A stretch of 61,393 nt of DNA, the filler included, from Globobulimina sp. (Eukaryota): NCBI GenBank assembly GCA_003354225.1. It is 17 parts of 17 records of this genome, joined end to end, with 100 filler letters (N's around TTAATTAATTAA, not from the genome) between each part and the next. Parts side by side here need not be neighbours in the genome. Positions count along the whole stretch, not along the records: positions 32,566 to 36,082 come from PIVH01002603.1; 16 more parts are not named here. The stretch is one strand, 5' to 3'. A program made the translations under genes and the position numbers. Below the pieces are notes generated by a model. It was not told the origin of the DNA. It saw only the letters and a program-made list of their open reading frames with translations, and ran no database searches. Shown here one piece after another: positions 1 through 61,393 of the stretch (positions within the stretch are counted from its first letter, which is position 1; each line of letters starts with the position of its first letter).

Positions 1-1521
1 ATTGGCGAGTTCCCGGTGATTAAGACGGCGCAGCAGGCAAAGAGACAGCATTCCGAGAATGAGGCTGTCGGGAAGAAGGAGACGAAGAATAAGCAGCAAT
101 CGTCGTATTTGACGCGTACAGTGGTGTTACCTGACGGGACCTATGCACAGTCCACCATGGCGATGATAAATATGGACAACGATCAGGATTCAGATTTAAA
201 TAACACGCAATCGACAAAGAAACATCATTTCCGGAAGTTGATCAAAAATGGGGAGTACTTTCTAGCCGCAGTGCTGTCATTGAGTTTATTGAAGTTGGTG
301 TTGAAATATGCTGCTTTTGGTGATGGAGATAGGAAGGAATTGAATAAAATCATTGCGAAGTCATTACTTATCATTACCTCGATTATAAGATATGGCACGT
401 CCAACACCACCAAGCATAAGAATAAGATTGACAATGATACGAAAGATCGGATGATGTATGTCGTCAATAAGTTGTTAATCGACTTCAATGGGGACGGAAT
501 CAGCGAGATTGAGAGTAAATGCATGACGGAGCTCTGTGGCAAGAATTTTGGTTTGATGTTGTTGGCGCAGCGGAAGGAAGAGGAGAATAAAAGGAGAGAG
601 ATGGACGCGTTGAAGGATAGAGAGAGTGGCCAGGTGTCGTTTGATAAGATGCTGTTTATCCGCCAGTTGGCGGGCTATAATGAGATTGGTGGCGGCGGTG
701 CCATGGGTTTGGTGGACGAAGCCGATGACATTAATTTGATGAAAGCAGTGGGGAACAAGACATTGATGGGCGATGAAAATAATTTGCGTACTCGTTTGAG
801 TCGCATTCATCAGTTGACCGGTTTCAGCGATCCGATATATGCAGAAGCTGCAGTCACTGTGCATCAATTTGATATTGTTTTGGATTTTTTAATCATAAAT
901 AATACCTCGAAAACACTACAAAATTTAAATTTGGAATTGCATACCAGCGGAGATCTAAAAATAGTGGAAAAACCGAATAAAATGACATTAGCGCCCAAGC
1001 AGTCGCAGCGCATCGAAGCATCCATAAAAGTGTCGTCGACGGAGAATGGCGTGATTTTTGGCAACATCGTGTATGATACGACGGGGGCCACTTCTGATAA
1101 GAACATTGTTGTCATGAATTGCATTCATATGGATATTATGGATTACGTGAATCCCGAGTTTTGCACAGAGACAAAGTTTAGGGAAATGTGGGTCGAGTTT
1201 GAATGGGAGAATAAAGTGCCGGTAAATACGGATATTAATAATTTGAATACGTATATTCAACATATTGCGAGTATCACCAACATGCAATTATTGACAAAAC
1301 CTATTTCCTCCAGCGATAAATGTCAATTTTTGGCTGCTAACTTGCACGCAAAATCTATATTTGGTGAACATGCTTTAATGAATGTTTCGATTGAATTGAA
1401 AAAAGATGATCAAGATTTGAAAATTTCTGGGCATATTCGAATACGATGCAAATCGCAAGGAATTGCATTGAGTTTAGGTGAAAAAATAACAAACGGACAA
1501 CGGATAGGTGAAAGAAATTAA
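1..1521 (+). CDS. COPB1: Coatomer subunit beta (beta-COP), 5'-partial
   Basis: Frame is open from base 1 (IGEFPV...). Beta-COP appendage motifs: LSRIHQLTGFSDPIYAEA, TLQNLNLEL, KVSSTENGVIFGNIVY, FREMWVEFEWENKV, RIRCKSQGIALSLGEKI. Confidence 0.96.
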   Translation: MGEFPVIKTAQQAKRQHSENEAVGKKETKNKQQSSYLTRTVVLPDGTYAQSTMAMINMDNDQDSDLNNTQSTKKHHFRKLIKNGEYFLAAVLSLSLLKLVLKYAAFGDGDRKELNKIIAKSLLIITSIIRYGTSNTTKHKNKIDNDTKDRMMYVVNKLLIDFNGDGISEIESKCMTELCGKNFGLMLLAQRKEEENKRREMDALKDRESGQVSFDKMLFIRQLAGYNEIGGGGAMGLVDEADDINLMKAVGNKTLMGDENNLRTRLSRIHQLTGFSDPIYAEAAVTVHQFDIVLDFLIINNTSKTLQNLNLELHTSGDLKIVEKPNKMTLAPKQSQRIEASIKVSSTENGVIFGNIVYDTTGATSDKNIVVMNCIHMDIMDYVNPEFCTETKFREMWVEFEWENKVPVNTDINNLNTYIQHIASITNMQLLTKPISSSDKCQFLAANLHAKSIFGEHALMNVSIELKKDDQDLKISGHIRIRCKSQGIALSLGEKITNGQRIGERN

Positions 1522-1920
1522 CATTTTTGTTTTTATTATATATTCGATGACTAGTTGACTATGATTGGACTCTTCTGGCTTCCCACAATCATTTGTTTTT
1601 TTCTCATATAGCAGATTCATATTATATTCTTTAATTAGTTGAAGGGTTTAAACAAACCACATTTTGTTTCTAATGGATTGGGTGTATTTTAGACCAAATG
1701 TATGGTACGAAGGTAAGATCAAAATTAAATGTAGTGTTAGACAAAAAGTATATGAAGTGTAAGATCAAAATGTAAATACTACAAATCATGCATTTGGTTT
1801 ATACGACGACGACACATACTTTATTATTGCTGCAAACTGTCGTATCATCCAGAAAACTGACCAAGCAAATAAACAACAAACATTATGGTATAGAAACAAA
1901 TACATTCAACAAATACATTT

Positions 1921-2133
1921 AAAGGAATGCATTTAAGTCAGAGGTTAAGAAGTTGAGAGGTTCAGACGTTTAGGGGTTGAGAGGTTGAGATGTTCGGAAG
2001 TTGGAGGATAAAAGTATCGTAGAATTGGATTCTTGTTTCATTAATAATCCAACTTTTGAACCTCTCAACTTCTCAACGCATAAACTTCCGAACCTCTCAA
2101 CCTCTCAAACCTCTGACTTTAATGCATTTCTTT
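1921..2133. mobile_element. MITE/foldback-like element with ~85-bp imperfect terminal inverted repeats
   Basis: AAAGGAATGCATTTAAGTCAGAGG...GGAAGTTGGA (1921-2006) is the imperfect reverse complement of TCCAACTT...CTCTGACTTTAATGCATTTCTTT (2048-2133). The arms are built of GAGAGGTT-like 8-mers. Confidence 0.65.
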
Positions 2134-2303
2134 CATTCAACACATATTTCTAGAAATAAATCATATCATTATCTTCGTATATATTTAATGTGGATCATAC
2201 CTACACCTATGGAAAATTTGTACAAAATCTGAAAACGATAACAAACACAATATTAAGTACACAACGTACCAATCACAAAAAACTGCAAAAATAAAGTATT
2301 AAA

Positions 2304-3519
2304 TCATTGCTTAATTGTCAAATAATCATAACCCCACTTACTATCAGCTTTTATATTCCATTTTTTATCATTAAATCTTTGTTTCACTGACTCATTCAAA
2401 ATATCACTTAACCAGGTTTTATCACTTCCATATCCTATCCTTGCTTTAATAATATATTTAATGGATGATTTGTATGATTCAATCGACGATAAAAATGATA
2501 ATAAACTAAATCTATATTCTGTATATCCATCTGTTGTATGAATAATCTTACCTCCGAAACCAATAGCCCAACCTGTTTGGTCATCTGTAAAAAACACGCC
2601 TTCGTATGCATTATTTGGTGGAGGACTTTGTGGGATCCAGTTCTCACCACCGTCGATTGAGTATTCGATTGCAACTTCGATAATGCTGTTGCTGTCCCAC
2701 GTGATTTCTGTAATGCTTCCCGTAACAAGCTGCTCATCGCCATTGGGGCTTGTCAGGCTGATCGTTCCGAAACTTTCGATGGCAACGCCAAAGTCCTTGC
2801 CAGCCGACATCGAAGTATAGTTGTTTCCCGGAGGCACGTCTGTTTGTCCATCCTCATTTGCGCCCCAGCCGGTAATGGAACCGTCCGTCTTGAGAGCAAG
2901 GCAGAAGTATTCACCAACTGCGATACCTGAGTTCTCAGAATCGTCCGGTGCATTGGTGACCTGGTTTTTACTGTCATCTCCCCAAACAGCCAGTGAACCG
3001 TCTTCCTTCAAAGCAATGCTGGTATACCCACCGGCTGATATTGCACTAAAGACGCCTTCTTCAGGAGCATCACCGGTAGCGCCGAAATAATCAAATCCCC
3101 ATGCTGCCACGCTGCCATCGGCTCTTAACGCGACAGAATGATAATCACCGGCTGCAACTGCGACAAAGTCGGTACCCTGTGGGTCCGGGTCTGCTGTATT
3201 TACGAATCCCCATGTTACGACCGAACCATTTTCCCGAAGGGCAACACCATGGAAATCGCCGGCATCAACGGCAGTGAAATCCTCGCCATCGGGAACATCC
3301 AGACGACCAGAATTGCCATTACCTACAGCTATCAATACGCCCTCTGCAGTGAGTCCAACAGAGAAGAGACTTCCTGCGGCAATCTGAACATAAAATTCGT
3401 CAGTCGGAAGGTCCTGCTGTCCGGCAGTGTTCAAACCGAACCCTTCGAAGGTTCCGTCTAATCGCAAAGCCATCCCGTGATTAAAGCCAGACGACACGCT
3501 GTCAAAATCGTCGCCTTCC
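2304..3519 (-). CDS. Bacterial-type RCC1/BLIP-II repeat protein fragment, apparently chimeric at its C-terminus
   Basis: Repeats of the form AV.AG..H.VALR.DGSV..WG, then SPNGDEQL..GS..EITW and IEYSIDGGENW. GC-richer and intronless from 2640 to 3519. Followed by a YCF48/BNR-like piece (FFTDDQTGWAIGFGGKIIHTTDG) and an unrelated AT-rich tail. Confidence 0.7.
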
Positions 3520-3619
3520 NNNNNNNNNNNNNNNNNNNNNNNNNNNNNNNNNNNNNNNNNNNNTTAATTAATTAANNNNNNNNNNNNNNNNNNNNNNNNN
3601 NNNNNNNNNNNNNNNNNNN
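3520..3619. other. Artificial contig linker (44N-TTAATTAATTAA-44N); 16 copies in the window
   Basis: Identical 100-bp spacers start at 3520, 7139, 10758, 14377, 17995, 21613, 25231, 28849, 32466, 36083, 39700, 43316, 46932, 50548, 54164 and 57779. They carry stops in all six frames, and contig lengths never increase along the window. Confidence 0.99.
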
Positions 3620-3750
3620 TAATTAAATTAAAAGTAATAATTGAGAAAAGATAATAAAATCAAGCACAAAAAAAAAACAAATTATATGGACATAAAAATA
3701 AACGAAAAAAAATATATTAAAATGAATGTAAGCATTTTATATAATATCCT

Positions 3751-4237
3751 TTATCCAAATGAGTTCTCAGCAGACTAAGCAACATAAAGAAATCCATCTT
3801 CATCTTTATGTTTTTGATAAACATCAGCCATCATCTTACCGTTTACCACCAATATGTCGTTAATAAATAAGAAGATCGACTGTTGTGAGGTTAATTTGAT
3901 ACGTTTTCTGTGAATAGAAATGTTTTGATGATCAAACAAATCGGTTAAATATTAAATTTGTGCACATAGTCACAGACCTTATTACTTTAACAAATTGAGC
4001 AACGGTAAGTTCTTTCGGGACCAATATTTTTGATCTATCCATTTCCTGAATGCATGATTTTGGATCACGTTCACATATCACAGGGACTCTTTTTGTTAAT
4101 CACAACAAATATGAATTGATGATAGTGACCAACTGGCCAATTATTTTATACCTGTCGCTATATTTGGACAAAACTCGTGTTGCTTTATCTCTTCTTTCTT
4201 GCAAACAATGTTGTTTTTTAAATGCAAATTCATGCAT
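3751..4237 (-). pseudogene. ATG8: ATG8/GABARAP-family ubiquitin-like gene, 3 exons, with an in-frame TAG near the C-terminus
   Basis: Not in the ORF track. Spliced translation: [116 protein letters not shown]. Two GT-AG introns. TAG at 3775-3777. Confidence 0.9.
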
Positions 4238-4566
4238 TGGAAAATATATTATGTTGGTTTTGCTGTGCCAAAGAATAATACGTATTGTCTGATGAACTGG
4301 TTACAATTGGTATTATTGTATGATGACGAAGCGGATTTTATTACCTTTTGTGCTGTTGCTGATATTGCAAGTTCAAGAGCGTGTTTTTTTTTCACTAACA
4401 AAAACATTAATTTGTTTATACATTATACATTAGTTATAAATTAAGCGACTTAAGGCTTTCGTTTAATTTCCAACCAGCTAAGAATCATATTGTTATCATA
4501 ATTAATCTCATAATTTACATCGATATTCATAGCAATTAGCAAACAAATCCAAAGAAACTAACGGCG

Positions 4567-5425
4567 ATGGCATCATCTTGTTCGACATCGATAATGAAAG
4601 AGGTCAAAAAACTACTGCGAAAACCATTGGATGACATTGAAATAATGATAAAAAATGATAATATTTTCATATTGAATGCCATTGTTAGCGGACCAGAATC
4701 GACACCTTTTGAAAGTGGTAAATTTGAGATTGAATTGCATTTTAATCATAATTATCCACAGCAACCACCAAAAGGATATTTTGTTACAAAAATATTTCAT
4801 CCAAATGTGGCACCATCAAATGGCGAAATTTGTGTAAATACACTTAAAAGAGATTGGAAGCCATCGTATGGAATAAAACATATTTTAATCGCAATTCGAT
4901 CATTACTAATTGTTCCAAATTATGATTCAGCGCTTAACGAAGAAGCTGGAAAACTTTTATTAACCTCTTATCAGCATTATGTTGAAAGAGCGCGTCTATT
5001 TACAAAAATACATTCCATTGTTAAGTATATATAATATATTTTATATTTTGTGCTCGGAATTTCATAATTTGAATATTTATGCAAATCGTTTCTGTTTTTG
5101 TTTTTGTTTTTCGTTGTTTGATTGATAGAAAAAAAAAGCAATTATCAAAGATACAGATGTATGCTATAAAAATGATGATGATACAAACAATGGGAAAGTC
5201 ATTGGGGATAAGGAGAATTTAAATGGATCGAAAGAATGTGATGAAACTAATAAATCACAGAAAAGATATTTGAATGAAAATGTAAATGAAAAGAATAAAG
5301 AAAACAATGGTAATACCAAACATGATGAAAATAACAATAACAATAAAAATAAATCGAAATCAAAAAGTAAATCAAAATCAAAAAGCAAAAAATCAAAAGT
5401 TTCTAAATCAATGAGAAGATTATAA
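4567..5425 (+). CDS. UBE2S: Ubiquitin-conjugating enzyme E2 S, 2 exons (intron 5020-5128)
   Basis: PPKGYFVTKIFHPNV, GEICVNTLKRDW, SALNEEAGKLL. Exon 2 ends in the basic UBE2S-type tail KSMRRL*. Confidence 0.92.
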
Positions 5426-5574
5426 ACTAAATTAACTTGGGAATGGGGTCAATGGGGTCAATGGGGTACATATTGCATGTGTTGACTGCATTTTTCTTTT
5501 TTCCACATTATTATTTATTTATTTCTTCCTTCTATTTTACTAACACTTTACTAAAAAAAACTCAATAATTTACA

Positions 5575-7138
5575 ATGGCGCAGCCCAATCCTAATTCTAA
5601 AAAGAACAGCAAAGGATCGCACTCATGGATGCCATGGATCAAGTCTGGCGGTGTTGTTGCTTTACTGTCTGGCGGCGCTTATTTCTATTACAAACATCTA
5701 TATACGCAGCACACACAACCCATTCAAGTTAAAACTGATACAAAAAAGACGACACACACACACATCTAAAGAAGTAACACACATGAAAACAAAAAGAATA
5801 ACGCCGCCCCATTGGGAGCAGCAATGTATAACCCGACTCCATTGGGCGACTTTAGCGACACAGACGACACAAACAACACAACATTCTACACCTCAAACGC
5901 CAACAATGTCGGAGATGGCGACAAGATGGGAGTGCGGGAAGAATATTTGTCCACCTTATTACAGCAACGACGCACATTGTCAGTGCTCAAAAACGCCCAC
6001 TTACACCACCATAAACTGGAACATTACTTCCATTTGGGATTCGATTCATCCTCGCCCATAATATCCCAATTCAACCGGGTCAAATGGGTCCTTATCGTGC
6101 GCAGCAAATCCGACGTTAAATTAGTTGGGAAACGTATATTGAGCGAATTCCCTCAATTCAAGCAAGAGAAAAACGATAATAATCTACCACAACCCATCGG
6201 CGCCACGGATAGGTTCTATATGATTCAAATCGCGTCCATCATCATCGTGTCCTGCGGCATTGGCGCTTCTTCCATCTCCATACTATTACAAGAAGTTAAA
6301 TGATATACAAACCCGAGGAAATTTCCATAAATTACACACAAAACACGCAGATCACCAAAGTGTTAGTGGACGCCGGCGCCTTTGCGCCCAATGAGAACAA
6401 CACCTCATTAACCTACAAAACCTCGTATGTGGAGTATATTTTATTGATATCTGCGGCCGGAATCAACGAGTCGCCGTCGGCAAAGGTGTACAAACGGCGC
6501 CATTCATTGGATGCAAATGCGATGAAAGCGCACAGTTTCCGCAGTAATCTGTGCAACATCTCCTACGATGACATGAAAGAACGCGCCAAACAAAAGGAAG
6601 AGAGACCGAGCCAAGTGACCAAAGGCGAGGTACCAGTCATAATTCCCACGACTTGCTACAATGAAAAGTTGTCACTGTCGCGCGAGTTCACGTCGTGTGG
6701 GAGCAATATCTGTCGGAGTATGAAGTTTGACCGCCATTTGATCAGCGACATTAAGATAAGATGCGGCTTTTTGCGCTCGTTGAAGCCGAAAATGGGCAAA
6801 GGTTTAAGTGTACAGTATTTGCACGAGGCGTTGAGCCATAATTCGGTGACTATCAATGAGGAGAATAACGTCAAGAAAAAGTTTGTGCAAAGTTGCATTG
6901 ATGCGGGCATAAAATATGTCGATATGGAGTCTGGATATTTTGCCGCGTTTTGCAATACGTTGAACATTTCTTGTGTGGCCATTGTGGGCATTGAGTATGA
7001 CATTGCCGGCGGCAAAAGCAATGGGAATAATATGCGCGTGTCTCACCATACGGCGCTGCATGCCACTTTGGACATATTTTGCCAGTATCTCTGGGATCGG
7101 ATAACGCAGGATTTGCATTGTAAATCTTTGAAACGAGG
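5575..7138 (+). CDS. Uridine phosphorylase-like protein with N-terminal membrane anchor; spliced, 3'-partial
   Basis: YFHLGF, TDRFYMIQI, VSCGIGASSISILLQE/ITKVL, AGIKYVDMESGYFAAFC match eukaryotic UPP. Introns with GTTAAA donors at ~5728-5796 and ~6295-6351. Confidence 0.75.
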
Positions 7139-7238
7139 NNNNNNNNNNNNNNNNNNNNNNNNNNNNNNNNNNNNNNNNNNNNTTAATTAATTAANNNNNN
7201 NNNNNNNNNNNNNNNNNNNNNNNNNNNNNNNNNNNNNN

Positions 7239-7500
7239 CTGATACAGTGATAAATTTGACAACACTGTCTACTGGAAACAAAGGATCATATCCGGCACCA
7301 CCGGCAAAAGCTAAGTTTTCCTTACCATACAGTGACGATTTTGAGTCATATGCAGATCAAGCTGGATCGTTTGCGGTTACACAAGCTTTAAAACAGAGCA
7401 TTGTGCACTATGCATTTGAGCAAATGGTGCCATTTTCACCATCGGATAACCAGACTGGTTGCCATTGACTATTATTGGTGATTATAACTTGACTGTACAT
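7239..7500 (+). pseudogene. Galactocerebrosidase (GH59) C-terminal remnant
   Basis: LTTLSTGNKGSYPAPPAKAKFSLPYSDDFESYADQAGSF and, frameshifted, PLTIIGDYN resemble the GALC C-terminal region. Internal deletion and frameshift. Confidence 0.65.
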
Positions 7501-7624
7501 CAAATATTATTGTTGCATTGAGATTGGGTTATTTACATATAAAATTATTGAGATGAATGGGAAGTGATCTATCGAGTATTGATTTATATCGTTGCCAATG
7601 CAAATAAACAAAACATTAATTGAT

Positions 7625-8140
7625 TTATATGACAATACAAAACGTCCCTGCAGTGGTTATCCAATGTACTGTATCATTTGAAATATTAATGGATTGTAAT
7701 GTCATTCCCAATTCAATTGCAATGTACATAAAATTTGCTGAACAAAAATATATGTATTTAATATTAATAATTGGTGCTAGCTGCTACAGTATAATTATTA
7801 TGTTTATGTATCTTGTTTAGAATTATTAGGGAAATAATGCTCCAGATAATATGCTCAGTAATAATGTTTGAAGAAATAAATATAACGCACAAAATCCAAC
7901 TAATACAAGGGAATAGTCATTATCTTCATATTTGGATAAAAGCTTTGCCACAATCTTTACGTCCAACACATTTGTTGGCATTCTTAGTTTTTAATGCAAT
8001 CATGATCGAAAAAGTAATTTCAACTTAAACATAGGAAAAAGGTATACCAGCGGCTCCATTGAGGGAAACTTGTAAAACATAAAGATCATTAAAACAAATG
8101 ACATGATGAATGTAATCAATAATATTTGCGTTCTGCGTGT
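7625..8140 (-). pseudogene. TMEM41/DedA (SNARE-associated Golgi) family remnant
   Basis: Minus-strand pieces KLRMPTNVLDVKIVAKLLSKYEDNDYSLVLVGFCALYLFLQT-LLLSILSGALFP*, LAPIINIKYIYF and YIAIELGMTLQSI. The conserved FAIPG is deleted and there is a premature TAA at 7826-7828. Confidence 0.7.
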
Positions 8141-8220
8141 ACAATTTTGCAAAAAATGGATCGGTCATTGAGGCATTACGTCATCCTTATTTGCTCTAAA
8201 AATTTTTCTTGCAATTTAAA

Positions 8221-9162
8221 ATGCATTCTTCTGAAATAAAGACTAGTGGCATTAACAACGGACTTGCCGGTGTTTGTACCGGTGTGCTAACAAAATCTAC
8301 ACTGCAACCTTTAGGTATTATATTTTAATTTGAAAAATCTATAAATTTCTGAAATAAACTTAAGTTGTGTATAGATTTTATTCGAACAAGGTTGCAACTT
8401 CTTGATTGTTCGCAAAAAGATTACAAATTAATCAAAACAGTGAGAAATATATTTAAGTCTGAAGGAATTCTTTGTGTATACCGTGGTTTAAGTGCCAATC
8501 TATTGGGAAGCGGTACTAATTGGGGCATTTATTTCTTTTCCTATGAGAGTATAAAGTCAATGACCTCGCCCTCTTCATCCTCCTCCTCCTGCTCCTCAAT
8601 TAATCATTTTATTGCGGGGACAGTGAGTGGCATAATCAGCATCACTGTGACTAATCCGATATGGTGCATTAAAACAAGATTGCAAATTGATACAAAATAC
8701 TTGGGATTATTTGATTGTTTTACAAAAATATGCAAAGATGAAGGAATATTAAATTTATACAGAGGACTGGGACCAGCATACATTTTAGTTTTGAACCCAG
8801 CGCTGCAATTTACAGTTTATGAAAAGTTAAAACAAATATTTATTGAATTAAATCCAAATCCATTGCGATCATCGGACTTTTTAATAATGGGTGGTATGGC
8901 AAAAATGTTATCATCGACTACTGTGTATCCAATGCAACTAATTCGCGCTCGATTATTCCAAACAGAGAGTAATCATATCATTATAAACAAAAATAAATAC
9001 TGTGGAGTCTATGATTGTGTTAAAAGAATCATTACCAACGAAGGAATAAATGGATTCTACAAAGGATTGTCGATTAACTTAATTAAAACTGTACCTTCAT
9101 CTGCGTTAACATTTATGTTTTATGAAAATTCACTCAAATTGTTTAATAAATATATGTTGTAA
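8221..9162 (+). CDS. Mitochondrial carrier (SLC25; folate/FAD/NAD transporter-like), 2 exons
   Basis: Exon 1 MHSSEIK...LQPL, intron ~8315-8374. Three carrier signatures (PLDFIRTRLQ, PIWCIKTRLQ, PMQLIRARL). The PIW motif is typical of SLC25A32/Flx1/Ndt1. Confidence 0.92.
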
Positions 9163-9540
9163 AAACACGCACTAATTTTTAATTGGTTGTAAATACTTGT
9201 AATATAAACTAAAACAGAAACTGTTTGCTATAGCTTTGTGTTTGGTTGACTATATACTCTATACTGTATACAAAGGAAAGGGGTGGTTATCCAAACGGGG
9301 GAGGGGTTAAACTATATATTCCAAAAGATAAATTTGTTCTGACTTTGTTCTGGATTTGCAAACCCAAGACAAAGATATAACAAACACAGAACAAACCCAA
9401 GAAAAATCTATAGAAAACCGTTTCTGTGTTTGCAAAGCGTTTCTCAGATAATTGAATTAAATGTATACAACTTATCGACCAGGGGGCGCGGTTATCTTTT
9501 GGAATACTGTATATCGTTAAGTTGTAATTTGTATTTGTAA

Positions 9541-10757
9541 ATGGGCACTAAAGAATCTACGTTGAACCACAATATAAGTTGCACCCAGAATAATGAGTAT
9601 AGAAAAAATAAAATGCAAAAAAAATTATTAATGCTGGGGTCGCGTAAATCGGGCAAAACAAAATTATTCAATAAAATCAAACAATTGAATGGTCCGGGAT
9701 TTGATGAAAATGAAAGAAACAAATTCAAATTATACATTATTAAATATGTTATCAAATCTGTTCAAAAAATATTAAGATGCATTGAACAAAATGGCAGGAA
9801 ATTCAAATCGAATAATATTATGAAACAATGCTCAGAAATAATTCAAAGTGTTTATTTAAGCGATTCGTACGAGGAAAATAACAATTTATTAACTGATGAT
9901 TGGCGCAGCATATTAAATTATATTGATATATTATATCAAAATAAATCATTTCAAAATGAAATATTGAGAAATGCGTCGCAATATTTTGTTGATGAGTCTG
10001 TCGAATATTTTTTGAAAAACATACAAAGATTAAGTGAGTATAAGTATACGCCGACAGATAATGACATTATAAATCTGCCTCAAAATAAATGCTTATCCAT
10101 ATCGAATACGCAAGTAACAGTCGGAGGCACCGTGTTGAATATATTTGCAATTGATATAAATGACAAAAAATGGATGCATTGCTTTGATGACATTACCATG
10201 TTAGTTTTTGTAGTGTCTCTAACCAGTTATTATGATAAAATCTATAATATTGAGTACCATGAGTACTATGACGAAATGTATACTGCCAAATTAAAACAGA
10301 AAATAGCTCTCGAATCAATTGAGTTTTTAATTCAAATTATTGGCATTGACGCTGTCGAATTGATCTTATCATATATTCCGGAGGAGGTACAAATTGGTAA
10401 AAATGCTATGATGGAATCAATAGACTTATTTGATGAAACAATACATAATAAATGGTTTGACAGTACTTATGTTATGTTGCTGTTTAACAATATGGATTTG
10501 TTGAGAGATAAAATGGTGGACGACAATGACAATCATGTTCGATCGTTTATGATTTGCTTTCCTGAATATAATGGAAATGTAGATTCATTTCAAGAGTGTT
10601 CAAAGTATATCTCTCAGATGTTTATGTTGAAAAACGCAAATAACGACAAACAAAGACAGATTTACACGCATTTTATATCTGATACGGATCACATTGATCA
10701 CTTCATACAATTATTGTTTAGTGACGTGCAAGATTGTGTAAATCAAATGTCATTGAG
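9541..10757 (+). CDS. Divergent heterotrimeric G-protein alpha subunit, 3'-partial
   Basis: KLLMLGSRKSGKT P-loop, YTPTDNDII, KKWMHCFDDITMLVFVVSLTSY, ESIDLF, LLFNNMDL, RQIYTHF. N-terminal MG. Confidence 0.88.
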
Positions 10758-10885
10758 NNNNNNNNNNNNNNNNNNNNNNNNNNNNNNNNNNNNNNNNNNN
10801 NTTAATTAATTAANNNNNNNNNNNNNNNNNNNNNNNNNNNNNNNNNNNNNNNNNNNNACTTTACAGTTTTTTAAAAAATTCCATA

Positions 10886-13564
10886 ATGTCACAGTCTTTA
10901 TCCGAAAAAGAAATTCAAGTGAATGTAGTTTTGGAAGAAACACCAACAAATAGATTAAACCAACAGTATGTCTCGTTTTTGCCACTCTAAAATACATACA
11001 AATTACATACAATTGCATTTTTTGTTATTATTACAGATCAGTCAGAATGGTTGGTTTTGTTATCATCACTGATCCAGACATTAAACTATCCGACCTACGT
11101 TTAAAAATCCTCTCAGAATTAGATGGGCAACAATTACAAATAATTGGTCTAAATTTTAAATTCCTCAAAAAAATATTTCCTGTTTCATCCAAACAAGAAA
11201 TATCAATGACACTAAAAAAAATCTATGTAAATCTCTCAAATCCCAGTAACCCTCAATCAGACATACAAAACCAAACACAATCCCCAAACCATAAGCTTGT
11301 TAACAGCCTGATTTCCAGCAAAGAAACAACTCGATCATCCAGTGCACCATACACAGGTTCGCCTACATCTGCCTTCATCCTCGCACAAAAACAACACAAA
11401 ACAACAAAAAAACACAGCCAACAACAGCTTAATTATGGTGAATGAAGATGAAAAACAAAGTAACGAACGGCAACCAGATAACAATCCAGATACAATACCA
11501 TTTGATGTATTACCCCATCATTATCAATACATGTCATCCCATCTTAGCATCACCTCACCAATGCTCCAACGTACTAATGCTTCAAACACAAATACAAATA
11601 GCACTGGTAATCAGTCTGCATTCCCTAAAGTAACAATGTTTACTGCTCAGCAAACAAGTTAAGTTGTGTTCAATTTTGTTTCTGAACCTATGTAATTACA
11701 AATGAATTGTATACAGATGAACATTTAACGGAAATGGAATACACTGTGATGATACGTGCATGTCATAGTGTTTTAGGTGAGGCAGAGGCTATACATCGAT
11801 CCGTATCAGATGATGTTAGGTTACTTTCAGTATCAAATATTGACAATAATGTCAGTAACAATCGCAATAATGCACGGACCCATGGTCGTGGCTTACTTAA
11901 TGTAAAAAACACAAATAATGCACGCACACCATTCATATCACCAAATAAAAACAAAAAAAAAGAAGCAGCAAACAAGAATACTGCTAGTTTTCTGTCATCG
12001 TATCCAATCTCGCCAAAAAACACTCGTTTGGAGACCCAATTAGGCGAAAAATTGCCGAGAATTGGACCCAAAACAACCAAAGAATCACAACGGATAACCC
12101 CTTCAAATGAAGTTGATTCTATATTGAAAAAAGCAATGACGTCACGGAAGAAGAACGTATTTATATCCGTTGAAGAAGAAGAGTCAATATCAATTTCTGT
12201 GAATGAACATACAAATTTAAAAACTGATTCCCAACATCCAAATTGCTCCATTGTTCCATTGAAAGCAGAAGATGGCCACAAGGATAAATATCAAAGTGAT
12301 AAAACAGCGACACCGCCCTTTACTTTTGCCTATCCAAAACAAATCAAATCAGCAAATTCTTCGCTTTCAGCTGCTGTGGACTCGGATATTAAGGCCAATT
12401 ATTTGATCGATGATAATATAAAATGTAAGTTTACAGTGACTGGCTCACCGATGATAAATATGAATGAAAATAAGGATGCGGGAGATAATATTGTCTGGGA
12501 ATTTGAAAAAGAATCGGATTTAATTAAAGGACTAAGCGGAGTGCATCATAGTGTTACCAATCCATTGTGGATTGACTTGGTTTGTGACAGGAACACTTTT
12601 ATCAACATTGCTGAACATATACGTCCGTGCATACATAAGCTGACCATCGAGGATTGTTTAACTATTGATTGTAGGGAGAAATTGGAGATATTTAAGGATT
12701 ATTTGTTTATTTGTTTAAGGTATGTTCAACACAAATGTTTTTATGTTAATGTGCAAATTACTGTACATATTTTTGTAATGCAGGACCTCATCGGATGATC
12801 ATTCCACGACACAGACCATAAATATATTAATATTTAAGACAATGATAATAACGTATCATTTGGGACATGTTATCACATTGTCAGTGATAGAAAATGTTGG
12901 GTTGATATTGAAGAAAAAATTTGGAAATATTTGCCCGTCTCCGTCATGGATTTGCCATACAATCATTGATAATGTGATTGATAAAATGATGCCTGAAGTG
13001 GAGGCCACTGTGCGTGAGGTCGAAACTTGCGAGCAATTTGTATTCAAATTATGCAATGAATCGCAAAATGAGTTGTTACATAGGATGCAAATTGCAAGAG
13101 CATGGATGGTATTGTACAGATCACGATTATGGCCCAAATCTACCATTACATATAACTTATTGAACAATTATTTGTGGAGAAAAGACTTTCTTTCCGATGT
13201 GCCGCAACCATATTGGAGGGATATTAATGATCATGTTGCGAGAATGGTTGATTTATTAGAATTAGGTACGCAAACTTTAGAGTCTATACAGAATATATTT
13301 GTTGCGAAGGTTTCACTCGAAATGACGCAGCAATCCAATAATTTGGCGACCGTTGGTGGTAAGTTAGCAGGCATTGGTGCTGTGTTCTTGCCATTGACTG
13401 TGATTACAGGTATTTGGGGAATGAATTGTAAAGTACCATTTCAATACGCCCCTGAAGCAAATACGCTATTTAATAATAATATTTATGGTTTTCTGATTGT
13501 GATGGTTATTATGCTGTGCTCTTCTATTTTTACTTGGAAATTTGTGAAGAAACAGACGGGTTAA
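10886..13564 (+). CDS. CorA/Alr1-family Mg2+ transporter, multi-exon
   Basis: Start MSQSLSEKE at 10886. Introns near 10966-11036, 11356-11428, 11658-11716 and 12720-12783. IHKLTIEDCL..REKLEIFKDYLF, FLPLTVITGIWGMNCKVP (GMN motif), two C-terminal TM helices. Confidence 0.9.
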
Positions 13565-13707
13565 ATTGAGAGTGATAATGGTTTCATATGATCTCAAACG
13601 ATTTGTTTGTTAAAATTTGACCAGTTTCGTAGTTTTGTGTCGTTTTTGTGGCTTTCTAATGTTTGAATAAATATTCACTGCGCTGTTTTACTTAAAAAAA
13701 AAAACAT

Positions 13708-14376
13708 ATGAGTTCATTGCGTCGTTTGTGTCGGTTCTCCGGTCGTTTATCACCTACATTGTCATCCAGATCATTTTCAAGTGGTTTGAATGATCAAGTC
13801 ACCGCAATATTAGGTGCCCAATGGGGTGACGAAGGCAAAGGCAAATTAGTAGACATTTTAGCCACCCAATATGATATTTGCGCGCGTTTTAACGGCGGCG
13901 CAAACGCAGGGCATACATTAGTGGTTGATGGAGAAAAATTTGCAATGCATTTATTGCCATGCGGTGTATTGAACAAACACTGTATAAATGTGATTGGAAA
14001 TGGTGTGGTAGTACACGTACCAACATTAGTCCAAGAATTACAATCCTTATTAAACACAAACATATCCATTGATGGCAGAATATTAATCTCAGATCGTGCA
14101 CACATTTTATTTGATTTCCATCAAGAAATTGATGCAATTTTAGAAAATCTACGCGACTCAAATGACACTAAAAAAGATGTTGAAATTGGCAGCATTGGCA
14201 CAACGCGAAGAGGTATCGGCCCTGCTTATGCTTCCAAAATGTATAGAAATGGAATAAGGTTTGGTGATTTAAAGGATTTTACCAAATTCAAAGACAAATA
14301 TTTACGTTTAGGTATGACTGACATTGCATATATCAAAATAATCAAACATTCACTGTTAAAAACCATATTATTGGCA
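13708..14376 (+). CDS. ADSS: Adenylosuccinate synthetase, 3'-partial, with N-terminal presequence
   Basis: GAQWGDEGKGKLVD, RFNGGANAGHT, HLLPCG, IGTTRRGIGPAYASK. An intron donor GTATGA begins at ~14312. Confidence 0.97.
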
Positions 14377-14476
14377 NNNNNNNNNNNNNNNNNNNNNNNN
14401 NNNNNNNNNNNNNNNNNNNNTTAATTAATTAANNNNNNNNNNNNNNNNNNNNNNNNNNNNNNNNNNNNNNNNNNNN

Positions 14477-16233
14477 ATTGCCAGTGGTGATTGACACTTC
14501 TGTCCATATTATTATTGCCGGCATGGCCATGGACATAGGAGCCGACACTGTTGCTGTTTTGGGACAAAATGGGCGGTACATCGTCCACGTCGGAGGGATG
14601 GGAGGAATTATATGAGCGGGGATATGAGGCCAAATGCGTGGGCGATGAGATGAGACCTACGGCGATTGGATAGGTATCGAATCCGTCATTGCTGTAATTG
14701 CCGGATTTGGATAACATGGACGATGGCGAGGACTTGGATGAGACATTGATTTTGACTTTTTGAGGGATGGTATATTTTTGTGCCGGCGGTAGCCGCAAAG
14801 GTAACGGTTTAGGCGGTTTTACTTTTACCGGGACTTTGGTCTGTTGTTTGTACGCATGCCGCATATGATAAAATAAGCAACATCCACAGCAACAAACTAA
14901 TAAGATCAAGATGGCGATGATGGACCAGGTTATGTCTAAGTGTTTGAACAATAAACCTAAATCGAGCTGCGGTCGCGACGAAGCTGAGCCGCTGTCTGTG
15001 TCCGTGTTTGATGGAACTATTACTTTTTATAATTATATTTTGTATTTTTATAATTATATGTTCATATTCTTGACGTGCAATAACAAAATGAATGCAAACC
15101 TGTCTCATTTGTATTGTGTGGATTGGTTGGGTCAAATATATATATTGGTGTATTTTTGCTGGGTGGTATCGATGGAATTGTTGAGGGCGAAATTGTTGGT
15201 GTAATAGACGGGTTTACGGACGGTGGATTTGTTGGGAATTTTGATGGATACATTGATGGCGTTTTAGTTGGCGGCGAGGTTGGGACTGATGTTGGTGGTG
15301 ACGTTGGGACTGATGTAGGCGGTGAGGTTGGTGTTGCGGTTGGCTGTGAGGTGCGTAAAGTTGGCACATAGGTCGGATAATGGGTAGGTGTGGTGGTTGG
15401 ATTGTGAGTAAACCAACACTCACTCCATTGATTGAATGGAGTTATGTTTATTATACTTTCCCCATTTACAATGCAAGTGATACTGTTAGTTCCCCAATAA
15501 AGTGCATCCGGATGAATCCATATATTGCGAGGCATGCCGTCATTGGCAATGAACTCCGTATTTTGCAGTATAGCACCATCTGCATAGATCATGCACGATG
15601 CGGTATGCGTATGGCTGCTATCCACTGGGCATTGTAAAAAGCCACTCTCCCATTTATTGCCAGTACCGAGTGATATTTGCACGTATTCTGCAGTGGAGGC
15701 ATGGACCTTTTGTGCGTATAGATGGTGTATACTGTATACATAATAGAAAAATAATAATTATTTAATTGCTTAACTTGCATTCCGTAGCAGGCAGCGATTG
15801 AGTCAACGTCCACATCAATGATAATATTTTGTGTATTTTGGCCGGCATAGACTTGCATTCCGCTGAAGCCCTGATATGAGGCTCCCACATCAAAGGTAGC
15901 ATTACCATCATTTGGGCTGTTTACAGTGGCATTTTGCATACAGCCATCGGCGCCTACTGTTACATATAAATTATTGCTATTTGTTGCGATGATATTAGCA
16001 TTTGAGGCACATAGTGTACTTTCACAATGAAAATTGCATTCTCCTGCATTGCCACAATTATATGTGACCGCGGCTTGTTGGCTTAGTCCTGAATATACAT
16101 CGCAATGAATATCACATATGCTATTTGGCCCATCACTGCATGTATAATCAGTTAATATTGAATTACTGGACACGTAATATGTAGAAGCTATGGCTCGTGA
16201 TGACAGAAATGCGAAAATAAAGAACGACAACAT
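14477..16233 (-). CDS. Type I membrane/surface protein: signal peptide, Cys-rich ectodomain, PT-repeat stalk, TM, Ser-rich tail; spliced, 3'-partial
   Basis: MLSFFIFAFLSSRAIA signal, Cys-rich exons, TxxPT repeats, TM WSIIAILILLVCCCGCCLFY. ORF-track pieces are joined by short introns. Confidence 0.75.
15170..15405 (-). repeat. Coding PT repeats (PTSPPTSV / TxxP)
   Basis: 12/24-bp periodic GGTTGG.GT.. sequence encoding PTSPPTSVPTSPPTSVPTSPP. Confidence 0.8.
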
Positions 16234-16294
16234 GATAGTAACAATATTCCAAAAACAATCTACAAAATACACACCAAAAATATTCTAACTGATA

Positions 16295-17026
16295 ATGGCA
16301 CAGCAACCATCATTACAACCACATAAAAGATCGAGATTATCATTCGATGCTCGAATGCAAAGATATGGAGACAACAGCATTGCAAACCAATTAAATAACG
16401 GCAATCCTCCCAAAAAAAAGCGAAAAACGAAATCACCTGAAAAAAAATTGAATGATTTACGACAAAGAGTTGTTAATGAACTGATATATTCCAAACTAAG
16501 TGAGATGATATTCATCGACCCACAGTTAAATTATTGGTTTTGTGAATTATGCAGAAAAGCTGGCATCAATGCCTGTGGCTTAAGAGTATGCAATCAGTGC
16601 CAAACGAGGTATATCGTCGGTCATTGTTCGAATATCCATCATGAAAAGTTATTGACTCTGCAACTCAAACAATTGAACGAACAGCGAAAGAAAATAATAT
16701 CTCAAAGAAGAGAAGCAAACGCAGCCATTGCGAGGAATAATCAATTCGCACAGTCACAATCTATAAATAATATAATAATACAATCTATAAATAATAAGAG
16801 AAGAGCAAGCATTCCGCCACCTACACCTCAACCAGCTCCACCTCCGTCTCCTCCTCCACCGCTGATTCCATTCGAGAAGATAGAATCAGATACAATCAGT
16901 GCACAAACACATGTACAAAATGATAATATTGCCATTCCAATTAAAATTACAGAGGAGAAGCAAAATGAGAATGAAAAAGTTTATGTTGTTATGCACCCAT
17001 ATTTTTCATTAGACAAATTTGTATGA
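16295..17026 (+). CDS. Hypothetical nuclear protein with Cys pairs, coiled coil and poly-Pro
   Basis: 243-aa ORF with NLS-like PKKKRK and CELC...CNQC...HC. The 3' end may be an intron or a chimeric join. Confidence 0.55.
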   Translation: MAQQPSLQPHKRSRLSFDARMQRYGDNSIANQLNNGNPPKKKRKTKSPEKKLNDLRQRVVNELIYSKLSEMIFIDPQLNYWFCELCRKAGINACGLRVCNQCQTRYIVGHCSNIHHEKLLTLQLKQLNEQRKKIISQRREANAAIARNNQFAQSQSINNIIIQSINNKRRASIPPPTPQPAPPPSPPPPLIPFEKIESDTISAQTHVQNDNIAIPIKITEEKQNENEKVYVVMHPYFSLDKFV

Positions 17027-17795
17027 GATGGAGATTTAGATACGAATTATTCCATTTTATTGATCTTTATATCCATATCAAATCATATTTTAAGTTTCAC
17101 CAAATTCCACTCATACATTCCCTTTCAAATAACACCTTTTCCATAACTTTATACAAATATTGCTCGCAGAAACGTTTCCATAAGTTTCCGTATAATAATA
17201 AATAAAAAGTACAACTTTGACCATATACTTTCCCATCCAAAAGCTTGGCCGCCTAATTTTTAATATCCATATTATTATTCTTTATCATCTAAACTTAATG
17301 TAGAACCATTTCCAGCTCTAACCAATTTACAAATTTTTTGTTCTGCGCCTCTTCATATAAATCACGTCCATATTATCCGCAGCATCGATTATAAGCGATT
17401 GGTATTGCTTTTGGGTGGTTTAGAAGCATTTGGATGGTTCCATGCTGGATTGAGTCGCTGCTTCAGGTTTTTTTGTGATGTTTATGGTGAAAAGTTAATC
17501 CAACGCAAGCATGACAAGCATGGCGACAGCTGCGATATTAATTTGTAATTTAAAACTGATTGGAAATGTAAATATTGTTTATGGATCATGGACGAATTTG
17601 GTGATGGATCATGGTGATGGATATTCCGCTATGGACATATGATTGAATCTTGAATCTGAACTATTTTGATCCAGTTCCACGCGCTATTTCGCACAGGAAA
17701 TTGGAGCAAGACATAAACGTGGAGGATAGAAAAGTAGTGTACATAAAAGTGCACCAAATGCAAACAATGGAAAAGCATTAGAAAATATTGGTTGA

Positions 17796-17994
17796 TAATG
17801 ACTTGTTTTGCAAGGTGCATTTTAAAAATATCTTATGTGCGTAGAAATGCCGCATTTTTTTTTAAGAAATGAAGTGCAAGGAATGCCAAGGATTATTTTC
17901 TTAGGTAGAAAGTGCAAGGATATCAACAAAAAAAATGCGGCATTTCTACGCACATAAGATATTTTTAAAATGCACCTTGCAAAACAAGTCATTA
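17796..17994. repeat. Perfect 67-bp inverted repeat with 65-bp spacer, ending at the contig end
   Basis: 17796-17862 (TAATGACTTGTTTTGCAAGG...GCCGCATTTTTTTT) is the exact reverse complement of 17928-17994. Confidence 0.9.
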
Positions 17995-18094
17995 NNNNNN
18001 NNNNNNNNNNNNNNNNNNNNNNNNNNNNNNNNNNNNNNTTAATTAATTAANNNNNNNNNNNNNNNNNNNNNNNNNNNNNNNNNNNNNNNNNNNN

Positions 18095-19776
18095 TTACAA
18101 ACATATAGAAAATAAAATAAAAACAAAAACTTTAACTGCAAATGTTTGCTCATCGATATCATTCAAATTCATATTTGGCACTTCGGCCACCAAATATCCC
18201 AAAGCCCAATCAATGGCACCTTCCCCCTCAACATCCCCGGTCTCAATATTACGAATCACACGGAATCGAGTAAAATCCTCCAAATTAAATCCTTTTTTCA
18301 ATATCGCCAATAACCAACTTGCACAGAAGCATGTTTTCTTAATTTCATCATCTGAGGCTTCCGGAAACTCTCTCTTCGCCACAGACACTTCCAAAGAGCA
18401 ATAATGCGCGCCAATTTCTTCTAATTTATCCAAGAATTCTTTCCCATGAATGCCTTCCAACCCTAACACTTTTGCTGTATAATAGAAATTTTCGATGTAA
18501 TAAAATTCATTCATACTGCTCCCGACGTCAATTTTCGGCATTAATACACTATTTGGTGTACATATCATATCCTTCATTTCGGTCGATACCACGCATTTGG
18601 ATTTTAATTTATCGTCGATCATATCACTTAATCCATTATAACATTTTTTAAAACTGCCAATGCCTTTCCATGTTATCGACTGTCCAATGCCATGCTGTCG
18701 TTGTCTGGTATCGCCTTCACAAAACCACACGGTACAAAACATGCAGCCATTATCCAAAAAAAAAACCTCAAGCTAGTAAAAAAAACATGCCTTTGTTGTA
18801 GCATGGCGACGACTTTCGCTGTTTCAGTTTAGTAGCAAGATACGTGTCATATCTATTCTGTGCCGCTTCCATCCCAATGCCCATCCACGAGTAGGTGAAT
18901 AATTCGAACTCCACATCGCCAATAGTCACGCTATCAATATACTGAGTGGACTGCGGTTTATATCTATTCAATGAAATAAGTTGCGGCTCTTGCGGTATGA
19001 ACGTAATTTGCAACGACTCGCCACCCATTTCCAACACGCCTTTAGTAGTCTGTTTTGCATACAAACTGTCCTTATTCAATTGCAATAACTTAGCAAGCTC
19101 TCCATTTAAATAATTTGCTGCGATCCAGCCCCATAAACCTTCATTCATTCCTTCACAAAACAGGAAGTCAGCAGTACGGAAATGGCATTGTGTGCCTACA
19201 CAGTTGCATACCTTCGATGATTTTGACGCCTTGCCGCAATATAATAAACTCTGAGGATTCCGATAAATATTTATATACAATATCGAGAATTTGCTGCGCC
19301 GTGTTGCTATTTAAATTTCTGTCGCGCACTTTCCGCATTCCAGCAGAGGCCAACACGAATAACGGCGTATTGGTACGTTTTGATAACGGCACGTTGTCGC
19401 GTCCGAAGTTTAAGATTGGTTCCAGGTATTCGCCCATTGCGGTTATGTCCGTTGGATGGTCTTCGAATGAGGATAGGCCTGGCTTGAATTTGTGATATTG
19501 TTCGGATGCAATGTCGACGGATATTAATTTGCTGGCTGATGATTTCGTATATCGATAGACGTGAATACGTGAGCCAGTGGAACCTGCGTCGACTATGCAA
19601 ACGTAGTCGTATGGGTTCTGTACTGCTAATTTAGAATTTAAGACCGCTTCGTTTGGCAATGCATCGCCTTGCGTTGAGTTTATGAATGTGAGCAATGCGA
19701 TGCTTATAATGAATGAGATTACCATTATGTATCTGAATTTGATGTTGTATTTTAAGTTGTTAATAAAATTTCGCAT
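18095..19776 (-). CDS. GDA1/CD39 apyrase (NTPDase), 3+ exons, 3'-partial
   Basis: ACR1 DAGSTGSRIHVY, ACR2 ASAGMR, ACR3 EGLWGWIAANY, ACR4 LEMGGESLQI, ACR5 IDWALG. Introns ~19151-19211 (GT-AG) and ~18715-18790 (GC-AG). Confidence 0.93.
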
Positions 19777-20109
19777 TCGATTATAGGAGTACTTGGTATT
19801 TTTTTTGTGTTTAGTTTTATTGTCAATATTGTGACATGCAATAATGATTTGTTTTTTTTTGTGTGTTTATGTTTCCTAAACTTTTAGTGATTGTACAGAT
19901 GCATTCGTGTGGAATGTAAAATTGGTTGGACTTTAAAACAGCGACATTGAATAAATGATGAAAAATGTTCAGAGGAAAACTTTATTGTTTTTTTTGACAA
20001 ATTATCGGAGCCTGACACGAGGGCGAACCTAAAAAATCAAGGCATTGTGTGATTATTTTAGATAACTATATAATATTATACGTAATACATAAACTGAATT
20101 AAAACTATG

Positions 20110-21612
20110 TTAAGTTTGATTCCCTTCTCTAAGTTTATTACACTCAGTTTGTCCGGAACAAGCCATAAATGCATCAATCATGTCATTATATCCTTTTTTA
20201 ACATCATCACTTAATACATTCATAGCATTATCCAATTCATAATAATCTTTCTCTAAATCATAATATTCACCATCACCTTGAGCTGTTCCCTTTTCACAAT
20301 CCACTTCATTCTTTCCTTGGGCATCATAACATAAAAAATTACAAAATATAGTACCATTTACTTCATTATTTGTACCATTTATAACTCGCGCACAGCGATA
20401 CGTATTATTCTTATCATCACAAAGTTGACAGGAAAAGCCGGGAATGCCATTGCCACAACACACTGGATTTGCTGCTCCTTCTCCATAATATTCAATTAAA
20501 AATTGCTGTTGCACAGAGGCTGATAATTTGTCCTTGTTTGGCGCTTTTAAATACGGAACAAATGATCTGCCATCGTATATATCCGGTATACTCCCGGTTG
20601 CTAATTCAACCAAAGTGGGAGCAATGTCAACATTCAATACAAATGTATCCGATGAACTGCCGGCTGCTATTCCGGGTCCACTCATATAAAATGGCTATAA
20701 AAGGTGTAAATTTGTGTATTATATACTTTATATTGCACAGATTTTCAAGGTAGATCCAAATAAAGTGTCCATGTAAACATTTCTCATTTCTGGGTACTTT
20801 GTTGAAAAATAACAGTTTGCATTCGTTTGCTATGGACTTTATTTGGATAATCTCGAAAAAGTAGTGCAACGAAACTATTCTGATATCGTTTTCGTATGGT
20901 TGTCTTTTATCAAATCCCATACCAAATTGTCCTGTTTGTTTGTTGTTTCTTGAATGCAATTTTGCATTTACATTCTCTATCAAATAAATATATGAATACC
21001 TGAATGGAAACCATGGTCCGAAGTATATAGAAAATATGTGTTGTCAAATAATTGAGGATATTGACTTATACTTTGATGGACGTCACTAACCATATCATCC
21101 ACAGATCTTAATGTACCTTTGATATTATATATATATATACAGTATATAATTTCAATTAGCTAAACATTACAACATACCAGCTCGATATCGAAATATTTGA
21201 TCCGATTGAGCGACAATGGTAGCATTCATTTGAGGCGTAATCTGCAACAATTGATGTTTATTATTATTCGCAGCAACATTATTCCAGTTTGGTATGCGAG
21301 GGGCTACAATATCGCTATATGTGTCATTGTATTGAGGAGCGGGTGTAAACGGAGCATGTGCGCTTGGCGGCGACATCACCACTAGAAACGGAGGAGCTGC
21401 TGCAAAATTACCACTGTAATTTGCATAATATTCATTTAAAAATCCTATAGCTTGTCGGTGTACAATATCTGCATTTCATAAAATAAATTATTTCATATTG
21501 TTTTCAGCAAAGAGGTGAAACGCAATTTAAATACCTGTATAATAATCATGCGTATAATTATGGCCAAATGATTGTGCCACTCCATTGTTGCTTAGTTGGA
21601 AATTAAAATATT
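20110..21612 (-). CDS. N-acetylglucosamine-6-sulfatase-like sulfatase, multi-exon, 5'-partial
   Basis: HAPFTPAPQY, TLRSVDDMV, YTSDHGFHS/GQFGMGFDKRQPYENDIRI/PFYMSGPGI, LNVDIAPT, EYYDLEKDYYELDN. Confidence 0.88.
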
Positions 21613-21712
21613 NNNNNNNNNNNNNNNNNNNNNNNNNNNNNNNNNNNNNNNNNNNNTTAATTAATTAANNNNNNNNNNNNNNNNNNNNNNNNNNNNNNNN
21701 NNNNNNNNNNNN

Positions 21713-23426
21713 ATCAGCAGGCCAATACATTTCTAAAATTGGAATGTTGAACTATTCGAATAAAAGTGAAGCAGTTAAAACAAAATCAATGATATCGGTT
21801 ATCTTTCCAACTACGAATGAATGCATTTATAATTATTTACCATTATTAAGTGCAGCGAGTGAATACGATGAGATATTTAATCCTGAATTGAAAAATAAAA
21901 ATATTCGAAAGATTCGACATAAAAATATCAATATGTACGACGAGAAGGACAAAGAAGAAAACGATGACACAATCGTCAACATTTGGTACATTAATTTACA
22001 CGAATCATGGTTTGTAAATAGCGCAACCATAAAAGCAAAAGGTATAAAACTAGCACAGTCAAACGACAATATGTCAAACATAACAACACTTTTTATATGT
22101 AAACATGTTTGAAATATTCTTTTTTGACGCTGTTATAAATCTTATTACTACATATTGACAAAAAAAGGTGTGAGTGATTATCAGTCATCGCAATGGGTTT
22201 CGCAGTCTGAACAGCGAGCACTTGATTGGTATAAATTGCTTGGGATTGCTGAATCCGACGCCGTTGAACACGCAAAAACACGCTTTGAGGAAGCTCCGTT
22301 ACCACTCTTTCTAAAACAAAAAGAAAACCACAACAACAATGATGACGATGATGTGAAAACATCCACCTCCGCACATTATGTCCCTTTGGGGATGTTCCAT
22401 AACCAAACCAACCTTCGAGCACATTCCAAGAACAAAGTGGCGTGGTTGGAAGGACCGCCTATACCCAATATTTTACATAAAGCAAATATGAAAATTGAGT
22501 TGCGATTAAAGCGCCTAATCCACGAAGCTGTGTATAATATGCAACATATATTGCCATACTTACACAGCAAACAATATAAATTAGACACTGATAACAAGTA
22601 CGGCTGGTTTCCTATGGATTGGGTGTTCGCAGAAGTCGATCTCAGCGACAATCAGTTACAAAACACATTTAATTTTGCGTTTGCTAATTATTCGCCACCA
22701 TTTGAGGATAATATGGATGTAAATTCAACCAGCTTCAATCCATACTTTTTCATGAAATATCCACGCATTCCGCTGTTTGTCCTGTCATTACGTTTACCAT
22801 TGAAAGAGCTGAAAAAGTATGCGGTGCAGGTTGTGAATCTCAAATATGGTTTGCATTCGCCTTCGCCCGCCAATATATACAGCAATGTGTCGATCAGTAG
22901 TATGGAGGATCGCCGTTTTAAGCGACAGAGACAGAAATATGATGCTCCGGCGGTGCCGCAGCCGAAAGTGCATGAAAACGATGACCAACAGTTATCTGTG
23001 TCTGTGGAGATGGAGTTGACTCAAGTGGCGAATGCGATGGATTTATTGAATCATAGTAAACACCATACGCAGAGGAAGAAAAGTGATAAGAAATATGAGT
23101 GTGTTGGGCAGAGCGATGTGGAAGAAGAGGAGTATGAATCTGAAGATGATGAGGAAACGGAATCTGAGGAGGAGAGTGAGGATGAGACTGAGAGTGAATA
23201 TGAGGATGAACTACCATATGAAGAGGAGGATGATTATGAAGAGGAGAGTGAGAGTGACAGCAGTGAGGAAAATGTCAATTATCAAAGAAAGTCAAATGAT
23301 ACAAATGATAGTGGAATGTTGACACGTAATAAGCAGTCATCATCAACATCGTCGTCGTCATCATCCTCGTTAGCTAATTATAGAAAGTCGCGTAGAAAAT
23401 CATCCAAAAATAATAATAAATATTGA
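21713..23426 (+). CDS. Hypothetical protein with long acidic and Ser-rich C-terminus; spliced, 5'-partial
   Basis: ORFs 21744-22112 and 22155-23426 are joinable by an intron at ~22099-22168. No family recognised. Confidence 0.6.
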
Positions 23427-23651
23427 CATTAGATAGTTTCATATTTATTTTTTAATTGTTACAGTACAGAATATTGTTACTTATAGTTTTATAATGGATT
23501 AATTGTTTTCTTTGCATGATGTTTTAATTGTGTTTTATTGTCGAGTTTGGTTTGAAACATTATTAATTTTCTTTCATTTCATTTCAATTTTTTTTTCTTT
23601 TCCAATCGTACTTAAAGTGATCATGTTACACTGTTAGACCTTGCCATTACA

Positions 23652-25099
23652 ATGTTGTTTTTCTATAAGCATTACGATATATCAATCCACCCGCTAATCA
23701 AGCTGGAAATACAATTTTCTTCTTCTGATTATGATCTAGTATTATCATCCGCTGTTGTAGTCATTAAACACACGATATTCTCCGCACTTTGGTCTGCTGT
23801 CATGTACTCTTCCAGAGCTGCAATATTTGTGTTATATGCATATACATTATCTGGTTCATCCTCCATTGAAATAGCTATTGCATTTTTATTGTGTCTCAGC
23901 TGTTTGGTACGTTCATTTTGGGGAGTGGTCATTCCATATTTATGCGATAAAATAGGATATGACAAAGTGCTGGCATTGTTAGCATTGTTTGACATAATTG
24001 GTGTATTATTGCAAGCGGTCGCATATAACTTTTGGATGTTAGCCATCGGCTATTTAATTATGCCCTCATCGATGTTCAATGTAACTTGGTCATATTGTAC
24101 GTGGATATTACCATATAAACACTCTGTGAAATACATCAATGCATTATATGCAACATACATGTTTTTGTTAGTAGTGGGTCCTATTTTGGCAGGACTCATT
24201 TCCTCACAATTTGGATACAGAACAGTTTTTTATTTGAACTTGGCGTTGCTAATCGGCCACCTTATTTACTGCATGATATTTATTTATGGAACACAAAATA
24301 TTATAGAAAATGAACAAAAGTTCATGGAAATTATCTCATATCCTGATGACAGAGAGCAATTTCCTGTGTTAATAGTAAAACATAACAGCAAATATCATAA
24401 CGCTGGAAACAAACAATTTTGGTCGTCATTTCTAAGGTATATTGTTAAAAAAAACATGTTCAGACTAACATTGAACAACAAACACATTTTTACAGGTTAT
24501 CCAAGATAGACAGAGCTATTTTATCGTTGGTGACCATTGCAAACCGTTTATTATGGACATTTGAAATTATTTTATTGACTTTCTATACTCCATATATGTT
24601 ATGTCGATACAATGCAACAATTATTGCAGCAACAGCGCAGCTATCAATGTTAGGTTTTGGTTTGGGTTTTGGCAATGTTTTGGTGCCGCGGGTCATGCAA
24701 ACTGATAGTTTGTATGTGCGTTTCTCTATTCTGGTTATTGCGGGTGTGGTAGAAATTGCATTGTCGGGATATTTCTTTCCAAATAATGACGATGATGGCA
24801 GAATCATTTGGATGTATGTGCTCATATTGGGATTGTGTGTTGGTTTACATACAATGAGCTTAGAGTCCATTATCTTAGCAATAAAACGAAAGGATGGTAT
24901 TGCTCATATGGCGACTATTAAATCTGTTGCAATAAATATACTGAAAGCATTCTGTTTGTTATGTATTGGATTGTTATCAAAATATTACACCATTGAATGG
25001 TTCTGGTATATACTTTGTGCCATATTCAGTTTAAGTTTCGTGACATCTATTATGGCGATAATACTCGGAAAATCTACAAATTTATGTTTAATGACTTGA
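23652..25099 (+). CDS. Major facilitator superfamily transporter, 2 exons; start uncertain
   Basis: About 12 hydrophobic helices. Motif A-like YLCDKIGYD and motif C-like VGPILAGLISSQFGYR. Intron ~24437-24496. Confidence 0.8.
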
Positions 25100-25330
25100 T
25101 TTAACTTTTGACACTGTTTGTTGCAGTAAATCAATTGACATTAGTTTTATAACTTTAGGAAAACTCTATGCATAGACTTGCATCGTTTCTTCAAAGGAAC
25201 AACTCTGCCGACACGACAATTCCAGAGAATNNNNNNNNNNNNNNNNNNNNNNNNNNNNNNNNNNNNNNNNNNNNTTAATTAATTAANNNNNNNNNNNNNN
25301 NNNNNNNNNNNNNNNNNNNNNNNNNNNNNN

Positions 25331-26248
25331 CTCAGATATACCAATATTAAAATTGCCAACAAATGGACTTATTTTAAGTTTCCAGAATTTCTGTTGTCCG
25401 AAACCAATTATTTGAGTGCCAAAGGCATAATATCTGAGATGCTTATTTCGTTCATGTATCCTGCTCACAGAGTTTCTATTATTGTCAATTGAAAGCATCG
25501 CATTCGTTTTATATTTGTTCCATGATTCAGGCACATCGTTTTTAATATGCTTCCAATCCATGTTCGTCAGACATGTTTTACTCAATTTATTGCCACATAG
25601 TTTGTGAATTTCATTATAATTTTTAGCGCAATAAAACACAAAATAGTAATAATAGCATAATTCAATGAGTTCATTTGGAATATTCGAATAATGTCTGCAA
25701 AAACCATAAACTATGATATGTTCGTATATAATATCTCTTTGTTGTGTAACACGACATGGTGAAATTTGTTTATTTTTACATAAATCTGTGATAATTGACT
25801 CTATTATACATGGTGGTATTTCTTGTTTATATCTATCAAATCCAAAACGAAATATTAATGATAATAATTTAGGCTCAATTATTTGTGATAAGTCATGTAG
25901 ATATTTTATAATTTGTTTCTTTGACAATTTGAATATTTCTTGTCTGATTTGAACAAATTCAAGCGCTTTCATAAATTTTTTATCCTTTGTTATTTTGTTG
26001 ATGTTGCAGTTATATTTTACATGGAACTGCATATTTGAAGGTAAAACATTTAACATCTTGGATTGTAATGATGATGAAAAACTGCTGCAATTGAATAAAT
26101 ATCCCAATCCACAATCAACTATTTTCCCAAATAACTCAGATTTAGCTTTTTGATAAAATAACACTACCCACAAAGGAATAAAATCGCATAAATCATCAAA
26201 TAATAAAGATACAAAGCAAAATTTATTCTGCCTGGAGCCATGTTTCAT
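25331..26248 (-). CDS. Hypothetical protein with IVYGFCR..IPNELIELCYYYY motif and probable SPRY-like C-terminus, 3'-partial
   Basis: Open frame. AFGTQII...WKLKI...NIGI resembles the start of a SPRY/B30.2-like domain. The upstream part of the tracked ORF overlaps the 3' end of the neighbouring gene and is not real. Confidence 0.55.
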
Positions 26249-26402
26249 TGTTGTGCAAGGATCGAGGATCAAAGTATTGTATACAAAGTACAAAATTGCG
26301 ACAATAGATCTAATAACCACACAATAAAAAAAAAAAAAAAAAACAATATCCCAAAACCATATCAATACAATACAAAAAAAAAAAAAGTGATTATATACTA
26401 AA

Positions 26403-28494
26403 TTATAATTTAATACTTGATTGAAGATATTGCGGATCACATCCATGATAGGGAGCAATTCTTTGTTTGTTTCTGCCAGCAATATTCTTCTTGACTGTAT
26501 CCAAGGAATTCTCGAAATAATTTCGAAACAATTTGCTAGTTTCATTTAATTTTTCATCGAGGAGCACCACGCCCCAACCGGCCCTCTTATCGTTGGGGTC
26601 TGCCGGCCGAGCAATCTGCGGTGGAAGGCGTAGATTCGCATATTGCCAGCCTTTGGATAAAACCACCAAACAATACTCGGCATAGCCGGACACATTGCTT
26701 TGTTTGGCATAATTGCCCACAATTTTGAGTCCAGTAAAATCGGCATCGATGGAATACTCAAAGCTCACCGCAGTGTTTATGTGATGGCTCCATATGGTCG
26801 CATTGCATAGAAAGTGCGTTAAGATGTTAATAATATTAAATTTCTTCAACCTGTATTTGTTGGCAATGCCCAAATTCTGCAAAACCGCCTCATAAAAGGC
26901 CACCAATTCCTTATCCGCCGCTAACAGCGAATCGTCCGTATCTTCGTCGTTATAAAATTGCTGGATGTACTCCTCCACAAATTTGAGTGTTTGCACCCAG
27001 AAATCCCACACATCCGTATAAATGGGATAGATTTCATCGGGCAATTTCTTCATAATCACCACTTTCTTCCTAAATAAGCGGAATCTGTACTTCATTTGGT
27101 CAGAGATGTCGCGCAATTCGCCTTTGTTCAAAACGGGTGCGTCGGACATGCCGTCTTTGATCAATCGCTGCAATTCGCCGTATTTGAAGGCAAAGCATCG
27201 ATGATACAAACCATTTTCACGCAAATATTCGTTAAATACGCGATTGCAATACACGGTGCCCAATGTAAACGGCACCAAAAAGCGCCGGATCGCGTGGTCC
27301 GCACTCAAATATTTCCTCACTGCAGCTATCAAACCGGAGGACTCTCGAAAGCGAGAATGCGCCAACATGTCCACCAAAAATGTCGCCACTGACACCGATA
27401 CCTATTGTAAATATCATATATATATATCGATCAATGATCACCTGCGTTATCCTCGCACTTATAATTAGACACACCTTCCAAGCCCATTTCGCGTGATTCC
27501 ACTCTTGAATGGTAGAGCCCGTTCCGTCCGCAGCCTCGTTCGGCGGTTTGTACGTCAGCCCAGAGTCCGACAGAAAGATTTGCTGTAAATGGTACTTGGA
27601 GTCAAAGTAAGCCGCAGCTCCATACATCTCAAAGCCGCTACGCACGCCGTACTGCGCCAGGAAAGTCACGTCGTTAACAAAATAAGTGTCTGGATGCTGT
27701 TGGCTCTTTGCGAGCGGCCCAGTTCTATGCGAGCCGTAGCCGCAGAACGCAATCAATGTGACCCACATATCAGAGGTGTCGCCGTCGAAGGTATCGCCCA
27801 ACAAAGCGGACAAAATTTGGTTTTTGTCGCCTAAGTTGTTCACATCCACTTCCTCCCAATCATTTAATTGCTTTTTTCGCAAAGCGTCCGCGGGCGGATT
27901 GTTCCTCTCGTCTTTCTGCAATGCGTTGATGTTGGAAACGCCATAGATTTGGCCACCAATCGCGCCTTGGAAATAATTGCGAGCCTCGGCGAGGTCGTCT
28001 TTGCTGTCAGACCAGTCTGCTTTGGACGGCGGCTCCGCATTTTCATCGAATGAATGGCCCAATACGCCGTCACTGTATTTGCCATAATAGCACAGATCGG
28101 AGAAGAAGCCCAAATCGCCGTAATATTCATCCACCGCAGGGATGGAATAGATGCTCGCCAGACTCGCGGGGACGTTGCCGCCGTCGAAACAGTTTAAACC
28201 TATGGTCGAGGTGTCATTGTATGGCGGGGGGAAAGTTATGACATTGCGGGGGTCGAAGCCTTGGTCGATTTGGTTGAGCTGATTGCTGCGTTCGTCGCTG
28301 ATCATTGATTTGGTGAAAGAATCGATCTCATCGTTGACTTTGTCCATTGCCTATGTGTTAATTATGTGGATGTATGTAGAATAATGTTGGTGGTGTGGTG
28401 GGAGAAGATGTAGAACTTCTTGTATTATTTGGCTCTTTTCTCTGTCGTCAGGGTCGCCTGATTCTTGTCCCAAGCAATCGCATATATCTGCCAT
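26403..28494 (-). CDS. Lipoxygenase-like protein (probably catalytically degenerate), 3 exons
   Basis: Start MADICDCLG at 28494; introns ~28351-28416 and ~27402-27473. WNHAKWAWK, RKYLSADHAIRRFLVPFTLGTVYCN, YPIYTDVWDFW...VEEYIQQFY, DKELVAFY, RNKQRIAPYHGCDPQYLQSSIKL. Confidence 0.8.
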
Positions 28495-28948
28495 CTTGCA
28501 ATTACTTGTAAATTAACCCATGCACAAAGGGAAAAACGTTTGGCTCAAATTGAGACATAACAGAAACCACTACACAGACTCGACAACATAGGACAGTGTC
28601 ATACAAAAAAGAAAAACGAATACATTTGACAAAGGGTTACTAACAGAAAAAGCAAAAAAAGTTTTGGTGAGTTGAATTAGTTGAATTAATACCATCCTTG
28701 AGAATCGTTAAGTGATTCATCTAAAACCGCAGACGGAAAGAAGATGCCAGTCATTGCAATCACAAATTAGTCGATAATATGATTAAGAATTGCATTTGTT
28801 GTGGTGATTGGTATTTGTTTCCCAGCGGTTTAAGGTACAAAAACCAAANNNNNNNNNNNNNNNNNNNNNNNNNNNNNNNNNNNNNNNNNNNNTTAATTAA
28901 TTAANNNNNNNNNNNNNNNNNNNNNNNNNNNNNNNNNNNNNNNNNNNN

Positions 28949-29332
28949 CAAGATGAAGCCTCAACAATGTTGACAATTGCATCAGTATGGGATTGGTTGA
29001 TTTGGATTATAATGATTATAAATGTGTTGATGGTGGCACCATATATTTTATATGTTATATTAGAATATTCATCAACTAAATGGATTAAATTTGCAATTAT
29101 TGGTATTACATTTATTCAGTGGTTGGGGCATTTAATATTAATTGTAATGTATTATTATGAGTATAGTGTTTGGTTTAGTAATTATGCTAAATCAGTGTTA
29201 GAATCTGAATTATATGATGCTACTGATTCTATATTTGATGTTTATTGGTTTCCTGATTGGGGGATATTGATTGCTATTTTGTTGTCGTTCTATTTGTTAA
29301 AAATGATGTATGCAATATCTAAAGCAATCTAA
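28949..29332 (+). CDS. Membrane protein C-terminal fragment, 5'-partial
   Basis: Three hydrophobic helices; frame is open from the contig start. Confidence 0.55.
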   Translation, partial: QDEASTMLTIASVWDWLIWIIMIINVLMVAPYILYVILEYSSTKWIKFAIIGITFIQWLGHLILIVMYYYEYSVWFSNYAKSVLESELYDATDSIFDVYWFPDWGILIAILLSFYLLKMMYAISKAI

Positions 29333-29426
29333 AGTATATGACATTATTTGTAATTTTGTATGTTTGTTTTGCAGTACGTGTTTTTACGGATTTATAATAA
29401 TTTCTTAGTTGTGCCAGTGGCTAACA

Positions 29427-30677
29427 ATGTCAACCTTTTCAACATTTAACATAACCACTCTACTGGTAACAGCAGCATTATTTGTTCTTTATTGGACATT
29501 ATTCAGAGCGCATTTTCGGAAACAGTTCAAGAAACCAAATGATATCATAGTTCATGTGCCATTACCACATTTACAGAAAGCATTTAGTAAAAAGACTGTA
29601 TTCGGTGAAATAAGATGCAGACAATTTACATTTTCTGCCATACCAAATGAGGATACACACAATAAAAACAATACAATATGGATGATATTTATATCCGGTC
29701 ATGGTGATTCATTGGATATTTATGATACATTAATAAATCAATTATATGAGAAATTAATCTCAAACCCACCAAAAAATGGAGTGACTAAAATCAATATGAT
29801 TGCATATGATCGAATTGGATATGGAGTTTCATCCTCATTTAATGCAGTAAATGGTAATAATTTATGTATGAATATGACCCCGACATTTTCCAGTATAACA
29901 GCTAATGATCGCGCAATTGAATTATTGTCATTTATGATGAATATAGAAATTGATGATTGCAAATTTAGGCTATTTCAAGATGAATTAATTTTAATTGGAC
30001 ACAGTTATGGCGGTTTAATAGCTCAGTCATTTTTGAATGTACTGACGCATGATTTAAATATTTATTATCCGCACATCTCGCATCATAAAAATGATAAAAT
30101 CATCAAAATGTTGTTAATGGATTCAAGTTGGATTGATATGGATAAAATTATGGGCAAATGTGCAGTGAGAAAAGTTGATTGTTATAAGGATTATTTCAGC
30201 ACAATTCTTGGCTTACAGCCTCCGACCATGTTTTATAAATATCCATCATTTAATTATTTAAAACAAATAAGTTCGAACGTGAACTATGAAAAGGAGATCA
30301 TAAATAATGTGCAAATCTGTGCCTATTATCGTGCGTATGGTGACCAAGTGATATCGCAATGGAATGAGTCTCTTGGTTTTTGGCAGAGTATGGATATTTT
30401 TGGCGATGGTATTAAAGATTGGACACAAAAAATAAATAATATGAAACAAATGCATGATATTGATGTTAAAATTTATAATCTGTATTCCAGTTCGATTGCA
30501 AACAAATCAATGCAGGAAATGAATAAAAAATGGAGGATATTTCAAGAGAGCTTATCTAACAAACTTGATGAAAAATGTTTGATTTATAATCAATGTATTG
30601 AAAATTGTCATCATTATATTCATTTGGAAAAACCACATATTGTTTTGAATGGAATTATAGGGTTGATCTATGCTTGA
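29427..30677 (+). CDS. Membrane-anchored alpha/beta-hydrolase
   Basis: N-terminal TM, ISGHGDS oxyanion region, YDRIGYGVS, nucleophile elbow GHSYGG, catalytic His in CHHYIHLEKP. Confidence 0.88.
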   Translation: MSTFSTFNITTLLVTAALFVLYWTLFRAHFRKQFKKPNDIIVHVPLPHLQKAFSKKTVFGEIRCRQFTFSAIPNEDTHNKNNTIWMIFISGHGDSLDIYDTLINQLYEKLISNPPKNGVTKINMIAYDRIGYGVSSSFNAVNGNNLCMNMTPTFSSITANDRAIELLSFMMNIEIDDCKFRLFQDELILIGHSYGGLIAQSFLNVLTHDLNIYYPHISHHKNDKIIKMLLMDSSWIDMDKIMGKCAVRKVDCYKDYFSTILGLQPPTMFYKYPSFNYLKQISSNVNYEKEIINNVQICAYYRAYGDQVISQWNESLGFWQSMDIFGDGIKDWTQKINNMKQMHDIDVKIYNLYSSSIANKSMQEMNKKWRIFQESLSNKLDEKCLIYNQCIENCHHYIHLEKPHIVLNGIIGLIYA

Positions 30678-30770
30678 CAGATCAGAATGGCATTGATAAT
30701 AAAGACGTTTTTTACTGATTTTAGATTTTCAGTCAAGTGAACCAAGTGAACCAACACTTCAAAAAAGCAT

Positions 30771-32124
30771 ATGCTAGGCATCACTTTTGGTAAAAAGCCT
30801 ATAAAGGAAAACATAAAACCATCACTATGTGATTATATTATTTATATAGTGCAACATCGAGTGGTAATAGCCATAATGTTCATCATCACATTTGTAATTG
30901 TATTGTATATGAACCACTCATCTGACTCACATAAACTATCAGTCGCAATTAGTGGACCAATAAAGCTTAGCGTATCAAATGAAATTGTACACGAATCAGT
31001 CGGTCAGAAGGTGACTAGAGATGTATTATTGCATCAACGTCACAATCCATTGGAGATCTTAGCGAATTCGAATGAGAAAACAGCAATTGACAAATCAAAC
31101 AAATATCATGGCAAGCCATCGTTTCTGCGGCATCATGGATTAAAAAGATCCACTCATAAAAAACTAAGTAATATTACATGGAAAATACGTAATTCGTCAA
31201 TGCCTGTTGTGGCCGATGCGTATTTTACACCAATTCAATTAAATATAACTTCAAATATTTCATACACTGATTATCAATATAACACTTTGCATGAATTACG
31301 TTCAAAAAATAATCGAATCTGTGATTATTTGAGTATTCATGGATTGGAGAAAAGTGGTATTTTTATATTTCCGTACAATTTGTATATACTATTTATATAT
31401 ATATACCTGATACATCTGTGCAGGTACAAAGTTTTTGGAGCATATATTGCGTATCATTGCGAATGAAACATGTATTACACAATCAAAGCAACCTTTATCT
31501 ATTTGCAATAAATCGCATATTGGAGCTTGGGAAAAACATCAAGCATTATTGCCACTGCATTATAGTGACTTGGATGTGGAGAAATTATATCTACAGAATG
31601 AAGATTTAAGATTTTGTGTGTTTACAATATTTCGAGATTTTAGGGATAGAGTTATTTCGTTGGAAAATAAAGGTAAATATGGATCAATGCAAAAATACGT
31701 GCTACAAAATGTCAGAATATTTGCCAGGAAATTAAAAGTTTGGTTTAATTTTTATGGTAATTTGGAGATTCGACGTCCATTGGAATATTTTAATTTATTT
31801 TATGAGGATTTGGTGCTAAATACACAGACTGAAATTGAGAAAATGATAAATTATATTGGATTACATGCCATTTTGAATGAAAATGATATTCAACATATAA
31901 TGATGTTTCTTGATTTGGATGTTATGACCGAAAATATTATAGAGAGTGAAAAAAGTGAGACAATTTGTCAAATGAAAAATGAATTGTCAGATGAAACAAT
32001 ACAAGAAATTTATACCAAGATCAAACCCATCAACGTTCAACTCGAATTGCTCAAGAAATTCAATGAAACCTGCATGTTTCCTCACAGTTTCTTTGATGCA
32101 GAAGAATCTCCCGTTTTGCAGTAG
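30771..32124 (+). CDS. Type II membrane sulfotransferase, 2 exons (intron ~31357-31423)
   Basis: TM anchor. 5'-PAPS loop GLEKSG/TKFLE, 3'-PB FRDFRDRVIS, FYEDLV. Confidence 0.8.
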
Positions 32125-32149
32125 ATTAAATACATTTTAAAGAGTCATC

Positions 32150-32465
32150 ATGTCCCCAACAACCACACTATCACTGGCCATCATATTTCTCTGCGCATTT
32201 AATATCTATTTTGCTCAAACGACACCACCATGTCAATCAATGTACGTAAACATAGAAGATTTTGGTTCAAGTGCATTAGATGTGGATAATTGGAATGGTG
32301 TATATTCAATAGATGACACAAAAAAATCATTCAACGCATCAATATGGAGAAGAATTGCATATAATAATGAATGGTTAAAATATATTGAAACACATTGGGT
32401 ATTATCTGGAGAAAATAATGAATTATTAATATATGAAAGTAATATATTATTCCCACCAATAAATA
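32150..32465 (+). CDS. Secreted protein, 3'-partial
   Basis: Signal peptide MSPTTTLSLAIIFLCAFNIYFA; frame is open to the contig end. Confidence 0.6.
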
Positions 32466-32567
32466 NNNNNNNNNNNNNNNNNNNNNNNNNNNNNNNNNNN
32501 NNNNNNNNNTTAATTAATTAANNNNNNNNNNNNNNNNNNNNNNNNNNNNNNNNNNNNNNNNNNNNTT

Positions 32568-32711
32568 TTTATGGATTCACTAAAGGATTCGTGGGATCTG
32601 CCCTTTGGTTATTTGGTTGTTGATTTGAGCCCAGAAACAGATGACTGCATTAGACTTAGAACTAAAATTTTTCCAGACGAGATCACATGCGTATATGTAC
32701 CAAAAAACTAA
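32568..32711 (+). CDS. Polinton packaging ATPase (A32/FtsK-like), C-terminal end only
   Basis: Not in the ORF track. FMDSLKDSWDLPFGYLVVDLSPETDDCIRLRTKIFPDEITCVYVPKN* matches the typical P(Y/F)GYL..DL...T....RLRT.IFP.E tail. Confidence 0.8.
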   Translation, partial: FMDSLKDSWDLPFGYLVVDLSPETDDCIRLRTKIFPDEITCVYVPKN

Positions 32712-32843
32712 TCATTGATGTAGAGAGTGTGAGAGGGAGAGAGAGAGATAAGTTAAGCAAGTATGTGTGTCATATTACATCAGATGTCGTAACCACGAAG
32801 CCATTGTGGCCTGCTCAAACGTGCACTGATAGATTACAATGGA

Positions 32844-32993
32844 TGACGTAATAGTGACACAATAGTTGCACGCTCGGGCAAGCCTGAACATGGTCTCTTG
32901 TATTTTATGCCAATGACACTGCTCGCTGCGGCAAGTTCAGGCATGCCCAAGTTCCATATATATATTCCGGGAACTCAACTTCAGTCATCAGTT
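32844..32993 (+). promoter_or_regulatory. Metazoan-style Pol II promoter: CRE/ATF-like site, two p53-family response elements, CCAAT, TATA, Inr
   Basis: TGACGTAA 32844-51; GGGCAAGCCT-GAACATGGTC 32876-95; CCAAT 32910-14; CGGCAAGTTC-AGGCATGCCC 32929-48; TATATATA 32957-64; TCAGTC 32981-86 and TCAGTT 32988-93. Confidence 0.72.
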
Positions 32994-33035
32994 TAAACAG
33001 AGAGCTGTTTTGGAAAGGGACAATATTATAAAATA

Positions 33036-33449
33036 ATGACATCCAAGAGTGCAGCGAAATATAATGACAAGAATAACAATATGCGCTGTTGGCTGAATAA
33101 ATTCAATGACAAATGGTACGCCCATTTTCAGCAGGAAGTAAAGGAAAAAAAGGATAAAAGAAGAAAGTACATTTACTTAATGGGTCACACCCTTGCTAAA
33201 TTGGAAGGAAAACTGACAGAAACGATTGGTAAACATTGCAGTGAAGGTCAGTGCGAAACTATCGACAAACGTGGCGACTTCGATGTTCAGTTTGGCCCTA
33301 GGCAAGATGGAGGAGGCTATCAGATGAGTGTGGTTTTACTAGAGGAATCAAACAACAATGAACCATGGAGCATCATCGAAATAAATGATTTGGTAGAATT
33401 TATGATAGCTGTTCGCACGTTAAACGTGGAATATTTGAAACATATATAA
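33036..33449 (+). CDS. Polinton accessory protein, unknown function
   Basis: 137-aa ORF downstream of a complete promoter, followed by AATAAA at ~33458. Confidence 0.75.
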   Translation: MTSKSAAKYNDKNNNMRCWLNKFNDKWYAHFQQEVKEKKDKRRKYIYLMGHTLAKLEGKLTETIGKHCSEGQCETIDKRGDFDVQFGPRQDGGGYQMSVVLLEESNNNEPWSIIEINDLVEFMIAVRTLNVEYLKHI

Positions 33450-33525
33450 AAAAGGCTAATAAAATTGATTGCCATTGTTTGTTTTGGTTACTGTCATGTA
33501 TGTATAAATAAAATAAAATTCCGAA

Positions 33526-33864
33526 ATGTCGAAACGATTAAAACAAAACATTGTATTACTTAGGGCATTACGAAGAGCTACCCCTAAGCAAGCCAAAATA
33601 CTGCTTAGCAAGACAAATAGCAGAGAACTTGTACTTTGTTTGTGCGAGATTGCAGATAACATTTTGGCTGGTACAGTTAAACTGACACCAAAACAGAAAA
33701 GAACGTTGTCAAATCACAAAAAAACCCTACGTGTGTTGGCCAATAAAAAAGTAAAAATTTCGGTGAAACGAAAGTTGTTAAATAATCAAAAAGGTGGTTT
33801 TTTCCCAGCAGTCCTTGCACCAGCACTAAGCGTTGCTGCAGCACTCTTAGGGCAATTTTTGTGA
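33526..33864 (+). CDS. Polinton/adintovirus small basic virion protein with adenain-type cleavage site and amphipathic tail (cupiennin-like)
   Basis: LCEIADNIL.G.V.L...K..L..HKK.LR.LA....KRKLL.NQKGGFFPAVLAP pattern characteristic of Maverick small ORFs. TATAAATA at 33503-10. Confidence 0.8.
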   Translation: MSKRLKQNIVLLRALRRATPKQAKILLSKTNSRELVLCLCEIADNILAGTVKLTPKQKRTLSNHKKTLRVLANKKVKISVKRKLLNNQKGGFFPAVLAPALSVAAALLGQFL

Positions 33865-33867
33865 ACA

Positions 33868-34674
33868 ATGGTGGATAAAACTTATCGTAAAATGGCTTTA
33901 GTGCCACAACAGTTGTTAGAAGGGCTGGCTGGTCAGCAACATTTGAATCCTGGTCTTTCACAGTTGCCGCGCCTAGACAATAGTATGCAGGAACTGCTTA
34001 GACAAAAGAACTTGCCCCCTGACCTTAAACACGCTGAATACAGCCAATTGATGCACCATTACAAAACTATGAAAGAGCAACAAATGCGCCCACAAGAACA
34101 GTTTATGCAACCAAATCAGATGATATATCAAGAACCAGTACCGTCAACTGCCATTGGTAGTCAAAATTTGCTTGCACTCCAGCCTACTATGTCTTACACT
34201 GAGCAATACATGCCAGAGATAAATCATGATCAAATCATTGGAAATATGCCAAAAAATTACAAAAACAAAGCGCGTCTGTTGCTTTCCCATCTGGATCGGA
34301 TAAGCAATTTGACATGGGATCAAAAGGGACAATTGATAATCGATGGGCAAACTATTCCCAACACAAACATTGTTGACTTGGTACATGACTACACAAAAGG
34401 CGCCCGACGTGGTGCTCCACCTGAAGGATGGCATACATTTGGCCGTATATTGAGGCAGACAAATGTACCACAAGAAGCAATTGGTAATAAGAAAAGATTC
34501 AACCAAGTAAACAGAACACCAACACCACAGTTGGCAGTAATAGATGATAGCAGCGAAACAGAACTTGGACCAAGCACGAGCAAGAGATCCCCCAGAAAAA
34601 GTAAAAGAACAAAAAAACCAGTTGAAAAATTAACCATGGGCCATGGTTGGCGCCCTTTCAACCAAAAGATATAA
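33868..34674 (+). CDS. Conserved Polinton/adintovirus protein that normally precedes the integrase
   Basis: KMALVP...LD..M..LL....L....K...Y.Q, KARLLL..L....TWD.KGQLIIDG..IP.TNIVDLV.D, P.GW..F...L...NVP..AIGN..R. Confidence 0.82.
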   Translation: MVDKTYRKMALVPQQLLEGLAGQQHLNPGLSQLPRLDNSMQELLRQKNLPPDLKHAEYSQLMHHYKTMKEQQMRPQEQFMQPNQMIYQEPVPSTAIGSQNLLALQPTMSYTEQYMPEINHDQIIGNMPKNYKNKARLLLSHLDRISNLTWDQKGQLIIDGQTIPNTNIVDLVHDYTKGARRGAPPEGWHTFGRILRQTNVPQEAIGNKKRFNQVNRTPTPQLAVIDDSSETELGPSTSKRSPRKSKRTKKPVEKLTMGHGWRPFNQKI

Positions 34675-34734
34675 ACATAAATAAATATGCGTTTATTGTT
34701 ATTCATTTTTCTGTTATCAATTCATTAATAAACA

Positions 34735-34791
34735 ATGGAAAATTTACTCAAAAAATTGTACTACAGCCCTGAAATTACAGGTACATATTAA
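34735..34791 (+). pseudogene. Polinton retroviral-like integrase, first 18 codons only
   Basis: MENLLKKLYYSPEITGTY* matches the L.K.YY.P...G(S/T)(Y/F) integrase N-terminus and sits in the expected syntenic position. Confidence 0.65.
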
Positions 34792-34801
34792 ATAACCTTA
34801 A

Positions 34802-34833
34802 AAACATGCTCGGACATGAATCATATGACGTCA
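34802..34833. promoter_or_regulatory. p53-family response element + CRE module, copy 1
   Basis: AAACATGCTC-GGACATGAAT-CATA-TGACGTCA; imperfect direct repeat of 35251-35282. Confidence 0.7.
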
Positions 34834-34862
34834 CAGTAAGATTTATTATTGACTGTAAAACA

Positions 34863-35201
34863 TTACATATCGGAATGAAAGTAATCAAAAAGTGGCTTCA
34901 GTATTGTATAGGCTTTTCTGGCATCGTCTTTATTATTTTGGAACACTTTTGCTGAAAGTATGGCACCTTCTAGTGTGGTTTCTTTAAGTGTTTGTTCTCT
35001 TGTCCATAATGGGCTATAACCCCAACCCTTTGCAATCTTGCGAAAAAAGCACTTATCACAAGACGCCATTTTGTTCCACACACATTCATTGAATTGTGCA
35101 TTGAAATCTTTACAATGCATAAATGGTCTATTCCTATTTTCCGCTTCACGCCCTCTGCAAAATAACCGTCGACACAATGACTTTCCATGCATTGGAGCCA
35201 T
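34863..35201 (-). CDS. Small Cys-rich Polinton accessory protein, unknown function
   Basis: 112-aa ORF with a minus-strand TATAAAAG (35238-35231) and the p53RE/CRE module directly upstream. Confidence 0.65.
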   Translation of the reverse strand: MAPMHGKSLCRRLFCRGREAENRNRPFMHCKDFNAQFNECVWNKMASCDKCFFRKIAKGWGYSPLWTREQTLKETTLEGAILSAKVFQNNKDDARKAYTILKPLFDYFHSDM

Positions 35202-35230
35202 TTTGGTATGTGGACACGGGCAACTGGTCC

Positions 35231-35303
35231 CTTTTATATTATGTTACACAAAACATGTCCAGGCATGTATCATATGACGTCACTAAATTTTCGAATATAA
35301 ATA
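35231..35303. promoter_or_regulatory. Bidirectional promoter: TATA(-) / p53RE / CRE / TATA(+)
   Basis: TATAAAAG on minus 35238-31; AAACATGTCC-AGGCATGTAT 35251-70; TGACGTCA 35275-82; TATAAATA on plus 35296-303. Confidence 0.72.
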
Positions 35304-35328
35304 AAAATCGCAAGGGTGAATTAGTTTA

Positions 35329-35898
35329 ATGTTTCAAACAAAAGTATGTAAGTGTATGTATAAAATGGAATTATGTAATATTGTGATATGTGGGACGTTC
35401 GGTTGCCCCATTGACCTGAAAAGAGTTACACCATCGGACATAATCAGTGTCGAGAAAAAACAACGGTTTCCAGGCTTAATTGTACGTATTCACGATCCAA
35501 AGACAACAATTTTAACTTTTGGCAATGGCAAAATAGTATGCAATGGAATTAAGAATGTTGAAACAGCAAGAAAAGCTACACAATTGTTAGCTCAAAAACT
35601 GAATTTATTAGGGAACGCGATTAACATTGAAAAAACACTGGATAGCTTGGCAGTTGTTAATATGGTGGCGTCATGTACATTAGACTTTAAGATTAATTCC
35701 GAGCAATTGGCAATGGCCTATCATAGAGAGGCAGTGCTTGAGAAAGAATTATTTCCAGGACTTTGTTTTAAATTAGATGGTGCCACTTTTCTGATTTTTC
35801 ATTCTGGAAAAGTGATAGTTACAGGATTAAAAACATTTGAGTCGATTGAACGTATTTGGACTTGTATGTTTAAAATTTTATATAAGTTTAAAAAATAA
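35329..35898 (+). CDS. Element-encoded divergent TATA-box-binding protein
   Basis: Both TBP repeats are present: NIV...RFPGLIVRIHDPKTTILTFGNGKIVCNG and NMVASC...ELFPGLCF...FLIFHSGKVIVTG. Intronless. AATAAA overlaps the stop codon. Confidence 0.93.
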   Translation: MFQTKVCKCMYKMELCNIVICGTFGCPIDLKRVTPSDIISVEKKQRFPGLIVRIHDPKTTILTFGNGKIVCNGIKNVETARKATQLLAQKLNLLGNAINIEKTLDSLAVVNMVASCTLDFKINSEQLAMAYHREAVLEKELFPGLCFKLDGATFLIFHSGKVIVTGLKTFESIERIWTCMFKILYKFKK

Positions 35899-36182
35899 AC
35901 AGTCAGTGTCGTGATTAAAGTTTTCATACCATTTTTGTTATCGCTTGATGGAGCAATAAAACGTTCAATAACTTAATTCCATATAAACACACAAAACATA
36001 ATATCATCAAACTACAGTATGCTACCTAAATTACGTTGCTAAATGAGTTGCTGCACTCTGGAACACAAATAAATGTGTAATANNNNNNNNNNNNNNNNNN
36101 NNNNNNNNNNNNNNNNNNNNNNNNNNTTAATTAATTAANNNNNNNNNNNNNNNNNNNNNNNNNNNNNNNNNNNNNNNNNNNN

Positions 36183-36583
36183 GGAAATGACATGCAATCA
36201 TCCCACAGTGTAAGTGTATTATTTTCAGATTTGTACAATATTTTTGGATTTAATATTAAGAAGCTTTCATTATTTGTCATCCCCGACAAGTTCGTGTATG
36301 AACCGGTTAAATTCATTGCAATCATTCGCAAATCGATATTAATTTGAATTGCCGACATTGCTCTGCCAAAACCATTGCGATCACGGAATCTTTTCAATGC
36401 CAGTTTTAATTGTTTTGATTGAACCTTAAAATCATTGGATGATAATATTTCTTTTGATACTGGTCTTGATATGTCACGTAAACGTGGATGACCCAAGATA
36501 AGCACTGGTGGGATGTAAACAGTTGATTGCTTGTTTCGGATAAAATTAAGGGTTGAATCAATTAATTCGAGTACAACTGACAT
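36183..36583 (-). CDS. Peptide deformylase, divergent GFGRA/WDDCMS subtype, 3'-partial
   Basis: LGHPRLRDISRPV, motif 1 GFGRAMSAIQ, NPKI, motif 2 WDDCMSF. Truncated before HExxH. Confidence 0.85.
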
Positions 36584-36597
36584 TATCTTTACTGAGC

Positions 36598-38531
36598 ATG
36601 CAACATAATGTCGCACCTAGCTACTCAAATAACTCAATTCCAACTATTACTGAGAGAGTGAAGACTCTTCACATAAATGCAGGATATCAATCTCCAGTAC
36701 GACATTTACCAAAACATATATCTCCAACAGACGCTCAGGCGGATCAACCAAACCCTTTCTCAACAATTCAAACAAAGGCAGAGTTGCATAAAATAGCAAC
36801 AAAAGTTGATCCCATCTCACAAAAGAAAATAGCATACACTCCGTTAATTCAATTGTGTATATTATGGTGCAACATCTCCATATTTACTCTCTCGATTATA
36901 GCGGCTATTTATGGTTTGGTCAAGAAATCTGTGACAATGGATATTGCACTCACTACATCCATAATTATCTTATGTGCAATTTGCGGCTTAATATTGTCGT
37001 ATTCATATAAAGTGAATATAAAAACAATATTATCACTGAAAAACAAATTATTGCAATTTATAGCTCCACAAAACAGTGCAACACCGTCTGATGATAAAAA
37101 TAAGCAAAAAGAACCACAACAAATATCATTATTATCCAGTTTCCGCAGAGGTATTTTCCACAAACAATTAGCAATTTGTTCGAGCACAGAGCTTAAACAA
37201 TTATTACCGATCGTGTTTAGTGTAATTAATTTAATTTATTCTGACTATTTCGATCATGTACAGTTTGTAAACAGTTAATTATATGATATATACACAGAGC
37301 GCAGACATTATGCCAACTCCCTTTTGGTTTAACTGAATTCAGGTCGTCGTTGTTTGTGATGTTGGCTCAGAGAATCAGCAGCGATGCCAGCTTGGACCAA
37401 TCATGGCGTTTCTTCCTGAACTGCAACCGCGACATACCAGACATAATCCGCACGTGGGAGAGCCACGAATACTTAAAACCGGAAATGGAACACGAGCAGC
37501 ATGCACAGAGAATATGCACTGATTTGCAATTACAGGACACACAGATAATATATGCAGACGATGAAAAAACGAGTGTGGCCAAAGATTCTGTGACATTTTT
37601 CCGTTCACTCTTTACAGACTTAAACGAAATCGGTTCCAAGAAAACAATCGCTCCCAATAAGTTTATCTGTGACCCAATCAATGATAATATTTTAGTGGCA
37701 GTGGAATTGAAAGCAATCATGCCATCCAATGCGAAGCCATATTTGTTGGATATCTACACTTTGAGTTCCCGAGTCAGCAGCACTATGCTGCTCAAACAAG
37801 GCGATGATTTGAGGAAGGACTTAGGCTGTATGCTAATGTTCAAATTGATGAATGAAATCTGGCGAGAAAATGGCATAAAATATGCTGGACAAAGATGCGA
37901 AACCTTGGTGTATAATGTAGTTCCAATGGCTGTTGATTTTGGGGCAATTGAATTTGTTGCGAGTGCTACGAAAATAAAAGATATTGACAGTGTCATTTGG
38001 AATATTCAAGACAAGGATGTGTTGGATGTAACTATGGATCGGTTGGTCGCAACGGGCGCAGCCAGCTATGTGGCCAGCTATGTGTTAGGTGTTCGAGACC
38101 GCCATCATGATAATATATTGGTGTGTACTGACGGCAGTTTATTCAACATCGACTTTTCACATATTTTGGGTGATAAACTGGGCGGATTCAATATTGATGC
38201 GGCCACCATAGCAGTGCCAAAGATGTTTGTTAAAGTGCTGGGCAATGAGAACTGGATTCGATTTGTTGAAGTTGCAGTTTTATGCTTTAATATTCTGAAA
38301 ACAAATTACATCCATTTATTAGATTTTGCACGCATTGCATTTGCGTTTACCAAACGTACTGAAGAAAATGAAAGATTTTTAAAACAGAGTCTGATGATTG
38401 ATATGGAGCATGATGCCGCGTTGAAAAAAATAAAGTTATTGTTTGACAAAGCACCGTCTCGAGTCTCCACCAAATTAAAGAATGCTTTTCATACATTAGC
38501 TGTCAGAAAAAAATCACTTCTTGATAAATGA
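36598..38531 (+). CDS. PI3/PI4-kinase family protein with two N-terminal TM helices, 2 exons (intron ~37258-37342)
   Basis: MPSNAKP, KQGDDLRKD, GAIEFV, SYVLGVRDRHHDNIL, FNIDFSHILG. Confidence 0.88.
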
Positions 38532-38680
38532 CATCGAATTTGCCTCCATACCTTCAGCGATATATATCTTATATAAATTGTTTTGTTTTTTGTTGTGTGT
38601 GTGTTTGTCACTCAATTTTTGTGTTGTGTTTTAAATGAATTAATCTAAAGTTTTTTTTTTCTAAAAACGGGTACTTTCCA

Positions 38681-39697
38681 ATGCCAATTACAAACAAACA
38701 AGTTCATAGGATATTGATTTCCTTTTGTTGCTGTATGCTGACTTTCGTCATATTTGGCTCATTAATTTTCAGCTACGTGATTTCAAACGAATTAGCTCAA
38801 TGGGTAGAATTCAAGATTGAATTTGCAAACAAAGAAGTAACTGAAATATTAACACACATCGCAGTAAGCAATAACAAAACGCTGAGAAGGACAATTAACA
38901 GCACAAATAATAGTTACATAAACTCCGAGGAAGGATGCAGTATATTTCACAACAAAATTATTTTGTTGAACGGTGATTCTTTAATAAATCATGTTACACA
39001 GGTTCTTATTGAATATTTATCTGACGATCCACATAAATGTGATTTTCCGGTTACAAATATTGAGCCAGACTTGTGTGTGGGGAAAATAAAATGGGCGAAT
39101 TTGTGTGGTAAAAATCTGAGTCCTGAATGGAAAAAAAATGGTAAAACGTATCCCTGTACGACTCCAAATCAATTCCAGTCTGTTTGTTGTAACCATACAT
39201 ATATATATTATTTAAACGCACTAACAATTGATGCTTTGGATACAATTTGGCTGCCAATATTTGACACTATATGGAACAATCCGTTATTCGCAGAATATTC
39301 GATTATCAATGTATTGGGCACTACATTTCATACAAATTTCTGCAGAGCAGATCTTGACACATTTTGGACAAAGTGGATGGAAAAACAATTTGGAATGATT
39401 TCAAAATATCAGCATAATGACAGTCAAATTTATTGGCTTGGGTTCCATAGCCGACTCATGAATCTTATACCAAAACAATTCCATGAATGCCAAAGTAATC
39501 AACAAGTAAAAAACATTGAACTCTCTGTCAAACAAAATCGAACAACATAATATCTCAATGTATGATCCTTTCAACGTAACCATCGATCGCTATATGATCA
39601 GACGAAAGACGGTACGCATTTTGTATGTGATGTCGTTATTACTAAGATTCAACATATAATGCAAATGATTACAGAACATAACGATAAGATATTTTGA
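38681..39697 (+). pseudogene. Type II membrane SGNH/PC-esterase (TBL/Cas1-like) gene, frameshifted near the 3' end
   Basis: TM anchor and GDSL motif (IILLNGDSL). The catalytic DxxH (KDGTHF, ~39606-39623) is reached only through two frameshifts (~39535 and ~39595). Confidence 0.65.
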
Positions 39698-39799
39698 AAN
39701 NNNNNNNNNNNNNNNNNNNNNNNNNNNNNNNNNNNNNNNNNNNTTAATTAATTAANNNNNNNNNNNNNNNNNNNNNNNNNNNNNNNNNNNNNNNNNNNN

Positions 39800-40505
39800 C
39801 TAAAACCGAAAATAATTCGATCACAAAAAACACGAAAACAGTGCCCCAAATGGTAATCATTCCTAATTTGATATGTTTGGCAAATTCCCGCTCCATATCA
39901 TCCCGTTGATTGTCCATTGTCTTTTCTTTTCTCCATTGTTTCACCATTTTCTTCACACTCCGCTGTTTCAAATAAAATACAACCAACGCTACAATGGACA
40001 TGACACAATTGAAAATGTGATATATTGAGCTCCAAATCTCTGCGACATCGCCAAATTTGCGCCAACACCAACCAGTGCCGGGAACAGGCGAAAGCGGCAC
40101 AGAATCCATGACAATAATGGGAAACGTCAGATTTCCAATGGCAGTCACTACGATGATGCTAATTGTGGTTTTTAATGGGATTGAAAAGAAAGTGCCAGAA
40201 AATGTCAATGTGGACCGAAGCATCAAAAACGTAATCAACCATATCCTCGAAAGAGCGAATGGAGTGAAAAGTAATCCAAACCATGCATGACAATCAAGTG
40301 GGTTGTTTGCGAAATGTAAAAAGATGTAATTCCACAAATTGGTCAACATATAGAAGCAACTAATCAACATCATGCTCAATTGCGTGAATAAGAACAGCGC
40401 TAATTTCCAATTTGAATGTAATACACCTCTTTTTTGATAGACATGATATATTTGAATGATTATTAAAATGAAGGTTATGGCTAAACACAATGACTGAACA
40501 GTCAT
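39800..40505 (-). CDS. Multi-pass (GPCR-like 7TM) membrane protein, 3'-partial
   Basis: Six TM helices, Cys at the top of TM3 and in ECL2 (GWCW), basic ICL3. Confidence 0.65.
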
Positions 40506-40851
40506 TGTAGCGTTGCTGGTCGATTCCTTTCCATGTGCCTAGATATTAAATATTGTGTATGTACAATGATTTGAATGTGTGAGTCGACGAATTTTGTCTA
40601 TGAAAAGCAGTTGAAAACGGTGACAGTTAAATCAGCTACGAATCCCGACATATTAAACGGTGTATAGATGTAGTGTACAAACCCATTCATCCAAGATAAC
40701 TCCAAATAATGGCATTATGATTTACTAATTTTTTCCAATGAAGATGATGAAGATGATGCAGATGATGGATTAAAATAAATTGAGTTTTGAGATTTTGAGC
40801 TTTAATGCAGATCAAAAAAACCTCTCACTTTAGAAAAGTATTTGTTGAATA

Positions 40852-42438
40852 ATGTTAGCAAAACTGAGAATACAACGACACATTAAATGTTGCTTATCAT
40901 ATCAAACAATGTTATCAATTGTAACGCACACCGATGAGACCCATAGTAGCAAAATACCAAATCTTTTGTGGAAGGATCATTTAGAAACATTTGTGGATAA
41001 CGCTTCACTCAACAAAGGATTAAATAACATTGAAAGCACCACATTCATACAAAACACAACAAATAAAAACCTGGCCATTCACAAACTAATTTATGATGCG
41101 AGCTCATCCGAAAAAATTGTGGATATTCTCCGACAGAATACACACCAAATAACACATGGATCTGTTTATGGATTAGCAATGAATAAATGTTGCAAAAACT
41201 ACAAAGATTACGAAGCGATTCAAGTAATTATGGATACTCTGTTAACTCAAAAAACAACCCGCGTCGAAAAAATTGCATTTAACATTTTTTTTAATTATAT
41301 GAGTCATTGTGACTCACCGGCACTTTGCATAAAATATTTCGATTTCATGGTGAATCGATCGAAAGTAAAACCAGATTTATTTACATTTTCAGCTCTAATA
41401 AAAGGCTGCAGACATCAGGGCGACTGCGAATTGGCTGAGAAGTATTTTCGTTTAATGCGGAAAGTATATCATATAGAAGCGAATGAATTTATTTATAACG
41501 AAATGTTGTCTGTTTATTCAAAAGCACAAAATGTCTCACAAGCTATAAAATTATTCGATAAATATTTGAAAACATTTGTTGGCAAATATACTCTGATCAC
41601 TTTTAATGTATATTTAAGTGTCTTTGCATCTGTTGGAGACATTGGAGGCTTACATGATACTTTTAAATTGATGCAAAGTCATAACATGAATCCTGACATG
41701 ATAACGTTTACACACTTAATGAAGGGGTATAACACAGCGAAGAGACCGTTAAAAGCATTGCAAATATTTGACAAAATAACCACTGACTACCAATGGAAGG
41801 CATCGTCGGCTCAATTGTTTTATAAATGTGTTGCTTTGTGTATGATAATGCGGAAAGAGCGAGATTTTGAAAGTAAAAAAGAATTATATGTCGAAATTGA
41901 GCATGTAATTAAAAGGCAATTTGACGTGAAAAAGGGTAAACGACTGTTGATTGGAAGGGTTATCTTTGAAGCAGCGATACTTTTGTATCATGATGTTGAT
42001 CCAATGAAAATTATTCACATTTTCGAATCGTTTGTTGAGCAGAAAATGATTGGTTATATGAATAAAAATGATGGCGAATGGAAGATTGATTTGCATTGTT
42101 TTGTGCCGTTGCAAGCACAGTTTATATTGAGATATATTTTGGGATTTAAAATTAATGAGTTGGCAGATAAAGTGAGTATTATTACCGGTGTTGGTAAACA
42201 TGCCTCATCGAAGCGGCAAAGTGGAAAGTTACAACAGTTTGTTATTAACGAATTGATGGATTATAAACCACCAATCAAATGCACCATTGACCCAAATAAT
42301 TATGGTGTTTTGTTGTTGGATATCGCCGATTTGGAGCATTATAGAAACAATAAAATGAATTGTATTCGGGAAAAAATAATGTATCCGTCAAAAGATTGGG
42401 TTCTTAGTGATTTTGTTGCTTTGCCACCATTTAGTTGA
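40852..42438 (+). CDS. PPR-Smr protein
   Basis: 35-aa PPR repeats (PDLFTFSALIKGC, NEFIYNEMLSVY, PDMITFTHLMKGY) and a C-terminal Smr domain (IDLH...IITGVGKH...N.G). Confidence 0.88.
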   Translation: MLAKLRIQRHIKCCLSYQTMLSIVTHTDETHSSKIPNLLWKDHLETFVDNASLNKGLNNIESTTFIQNTTNKNLAIHKLIYDASSSEKIVDILRQNTHQITHGSVYGLAMNKCCKNYKDYEAIQVIMDTLLTQKTTRVEKIAFNIFFNYMSHCDSPALCIKYFDFMVNRSKVKPDLFTFSALIKGCRHQGDCELAEKYFRLMRKVYHIEANEFIYNEMLSVYSKAQNVSQAIKLFDKYLKTFVGKYTLITFNVYLSVFASVGDIGGLHDTFKLMQSHNMNPDMITFTHLMKGYNTAKRPLKALQIFDKITTDYQWKASSAQLFYKCVALCMIMRKERDFESKKELYVEIEHVIKRQFDVKKGKRLLIGRVIFEAAILLYHDVDPMKIIHIFESFVEQKMIGYMNKNDGEWKIDLHCFVPLQAQFILRYILGFKINELADKVSIITGVGKHASSKRQSGKLQQFVINELMDYKPPIKCTIDPNNYGVLLLDIADLEHYRNNKMNCIREKIMYPSKDWVLSDFVALPPFS

Positions 42439-42591
42439 CTTGTTTAAAGGTGTTTGTTTCTAGTATGTAGAGATTGCGCCTTCAACACTGGAGGGGGGGT
42501 TGGAAAAAGAGTATTAATAAAAAATCCTTTTTTAACCTCATAGTCAAAGGCAATCGTCCATTGTCATTATTTTTAACCCATCGCAATCAAA

Positions 42592-43111
42592 ATGGGCAAA
42601 AAAAAGAAGACCAAAACAGGCCAAGGCGCATTAAATAGTCGCTTAAAATTAGTTATTAAATCTGGAAAATACTGTGTTGGATGGAACCAAACAATAAAAG
42701 CCCTCAGAAATGTATGACAATTCATCATTATCCCGCACCAGCACATATTATTGCAATCATTTCTTATAATTGTGCCATTTTTATGTGTAAGGATGCGTCA
42801 GCAAACAATGGCAATGTTCTGATTTTTTGCCTAATTTTCCTACACAGAATAAATCAAAATTAATTTTAATGGCAAATAATACGCCGGGACTTCGGCGATC
42901 TCAACTTGAGTATTATTGTATGATGGGAAGAGTGCCGATCATCCATTATGACGGAAGTAACACTGATTTAGGGCGAGCGTGCGGCAAATTATTTGCTGGC
43001 TCAGTTATGTCTGTCCTGCAACCCGGCGATTCTGACATATTACAAGCAATCGAAGAGAAAAGGAAAAAAAAGAGAGCAAAGAAACAAATCCAATCTACCG
43101 CTGCAAAATAA
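42592..43111 (+). CDS. RPL30: 60S ribosomal protein L30 (eL30), 2 exons (intron 42712-42847)
   Basis: LNSRLKLVIKSGKYCVG...TIKALRN/NKSKLILMANNTPGLRRSQLEYY...DLGRACGKLF...PGDSDIL. Confidence 0.95.
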
Positions 43112-43415
43112 AATAACAGTCTCATTGTACGTAGATTATTTATGATAACTTATTAATAGTTATTATATCCTTGCACACAATCGTTATTATCTTAGGTTCT
43201 CAATTCTCAACCAAACGAAACAAAACATAAAAATTAAGAACACGCACTCTTTACAAAATACTGTACACACAAAAAATCACCCGCATTGCTTTCGGCTCCT
43301 GTGCCAAGCATTGGCNNNNNNNNNNNNNNNNNNNNNNNNNNNNNNNNNNNNNNNNNNNNTTAATTAATTAANNNNNNNNNNNNNNNNNNNNNNNNNNNNN
43401 NNNNNNNNNNNNNNN

Positions 43416-45186
43416 CAATAAAACTCGGTAATTCGGATTCATAATCCTCGTACAGTGACAGTTTTGGAATTACATTACATAGAATTATTTGCATTCCATC
43501 TGCGCCAACTACGATATCATTCAATAATGTTATTAATGTCTCAAATTTGCTCCAATTTTGTGACACTAACACAATGGATAAATCACGAACTATCTTTGTC
43601 TGCTTCTGTTCCATTATAAATTCATACACATGCAAAGCAATATGGATTTGATTGTCAAACAATGTGGCCATCTCACTGCTGCCTTTAAACGAATGTATAT
43701 GTTTTATTGTTTCCATTTTAGGTATTTTATTTAACAAATAATCAGCTATTTCATCATAATGTGAAATAAGTATGGTGTTATTCCTAGAGATTGAGGCACT
43801 GCTTAATTCTGTATGGAATTGTCTAACTAATTCAGGTGATACCAAATACATTTTAATCATTCCTTTGGTGTTGTCTGTATTCTGCTGAGTCACTTTAGTT
43901 GATTTTGATGCTGCTGCTAATGTGCTTTGTCGCTCTTTTATAATCAGCGTGAAATCGAAGTTATCGAACCATCGCTGTCCAGATGTTCCGTTTTTACTCA
44001 GTTTCTGTGTCACTAAAAACTGATCAACTTTAAATTCTCGACCTGTTTTAGTCTGAATTAAATCCAGTAATTCCTCCAATTTATCTGAATCCATTCCTAC
44101 TGATAAAATGTGAATATCACGGTAATAATTGTCATCCTTAAAAGTTCCAAACTTCCATTCATAAATATGTTCAGCAATAAAATACGGAACAATCTGTTCC
44201 ATCCCTTGGACAAAAATACTCTCTAAATCAGCAAGAAATATGCTGTCATCATTTTCATCTCTTTGTTCACATTGCTTCATTGCTGCGTCAAAGTGAGTGA
44301 TTGCATATAAATAATTACTACGGAACTCATTAAGCTCAATAAAAAAATCTTTGGGGATCATACCATCCTTTTCATATTTAGTATTCTTCATTGTTTGATG
44401 TATGATATCATGGTTTTTACGAAAGACAATAGATACTGAATACGAGTAAAACACTGTTATAAGATAACCAACATCGGGATCAGAAATATCTGTTTGTTTC
44501 AAACACAAAGTATCCGCACCATAGTGACCATACGTAAATGCGAGCTGAATCTTGTTCAAAAAGTGTTTTTGTGTTTGGGTTAAACGAATGTTATCTTTAA
44601 TCATTCTGATTAATGCATGGAACATTTGTTTGTATTTGTATGTTGAGCTAAATTGCGAGATAACATTTTTAAACCAATTATTCATTTGTTTTACAAAAAG
44701 AATAACATCGCTTTTGTGTGCACTTTCAATAAAGATTGTTAAAAATGAATGTAATTTCATTATGAATTGATGGCATTCGCCAATGTACGCCTTAATACGC
44801 GGATTTTTTGGTGATATCCATTTTAAATTATTAGTGAATGATTGATTGTTAAATCTAAAATTTTTTGTTATGATCAAATCTTTAAGATGATGAGTAATCA
44901 TTTCGTTCTGAAATTTGGTCAAAAATTCTGTATTGGAATGAGTTGGTAAGAAATACAATTTAATTGATGTATGATTGTGTGTTGGTGGTAAAAATTCATC
45001 AAAGATGCGTTTTGATTGTGTCTCATTTTGTTTCTGACGAACGCGTTTCCTGGAAATAATGCTTGGTGGCATACTATGCGGTCTATACCCTTGACGGAAA
45101 TTATCATTCGAAAATAAACTGAAACCAGTTGCATCTGCTTGATTGTAAAGAATGTAGCATATCACTAAGAGTCCAAAGCTTACCAT
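43416..45186 (-). CDS. Hypothetical secreted protein, 3'-partial
   Basis: About 590-codon open frame with signal peptide MVSFGLLVICYILYNQADA. No family recognised. Confidence 0.7.
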
Positions 45187-45279
45187 GTTGATCTTGAATA
45201 ATACTTCAGTAACAGAGTAACGTCACATTTACAGATCATCCTTTCGCTGACTTCTTCTTTCCCTAAATCCTAACTAACG

Positions 45280-46569
45280 ATGAGTACAATCAATAGTGAG
45301 TTCAAAGAAGAGTCGGTTGAAATCTATCCATATTCAAAAACATTTGCCACCATAGATTCAGCTCATTTAATATCATTATTATCATGGAATATAATCCACA
45401 AAGATTTTGTTGACCCCAACGATTATACATATGCGTCACCCAATGACCTAGATTGGAATAAAAGACTGCCAAAAATAAAAAATAAAATACTTGATGTCAA
45501 TGCAGATATAGTATGTCTTCAAGAAATCGATAAACATACATTTGGACATGATATCGGTGATTATTTCACCAAAACACATGGCTATACATTCAAAGTAAAT
45601 AATCAAAAAAAAAGTAAAGTTGATTTTTCTCAAGCAATCATGTATAAATCCTCAAAATTTGAATGCGAATATGAGGATTATAGAGGTCGTGCAATGATAT
45701 TATTATTGACAAATAAGTTAGAAAAATCGAAATGTAATAAATGCGGCAATGATAAAAACATATGCATTCATCATTCATTTTTTGTAGTAACAGTCCATTT
45801 GGATTCGCCACGAAAGAATAAAGACAATGAATCAACGAGAATAAATCAAATAAAATCCGTATTAAAACGAATTAATTTATGCGTAAAAGAAACATTAAAA
45901 TTAGATTTATGTTCAGAAATAGAAAATATTCGCATTTTAATCGCAGGGGATTTTAACAGTGGATATGAAAATGCTGCATCACAGCTGTTGTTATGTAATA
46001 ATCACAACACATTTAAACACAAATATACATTTCACGAGGCATATAATGAAGAATTAATATCAGGAAATCATAATTGTCATAGATTATGCTCAAATAATCG
46101 CAATTTACGAATAAAATATTTCCCAACATACGCAGCCATACAAAATATATTTGCAATCGATTTAATGTTTTATACACAGAATAATTTTAAAGTGAAAGGT
46201 ATTACAAATACATTGCCAGAAAAGGTCAAAAGTAAAGTAAATTGGGATAAAACAATGGGTGAAAGAATAAATGAATGGATAGAAAATGATAAAAAAACTA
46301 ATTTAAATGGACAGTATCATTTAGCAAATTATAGTGATATATTATTATTACCAAATCAAGATTTACCATCTGATCATTTACCGCTTGGTGCGATATTTGA
46401 GTTTGATAATATCTGTGATAGGAACAATGATAAAAATACAATATGCAGATGTTGTCTTCCACAGATAATGCCAAAAAATAAAAAGAAACCGAAAGATAAA
46501 CGCAGAAACAATAGAAATAAAAATAACAACAATACAGAGTGGAAATTTCATTCAATGAACAGCTTTTGA
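45280..46569 (+). CDS. EEP-family nuclease/phosphatase (CCR4/nocturnin/Angel-like)
   Basis: LLSWNI, DIVCLQE, VTVHL, IAGDFNS, IDLMFY, PSDHLPL. Confidence 0.9.
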   Translation: MSTINSEFKEESVEIYPYSKTFATIDSAHLISLLSWNIIHKDFVDPNDYTYASPNDLDWNKRLPKIKNKILDVNADIVCLQEIDKHTFGHDIGDYFTKTHGYTFKVNNQKKSKVDFSQAIMYKSSKFECEYEDYRGRAMILLLTNKLEKSKCNKCGNDKNICIHHSFFVVTVHLDSPRKNKDNESTRINQIKSVLKRINLCVKETLKLDLCSEIENIRILIAGDFNSGYENAASQLLLCNNHNTFKHKYTFHEAYNEELISGNHNCHRLCSNNRNLRIKYFPTYAAIQNIFAIDLMFYTQNNFKVKGITNTLPEKVKSKVNWDKTMGERINEWIENDKKTNLNGQYHLANYSDILLLPNQDLPSDHLPLGAIFEFDNICDRNNDKNTICRCCLPQIMPKNKKKPKDKRRNNRNKNNNNTEWKFHSMNSF

Positions 46570-47031
46570 TGTTGTACCTCAAACCAGCGTTTGGTTGATA
46601 TCATTTCTACCTGTTTACTATTGAATTAATTTAAGCGATTTGTGCACTGACTAAGATTCTAAGAGAAAAGTGCTCGAAAGTCCCCACAGTGATGCAATGA
46701 CTAGATCACTTCCAAAAAACGAATAACACTTCAAAACGAGGGAGAAACTTCAAAACGAATAACAAACGATCATATTGGCGTATATTTAATATTTATAATG
46801 ATTAATAATTAATAATTATGTATAAATGTAATAAATTATAAATTGAAAAAAAAAGCAAAAAGAATAAAACAAAGAGAGAGAAAAAAAAAGGAACTGACTA
46901 TGAACAATAAAAATTATAAACACAAAGCAGANNNNNNNNNNNNNNNNNNNNNNNNNNNNNNNNNNNNNNNNNNNNTTAATTAATTAANNNNNNNNNNNNN
47001 NNNNNNNNNNNNNNNNNNNNNNNNNNNNNNN

Positions 47032-47633
47032 CAATAATCACTGATATAAAGACAATATTATATAAAGATGGTCCATCAATGTTATCATCAATGCAAAATT
47101 ATTATTTCCAAGAATTTGGACATCAACAATTTCCATGGGCTGCTACGACCGGTACAATATCTGTATTTTCACATAGTGGAACGGCTCCAGCTAAGCTTAT
47201 CAATGTCCATTTGCCACTAATTATACAATCTGGTAATATCGCATTAATTAAATATGATGCAAGCAAGGCAAAGAAAAATTCATTAATTTTAGGTCTATTA
47301 GGTGTGACAGATATAGTTAATGTTTATTTCCATTTCCCAGCGAATAGGTTTGCTGAAGTTCGTTACAATATCAAAAAAAATTGGGTTTTAGCAAAAGAAG
47401 TAGGAGGTGGTGGATTGGATGGTTACGTTGGTATAAGAAGAGATAATAAATGTGTTAATCAGGTCAGTAATGATATTATTACATGTGATCAAACACAGCA
47501 AACACATGCTGTCATTGTTGGTAACAGCAGAAAATATGGCAGTTTCGATAATTTTCAAGCAATCATTGAAAAATCTGTTTTTGATTCGTCACTAAATCAA
47601 TTGACAATCGATGGCACCACTATTTCTGTTTGA
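47032..47633 (+). CDS. C-terminal fragment of a bacterial-like secreted protein (same family as 49535-50547)
   Basis: Open from the contig start: LYKDGPSMLSSMQNY...GHQQFPWAATTG...LP.I.Q.GNIALI.Y...WV.AKE..GYVG. Confidence 0.6.
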
Positions 47634-47831
47634 TATTGTGCAAGTATACTAACTCATATATATTTATTTAAAAATTTGAAAACTTGTTGAGTTACGTTTT
47701 TTTTTCACTTAAAAATCTCAAACATTCTGTAATTACAAAATTGATTCTTTAGTAAAAACAAAAACATAAATGTTCATAATCCACAGATATTTTGCGCAGC
47801 TCAACAAACAGCAAACAACACTCTTATTCCT

Positions 47832-48746
47832 TTGTATATAATATTAATACAAAATAAACACTTGGTATTACATTCCATGTGTAACATGATAAAAGATTTG
47901 GATTTAGTGTATAATCAGCACCATAAATGCGGCAAACCCGATGGTTATATGTCGATATTTTATTCGCGAGATACGGCCAAACAACACATCAAGAAACAGA
48001 TTGAGGGCACTTTTGTGTTTCGCGTAGCCTCACAAGCAAACGGCTTAGCGATCACATTCAAGAAAGCAAACGGCAAAATATCCAACATTTTATTAAAAAG
48101 ACTATCCGATCGGATTTATACCGTCGGGAAAACACAAAAAAAAACAAATTTATTCCAATTGATTTCTTCCTGCGCCAAATTGAAATATTTATACATCTGC
48201 GATACGTATCAAATCGCCAAAGAATTGATTTTCAATCCCAATAATAACAATATTCCATCACTAACTATGCCGCAATCGTTCACGCAACATACACACAGCG
48301 ATATTTATGCGGATATCGACGCAAAAATGGATGGAAATTTAAATGATATCGATCTGATCCCAGGCCTAGGAATTGAGGAAATTGTGCGTAATTTCTCCAC
48401 TATTTATCCAATTGCAAGTGATGGCGATCAAGGAAATGAATTGAAGCTGAAGCACGAAAATGAGGGTTTGAAGAAAGAAAACATGGATTTGAAGAAGGAG
48501 ATGGAACGCATCAAGAACGAGAATGAGCGATTGAAGCAGTTATTGTTGTGTCGGTATAATAATACGCCGACGTCGACTGCCAATACACCCACACCGACAT
48601 CGATCAGTTCCTTTTCTTCCTCAGAATCGATATCTGCAGTGACGCCGTCTGAATCTGCAGTTGTACCATTTCAACAGAAACAGTTTTGGCAAACAATCAC
48701 GAAATATCCATACGATTTTAATTTATTACCTTTTAAGCCGCAATAA
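47832..48746 (+). CDS. STAT-like SH2 domain protein with coiled coil; 5' end unclear
   Basis: GY..IFYSRDTAKQHIKKQIEGTFVFRVASQANGLAITF (SH2 FLxR-like) and heptads LKHENEGLKKENMDLKKEMERIKNENERLK. Confidence 0.7.
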   Translation: MYIILIQNKHLVLHSMCNMIKDLDLVYNQHHKCGKPDGYMSIFYSRDTAKQHIKKQIEGTFVFRVASQANGLAITFKKANGKISNILLKRLSDRIYTVGKTQKKTNLFQLISSCAKLKYLYICDTYQIAKELIFNPNNNNIPSLTMPQSFTQHTHSDIYADIDAKMDGNLNDIDLIPGLGIEEIVRNFSTIYPIASDGDQGNELKLKHENEGLKKENMDLKKEMERIKNENERLKQLLLCRYNNTPTSTANTPTPTSISSFSSSESISAVTPSESAVVPFQQKQFWQTITKYPYDFNLLPFKPQ

Positions 48747-49268
48747 TTAAATGTATTAATTTTTTTATTACCTATCTACATTCTACAGCTTGTACTTTAA
48801 GTATTACTATTTACAGTAAAATACATTTTTTTTCTTTTTGTTTTTGTTTTGAATGTGTAATTTATGAGCATATAAATTGCGTTTTTCAAGCATATTTTAT
48901 AATAGTTTTTTTTTCTTTTTTATATTGTTATTGTTGTTGTTGTTGTGTTTATGTTGTGCAAAATCCAAATTTATGAGCATTCACAGCTGTCAACATTTGT
49001 TTAGGATTTTAAGCTTCATAGTTTTGTTTTTGCTTAAGCAATTTTGCTGGTTTTGTGAGTTTTGCCGCTTAAGCAATTATGTGTGTGAATTCTTGCCACA
49101 CTTACGATTTTAGAAAATAATTTACGTTTTTGGCAATTTAAAAAGAGCTCCATGATCCACTAACGTCGACTCACAGTAAATTAGTCACTTGACTTTTTAG
49201 GCTTAAACTTCTAAACACTTCTTTTGTGATTGGCAAGGTTTTTGGGTTAGCTAGAGTGGTTTTCAACC

Positions 49269-49321
49269 TAGTATTCGAAGTTGACCTAGGTCATCGAATA
49301 CTAGGTCAACCTCGAATACTA
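49269..49321. repeat. 21-bp inverted repeat (1 mismatch) with 11-nt loop
   Basis: TAGTATTCGAAGTTGACCTAG (49269-89) / CTAGGTCAACCTCGAATACTA (49301-21). Confidence 0.8.
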
Positions 49322-49534
49322 CATTCCAATCTAGAAACGTTATTCGCAGCTGTTCTCAGCTAGAGGCTGTCATAACCCCATAATCACCTATTGATACTTT
49401 TAATTTCCGCTATTTTTAGATTAACTCCGCTTTTTTCACCTACACTCTTAAACTCATTAGCAGCTATCTACACTAGCAACAATAAAGAAATAAAACAAAA
49501 CAAAACAAAGCAAAGCAAAAAAGACCTCTACATT

Positions 49535-50547
49535 ATGAACAAAGCTTTTTTTTTGGCATTTGGTTTATTTATAACCACTTGGTTTATTTATAAGCATCCT
49601 CATTCCTCAACAACTACTGCATCACCAACAACTGCATCCCCAACACCACCAATCAATCACGCATTCAATCAACGACGAGATACGTTTATTGATTCTGTAT
49701 TATCATCGCCATCGACACCGAGCATTGTGATTGAAGCATATCGTAAAGTTCCAATAACACAACCTTTGTTGGATAAAACAATAAATGCATTAAATGATAA
49801 AAATGCAGATTTTAGTTTGATTAAATTGGTTCGAGTCTTATATTTAACAGAGAATAATGCTGTGACACAAAGTATATTGAGTGCAGTTGAACCGTTACAG
49901 CCGTTCTGGGTAACAAAGTTTGACACCGTTCAATATTATTGGACAGAGAATCATATGATAATGTGGTGTTCATCTGCATTTCTTTTAAAACAAAAGTATC
50001 CTTACTTAGATACTGTTGATAATTTAAATGACATTTTGGTGTCATATCTGGAATTAAAAATTAAATCTGGATATTTTGAAGTGAACTCTGCTGTGTATTT
50101 TCCATATACAATGAGTGCACTCTTAAATTTAGCAGATTTTTCTCAAGACGAAAATATAAAAAATTTAGCTGTTGATGCGTTAGAAGTTTTACTATTAGAT
50201 GTTGTGGATAATGTGAATGACAAAGGAGCATTCTATCCGGCACAGGCAAGAAGTAAGTTTGGTAGATATGAAGATACAGATTGGGATACAACAAATGATA
50301 TTAAATGTGTTTTTTTGCTAACTGGACTTGGACCCAAGCAAATAACACCATCGCCAGCAAGTGTTTTTATCGCGAGCACTAATATTGATAATTTGTTGGG
50401 AGTTTTGGATTCCTGGAAAGAAACAATTGATTCAAAAACTGTTGTTCATGGCATTCCATTGAATGAATTTGCAGCATTTGATGATATAAATTCCAAAAGA
50501 ACAATATTTCAAATGAGTGCTGGGGCATTTGCAAATCCTGAATTTTC
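49535..50547 (+). CDS. Anchored/secreted protein with bacterial-like alpha/alpha-toroid (heparinase II/III-like) N-terminal half, 3'-partial
   Basis: Signal anchor and PT linker, then YYWTENHMIMWCSSAFLL and GYFEVNSAVYFPYTMSALLNLADF. Confidence 0.65.
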
Positions 50548-50789
50548 NNNNNNNNNNNNNNNNNNNNNNNNNNNNNNNNNNNNNNNNNNNNTTAATTAAT
50601 TAANNNNNNNNNNNNNNNNNNNNNNNNNNNNNNNNNNNNNNNNNNNNAGCTTATATTATAATTTTAAGGAAATCAATCTTATATAAGCCCATGGGCTTAT
50701 AATAGAAGTTTTAGAGTAATAAATAAAGTATCATCGAGCACGGCTAAAACGTTGTTAAAAACTTAACTCCGTGCTCGATCATACCCGTC

Positions 50790-52043
50790 ATGTCAGCACT
50801 CCAACAAGCTCATTTTTCGCGTCTAAATGAGAAAGGTTTAAGAATAGCAACATTACGCAATGGTGGAGTTGGTTTTTTAATTGGCAGTGTATTATTAGCA
50901 ATGAGGTGTAACAAAGCCAGAAAAAACGAGAAAAGTTGGAACAAATTTAAATCAGAATGGACCAGCTATTTGATGAAATATCCATTATTTCTGGCCACAT
51001 TTACTTTGTTATACAAAACATTGATGAAAATTGGTCGTCAATTATCAGGTTACCGTGGCTTAAACAAACAAACAGGACAGCGATTATTCGGCAGAAAGTT
51101 GGCAATAACAATCTCATCATTCTTTTGCGGATACATTGCCCAATTGACCTCACCCGTATTCTCATGGAATTGGGCATTATATGCATTATTACGCAGTTTA
51201 TTGGGTATATTTCGTTTAATTACACCAACAGATTTAGCACCAAAACCTGCTGATTTATACTTTTTAATTCATGGCGCATTGCCATGGCTAATAACCTATA
51301 ATGTCAGTTTTATCCCATTGTCATATGTCAATTTTTTCAAATCATGCCTGGATGAAAGGCGTGAGCCATATCATTTTATGTATGAGCACAATCATGGCAT
51401 ATTACCCGCTTGTAAGCAAATTATACATTTATTTGACGATTCCTGTTTAAAAACACATTGCAAAGATGGCGTATATAGGTTCAAAATTTGTTTCTTGTTT
51501 TATGTGAAATTTTATTTATTGACATCCTTGTTGGGAGGAATTAATTTTTTAAGAAATTTATTCATTAAAATGCCAATAAAAACTGTGAAAAAAATATTGA
51601 GTCAATCTATTCGATCGTGTTTATTTTTGTTTTTATCATTTCATTTTCCATCGCGGATCCATTGTTTATGGCGATATATATTGATTACATACCATCGGAC
51701 ATTGAGAAAGGATAAGTTTACAGTGATTGCATGCAATCAAATGATGATAATGTTGGTAGTGTCGGCAATATTTGGCACTATGTGTTTAAGATTTGAATTA
51801 TCCGAATCGAAACAATCGGATATTGCATTATTTTCAATTTGGAGACTCATTGAATTGTATATCAGGAAAATTAGAAATTTGGAGACTTACGATTATGATT
51901 ATGAGGATCCAATTTTAGGGAATAGACAACTGCCGGCAATTTTGTTTGGTTCCGCGTGCGGATTATGTGTTTACGTACATCTTACTGATACAAACCAGCT
52001 TAAATCATTGGAACGATCCATAATTAAGTTCTTTTTAGCTTGA
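50790..52043 (+). CDS. TMEM135/PXMP4-like (Tim17 superfamily) membrane protein
   Basis: Multi-TM with PACKQIIH...SC..HC, FYVKFY, RSCLFL, and E..K..DIALF motifs. Confidence 0.7.
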   Translation: MSALQQAHFSRLNEKGLRIATLRNGGVGFLIGSVLLAMRCNKARKNEKSWNKFKSEWTSYLMKYPLFLATFTLLYKTLMKIGRQLSGYRGLNKQTGQRLFGRKLAITISSFFCGYIAQLTSPVFSWNWALYALLRSLLGIFRLITPTDLAPKPADLYFLIHGALPWLITYNVSFIPLSYVNFFKSCLDERREPYHFMYEHNHGILPACKQIIHLFDDSCLKTHCKDGVYRFKICFLFYVKFYLLTSLLGGINFLRNLFIKMPIKTVKKILSQSIRSCLFLFLSFHFPSRIHCLWRYILITYHRTLRKDKFTVIACNQMMIMLVVSAIFGTMCLRFELSESKQSDIALFSIWRLIELYIRKIRNLETYDYDYEDPILGNRQLPAILFGSACGLCVYVHLTDTNQLKSLERSIIKFFLA

Positions 52044-52765
52044 CTGAATTAAGAGTTTTGTTGCGATTAATTGATACCTATTAATTTGTGTTATAATGGT
52101 TCGAAAATCGAAATGATGTTCGAATTCCCTTTTCTATTTTGTCCAAGAGTTACAAAACAAACGTTAAATTACCAAACGATGCCATGGTGTTACGTACAAT
52201 GCGGTCGATCACCATATTCAAATTTGAAATTCATGCAAACGTACGATGCAAGAATTAAGTGCGCATTTTGTTATTTTGTGACAAACGTTTTTGAATTTTA
52301 CCCATGAAACTATTTATTTTTCTGGAATGTACTAATAGCACACCACCCCTTATTATAAGATTGGTTTACGAAAATCCACATTTTTTATTGATTTTAATTG
52401 TGATGTAAATTCTGGTAATTCCTCTGATAATTTATTGAGCCATGATATTATTTGATAATAATCATCAACCAGACAACCACTCGGTTCTCTGGTTTTTCTT
52501 CTTCAGCATTATTTCCATGAGAAAAGTCAGAAGTTACTAAATCCTGTATATACAAAACAGATCAATTAAAAATGTATATTACTTATTACATAAACAGTAA
52601 AATACCGGATATTGTTTCAAAGCAAATTGATTAATGTTCAATGACGTTTTAGATGGATCCTTTTTAATTTCTTCAATCAATTGGCGATATTCATAAAACT
52701 TTAACTCTAAATGTAACTGATTTGTTCATTCTCTTTATTGAATTTAATTTTAAAGCGAAAACATC

Positions 52766-53947
52766 ATGCTTTCAAGTATTGTGTTGTGGGTGATCCAACT
52801 GATTGTTTTCTGCAAATCATGTAGCAATATGGCTGATTGTAGTTATAATGGTATTTGTAATACCACAACGAATATATGTTCATGTTTGGATCAATGGAAA
52901 GGGACTCACTGCGCAGAGTTAAATATTATTGCAGGATCCAAACATGCCGGACTTCGTTTAGTTGATAATGGTTCACGAAATTCAACATGGGGTGGAGCGG
53001 TGGTAAAAGATCCCCAAACTGGTATTTATCATATGGTTGCATCTGAAATTACGTATCATTGTGGAATTAGAATGTGGCTATCAAATTCAATTATAATTCA
53101 TGCAACGACCCATGATTTATTTAATGAACCATTCAAAAAAATTGATACTGTGCAAGGTATATTCAGTCATGAACCTGATATGATGCAAGCATTGGATACA
53201 GGAGAATTTGTTGTATATTTTAGCAATGAATATCCTCCCAAAACAAATGGACAAATACCTTGTACAGATTGTACAAATGGAGTGACATCAAATTATTGTA
53301 AAACTAATCGAGAATATCAAAGCAATGTCACTATGCCATGTCCAACAAAAATGAAATATTCATCATCAACGTGGTCAAATTGGTCATCAATGAATGTTAT
53401 TCCTATGATGGAACCACAGCCATTGAGACCAGCTGATAGCAATTTGGCGTGTTATATATTCCCAAATGGCAGTTTAGTGGGAATTGGTCGATATGCGAAT
53501 GCCAACAGAACTGATGATGATTTGCGTGGATTTTATTTAACAAAAGCTACAAATTGGAAGGATAATAATACATATTCTAATTTTGATATAACATATAAAT
53601 TTCCTCAAGATCCTGGTGAAGATCCTGCCATTTGGTATGATAAAAAATATGATGTTTTACATGCAATTTGGCATTATAATAATCAAACAAATTGGGGACA
53701 ACCTATGGGACTACATACATTTTCAACTGATGGTGGTTTTAATTGGATGGCTTATTATGGAGAATATGCATATCAGAGTTATACTCAATTCATAGATGCT
53801 CCACCAATTAATTTTACTCAGTGTGAAAGGCCACATTTAGTGTTTAATGATGATGGAGCACCAATTGCTTTAACCAATGCTGTGGTACCACCACAACCGG
53901 ACAATGGTGATTATTCATATACGTTGTTGAGACCGTGGGTATGGTAA
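52766..53947 (+). CDS. Secreted EGF-like + five-bladed beta-propeller glycoside hydrolase-like protein
   Basis: Signal peptide, EGF CSYNGIC...CSCLDQWKGTHC, then STWGG, HEP, GEDP and ERPHL motifs. Confidence 0.75.
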   Translation: MLSSIVLWVIQLIVFCKSCSNMADCSYNGICNTTTNICSCLDQWKGTHCAELNIIAGSKHAGLRLVDNGSRNSTWGGAVVKDPQTGIYHMVASEITYHCGIRMWLSNSIIIHATTHDLFNEPFKKIDTVQGIFSHEPDMMQALDTGEFVVYFSNEYPPKTNGQIPCTDCTNGVTSNYCKTNREYQSNVTMPCPTKMKYSSSTWSNWSSMNVIPMMEPQPLRPADSNLACYIFPNGSLVGIGRYANANRTDDDLRGFYLTKATNWKDNNTYSNFDITYKFPQDPGEDPAIWYDKKYDVLHAIWHYNNQTNWGQPMGLHTFSTDGGFNWMAYYGEYAYQSYTQFIDAPPINFTQCERPHLVFNDDGAPIALTNAVVPPQPDNGDYSYTLLRPWVW

Positions 53948-55097
53948 CTTTTGCACGAGAAATATGGTAGAAGAGGGTATAGATATATGAAGTAGATATA
54001 TGAATTTTCTTTAAACTTGATAGATATATGAATTTATATGATAGAAAAAAAGAGAAAATAGCATTTTTCTATCATATTTCTGTCTAAAAAAATATTAGCT
54101 ATTTTCTATATATTTTCTTTCAATTTTCTTTTTTGATTTTTTCTATCATATTTTTAGCATATANNNNNNNNNNNNNNNNNNNNNNNNNNNNNNNNNNNNN
54201 NNNNNNNTTAATTAATTAANNNNNNNNNNNNNNNNNNNNNNNNNNNNNNNNNNNNNNNNNNNNAAATTGGTTGCAATAAACATAAAATAAACAAATAAAA
54301 AAACTAAAAATAAACATTGCAAACTTTATAAGATTGTTAATAAAATCATTCTGATACTTATACTTCAACTTCCATGGTTGTAGCAAGAAACTGGAAGTTG
54401 AAGTAAAGTTGTTGATAAAAAAAAGAAAATAAAAAACTTTTTCCAACTTCTTTGCTCTCTTTCAATGCTTTCGTGGACTTGGTACTCCGCGATTGGATTG
54501 TGTCCTATCTACAGTTGCCTTTGATGTTGATCATCATTGGCAATTGTATCTAATTGCAGCCACTGTCCCACGTTGATTAGAGGCATGCAATTCATGTGTT
54601 GGGTGATCACATGAATTGGCATTGCCAATCACAGATCTGTCCTACCATCATATCGTACCGCGTCCGAAATGAGTTATCGTCGCAATTAATGAGTCGATTG
54701 AGAAATTGGGCAAAATAATGAGTTTTGTCACGCATTATCGCAATTAGTTCGTCGTAATTTGAGTTTGATCGGCGCGGAATGAGTGAATTTATTATACGAA
54801 TTGGGTTGAATTAATCGCGATGCTGATCAAGATCGCCTCAATTCCGCCAATAATGAGTTTTGTAATAATTGTCGGGGAATCTGGAACACTACTGTATTTT
54901 ATTAGGATTATCTGGAACACTACTGTATTTTATTTATAATATCATTATTTTGTATATTTTTTGTTACATTATTCAATATTTTCACAATTTTTTTTGTCAC
55001 CGAATGATTTACTCATTCAGCCCTATCATCTCTTCAACAAAAACTAAAAATCAAATCCTCTGACCTTCGCTACATGTACTGCTAGTATATATATATA

Positions 55098-55334
55098 CCT
55101 ATCCTAACATATCCTAACCTAACTTATCCAATCCTAACCACCTAACCTATCCAATCCTAACCAATCCTAGCTAGCAAAACCTAAGCAATCCTAACTAATC
55201 CTAACCAATCCTAACCTATCCTATCCTAACCAATCCTAACAAATCCTAACCAATCCTAACAAATCCTAACAAATCCTAACCAATCCTAACCTAACCTATC
55301 ATAACATATCCTAACCTAACCTAACCTAACCTAA
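55098..55334 (+). repeat. Telomere-like C-rich minisatellite (ATCCTAACCA / CCTAA)n
   Basis: Degenerate 5/10-bp tandem repeat visible directly. Confidence 0.9.
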
Positions 55335-56120
55335 TTATCAAAGAATAAATATATTATCCCTTGACAGGTCCACCATTTCTTTAATATATTATCTCAAATA
55401 TTATCGATCCGTATATGTACATTTATCAGGAACTCCACTGTACACAGTCTATGTAATAGAAACAGAAATACATTATACAATCGTGTTTCGGGTAAGATAT
55501 ACAGAAATGATCCAAAATATCAAATGGGTAATTTTTATATTATATATAATAAAAAATATATTATCATTGGATCATTTATATATTATCAGTTGGTAATTTA
55601 AAAATTCTGGATCATTGCTGTATAACTTATCAGAAACACGACTCTAACGATAAGTCTAGAATTGTTAGAAAGTTGTAGTTTATATGAATTCATTTCTATA
55701 CATTTGACTACTTGTTAGTTACTCATGTAAGTAAAACATGGTACTTTAACCATCCATGGTACTCGCTATGATATGGAGGACCAGACATAATGCTCAAATA
55801 TGCCTACTGACGGATTTAGACTGACTGTAGTGATAAATGATAGTGCAAGGCTGAAACAACAATCTGGCAGTATTCGTAAAAAATGGTCATATGCGTGGCT
55901 GTACACAAACAGTTCTGAATAGATACAACAAAAACAAACTACAATTTGTATCAGTGTATGATCAATGGTCGTACATTTGATGTGCATTGAAAAAAAAATA
56001 TATTATGGTATCCCAATTATATGATCGATATGTGTTGAACATTGAATGCAAAAATGCAAAAATGCAACGACTCTTGAAAACATATTTGGAAATCCAAAAT
56101 GTATAATATATATATATATA

Positions 56121-56297
56121 TTATTGGATCCTACACGTACATCTTATCGGGAACACTACTGTACAACTGAACTGACACAAATTTTTCTACGTACATTTTT
56201 TCTATGTACAGGACTGTGTATATTTGATCATCTATGTGCAAGACTAATGTATGATCACATGGTGTTCCGGATAAGATGTGCATATAGGATCGAATAA
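56121..56297. mobile_element. MITE-like element with 36-bp TIRs inserted in (TA)n
   Basis: TTATTGGATCCTACACGTACATCTTATCGGGAACAC (56121-56) vs GTGTTCCGGATAAGATGTGCATATAGGATCGAATAA (56262-97), both flanked by TA microsatellite. Confidence 0.75.
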
Positions 56298-56436
56298 TAT
56301 ATATATATATATATTCTGAAAAATAATTTATATTACAAAGAATAAATATATTATCCCTTGACAGGTCCACCATGTTTTTAATATATTATCTAAAATAATA
56401 TAAATATTTACGAAATGTTGGGATAAGTCAGATCTG

Positions 56437-56622
56437 ATAGGTTATGTTAGGTTAGGATTGCTTAGGATTGGTTAGAATATGTTAAGATTAGTTAGGATAG
56501 GTTAGGATTGGTTAGGATTGGTTAGGATAGGATTGGTTAGGTTTTGATAGGTTAGGATTGGATAGGTTAGGATTGATTAGGATTGGTTAAGATTGGTTAG
56601 GATTGGTTGGTTAGGATTGGTT
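56437..56622 (+). repeat. Telomere-like G-rich minisatellite (TGGTTAGGAT / TTAGG)n, inverse of 55098-55334
   Basis: Reverse-complement version of the upstream array. Confidence 0.9.
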
Positions 56623-57533
56623 TGCATTGACTAATGTAATATTCTATACATCACGAATTTAAAACATGACGAGTTTAGAATAAGCTCTTTAAATCAAAAA
56701 TTTCCAAAAGGCAATATTCTAAACACGACCTATTCTAAAGTATTACAGTATTGCAGTGGTAAATGCCAAAAATTGATTAGAGTAAGAACATATTTAGCAC
56801 CATGGCAGTATTGTTTAGCTTCATATTTATGAAATTATTCAATGTATTGATTGATAATATTATCATGAATAAAGCAAATACAATGAAGTTAAAAATATCG
56901 TTAACGTCCATTATATCATTTATATGCATGCAGCATTAACAATTAATTCATTATGGAATACCACAGATATTCTGATGGTGATATTTCAGTTTTAGACGAT
57001 CTGAGATATCATTGGTACATTGCATTCTTGTATTCATGTTTCCTGAATTATGTTCAATCGTATTTTTGATAGCGATTCTTAATTATTTTGCTGTTTGGAT
57101 TGTATTTATTATTATAATAACAAATGAACCTTTTCTAAAAATGGTTCATTTCGTGGCCTTTTGTGTATACCATAATTCAAATAATATGTACAGTTTGCCA
57201 CACTGAATATTGATGATAAGTATCACTAACTTATCACACAATAATTGGCCATTGTTTCAACACACAGTACATACCACATATAAACTATTATGATTTGCGA
57301 TACCAACTATGTTGTTTGCACAGAAATATAGACTGCAAACTGTACATATTATTTTCTATTTAATTACTCTCAGCAATAATTCACATTTCATAATCACATA
57401 ATTGACTATTTCTGGCAATTAACTATTAATAGCATTTTTTCCGACAAACAAAAGCCTTTTTTCCGACTAAGTTTCCAACTCTGAACATACAGTCAGAAAC
57501 AATAAACAATTGCAAAAGCAATAACAAACAACA

Positions 57534-57778
57534 ATGAAACACACAATATGTTACAGCTTACTAACGCTGTTTTCGTTGGCAAAATTAGCACTATCACAAC
57601 AATGTTCTGAGTGCTTAACTTACATTCCTGGTGAAGCATCGTGTGCTGCGGATAAAACGTGTGCAGCAGATGTATGTGAACTGTTACCAAGTTGTTGCAC
57701 TGTGGAATGGGATCGTTATTGTATTGCAGCAGCAACCAGTATTGCAAAAGAACCTAAAGGATTTATTAAATGTGGTGA
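57534..57778 (+). CDS. Small secreted Cys-rich protein, 3'-partial
   Basis: Signal peptide followed by C..C...C....C...VC...PSCC...WD..C...A. Confidence 0.7.
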
Positions 57779-58275
57779 NNNNNNNNNNNNNNNNNNNNNN
57801 NNNNNNNNNNNNNNNNNNNNNNTTAATTAATTAANNNNNNNNNNNNNNNNNNNNNNNNNNNNNNNNNNNNNNNNNNNNACCCAAATTGCACAGATTAATA
57901 ACCACATAGTTATCAACGCAAAATCAGTAAAAAGTAAACTTAATGAATATGTGCCATATTGTGGCAATTCATCGTTATTATTATCCATCTCCTGATTGCC
58001 ACCATTTAAACTAAAATGTAATACTCAGGGAATCAACAACACAGCTGGATGGTTGCGCTGGTGCTGTTATATCGTCTTGGATTCCGTTTGGGTCACCGTA
58101 AGGAATTGGTGTTGCTGGTGATTGTGTAATACTGATAGACTGTGAATCTAGTTATATATCATATGGTTCATTCTTGTTGCTGTGTAAATCATGTAAAATG
58201 AATTCAAACCTGTCATGTTACAGATTTCAGTCAGTTTATTGAAGATTGATCAAGTGAGTTTTTATTTTTCTGATC

Positions 58276-61200
58276 ATGGGTGGTGTAGCATCCTCAAAAA
58301 GTAAAAATGATCCAAAACTAGTATCAAGACAATACAACAAATCACCTAAAACAAAGTCATCCAAAAAGGACGGATCTTCCAAGTACCACGTAAGTAAATT
58401 CCTTGTCTTTCTATATTAAGAAATATTAAATACCGGTCAATGATATATACCAAAATATACAGTCAACAGTATATCGTGTATCCACATGCAAATATCACGA
58501 GAAATGTCCATCGATAAAGAATATAAAACATAAACATTATACAATATATGATCTCAACCATTTAACTCAATATTCTCATCCTCGCAAACATTGCCAATAT
58601 GGCTTAAAATGTAAATATTTTGAAAATGTCATGAAAGGATCCTATTCATTGCCTGACTTATGTCATTATTCAATTTATTTGCATCCAATTTCTCGATTTA
58701 TCACTTCATTTCCCAAAAATAAGAAAAACGACGATAAAAAACAAAACAACTCCTCGGTGCAGCTGCAACCACAGAAAGACGACGAGACCATAAATGAGAA
58801 TTACATACAACAAGCCATGTACAATTCGTTACAAATGCCGCGGAGTGGAGAGAAAAATGGCTTAATGTCCTATAAAAAACTCGGTATTTAACTATATTAA
58901 CAATATTATACAATATATATCCTCGCACTCCATTCCATTCCACTGTGACTTGTCAAGGCATAATGATCTGTGATGGCGGTTGTGGCAGTTCCATAACTCG
59001 CGGACTATGGAAATCGTGGAATTTCAAGGATTTAATATGGAATTATAAGTACCGGCGGTTTAAGAAAAATAAAGACCCAAATTACAGCAATAAAAAACCA
59101 ATCTCATTTCATAAGAAAAAGCACAAAAAAGGCTCGGAAGATGAGAGCAGAAAGGATGTGAACCAATGCTTAGTGACAATGATAGAATCTGTGGTCGCTT
59201 TGGCCGGCGAATCATTCCTTATCCAAATGTATGATTTAATGATGAAAACGAAAACATACTTAAATAACGACGACGACGACGAGCTGGAAGCTGAGCAACT
59301 GCCCATCGATGAGATTAAAATCGGTGTCGATGATGAAAAAAGTGAGCATAGCATTCCTCGACGGGACAGCAAGCAAAGGAGGAACAGCAAGAAAAGGAAC
59401 AGTTTGCTGGGTCAAAATAAGTACATTGAAGCCTTCAAAGCGGAAATGTTAAACTCCGAATCTGCAGCGAGTGGATTGAAGGAGGAACAGCTGATAATCA
59501 CCGACGAAGAGCGGCATAATATGGAATTTGGGGAATTGTTGCTGTTGTTCAGCGACATTGTTCGCGATGAATTTGGCTTAGATGACAGGGACTATCCGGT
59601 GATTAAAAAGAAGAAAGTATGGCAATGTCCGATGATCTATGGAGTGTTGGTTGGAATGATCAACGACAAATTGAAGCTGAATGTGGAGACCTTTAAAGAT
59701 AACGACATCTGCCAGAAAGACAAAGTGTACACTAAATCCAAGAAAAGGCGGTTGAAAGCAAAGAGGAAGGAAAATATACGAAAGGAAATCTTCATAAAAG
59801 GATGTCGTTACTCCAACAGAGACTTATTCAAAGAGCTACAAATCAATAACTTTACCTATGTCTTATCCATACCACCAATCAAAGGTGGCGCCACAAAGAA
59901 GTACAGCAAACATATGGATATAGATCATGGCGATGCATCGTACCGAGGGTCAGGCGCCTCATTTGATGATGGTGCGGGCGATGACGATCTATTTGATAAC
60001 GTATCGAGCATTGTGGCGCCAAATGCGCCGCCTTCTTATAGAGAGAATTGTGTCCATTATAAGAAATTCAATGCCACCAATTTTTTAAATTACGAATGGA
60101 GTTCGTTGCAAGAAGTTGCACGCGAAAAATTGCATCACCCGCGGCATTTGGAGATGGGCTCATGTTTAGAAGAGGAGGAATTGCTGAGTATACTACTGTT
60201 GACAGGTACTGTACACAGCAAACATGCTTGACATTGTGTCAGAGTGAGACTTTACTGAAGTGACACCACTCAAAAACCCGCCATGACTAGTTTATCTTTG
60301 CAATTTGTAACACGATAATTTACTTCAGGTACACGGGTTGGACTAGATTTGATAGAATCGCACCGGAAATACCGAAATTATTGCAAATGGAGGGTATTGC
60401 AGACCAATTTAATCAGTGCTTTATTGAAACTAAAATCGCACGATCGCACTCCAAATAGCAATCAATTTTTCCACGGATTGTTAAGACAGAAAAAGAATGA
60501 AGAAAAGAATGAAGAGCAGCCGTACTTATCCATCAATAATATATATTTGTTCAATACATTTGTGTCCACCACATTGGACCATCGATTGATAGAATCATCC
60601 TTTCATAATAAAAAAGACGGTGCCTTGTTGGTTTTAGATCCGCGAGAACCGGTTATATGTGCTGACATTTCATGGATCAGTAAGTTCCCATTCGAACACG
60701 AAGTGCTATTCGCGCCATGCGCACTTACTTTACCTTCGCCATTCGAGAAAAAAGACAAAAATGGCAATATAAACAGGTATCAATCTCAGTGCGGCTCCAA
60801 TACAAAACTGAAATAATATACATAGGACTAAAAATATATCGCCCAAATACGCCAAAGAATATTACAAAAAGCAATTGGCGCAAAAACAAGCCATGAAAAA
60901 CTACGACGAAGACCGTGAGAGAGTATGCAGCATCGCAGAGATATCATCACAGCCAAAATCGAGTAAAAAAAGCAAGAAAAAGAAGAAGAAAAAGGGCAAA
61001 GACAAAGACAGAGACGAAAGAGCAGACTCATTGGCTGGCTTTTCTTTGGTCGATGGGAGGTTAGAAGCGCTGAGCTATGATGCAAACGATCAGATTTTAT
61101 TGCGGAATATGATAGCGATCCAATCGCCGTCCGCTGGCAACCGCATTACTGCCAATATTACAGTGTCAGATGACGATGATTCTGACGATGCGTCCAATGT

Positions 61201-61393
61201 GAAATTGAAAAATAATAAACTGGCGCCGACTATAAATATATCATCGTCGCGGTCGGCTGAAGCCTCTGTGATTGATAACAATTTAATTGCTTCTTTTTTA
61301 TATGGCAAAACTACGCCAAATGCATTGTTTTTGTACTTGTATCAACAATTTAATATTACTAAAATTGGCGGGAAAGCTGACGGGAATGATGAT
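58276..61393 (+). CDS. N-myristoylated protein with two PBZ-like zinc fingers and a mono-ADP-ribosyltransferase-like domain; 5 exons, 3'-partial
   Basis: Start MGGVASS. Introns 58390-58462, ~58885-58957, ~60206-60328, ~60777-60825. ART motifs FHGL / FVSTT / WISKFPFEHEVLF. The last exon is open to the window end. Confidence 0.75.

Follow-up and report, generated by a model that had tools for sequence, protein, structure and literature searches.

What kind of element carries its own TBP gene on a short contig, and what might switch its genes on? The window, that is, the whole analysed stretch of 61,393 nucleotides, consists of 17 unlinked contigs of 3515-3519 bases (~3.5 kb each) joined by N/TTAATTAATTAA linkers, and one of them, stand-alone and 3517 bases long, coincides exactly with positions 32566-36082, with N44-TTAATTAATTAA-N44 linkers on both sides. 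Because the TBP-bearing stretch is one whole contig, its neighbours in the window are uninformative about it. The observations of an earlier note on this DNA were largely borne out, and the ORFs (137 aa, 112 aa, 268 aa, 112 aa on the minus strand, and TBP) were all found to be present; the context is not the one it assumed, the surroundings being unlinked contigs. We consider it fairly probable (about 60%) that the contig is a fragment of a eukaryotic adintovirus/Maverick-like (Polinton-class) virus-like element carrying its own divergent TBP, for which we propose early-type promoters and action of the TBP on the element's own TATA promoters. The analysis establishes which genes are present, that the left half is colinear with relatives, that the motifs occur and are more frequent than chance would give, and that the TBP and 268-aa genes are under purifying selection. 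The contig holds the following features.

32568-32711, plus strand: final 47 aa (32568-32708) and stop of an ORF whose 5' side is open at the contig start
32844-32851: CRE-like site TGACGTAA, found once here and absent from the remaining 56,444 bases
32876-32895: p53-type decamer pair A, spacer 0, 1 mismatch
32929-32948: p53-type decamer pair B, spacer 0, 1 mismatch, inverted counterpart of A (inverted repeat I3)
32956-32966, plus strand: TATA-like box ATATATATAT, 80 nt upstream of the ATG of the 137-aa gene
33036-33449, plus strand: 137-aa gene for a predicted PUR-alpha/Whirly-fold protein (AF2 model), kept in related elements
33503-33513, plus strand: TATAAATAAAA box, 23 nt upstream of the ATG (33526) of the 112-aa gene
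33526-33864, plus strand: 112-aa protein, small and basic, whose GGF tail is hydrophobic; conserved in relatives
33868-34674, plus strand: 268-aa conserved protein, beginning 4 nt past the preceding stop
34735-34791, plus strand: integrase start, 18 codons and then a stop (read by eye)
34774/34775: breakpoint and branch point, where the TBP cassette takes over from the conserved half (contig comparison)
34801-34834: composite motif copy 1, made up of a p53-type pair (34802-34821), ATCATA and the CRE TGACGTCA (34826-34833), in that order; direct repeat D1
34863-35201, minus strand: orphan 112-aa ORF with a Cys-rich N-terminus, TATAAAA 31 nt upstream and AATAAA downstream on its own strand
35232-35238, minus strand: TATAAAA box of the orphan 112-aa gene (from its upstream sequence)
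35250-35283: composite motif copy 2, again with a p53-type pair (35251-35270) ahead of a CRE (35275-35282), between the divergent genes
35296-35306, plus strand: TATAAATAAAA box of the TBP gene (from the motif count)
35329-35898, plus strand: TBP homologue, 189 aa from the first ATG; likely start at ATG 35365, giving 177 aa

The left half has the gene order 137-aa, 112-aa, 268-aa gene and integrase start, which is also found in related metagenomic contigs. Two of these, L001 and L004, carry a zinc finger, adenain (minus strand), a 120/121-aa, a 110-aa and a 268-aa gene, and L001 continues into an rve integrase (Pfam: rve at 8.1e-11, Peptidase_C5 at 1.9e-6). Since the left half is colinear with contigs bearing adenain and rve integrase, its assignment to a Polinton/Maverick/adintovirus-type element is supported by sequence comparison. 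The label 'Polinton/adintovirus fragment' therefore stands for this half, which is colinear with 4 metagenomic contigs, while its link to the TBP half lacks a bridging contig. Examination of the ORFs and repeats of the 3517 bases revealed neither PolB nor a capsid or protease gene, and terminal repeats were likewise absent. The 47-aa ORF tail had been called a packaging-ATPase tail, a putative label that could not be confirmed: no family matched in Pfam, PHROGs or PDB sequences, and the Atlas rows carried no names and were uninformative.

We compared the three complete left-half proteins with these relatives. The 112-aa protein (33526-33864) is 54% identical to the 110-aa ORF of L001 (E 1e-40, pairwise); its nearest Atlas clusters were Preplasmiviricota and Nematoda (0.95-0.96), and an Adeno_PX hint at only 0.79 makes a tie to adenovirus pX a weak lead. 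The 268-aa protein has 3 homologues at 41-44% identity (4 loci) and gave no match in the fold search; 10 of the 13 differences between its gene and a co-occurring variant are synonymous, which indicates purifying selection. The 137-aa protein is 28% identical to the 120-aa ORF of L001 (E 3e-14, pairwise), and its gene has a counterpart at the corresponding place in both L001 and L004. The earlier note had counted this gene as accessory, a view we abandon because relatives have the counterpart at the same position. Its AF2 model (pLDDT 85.7, confident in only 2 of 5 models) matched PURA repeats I-II with Z 14.6 and rmsd 2.9 over 127 residues, the next family reaching Z 8.0. The model suggests that the gene product is a PUR-alpha-fold nucleic-acid-binding protein, the likeness being one of fold and not of function.

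The TBP call in the right half was upheld: the ORF matched Pfam PF00352 at E 6.6e-39 with two repeats, and solved TBPs in the PDB at 1e-25. Identity to anything found, including 16 aligned relatives, was at most 38%. Residues F35, F52, F130 and F145, which we take to be the DNA-kinking phenylalanines, were invariant in the 17-sequence alignment. A second variant of the gene in the same run shows 16 differences, 13 of them synonymous. These sequence comparisons indicate that the TBP gene is real, intact, very divergent and under purifying selection. The orphan 112-aa ORF (34863-35201) found no credible relative among 1.84 billion representatives; its sole match, a bacterial YDG-repeat protein (E 4.6e-5), was judged spurious. 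The two genes are divergently transcribed from a ~130-160 bp promoter containing one 20-bp p53-type decamer pair, one perfect CRE and a TATA box per strand, and a public contig covers 34991-35405 with 0 differences.

The two halves meet inside the integrase gene. By eye, 9 of the first 11 residues of the integrase stub are identical to those with which the rve integrase of L001 begins, and after codon 13 this copy has a lineage-specific cassette in place of the remaining gene. A second contig of the same run diverges at that point and continues as integrase (235 unlike letters from 34774). One public contig stops at 34774 and the next begins at 34745, a 30-letter overlap; with at least 31 letters required on each side, no public contig bridges 34774/34775, the sole unbridged place in contig 32566-36082. 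Given the unbridged join and the integrase-continuing branch, the halves are possibly not joined as written, or this may be a defective rearranged copy. The arrangement might then not be a working one, the halves having been joined at the shared 30-mer by assembly or amplification, or the copy being dead, rearranged or truncated with a foreign right half such as a cellular TBP paralogue. Besides the join itself, the integrase ORF shortened to 18 codons, the lack of a TBP or orphan gene in all four relatives and the low depth (2.6-11) point in that direction. However, the final 30 letters of the left half also open the contig starting at 34745, which goes on into the right half, and among the public contigs of the run no loose end joins the right half from a different left side. 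The p53-type motif is present in both halves, a second variant of both occurs in the same run with mostly synonymous differences, and the TBP shares at most 38% identity with any cellular TBP found. The genes also lack introns and lie close together, and every one has TATA and AATAAA signals of its own. We regard a non-working arrangement as unlikely.

We next considered the upstream motifs. A p53-type site was defined as two RRRCWWGYYY decamers with spacer 0, at most 2 mismatches and intact C and G cores; this p53 consensus is degenerate. The results showed p53-type sites at 32876, 32929, 34802 and 35251, so that this contig has 4 and the other 16 contigs none, and none of 2000 dinucleotide-preserving shuffles reached 4 (mean 0.03, maximum 2), although two of the sites are copies in a 34-nt repeat and the other two an inverted pair, so that fewer than four are independent. 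The CRE TGACGTCA occurs at 34826 and 35275 and once in the other 56,444 bases, and TATAAATAAAA occurs at 33503 and 35296 and nowhere in those 56,444 bases. These findings confirm that the p53-type, CRE and TATA motifs described earlier are real and far beyond chance. The 34-nt direct repeat combines the p53-type pair with the CRE, and two p53-type pairs, a CRE-like site and a TATA-like box precede the PUR-like (137-aa) gene. The 112-aa (33526)/268-aa gene block has a TATA box only, as the earlier note had said of the core gene at 33526, and the same TATAAATAAAA also stands before the TBP gene. The claim that such motifs lie upstream of each accessory gene fits the 137-aa and orphan/TBP promoters, but the copy at 34801-34834 follows the integrase stub and the 3' end of the minus-strand gene and precedes no intact ORF.

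We propose that the motif-bearing genes would be the element's regulatory or replication (early-type) genes, and that the CATG decamer pair and the CRE might be where sequence-specific host factors act to switch them on. In turn, the element's TBP could work on the element's own TATA promoters, by analogy with herpesvirus TBP homologues. As to the factor that binds the decamers, a p53-family protein is a candidate only as the closest match by consensus.

The CATG decamer pair may instead be the site of another factor, from a non-Holozoa host or encoded by the element, with coincidental p53 likeness and with CRE and TATA forming ordinary constitutive promoters. The p53 assignment is based solely on a degenerate consensus, and by eye the four sites are more alike than it demands, the right half-site being nearly constant. 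The relatives use other upstream motifs, L001 having CCAAT-type boxes before its PUR-like gene (by eye). The host also bears on this: on the sole other window contig tested, an adenylosuccinate synthetase had unnamed environmental proteins as its closest matches (66-87% identity) and dinoflagellate, Perkinsus and green algae as its best named ones (49-59%), so that this contig looks protist-like. Against another factor, we know of no other factor family with the tandem zero-spacer RRRCWWGYYY pattern, and the contig shows no element-encoded sequence-specific DNA-binding protein besides the TBP and the PUR-like protein. This explanation appears doubtful to us, yet it deserves more weight than a non-working arrangement.

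The earlier note had gone further than our proposal, suggesting that host p53 and ATF stress signalling after DNA damage activates the TBP together with the PUR-like and orphan genes, and that the TBP then serves the TATA-only structural genes. If true, eukaryotes would have a counterpart to the SOS induction of prophages. The four decamer pairs (spacer 0, CWWG cores intact), the two perfect CREs and the TATA boxes in promoter positions are consistent with it, as are the TATAAATAAAA common to the upstream regions of the TBP gene and the 112-aa gene (33526) and the intact TBP under selection. Also in its favour, virion and accessory genes of the adintovirus type reportedly occur only in animals (PMC8502044), and p53-family genes are reported throughout Holozoa (PMC6981761); the protist-like look of the other contig tested speaks against a host of that group. 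Furthermore, a scan of the four relatives (12,538 bases in total) returned neither a CRE nor a p53-type site, the latter even with 3 mismatches allowed, so that the motifs are absent from 4 of 4. The 112-aa (33526) and 268-aa genes are termed late by position only, the TBP promoter has the TATA motif that the model counts as late, and the integrase is not intact in this copy. p53/ATF binding, stress induction and an early-to-late TBP cascade are all inference, and we consider the full cascade the least probable of the readings discussed.

Our preferred reading, an adintovirus-like fragment with early-type promoters and its own TBP, can be compared with known systems. Like the adintoviruses, Mavericks and Polintons of Starrett et al. 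2021 (PMC8502044), the left-half relatives have adenain and a retrovirus-like rve integrase, along with small conserved proteins of unassigned function, a small protein whose GGF tail is hydrophobic, and tight gene packing. The contig itself differs in lacking PolB, capsid, protease and terminal repeats, and its integrase is cut after 18 codons. The accessible text of PMC8502044 contains 'p53' and 'promoter' 0 times each, and likewise describes neither a PUR-fold gene nor p53-type/CRE promoters. Its Figure 5 legend (see also the preprint 10.1101/697771) lists a gene 'similar to TATA binding proteins' in at least 1 MELD virus, a midsize linear dsDNA virus with adintovirus-like PolB, and its MELD section covers non-animal eukaryote datasets. 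A TBP gene in such viruses thus has one printed precedent, and the earlier statement that TBP lies outside the Polinton core set needs softening.

In structure, the 137-aa protein resembles PUR-alpha (8chv, 8cht, 3k44, 5fgp), with two predicted beta-beta-beta-beta-alpha repeats (Z 13.4-14.6, rmsd 2.9-3.6 over 124-130 residues), but it has 10-16% identity, no Pfam match and no third repeat. Endogenous retrovirus LTRs and other repeats are mobile or virus-derived elements with strong p53-type response elements, as here (PMC3032802, PMC5732690); those cases are primate LTRs and Alu repeats, studied for what they do to host genes, whereas the contig's sites lie in promoters of the element's own genes. 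In adenovirus, E1A is brought to early promoters via ATF factors (PMC2651774), and in the early/regulatory genes of this related virus group a CRE/ATF site stands shortly upstream of TATA, as on the contig. The contig differs in showing no activator of the E1A kind and in having its CRE joined directly to a p53-type decamer pair. The beta- and gammaherpesvirus TBP homologues (EBV BcRF1, which serves late genes, PMC4922670; KSHV ORF24, PMC6541308) are large, barely TBP-like and part of a six-protein complex, in contrast to the plain two-repeat core of 177-189 aa on the contig. As in the contig, a nuclear DNA virus there encodes its own TBP homologue, which steers host polymerase II to the virus's own late promoters with their variant TATA box.

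The window, 61,393 bases in all, is made up of 17 pieces of 3515-3519 bases each, longest first, and the linker between neighbouring pieces is 44 N, TTAATTAATTAA and 44 N. Since these linkers stand between separate contigs, the neighbourhood of pieces in the window carries no meaning; the stretch studied here, 32566-36082, coincides with a single piece and is thus a contig of its own, 3517 bases long. We compared its tetranucleotide composition with the rest of the window and obtained a correlation of 0.91 (range 0.88-0.97), and the contig is not set apart. Some other contigs of the window differ in make-up (2304-3563 and 26403-28350, with a GC content of 42% at 26001-28000) and include a putatively RCC1-like repeat protein; because of these differences, the assembly may mix organisms. 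The contig contains the following reading frames, among them a gene for a TATA-binding protein (TBP).

32568-32708, plus strand: 47-aa ORF tail, running in from the contig edge
33036-33449, plus strand: 137-aa ORF
33526-33864, plus strand: 112-aa ORF
33868-34674, plus strand: 268-aa ORF, starting 4 nt past the stop of the 112-aa ORF
34735-34791, plus strand: integrase-like start, with a stop after 18 codons
34863-35201, minus strand: 112-aa ORF
35329-35898, plus strand: TBP ORF, with a further in-frame ATG at 35365

We searched for relatives of the left half, and the 268-aa protein gave three unnamed homologues with 41-44% identity among 307 candidates. A profile of the homologues led to four metagenomic contigs, L001-L004, among 192 pattern matches. 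L001 carries, in order, a zinc-finger ORF, an adenain on the minus strand, ORFs of 164, 120, 110 and 268 aa and an rve integrase, with Pfam matches for the adenain (Peptidase_C5, 1.9e-6) and the integrase (rve, 8.1e-11). L004 runs from zinc finger and adenain through ORFs of 121 and 110 aa to the start of a 268-aa ORF, and L003 is similar. All three of these colinear contigs thus encode adenain, the L003 and L004 copies being 60-77% identical to that of L001. The plus-strand 112-aa protein shared 54% identity with the 110-aa ORF of L001 (E 1e-40), the 137-aa protein shared 28% with its 120-aa ORF (E 3e-14), and the integrase start, only 18 codons long, agreed by eye with the L001 integrase start in nine of its first 11 residues. 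The order 137-aa gene, 112-aa gene, 268-aa gene and integrase start is common to our contig, L001 and L004, and on these grounds the left half can be linked to elements carrying two hallmark genes of the class. The contig is a genuine, unusual fragment of an adintovirus/Maverick-like element.

As far as gene order goes, the Polinton/adintovirus identity proposed in the earlier note holds. Beyond the integrase start, the contig lacks the hallmark genes. Neither adenain nor any rve integrase past the 18-codon start was found there or in any other part of the window, and the 3.5-kb contig contained no protein-primed family B DNA polymerase and no double or single jelly-roll capsid gene. Long inverted repeats were not found at the contig ends, a result with weak bearing on terminal inverted repeats because the contig is a fragment. 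The ORF tail, which the earlier note had read as the end of an ATPase gene, was a query of 47 aa and had no match in Pfam (E<=10), PHROGs or PDB sequences (E<=10), and in the Atlas it reached unnamed short-protein clusters only; none of these searches confirmed a packaging ATPase of the FtsK/HerA type. The 268-aa protein had no Pfam match; its structural model had a mean pLDDT of 64.5, with 116 of 268 residues below 50, and its best Foldseek match against the PDB reached E 0.68. For the plus-strand 112-aa protein, the nearest Atlas clusters were unnamed and labelled Preplasmiviricota and Nematoda (0.95-0.96), against only 0.79 for the Adeno_PX cluster, so that a likeness to Adeno_PX is a possible lead and no more. 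IMG/VR yielded no relative of the 268-aa protein or of the 112-aa family, and no relatives were found in the prokaryote genome collection. The relatives also encode, beside adenain, a small protein with a single C2H2-like zinc finger (L001 1032-1526, L004 14-487, L003 139-570), for which Pfam zf-C2H2 gave only E 0.041. This protein, which our contig lacks, may be a DNA-binding regulator belonging to the element.

The 137-aa gene had been counted in the earlier note as an accessory gene, which does not agree with its counterparts in the same order in L001 (28%, E 3e-14) and L004. We modelled the protein with AF2 from a three-sequence alignment and obtained a pLDDT of 85.7 and a pTM of 0.82, with confidence in only two of five models. 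The model showed two beta-beta-beta-beta-alpha repeats forming one domain. Foldseek placed human and Drosophila PUR-alpha on top (E 1.4e-3, probability 1.00) and gave no match at E 0.001 or better, while a second structural aligner superposed the model on PURA repeats I-II with Z 14.6 and an rmsd of 2.9 over 127 of 137 residues. Lower scores were obtained for MRP1/2 (Z 8.0), Whirly proteins (7.0) and PC4 (4.4). By sequence, Pfam gave no match to the PurA family for the 137-aa protein at E<=1 or for its two homologues at E<=10. The gene, conserved in this sub-lineage, is thus predicted to encode a PUR-alpha/Whirly-type fold. Proteins with a PUR-alpha-type fold are binders of single-stranded nucleic acids, and we infer from the model a putative single-strand DNA-binding or regulatory protein of the element.

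The PUR-like gene lies at 33036-33449 in the window, 2885-3247 in L001 and 1095-1460 in L004. In L003 (1993-2366) it is split into two overlapping frames of 66 and 70 aa, which suggests a frameshift or a sequencing error. PUR-alpha proteins bind purine-rich DNA, and a GA-rich tract (32720-32752) lies just ahead of the PUR-like gene's promoter. This tract is a common simple repeat, as it was matched by 31-letter pieces of high depth from all three runs, each piece having 3 mismatches. In the two other runs of this sample, which contained hardly any of the words sampled, such pieces were the only matches; this is no sign that the sequence is missing there. The available excerpts of the adintovirus paper (PMC8502044) make no mention of a PUR-like gene.

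The TBP gene reported in the right half was borne out by Pfam, with PF00352 scoring 132.1 bits against a cut-off of 22.9 (E 6.6e-39) over two repeats. Solved eukaryotic TBPs matched it at about 1e-25. A word-indexed search of 5.8 billion proteins gave 31 TBP matches among 100 candidates, none above 37% identity, and in a 17-sequence alignment its identity to the others was 31-38%. F35, F52, F130 and F145, presumably the phenylalanines that kink the TATA box, were invariant in this alignment, and by eye the first repeat carries FPGL, as in archaeal-type TBPs, not the FAAV of cellular eukaryotic TBPs. The same run contained a second variant of the TBP gene, with 13 of 16 listed differences synonymous, and a second variant of the 268-aa gene, with 10 of 13 synonymous; selection has thus preserved both genes in two or more variants that occur together. 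On sequence comparison, the TBP gene is divergent and under selection.

The IMG/VR search returned no relative of the TBP, and the TBP alignment run against IMG/VR returned 26 loci at 26-35% identity. Two of these loci (L025 and L029; 10 ORFs) encode Eco57I-type methylases, ribonucleotide reductase and helicases and none of the Polinton hallmarks, and they look unrelated to Polinton-type elements. The minus-strand 112-aa ORF had a Pfam value of 0.045 only, which is chance level. Its single match in the exhaustive search, a bacterial YDG-repeat protein, arose through the repeats and was judged spurious.

Whether the TBP cassette belongs to the left half depends on the join at 34774/34775. We applied a bridging rule of 31 letters to public contigs, all from one run, and these covered most of the contig without differences. 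They bridged the junctions between the 137-aa and 112-aa genes, the 112-aa and 268-aa genes, and the 268-aa gene and the integrase start, as well as the divergent promoter that separates the minus-strand ORF from the TBP gene (34991-35405). The sole unbridged junction was 34774/34775, where one contig stops at 34774 and the next starts at 34745; their overlap of 30 letters is one below the rule. A further public contig continues beyond 34774 with 235 unlike letters, 30 of which, read by eye, are open in the integrase frame and resemble the relatives' integrase there. Hence there are two forms side by side: in one the integrase continues, and in the other, that of the window, the TBP cassette takes over. 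Within the contig, the integrase of the window's copy is not intact. Among the public contigs of this one run, no loose end with another left side enters the shared 30 letters, which argues, without proving, that the TBP cassette truly follows the left half.

By consensus, a p53 response element consists of two RRRCWWGYYY decamers 0-13 nt apart, and a CRE/ATF site is the palindrome TGACGTCA near a TATA box. Our scan required directly adjoining decamers (spacer 0) whose C and G cores were intact and allowed up to 2 mismatches. The results showed four sites in the contig (32876, 32929, 34802 and 35251, with 1, 1, 2 and 1 mismatches; pairs A-D) and none in the other 16 contigs. In 2000 dinucleotide-preserving shuffles, the mean was 0.03 sites and the maximum 2; 63 shuffles had at least one site and none (0/2000) had four. 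Spacers of 1-13 added one site in the contig versus three in the other 56,444 bases. The sites at 34802 and 35251 lie within a 34-nt direct repeat that includes a perfect CRE, and those at 32876 and 32929 form an inverted pair; the four are not fully independent. The perfect CRE occurs twice, at 34826 and 35275, with a gap of 13 nt between the latter copy and the TATA box at 35296. The promoters are arranged as follows.

137-aa gene: CRE-like TGACGTAA at 32844, pair A, pair B, ATATATATAT at 32956, ATG at 33036
Divergent promoter, left part: minus-strand gene ATG at 35201, TATAAAA at 35238-35232 (minus strand), pair D at 35251-35270
Divergent promoter, right part: CRE at 35275-35282, TATAAATAAAA at 35296, TBP gene ATGs at 35329 and 35365
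Plus-strand 112-aa gene: TATAAATAAAA only, at 33503

This arrangement agrees with the earlier note, which had placed p53-type and CRE-like sites ahead of the 137-aa, minus-strand 112-aa and TBP genes and had seen nothing but TATAAATAAAA before the plus-strand 112-aa gene, a motif present also ahead of the TBP gene. P53-type pair, CRE and TATA box together span less than 60 bp, and the unit stands ahead of three genes. A third copy of the motif (34801-34834), at 26 nt to the right of the breakpoint, stands before no ORF that it could drive. The compact promoter motif recurs far above chance and, by consensus only, best matches a p53 response element with a CRE joined to it. L001-L004, distant relatives at 28-54% protein identity, contained no p53-type site at up to 3 mismatches and no CRE in 12,538 bases, and L001 by eye has CCAAT-type boxes in their place. 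IMG/VR held no exact DNA match to the repeat or the composite motif. An identical 12-mer, TGTATGTATAAA, occurs at 33497-33508 and 35353-35364, ahead of the ATG of the plus-strand 112-aa gene and directly before the second ATG of the TBP ORF; about 0.4 such pairs are expected by chance on a rough estimate, so this repeat may mean nothing.

A role for p53 depends on the host. An adenylosuccinate synthetase encoded by a different contig in the window was closest to unnamed environmental proteins (66-87% identity), and its best named matches came from a dinoflagellate, Perkinsus and green algae (49-59%). The available text of one source places p53-family genes in animals and their unicellular holozoan relatives (PMC6981761), and the excerpts of another report adintovirus-type virion and accessory genes as animal-restricted (PMC8502044); a holozoan host is therefore possible.

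A damage-inducible cascade is an attractive, still speculative reading of these data. The regulatory genes would be those for a DNA-binding protein of PUR-alpha fold, for the Cys-rich orphan protein and for the element's TBP, and host p53-family and ATF/CREB stress factors would control them. Genome damage would wake the element, and polymerase II would next be steered by its TBP towards those structural genes that have a TATA box only. We consider it unlikely, at roughly one chance in eight, that the contig derives from an adintovirus-like virus of a holozoan host wired in this way throughout. If true, it would be the first sequence-defined eukaryotic counterpart of SOS-type prophage induction. 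The contig offers a short promoter unit open to testing, which precedes a gene for a general transcription factor and another predicted to have the fold of a single-strand DNA-binding regulator. Binding of a stress factor to the motif would provide a concrete laboratory handle for inducing such elements and help explain their silent persistence. If none binds, the group still gains a TBP-bearing member, and a PUR-alpha-like fold can still be predicted for a gene that is conserved at the least within this sub-lineage.

The literature searched gave no work treating adintovirus together with TATA-binding protein and no link between Polinton, maverick or adintovirus elements and p53 or a TBP-driven programme; among the papers listed, p53 occurs in just one, a review on plant transposons. 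A passage of Starrett et al. (PMC8502044) describes a TBP gene in the wider adintovirus/MELD group, which therefore has a printed precedent. As far as the available passages of the sources go, the nearest working analogues are, for the element's TBP, the TBP homologue with which herpesviruses serve their late genes (PMC4922670, PMC6541308), for the CRE-bearing promoters, adenovirus early promoters served by ATF factors (PMC2651774), and for the p53-type motifs, the p53 sites of retroviral LTRs and other repeats (PMC3032802, PMC5732690).

Follow-up and report, generated by a model that had tools for sequence, protein, structure and literature searches.

The locus described here raises the question of why a DNA fragment assembled from Globobulimina sp. 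(GCA_003354225.1) carries four closely spaced matches to the p53 consensus, and which protein might read them. The window, the whole 61,393-nucleotide stretch of DNA that was analysed, consists of 17 unrelated contigs sorted by size, and the contig at positions 32566-36082 (~3.5 kb) is the only one within it that carries these 20-mers. The original prediction took all four for response elements of the p53 family.

Genes of the contig and its relatives

Judging from its gene order, the contig represents part of a Maverick/Polinton (adintovirus-like) element. The following ORFs and genes were recognised.

32566-32711, plus strand: truncated upstream ORF from the ORF list, last 47-48 codons, running off the contig end
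33036-33449, plus strand: 137-aa gene, first of a three-gene block (28% identity, E 3e-14, to a 120-aa ORF of relative L001)
33526-33864, plus strand: 112-aa gene, hydrophobic at its C-end (54% identity, E 1e-40, to a 110-aa ORF of L001)
33868-34674, plus strand: 268-aa gene with three database homologs (41-44% identity) and four metagenome loci
34735-34791, plus strand: integrase stub of 18 codons and a stop, with 13 integrase-like N-terminal residues; similarity ends after base 34774
34863-35201, minus strand: Cys-rich orphan ORF of 112 aa from the ORF list, flanked by both copies of a 34-nt repeat
35329-35898, plus strand: divergent TATA-binding-protein (TBP) gene (Pfam TBP, 6.6e-39, two stretches)

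The order of the 137/120-aa, 112/110-aa and 268-aa genes followed by the start of an integrase is common to the contig and L001, and parts of the same order were seen in the metagenomic relatives L002-L004. With tblastn, the 137-aa gene found matches in L001, L003 and L004. Passages of PMC8502044 describe Maverick/Polinton elements and adintoviruses as midsize eukaryotic linear dsDNA viruses and, as in those, an adenovirus-type protease and an rve integrase occur in the relatives that share the three-gene block. Specifically, L001 carries both Peptidase_C5 (1.9e-6) and rve (8.1e-11), and the protease is present in L001, L003 and L004 and absent from the 3.5-kb window contig. Unlike a full Maverick/Polinton element, the fragment spans only 3.5 kb and is without PolB, capsid genes or a complete integrase (cut after 13 residues). 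Searches for PolB, double or single jelly-roll capsid proteins and a packaging ATPase found none in the contig nor, using the proteins of the relatives, in the other 16 contigs. IMG/VR viral contigs yielded no relative via the TBP-like protein, the 34-nt repeat pattern, or alignments of the 268-aa and 112-aa proteins, and an Rfam search of the contig returned no RNA family at E <= 0.1.

The individual proteins gave few functional clues. The truncated upstream ORF had no Pfam or PHROG match; our impression is that it resembles the C-end of a Polinton packaging ATPase. A PDB profile search with the 112-aa protein gave only chance-level Rad50 coiled-coil matches (E 0.2), and the same kind of search with the 268-aa protein gave none. 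An AF2 model of the latter from 7 sequences had a mean pLDDT of 64.5 and a confident domain at residues 120-215; Foldseek found no match to it at E <= 0.001, and VIA-align returned only generic helical-hairpin matches at residues 13-81, outside the confident domain (Z <= 6.9). The Cys-rich ORF belongs to no Pfam or PHROG family, had one weak match among 1.84 billion representatives (E 4.6e-5, over a 36-residue stretch of a 1715-aa protein), and gave an unusable single-sequence AF2 model (pLDDT 47). Residues 14-189 of the TBP-like protein align with the whole TBP cores of PDB chains (1e-25), with a best database identity of 37%; homology begins at residue 14, and therefore translation may start at the ATG at 35365. 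Neither this gene nor the Cys-rich ORF was found in the relatives, and the legend of Figure 5 in PMC8502044 places a TBP-like gene among the genes of such viruses.

The integrase stub marks a structural break. At the syntenic position, it shares nine of its 13 integrase-like residues with the beginning of the L001 rve integrase. The junction after codon 13 is found in a public run, in one of its assembled pieces (record 6, 34745-35013), and the assembly graph branches at 34774, where another piece continues with integrase-like sequence from the same base. Consequently, the candidate promoter modules described below to the left of this point (module A) and to its right (modules B and C) may not adjoin in every genome, and the two halves that the original prediction assigned to one element may or may not belong together. 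An intron was rejected as the cause of the break: no GT start follows 34774, and the bases that come next in the window are missing from the alternative branch.

The four sites and their repeats

Sites were scanned as two abutting RRRCWWGYYY decamers with intact cores and at most two mismatches. The four matches, to which no strand is assigned, are listed below.

32876-32895: site 1, p53-consensus 20-mer with 1 mismatch; pairs with site 2 as the left arm of an inverted repeat
32929-32948: site 2, p53-consensus 20-mer with 1 mismatch; pairs with site 1 as the right arm
34802-34821: site 3, p53-consensus 20-mer with 2 mismatches; within copy a of the 34-nt repeat
35251-35270: site 4, p53-consensus 20-mer with 1 mismatch; within copy b of the 34-nt repeat

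Both the coordinates and the mismatch counts (1, 1, 2, 1) agreed with the original prediction, as did its statements that all eight CWWG cores are intact and that every site lies outside genes. Six of the cores are CATG and two are CAAG. The supported genes leave 24% of the contig, and all four sites fall there; three unsupported short ORFs (45-68 aa) overlap sites 2, 3 and 4. The spacer between decamers is zero in each site, within the 0-13 bp range of the p53 consensus. Of the eight half-sites five are free of mismatches; among the other three, one departs from the consensus at position 8, another at position 9 and the last at both.

The four matches to the p53 consensus are a non-random, well-supported sequence pattern. 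The remaining 16 contigs (~56 kb) held no match, and 5000 dinucleotide-preserving shuffles of the contig gave a mean of 0.023 against the four observed; 113 of these shuffles had at least one match, one had two, and none had three or more. As a look-elsewhere control, we scored 1728 palindromic tandem-decamer patterns of equal degeneracy. Only four reached at least four matches, namely three A/T-only patterns (TWWA cores) and RRRCWWGYYY itself, which was thus the sole pattern outside the A/T-only ones to do so. Agreement with the purine/pyrimidine (R/Y) flanks was 43/48 across the four sites (binomial 6.8e-9) and 21-22/24 when one site per repeat pair was counted (1.4e-4 to 1.8e-5). LSF/CP2 (CNRG-N6-CNRG), the RFX X-box, NFI and the E-box were considered as identities of the motif and set aside, since by eye their consensuses did not match every one of the sites.

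Sites 1 and 2 are carried by inverted repeat I3, with 20-nt arms at 32873-32892 and 32932-32951 that are 85% complementary (17/20); inside these arms, the two sites differ at one flank and two core W positions. Sites 3 and 4 belong to direct repeat D1, two 34-nt copies with 85% identity whose starts are 449 bp apart and which have one ORF, the Cys-rich one, between them.

34801-34834, no strand assigned: 34-nt repeat copy a, with site 3 and E-box/CRE ATCATATGACGTCAC; no adjoining canonical TATA box
35250-35283, no strand assigned: 34-nt repeat copy b, with site 4 and the identical E-box/CRE; centre of a putative divergent promoter

The four sites form two repeat pairs and therefore represent about two independent events, not four, and simple duplication accounts for part of their number. 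The 34-nt copies differ at five positions, all of them R/Y: four of the changes preserve the class and one removes a mismatch. No difference falls in the CATG cores or in the 14-nt E-box/CRE CATATGACGTCA, which is perfectly kept in both copies (P = 0.0028 over 34 positions, 0.051 over 20). Of these five changes between sites 3 and 4, four are transitions, a class also favoured by ordinary mutation bias. Differences between copies were thus restricted to R/Y or W positions. Both repeat families share the consensus, yet only 10 of 20 bases are alike between them by eye. These comparisons bear out the earlier claim of sequences that diverge while retaining the consensus.

Probable promoter context of the sites

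The surroundings of the sites contain further boxes known from promoters.

32844-32851, no strand assigned: TGACGTAA, a CRE/ATF-like octamer that precedes site 1 by 24 bp
32957-32966, plus strand: TATATATATA, likely TATA box of the three-gene block
35231-35238, minus strand: TATAAAAG TATA, 30 bp upstream of the ATG of the Cys-rich ORF
35296-35303, plus strand: TATAAATA, likely TATA box of the TBP-like gene

Two of the sites had been predicted to lie close to a TATA box, and both do: TATATATA at 32957 begins 8 bp past the end of site 2, and 25 bp separate the end of site 4 from TATAAATA at 35296. Site 4 also starts 12 bp past the minus-strand TATAAAAG (35238-35231). A further TATAAATA at 33503 precedes the 112-aa gene. 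The CRE palindrome TGACGTCA occurs at 34826 and 35275, with the variant TGACGTAA at 32844, and each of the contig's three TGACGT loci is at most 24 bp from a p53-type site. Site 3 has an odd position for a promoter, between the stop of the integrase stub and the 3' end of the minus-strand ORF.

Taken together, the four 20-mers are probably activator sites in compact Pol II-type promoters of the Maverick/Polinton (adintovirus-like) fragment. Three modules may be distinguished. Module A (32844-32966) comprises the CRE-like TGACGTAA, site 1, site 2 as an inverted copy of site 1, and the TATA run, placed upstream of the three-gene block common to the relatives. Module B (35231-35303) is a candidate divergent promoter of 73 bp, made up of the minus-strand TATA, site 4, the E-box/CRE CATATGACGTCA and the plus-strand TATA, and lying between the Cys-rich orphan ORF and the TBP-like gene. 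Module C (34801-34834) repeats the site-plus-CRE unit, as the other copy of the 34-mer, and adjoins the point of integrase truncation. The sequence itself shows the motifs, how enriched they are, where they lie and how their copies differ; that a protein binds them, which factor this would be and where transcription would start are inferred. The proposed factor, a dimer of dimers on two abutting palindromic decamers, would have two partners: a bZIP protein on the CRE, and a TBP, from the host or encoded by the element, on the TATA box. Only with a holozoan as the true host would this factor belong to the p53 family; otherwise it would be another host factor or one that the element encodes.

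Adenovirus early promoters have ATF/CRE sites beside their TATA boxes. The contig resembles them in having TGACGT 13-110 bp upstream of TATA, and adenoviruses are dsDNA viruses of the same realm. It differs in that a single 34-nt unit joins the CRE to an E-box and a p53-type 20-mer. The literature searched, on adintoviruses with p53 and on Maverick/Polinton promoters and TBP, yielded no study of these sites, and no description of transcription control in this virus group was found there.

The p53-type motif was absent from all four related loci, and the sites therefore have no phylogenetic footprint. At the corresponding promoter, CCAATCAG boxes were found instead, two in L001 and one in L003; these other host-type boxes fit a turnover of factor sites at one promoter.

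Candidate readers of the sites and biological meaning

As a special case of the promoter explanation, a p53/p63/p73-family protein of the host could use the sites as true response elements, with expression of the element tied to DNA damage, stress, or germline p53/p63 activity. We consider this possible but rather doubtful. The known protein binds two abutting palindromic decamers as a dimer of dimers, and the contig matches the full two-decamer, zero-spacer consensus with all cores intact, a consensus specific among the 1728 control patterns; between-copy variation is confined to its degenerate positions. The nearest Atlas clusters of the 112-aa protein (33526-33864) include Preplasmiviricota viruses and Nematoda, and passages of PMC8502044 call adintoviruses animal-tropic and mention related viruses from datasets of Capsaspora and Monosiga. 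For both of these organisms p53 homologs are listed in the part of PMC6981761 drawn on here, which reports none outside Holozoa.

That last statement weighs against the p53 reading, as the neighbouring contig with best matches in Foraminifera (62% identity to Nonionella and Bolivina proteins), the only one that could be placed, suggests a foraminiferal source; searching the Atlas with a coatomer fragment yielded no taxon that could serve for host assignment. The element's codon usage (r = 0.78 vs. 0.28-0.91 in the other contigs) and dinucleotide signature (91 vs. 24-108) lie within the range of the other contigs, which agrees weakly with the same non-holozoan host and equally with any AT-rich genome. 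The mismatches in three of eight half-sites and the absence of the motif from the four relatives count in the same direction. Of the original prediction, the consensus match, the enrichment and the position near TATA boxes stand; binding by a p53-family protein is conceivable at these four sites but is not what we would expect of a host that looks non-holozoan and of a motif that its relatives do not share.

Precedents for p53 sites in mobile elements exist among human retroelements, with response elements reported for LTR5Hs and Alu (PMC9430305, PMC3032802, PMC3308033). The sites of the contig resemble these in their abutting decamers, intact CWWG cores and purine/pyrimidine flanks, and in occurring as several copies in regulatory regions that vary only at degenerate positions. 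The carrier here is a Maverick/adintovirus-like DNA element and not a retroelement as for LTR5Hs and Alu. LTR10/MER61 and L1 also carry p53 sites. Unlike known p53 elements, those described here are coupled to CRE and TATA boxes in very compact putative promoters and come from a dataset that looks foraminiferal, without a known p53-family protein.

It is unlikely that the matches are non-binding by-products of local duplication whose likeness to p53 sites is a coincidence of two founder sequences, a palindrome-rich stretch copied in inverted orientation (sites 1 and 2) and a 34-mer with a functional E-box/CRE copied directly (sites 3 and 4). Both site pairs are indeed repeats, the argument from chance is weaker for two independent events (the probability of at least two is ~3e-4 from the shuffle mean, before correction for the many other possible consensus motifs), and the strictly invariant part of the 34-mer is its CRE half, not the p53-like half. 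Such an origin sits poorly with R/Y flanks that agree even when one site per pair is counted, with two families that match one consensus while sharing half of their bases, with the lack of any further four-match pattern outside the A/T-only ones, and with substitutions that avoid the cores. It is very improbable that the repeats serve the element in recombination or replication and not in transcription: the direct repeats bracket exactly one ORF like a cassette, copy a adjoins the branch point at 34774 and the genes right of the break are absent from the relatives, but the break lies 27 bp outside the repeat and not inside it, sites 1 and 2 are unconnected to any rearrangement, and the TATA and CRE context indicates transcription.

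The preferred explanation thus remains that of activator sites in compact promoters, and its significance depends on the host. As a tentative proposal, and one we think improbable on present evidence, an integrating Maverick/adintovirus-like virus with its own TBP may have wired its promoters, through a p53-type element, CRE and TATA, to the host p53/p63 pathway. If so, DNA damage or germline p53 activity would switch the element on, as a eukaryotic counterpart of the SOS induction of prophages, and these would be the first p53 elements in this class of DNA elements. Were a p53-family protein to read the sites, the association of p53 with mobile elements, which has so far been documented in retroelements of primates, would widen to virus-like DNA elements from invertebrates or from unicellular organisms related to animals. 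It would also hint at what sets the timing of their expression, namely stress or the germline. In a foraminiferal host that lacks p53, a non-p53 or virus-encoded factor would have converged on p53-type DNA recognition, and the sites would define the target of a different factor with p53-like geometry. Either way, the locus offers a small, testable putative promoter, with three recognisable boxes in 73 bp between two TATA boxes.

Four p53-type sites in one contig

The window consisted of 17 separate, size-sorted contigs of 3515–3519 bp each, joined by N44-TTAATTAATTAA-N44 linkers, and the four predicted sites fell entirely within the tenth (32566–36082), to which the remaining 16 are no genomic neighbours. 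Each site is a 20-mer of two abutting RRRCWWGYYY decamers and has the sequence of a p53 response element. Sites 1 to 4 were confirmed where the original prediction had placed them (32876–32895, 32929–32948, 34802–34821 and 35251–35270), with the one, one, two and one mismatches it had counted and with all eight CWWG cores intact. Using a rule of intact CWWG cores and at most two mismatches to the doubled decamer, and the two backgrounds named in that prediction, we obtained four matches in this contig, none in the other 16 (~56 kb) and a mean of 0.023 in 5000 dinucleotide-preserving shuffles of the contig, none of which reached three. Because a consensus can be chosen freely once the sequence is known, a look-elsewhere control scored 1728 palindromic tandem-decamer patterns of equal degeneracy. 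Four of these gave at least four matches: three were A/T-only patterns with TWWA cores, in a contig that is AT-rich, and the fourth was RRRCWWGYYY itself. Across the four sites, 43 of 48 R/Y flank positions agreed with the consensus. All sites were intergenic, as had been claimed, in the 24% of the contig that supported genes leave free; three unsupported short ORFs (45–68 aa) overlap sites 2, 3 and 4.

The sites form two repeat pairs, so the independent evidence amounts to about two events, not four. Sites 1 and 2 make up an inverted repeat (arms 32873–32892 and 32932–32951, 85% complementary), whose 20-nt arms match at 17 positions; within them the two sites differ at one flank and two core W positions. 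A 34-nt direct repeat (34801–34834 and 35250–35283, 85% identity, starts 449 bp apart) contains sites 3 and 4; in it the p53-type 20-mer is followed by ATCATATGACGTCAC, in which an E-box and a perfect CRE palindrome are fused. When each pair was represented by a single site, flank agreement was still 21–22 of 24 (p 1.4e-4 to 1.8e-5). The 34-mers differ at five positions, every one an R/Y position of the consensus; four differences preserve class and one removes a mismatch, while the CATG cores and the 14-nt E-box/CRE are identical between copies (P = 0.0028 over 34 positions; P = 0.051 when restricted to 20). The earlier claim that the sites differ yet keep the consensus stood; the selection read from it is suggested but not conclusive, as transitions, also favoured by mutation bias, account for four of the five changes between sites 3 and 4.

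Gene content and the break at 34774

Features of the contig at 32566–36082 (coordinates, strand, description)
32844–32966, module A: TGACGTAA (32844), site 1, site 2 and a TATA run (32957)
33036–33449, plus strand, gene for a 137-aa protein, relatives found
33526–33864, plus strand, gene for a 112-aa protein, relatives found
33868–34674, plus strand, gene for a 268-aa protein, relatives found
34735–34791, plus strand, truncated integrase ORF (stub)
34801–34834, module C: second 34-mer copy, 10 bp past the stub's stop codon
34863–35201, minus strand, Cys-rich orphan ORF of 112 aa, right of 34774
35231–35303, module B: minus-strand TATA (35238–35231), site 4, CATATGACGTCA and plus-strand TATA (35296)
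35329–35898, plus strand, divergent TBP gene (Pfam TBP, 6.6e-39)

Relatives of the three consecutive plus-strand genes were found in metagenome loci (L001–L004). The 268-aa protein matched three database proteins at 41–44% identity and four metagenome loci. L001 carries the same three genes in the same order (28%, 54% and ~40% identity for the 137-, 112- and 268-aa products), with an rve integrase (8.1e-11) directly after them and an adenovirus-type protease, Peptidase_C5 (1.9e-6), upstream. In the Atlas, the clusters closest to the 112-aa protein were those of Preplasmiviricota viruses and Nematoda. The synteny with L001, the integrase and protease of that locus and these clusters make the contig a probable piece of a Maverick/Polinton (adintovirus-like) element. 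No PolB, capsid or ATPase gene was seen in the contig, Rfam returned no RNA family for it, and IMG/VR viral contigs gave no relative of the TBP-like protein, of the 268-aa and 112-aa proteins of the three-gene block or of the 34-nt repeat. The confident domain in the predicted model of the 268-aa protein had no convincing fold match in structure comparison. A GA-rich simple repeat at 32720–32752 was the sole part of the contig matched, at high depth, by 31-letter pieces of two public sequencing runs (X2 and X3); it is probably a common microsatellite, and these matches are not evidence of the element in those runs.

At the integrase position of the relatives the window has an 18-codon ORF only. 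Nine of its first 13 residues are identical to those that open the L001 integrase, and beyond base 34774 the similarity is lost. In a public run that is probably the source data, the assembled pieces branch exactly there: one branch (34745–35013) follows the window with zero differences, and the other continues for 235 letters of different sequence, whose first ten codons in the stub frame are, by eye, identical to the next L001 integrase residues in four cases. This branching indicates that the sample holds both a cut and a read-on form of the integrase. The same run contained SNP-rich pieces at 34275–34443, 35472–35550 and 35751–35820 and loose ends of divergent sequence at 35310 and 35341, which show that one sample contains two or more related variants of the element.

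Right of the break, the TBP gene lies directly behind a TATA box. Its product spans both TBP repeats and matches PDB TBPs over the whole core at 1e-25, and no database protein exceeds 37% identity to it; the homology begins at residue 14, beside an internal ATG at 35365. In the PDB alignment, the four Phe positions with which TBP kinks DNA look conserved (RF.., ..TF.., LFPG, LIF.). No usable structure model was obtained for the Cys-rich ORF, which is the one gene bracketed by the 34-nt copies; this pair looks like a cassette, or like a promoter duplication accompanying gene gain. Neither right-hand gene is present in L001–L004, so comparison with these relatives gives no ground for assigning the right half to the element of the left. 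TBP-like genes are noted in adintovirus-like viruses in the legend of Figure 5 of PMC8502044. A TGTATGTATAAA-type stretch occurs twice (repeat D3, 33501–33527 and 35353–35379, 74% identity), shortly before the ATG of the 112-aa gene in the three-gene block and before the internal ATG in the TBP gene, and may be a second promoter or initiator motif.

Host and candidate reader protein

The p53-type pattern itself is well supported, whichever protein may read it. Mobile-element p53 sites are documented, in the available text of PMC9430305, PMC3032802 and PMC3308033, for human LTRs and Alu. A literature search found no link of Mavericks, Polintons or adintoviruses to p53 response elements, titles on Maverick/Polinton promoters and TATA-binding protein included none on p53-type sites among the matches listed, and nothing related was found on Polintons in Foraminifera; in the accessible adintovirus literature, the p53 mention found concerns an E4orf6-like protein only.

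That a p53-family protein reads the predicted sites we consider unlikely, and the question turns on the host. In its available text, PMC6981761 reports no p53 homolog outside Holozoa and lists homologs from both Capsaspora and Monosiga, in whose datasets related viruses occur according to the portion of PMC8502044 at hand, which describes adintoviruses as animal-tropic; the nematode sequences among the nearest clusters of the 112-aa family also speak for a holozoan host. Against such a host, the only companion contig whose taxon could be placed is foraminifer-like, its PI-kinase best matching Nonionella stella and Bolivina argentea (62% identity), and the dinucleotide signature and codon usage of the element fall inside the range of the other contigs, which is compatible with the same host and proves nothing. 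We put a holozoan host somewhat short of an even chance. The DNA of the other 16 contigs is eukaryotic, rich in AT and dense in genes, with long ORFs and introns that appear to be few and short; products recognized by eye were coatomer beta, an E2 enzyme, a mitochondrial carrier, a divergent G-alpha, adenylosuccinate synthetase, the PI-kinase and apyrase. One ORF (2304–3563, minus strand) looked bacterial-type by eye, with RCC1/BNR-like repeats.

Candidate promoter modules and their counterparts in relatives

We read the p53-type sites as candidate activator sites of compact Pol II promoters. The predicted proximity of two sites to TATA boxes held: 8 bp separate the end of site 2 from a TATATATATA run, and site 4 has a TATAAAAG on the minus strand at a distance of 12 bp and a TATAAATA on the plus strand at 25 bp. 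From the TATA run of module A to the ATG of the three-gene block are 70 bp, and module B, placed between the Cys-rich ORF and the TBP gene, would act as a divergent promoter of 73 bp. Module C has no canonical TATA box, and part of it coincides with the likely poly(A) region of the minus-strand ORF. Each of the contig's three TGACGT loci has a p53-type site no more than 24 bp away. For palindromic decamers that abut in pairs on one helix face, the expected factor is a dimer of dimers, as p53 is. Such a factor would bind the paired decamers, its partners being a bZIP protein on the CRE and TBP on the TATA box. The sequence shows the motifs with their statistics, positions and pattern of substitutions; binding, the identity of the factor and the transcription starts are what we infer from this arrangement.

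The orthologous promoter carries two CCAATCAG boxes in L001 (2735–2790) and one in L003 (1872–1930); L003 additionally carries CCATGGCAACCATG, which presumably resembles an RFX X-box, and the 90-bp spacer of L004 has neither motif. The p53-type motif and the CRE were absent from all four relatives, an absence that would be explained by factor sites having been exchanged lineage by lineage at the orthologous promoter, a history that the CCAATCAG boxes fit.

Follow-up and report, generated by a model that had tools for sequence, protein, structure and literature searches.

TBP genes of viruses and mobile elements are already known, and the link of the TBP described here to such an element is plausible. 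TBP is reported in 59% of the Mirusviricota genomes (PMC10132985), and some mirusvirus-like mobile elements found in a green alga have it sporadically (PMC10675990). Starrett et al. (2021, Virus Evol 7:veaa055) provide a precedent of the Maverick type: the legend to their Fig. 5 lists "TBP" among the genes of MELD (Maverick/Polinton/adintovirus-like) viruses of non-animal eukaryotes; the legend in the preprint of that work describes such genes as homologues of host proteins, and the available text of the published paper contains neither a TBP sequence nor a discussion of TBP. This legend is the only Maverick-type precedent found in our literature search (supplements and figures may list more), and the main text of Bellas et al. 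2023 (PMC10120064) contains none of the terms TATA, TBP or "transcription factor". The TBPs of giant viruses (Nucleocytoviricota) and Mirusviricota are virus-encoded TBP folds that presumably recognise viral promoters; these viruses encode an RNA polymerase of their own, whereas a Maverick does not. The MELD virus TBP resembles the protein analysed here in being carried by a midsize dsDNA element with an integrase and adenovirus-type genes; it is known from the figure legend alone, and the resemblance does not imply the same lineage or element family.

The TBP analysed here is encoded in a 61,393-nt stretch of DNA (Globobulimina sp., GCA_003354225.1), the whole of which is hereafter called the window. 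The core of cellular eukaryotic TBP (yeast 1YTB, human 1CDW) has the same saddle as the window TBP (TM 0.84-0.85, rmsd 1.7-2.3 A) and has in common with it the four intercalating Phe and the Asn pair as well as E-x-E-L in the second stirrup. The window TBP differs from these cellular proteins in several respects: it is only 32-36% identical to them, lacks the N-terminal extension, has LEKELFPG instead of YEPELFPG in the second stirrup and the archaeal-style RFPG instead of RFAA in the first one, and shows a shortened loop after the second stirrup, an Asn at position 72 (N72) and fewer basic residues in helix H2. Archaeal TBPs are like the window TBP in being short, in having no extension and in containing FPG in both stirrups, but are separated from it by a 99/99 branch in the phylogenetic tree and give a weaker structural match (TM 0.77-0.79). 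TRF2/TLF (TBPL1) is likewise a divergent TBP fold without a long N-terminal domain; it is not known to bind TATA and has lost the Phe residues that intercalate there, whereas the window TBP keeps all four.

The window consists of 17 pieces of 3,515-3,519 nt each, joined by artificial N44-TTAATTAATTAA-N44 linkers (positions 3520-3619, 7139-7238 and so on, with a spacing of ~3,617 nt). Three genes that are cut by linkers do not resume past the linker (Table 1), so that the cellular genes in the other pieces, which encode coatomer beta, RCC1, G-alpha, CorA, adenylosuccinate synthetase, GDA1/CD39, MFS, E2, a mitochondrial carrier, a PI3/4-kinase, PPR-Smr and peptide deformylase, are not demonstrable neighbours of the TBP gene. 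Given the linkers and the three cut genes without continuation, we rejected the view that the whole window represents one cellular locus, and the piece 32566-36082 (~3.5 kb, with 184 nt 3' of the TBP gene) was used as the only context of this gene.

In the other pieces, the gene for the GDA1/CD39 nucleoside phosphatase (18095-19776, minus strand) is represented by three ORFs that span positions 5-133, 134-247 and 260-415 of the Pfam profile, with gaps of only ~22-28 nt between them; these gaps may be very short introns (for example, GT...AG near 18786-18773) or frameshifts in a low-coverage assembly. The CorA-like transporter (11734-13564, plus strand) occupies two ORFs with 44 nt between them, a split that may be a short intron. 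Three overlapping long ORFs at 25283-28347 on the minus strand (420, 321 and 371 aa), for which no Pfam family was found and along which GC3 climbs from 0.27 to 0.59, may be one frameshifted gene.

Table 1. Features of the piece that carries the TBP gene, and genes cut by linkers (positions in the window)
Feature	Position	Strand	Remarks
Adenylosuccinate synthetase	cut at 14376		cut by linker; no continuation on far side
ORF 3' end at start of TBP piece	32568-32711	+	open frame from linker to stop; cut by piece boundary; no continuation on far side of linker
137-aa Maverick accessory gene	33036-33449	+	tblastn to L001, L003, L004: 27-28% identity, E 1e-11 to 7e-8
TATAAATA box	33503-33510	+	16 nt before ATG of 112-aa gene
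112-aa Maverick accessory gene	33526-33864	+	hydrophobic GGFF... tail; 53-55% to L001-L004, E 2e-35 to 1e-26
268-aa Maverick accessory gene	33868-34674	+	40-43% to L001-L004
Integrase fragment 1	34735-34773	+	first 13 codons; L001 integrase residues 5-17, 69% identity, z 7.1
34-nt direct repeat, copy 1	34801-34834	+	family D4; contains TGACGTCA; between integrase fragments
112-aa Cys-rich ORF, doubtful	34863-35201	-	no Pfam family; antisense to integrase fragment 2
Integrase fragment 2 (pseudogene)	35082-35150	+	different frame; L001 integrase residues 96-118, z 8.4
34-nt direct repeat, copy 2	35250-35283	+	TGACGTCA at 35275-35282; putative TBP promoter
TATAAATA box	35296-35303	+	26 nt before ATG 35329; 62 nt before ATG 35365
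TBP gene	35329-35898	+	189-aa ORF, ATG to stop; probable start ATG 35365 gives 177 aa
AATAAA, candidate poly(A) signal	35955-35960	+	57 nt past TBP stop
Peptide deformylase	cut at 36183		cut by linker; no continuation on far side

The TBP ORF encodes a full two-repeat TBP saddle. It matches the Pfam TBP family (PF00352) over two repeat stretches with an E-value of 6.6e-39 and 132 bits (cut-off 22.9). It also matches 35 distinct TBP sequences from PDB, with E-values down to ~1e-25; at the base composition of the piece, the probability that a frame of 189 codons stays open by chance is ~7e-7. An in-frame stop at 35317-35319, three codons 5' of the first ATG, makes an upstream extension of the protein impossible without splicing. 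The true start is probably Met13 because the nearest relatives, the metagenomic proteins P0039 and P0040, begin at ME-x-x-N, without the leading residues; this start also agrees with the disorder of the first 13 residues in the structural model. The AATAAA downstream of the gene is weak evidence of a poly(A) signal given that this hexamer is common in AT-rich DNA.

The earlier note, which was made from the sequence alone, had described a divergent TBP that keeps the four intercalating Phe and both symmetric Asn, and these motifs are indeed in place: RF (R46-F47), TF (F64), LF (F142) and IF (F157), along with NIV (N17) and NMV (N111). The substitution of LEKELFPG (residues 137-144) for YEPELFPG in the second stirrup is likewise as the note described it; one continuous frame spans both repeats, so that no intron has to be assumed, and at most 12 residues precede the core, as claimed for the lack of an N-terminal extension. 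The characteristic TBP residues present include N17, V19, R46, F47, R53, L62, F64 and K68 in the first repeat and N111, V113, F142, L155, F157, K161, T165 and K168 together with E138/E140/L141 further on, and the residues that are invariant or nearly so across 76 TBPs are all kept. The Phe and Asn positions are those that we take to intercalate into or contact TATA DNA in cellular TBPs, and the E-x-E-L of the second stirrup, retained here as E138, E140 and L141, presumably corresponds to the residues that contact TFIIB in those proteins. The DNA-contact residues are kept in both repeats with one exception, the Thr of CTGAK in the first repeat, which is replaced by Asn (N72).

An AlphaFold (AF2) model of the protein, with a 76-sequence alignment as the input, has a mean pLDDT of 94.6 and a pTM of 0.86, and only residues 1-13 are unstructured in it. 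The best Foldseek match is yeast 1ytb (TM 0.85, rmsd 1.7 A, 34% identity); eukaryotic TBPs come on top of the list, and archaeal TBPs lower. The description of the protein as competent for DNA binding thus fits both the sequence and the predicted structure.

Sequence searches support the strong divergence asserted in the earlier note: among the matches listed by two large protein searches, the best are 28-44% identical to the window TBP. A word-indexed search of 5.8 billion proteins yielded 31 matches with 31-40% identity, and an exhaustive HMMER search of 1.84 billion representatives yielded 3,668 matches with E <=0.001, the best 150 of which are 30-44% identical; the large protein searches take in EukProt and MMETSP sources. 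The sole match below 1e-30 is a plant (Penstemon) protein of 376 aa, P0034, which contains two complete tandem TBP cores and owes its top score to summation over the two. The named top matches are mixed, including Aenigmarchaeota, an unnamed archaeon, a trematode TBPL2 and a plant, and the scores of several archaeal TBPs equal those of eukaryotic ones. For comparison, the G-alpha gene in another piece has a 61%-identical relative in EukProt, a yardstick that assumes that the pieces come from one organism; no comparably close relative of the TBP was found among the matches listed, where identity reaches 44% at most. No close TBP relatives were found in IMG/VR, and a scan of genome contigs with an alignment of the TBP subfamily gave no match. 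The nearest kin are P0039 (171 aa, from a 9,964-nt contig) and P0040 (173 aa, from a 12,165-nt contig). These two proteins share with the window TBP the stirrup LE[KR]ELFPGL, which was found in them only (2 of the 199 proteins compared), and the same short loop after it.

Two phylogenetic trees place the window TBP with these relatives. A quick tree, for which 197 core domains were thinned at 55% identity to 78 rows (two proteins with two TBP cores and six with partial cores were left out), shows a split between archaeal-type and eukaryote-type TBPs with an SH-aLRT support of 99, and the window TBP is on the eukaryote-type side. In a careful tree of 55 of these rows (43 eukaryote-type, with 12 archaeal-type rows as the outgroup), the window TBP groups with P0039 (support 98/84), and P0040 joins them at 92/73; a branch with 99/99 support parts the window TBP from the archaeal-type rows. 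Every named cellular eukaryotic TBP (plant, trematode, moth, MMETSP, Tara) belongs to a 20-row clade (97/86) that also holds one IMG/VR TBP, that of contig L010. The lineage of the window TBP lies outside this clade, among other metagenomic short TBPs of 171-184 aa. The grouping with a cellular TBP paralogue that the earlier note had named as the observation that would speak against it was not seen, and the window TBP belongs neither to the archaeal TBPs nor to the canonical cellular eukaryotic clade. Judging by sequence, the window TBP, P0039 and P0040 form a small, previously unnamed three-member TBP lineage. None of the viral TBPs from BFVD and IMG/VR groups with the window TBP in the trees: ten IMG/VR TBPs are 28-32% identical to it and the BFVD viral TBP models 8-21%, so that the solved cellular eukaryotic chains, at 32-36%, are closer than the viral TBPs found.

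Contig L010, the only IMG/VR contig with a eukaryote-type TBP, was examined by eye (3610-5058, minus strand, and neighbours). The TBP gene in it adjoins an ORF of 482 aa that looks capsid-like, a small one with a zinc-ribbon, TFIIS-like appearance and a third that resembles a kinase gene; by this inspection, the contig is more likely to be a fragment of a giant virus than a Polinton-like virus.

The three ORFs of 137, 112 and 268 aa upstream of the TBP gene are intact and lie on the same strand with it. No Pfam family was found for any of the three, and the 268-aa ORF has no close relatives in IMG/VR and no usable match in Atlas; it has three protein relatives with 41-44% identity, and an alignment-based scan with it led to four metagenome contigs, L001-L004, in which tblastn shows homologues of the three ORFs in the same order. 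In L001, a Peptidase_C5 gene (adenain-type protease, 1.9e-6) precedes the three-ORF block and an rve integrase (8.3e-11) comes directly after the 268-aa homologue; L003 also has a Peptidase_C5 (6.6e-5). Maverick/Polinton elements are recognised by an adenovirus-type protease accompanied by an rve integrase (see also Starrett et al. 2021). The ORF that is cut at the start of the piece is possibly the tail of a packaging ATPase, with a putative resemblance to the C-termini of such ATPases in Mavericks. For this tail, there was no Pfam match, and Atlas gave only anonymous short clusters. No terminal inverted repeats, protein-primed PolB or capsid genes were seen in the 3.5-kb piece, which extends only 184 nt downstream of the TBP gene, and a motif scan of the other pieces, which are not adjacent DNA, detected no PolB, capsid or ATPase genes. 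No TBP was found by tblastn in any of the four related contigs.

Within the 268-aa ORF, the contigs of sequencing run X1 show both C and T at position 34443 (depth of the other letter, 4.3 of 8.74), meaning that the element is present in a second copy or a second allele. Both ends of L002 (1-500 and 1700-1796) turn into unrelated sequence, the N-terminus of its 112-aa homologue is cut, and its integrase diverges past ~90 residues; this contig may be chimeric or may contain a captured fragment.

The junction between the Maverick genes and the TBP gene is rearranged. L001 and L002 have an integrase after the 268-aa gene; in the window, two integrase fragments occupy this place, and the TBP gene comes next, with the fragments ending ~180 nt 5' of its start. 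The fragments are collinear and out of frame with each other, the stretch between them is unrecognisable, and neither score was reached in any of 200 shuffles. A third fragment that was seen by eye at 35123-35326 was dropped (z -0.5). One run X1 contig leaves the window sequence exactly at 34774 and, by hand translation, reads on in the integrase frame, with resemblance to the next residues of the L001 integrase; therefore, another copy with a continuing integrase is present in the sample, and the copy in the window is rearranged at this point. Run X1 contigs in this piece are shorter than 420 nt. A 415-nt Logan contig from the same run covers 34991-35405 and so links integrase fragment 2 to the TBP gene; as run X1 may be the assembly's own source, this contig does not confirm the junction independently. 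The two copies of the 34-nt direct repeat are 85% identical (E 3e-6), with TGACGTCA being palindromic, and since one of them is located between the integrase fragments, sequence associated with the TBP gene is interleaved with Maverick sequence. The Cys-rich ORF on the opposite strand may be spurious, being antisense to integrase fragment 2. At 36066, 17 nt before the linker, a run X1 contig departs from the window and continues with similar, not identical sequence, which may represent a second, slightly different copy of the region 3' of the TBP gene.

Additional evidence on the relationship between the TBP gene and the Maverick genes comes from the TATA-type boxes. The window contains 19 occurrences of TATAAATA against 9.8 expected, a number not reached in any of 100 shuffles. 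Two of the 19 precede a same-strand ORF of 100 aa or more by no more than 30 nt, and these ORFs are the 112-aa Maverick gene and the TBP gene; none of the remaining 17 boxes is so placed. At ~50 nt before the homologue of the 112-aa gene, L001 and L003 have TATAAATA and L004 has TATATATA, so that a TATA-type box is kept in all three relatives that hold this region. The boxes before the 112-aa homologues indicate that promoters of the TATA type serve this element family, and the TBP gene, too, is preceded by TATAAATA. The CRE-like motif TGACGT[CA]A, with three occurrences in the TBP piece and two in the other 16 pieces together, is a weak signal, and no full site of this type was found in L001-L004.

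The earlier note had placed the TBP on a mobile element. This placement is supported for the 3.5-kb piece, which contains three syntenic Maverick ORFs and, between them and the TBP gene, the integrase fragments; the gene may lie inside the element or beside a truncated copy, and none of the four related contigs has a TBP. We put at about even the chance that the TBP is cargo of a rearranged, integrase-defective Maverick/Polinton-like element, with the protein driving the TATA promoters of that element. In favour of this reading, the TBP gene is on the same strand as the Maverick genes and follows directly after them and the integrase fragments, its promoter repeat is interleaved with these fragments, the placement of TATAAATA is common to it and a Maverick gene, the protein has no N-terminal extension and no close cellular relative, and there is a published precedent of a TBP in such elements. 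Against it, the integrase is broken, so that the element could end before the TBP gene, no TBP was found in the four related Maverick contigs, and the viral TBPs found are less similar to the window TBP than cellular eukaryotic TBPs are. Synonymous codon choice, scored with a small training set, gives -0.079 for the TBP gene, -0.109 to -0.002 for the genes of the other pieces and -0.033 to +0.033 for the three Maverick ORFs; these values do not cleanly separate the cargo and host hypotheses, although the TBP gene is nearer the genes of the other pieces.

As cargo, the TBP could work in the following way. As a virus-like dsDNA transposon of midsize, resident in a microbial or other eukaryote, the element would lack an RNA polymerase. 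The TBP encoded by it would bind TATAAATA in the element promoters and recruit the host TFIIB and Pol II without TFIID, which would favour transcription of the element; its contacts with the factors that bind helix H2 or the N-terminal domain in cellular TBPs would differ. On this reading, the TBP gene is complete, probably functional and of a distinct short lineage.

The main alternative, which we regard as possible and on balance doubtful, is that the gene belongs to the host, some poorly sampled eukaryote, either as its cellular TBP, which would be evolving fast, or as a paralogue of TBP, and happens to lie beside a dead, truncated Maverick. Divergent TBPs are known from divergent protists. 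The integrase survives only as out-of-frame fragments, and the element may end near 35150-35250; the four related contigs without TBP, the codon choice resembling that of the genes of other pieces, the position of the protein on the eukaryote-type side of the tree with eukaryotic cellular TBPs nearest in both fold and sequence, and the lack of terminal repeats in the piece, seen as far as 184 nt downstream of the TBP gene, are all compatible with this explanation. It fits less well with an identity of at most 44% among the matches listed, EukProt and MMETSP included, as against 61% for G-alpha (if the pieces come from one organism), with the position of the window TBP outside the clade of all named cellular TBPs and with the missing N-terminal extension. 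The promoter-positioned TATAAATA that the TBP gene has in common with a Maverick gene, when 0 of the 17 other boxes are so placed, and the copy of the TBP promoter repeat between the integrase fragments also argue against a host gene.

It is unlikely that the TBP ORF is a recently dead relic, that is, an intact-looking frame in a decaying element that is no longer expressed or selected. Such a fate would be in line with the pseudogenized integrase next to it and the rearrangement of the locus, but the low chance of a 189-codon open frame, the retention of all residues that are invariant or nearly so across 76 TBPs and the intactness of the three neighbouring Maverick ORFs speak against it. Less probable still is a cargo protein acting as a decoy or competitor that occupies host TATA boxes or titrates TFIIB and so dampens host transcription, a role that the earlier note had named as the alternative to a retargeting of Pol II: in the PDB alignment, the window TBP has non-basic residues at three of the four helix H2 positions that are basic in human TBP (those that presumably bind TFIIA and other partners), the first stirrup is RFPG where eukaryotic TBPs have RFAA, the Thr of CTGAK is N72 and the N-terminal domain is missing, but the DNA-contact residues and the TFIIB-contacting E-x-E-L are both kept, which is what one would expect from a working initiation factor and favours an active TBP over a decoy, and the element's own genes carry conserved TATA boxes.

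If the gene is a host paralogue instead, the locus adds a very divergent protist TBP, a result of modest interest. The cargo reading would have broader implications. Most known viral TBPs belong to viruses equipped with an RNA polymerase; if the TBP is indeed cargo, small integrating DNA viruses that rely wholly on the host Pol II can carry a general transcription factor. The protein would then also be a natural minimal TBP (177 aa, without an N-terminal domain and with an altered helix H2), which could be used to map the surfaces required for TATA-dependent initiation. Tentatively, and with less confidence than we place in the cargo reading itself, we suggest that there is a Maverick/Polinton-like lineage with its own minimal, TFIID-independent TBP that reads TATAAATA boxes, with the window TBP, P0039 and P0040 as the first members. 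If so, a mobile virus without a polymerase would have gained a private promoter-recognition factor that hijacks the TFIIB and Pol II of the host.
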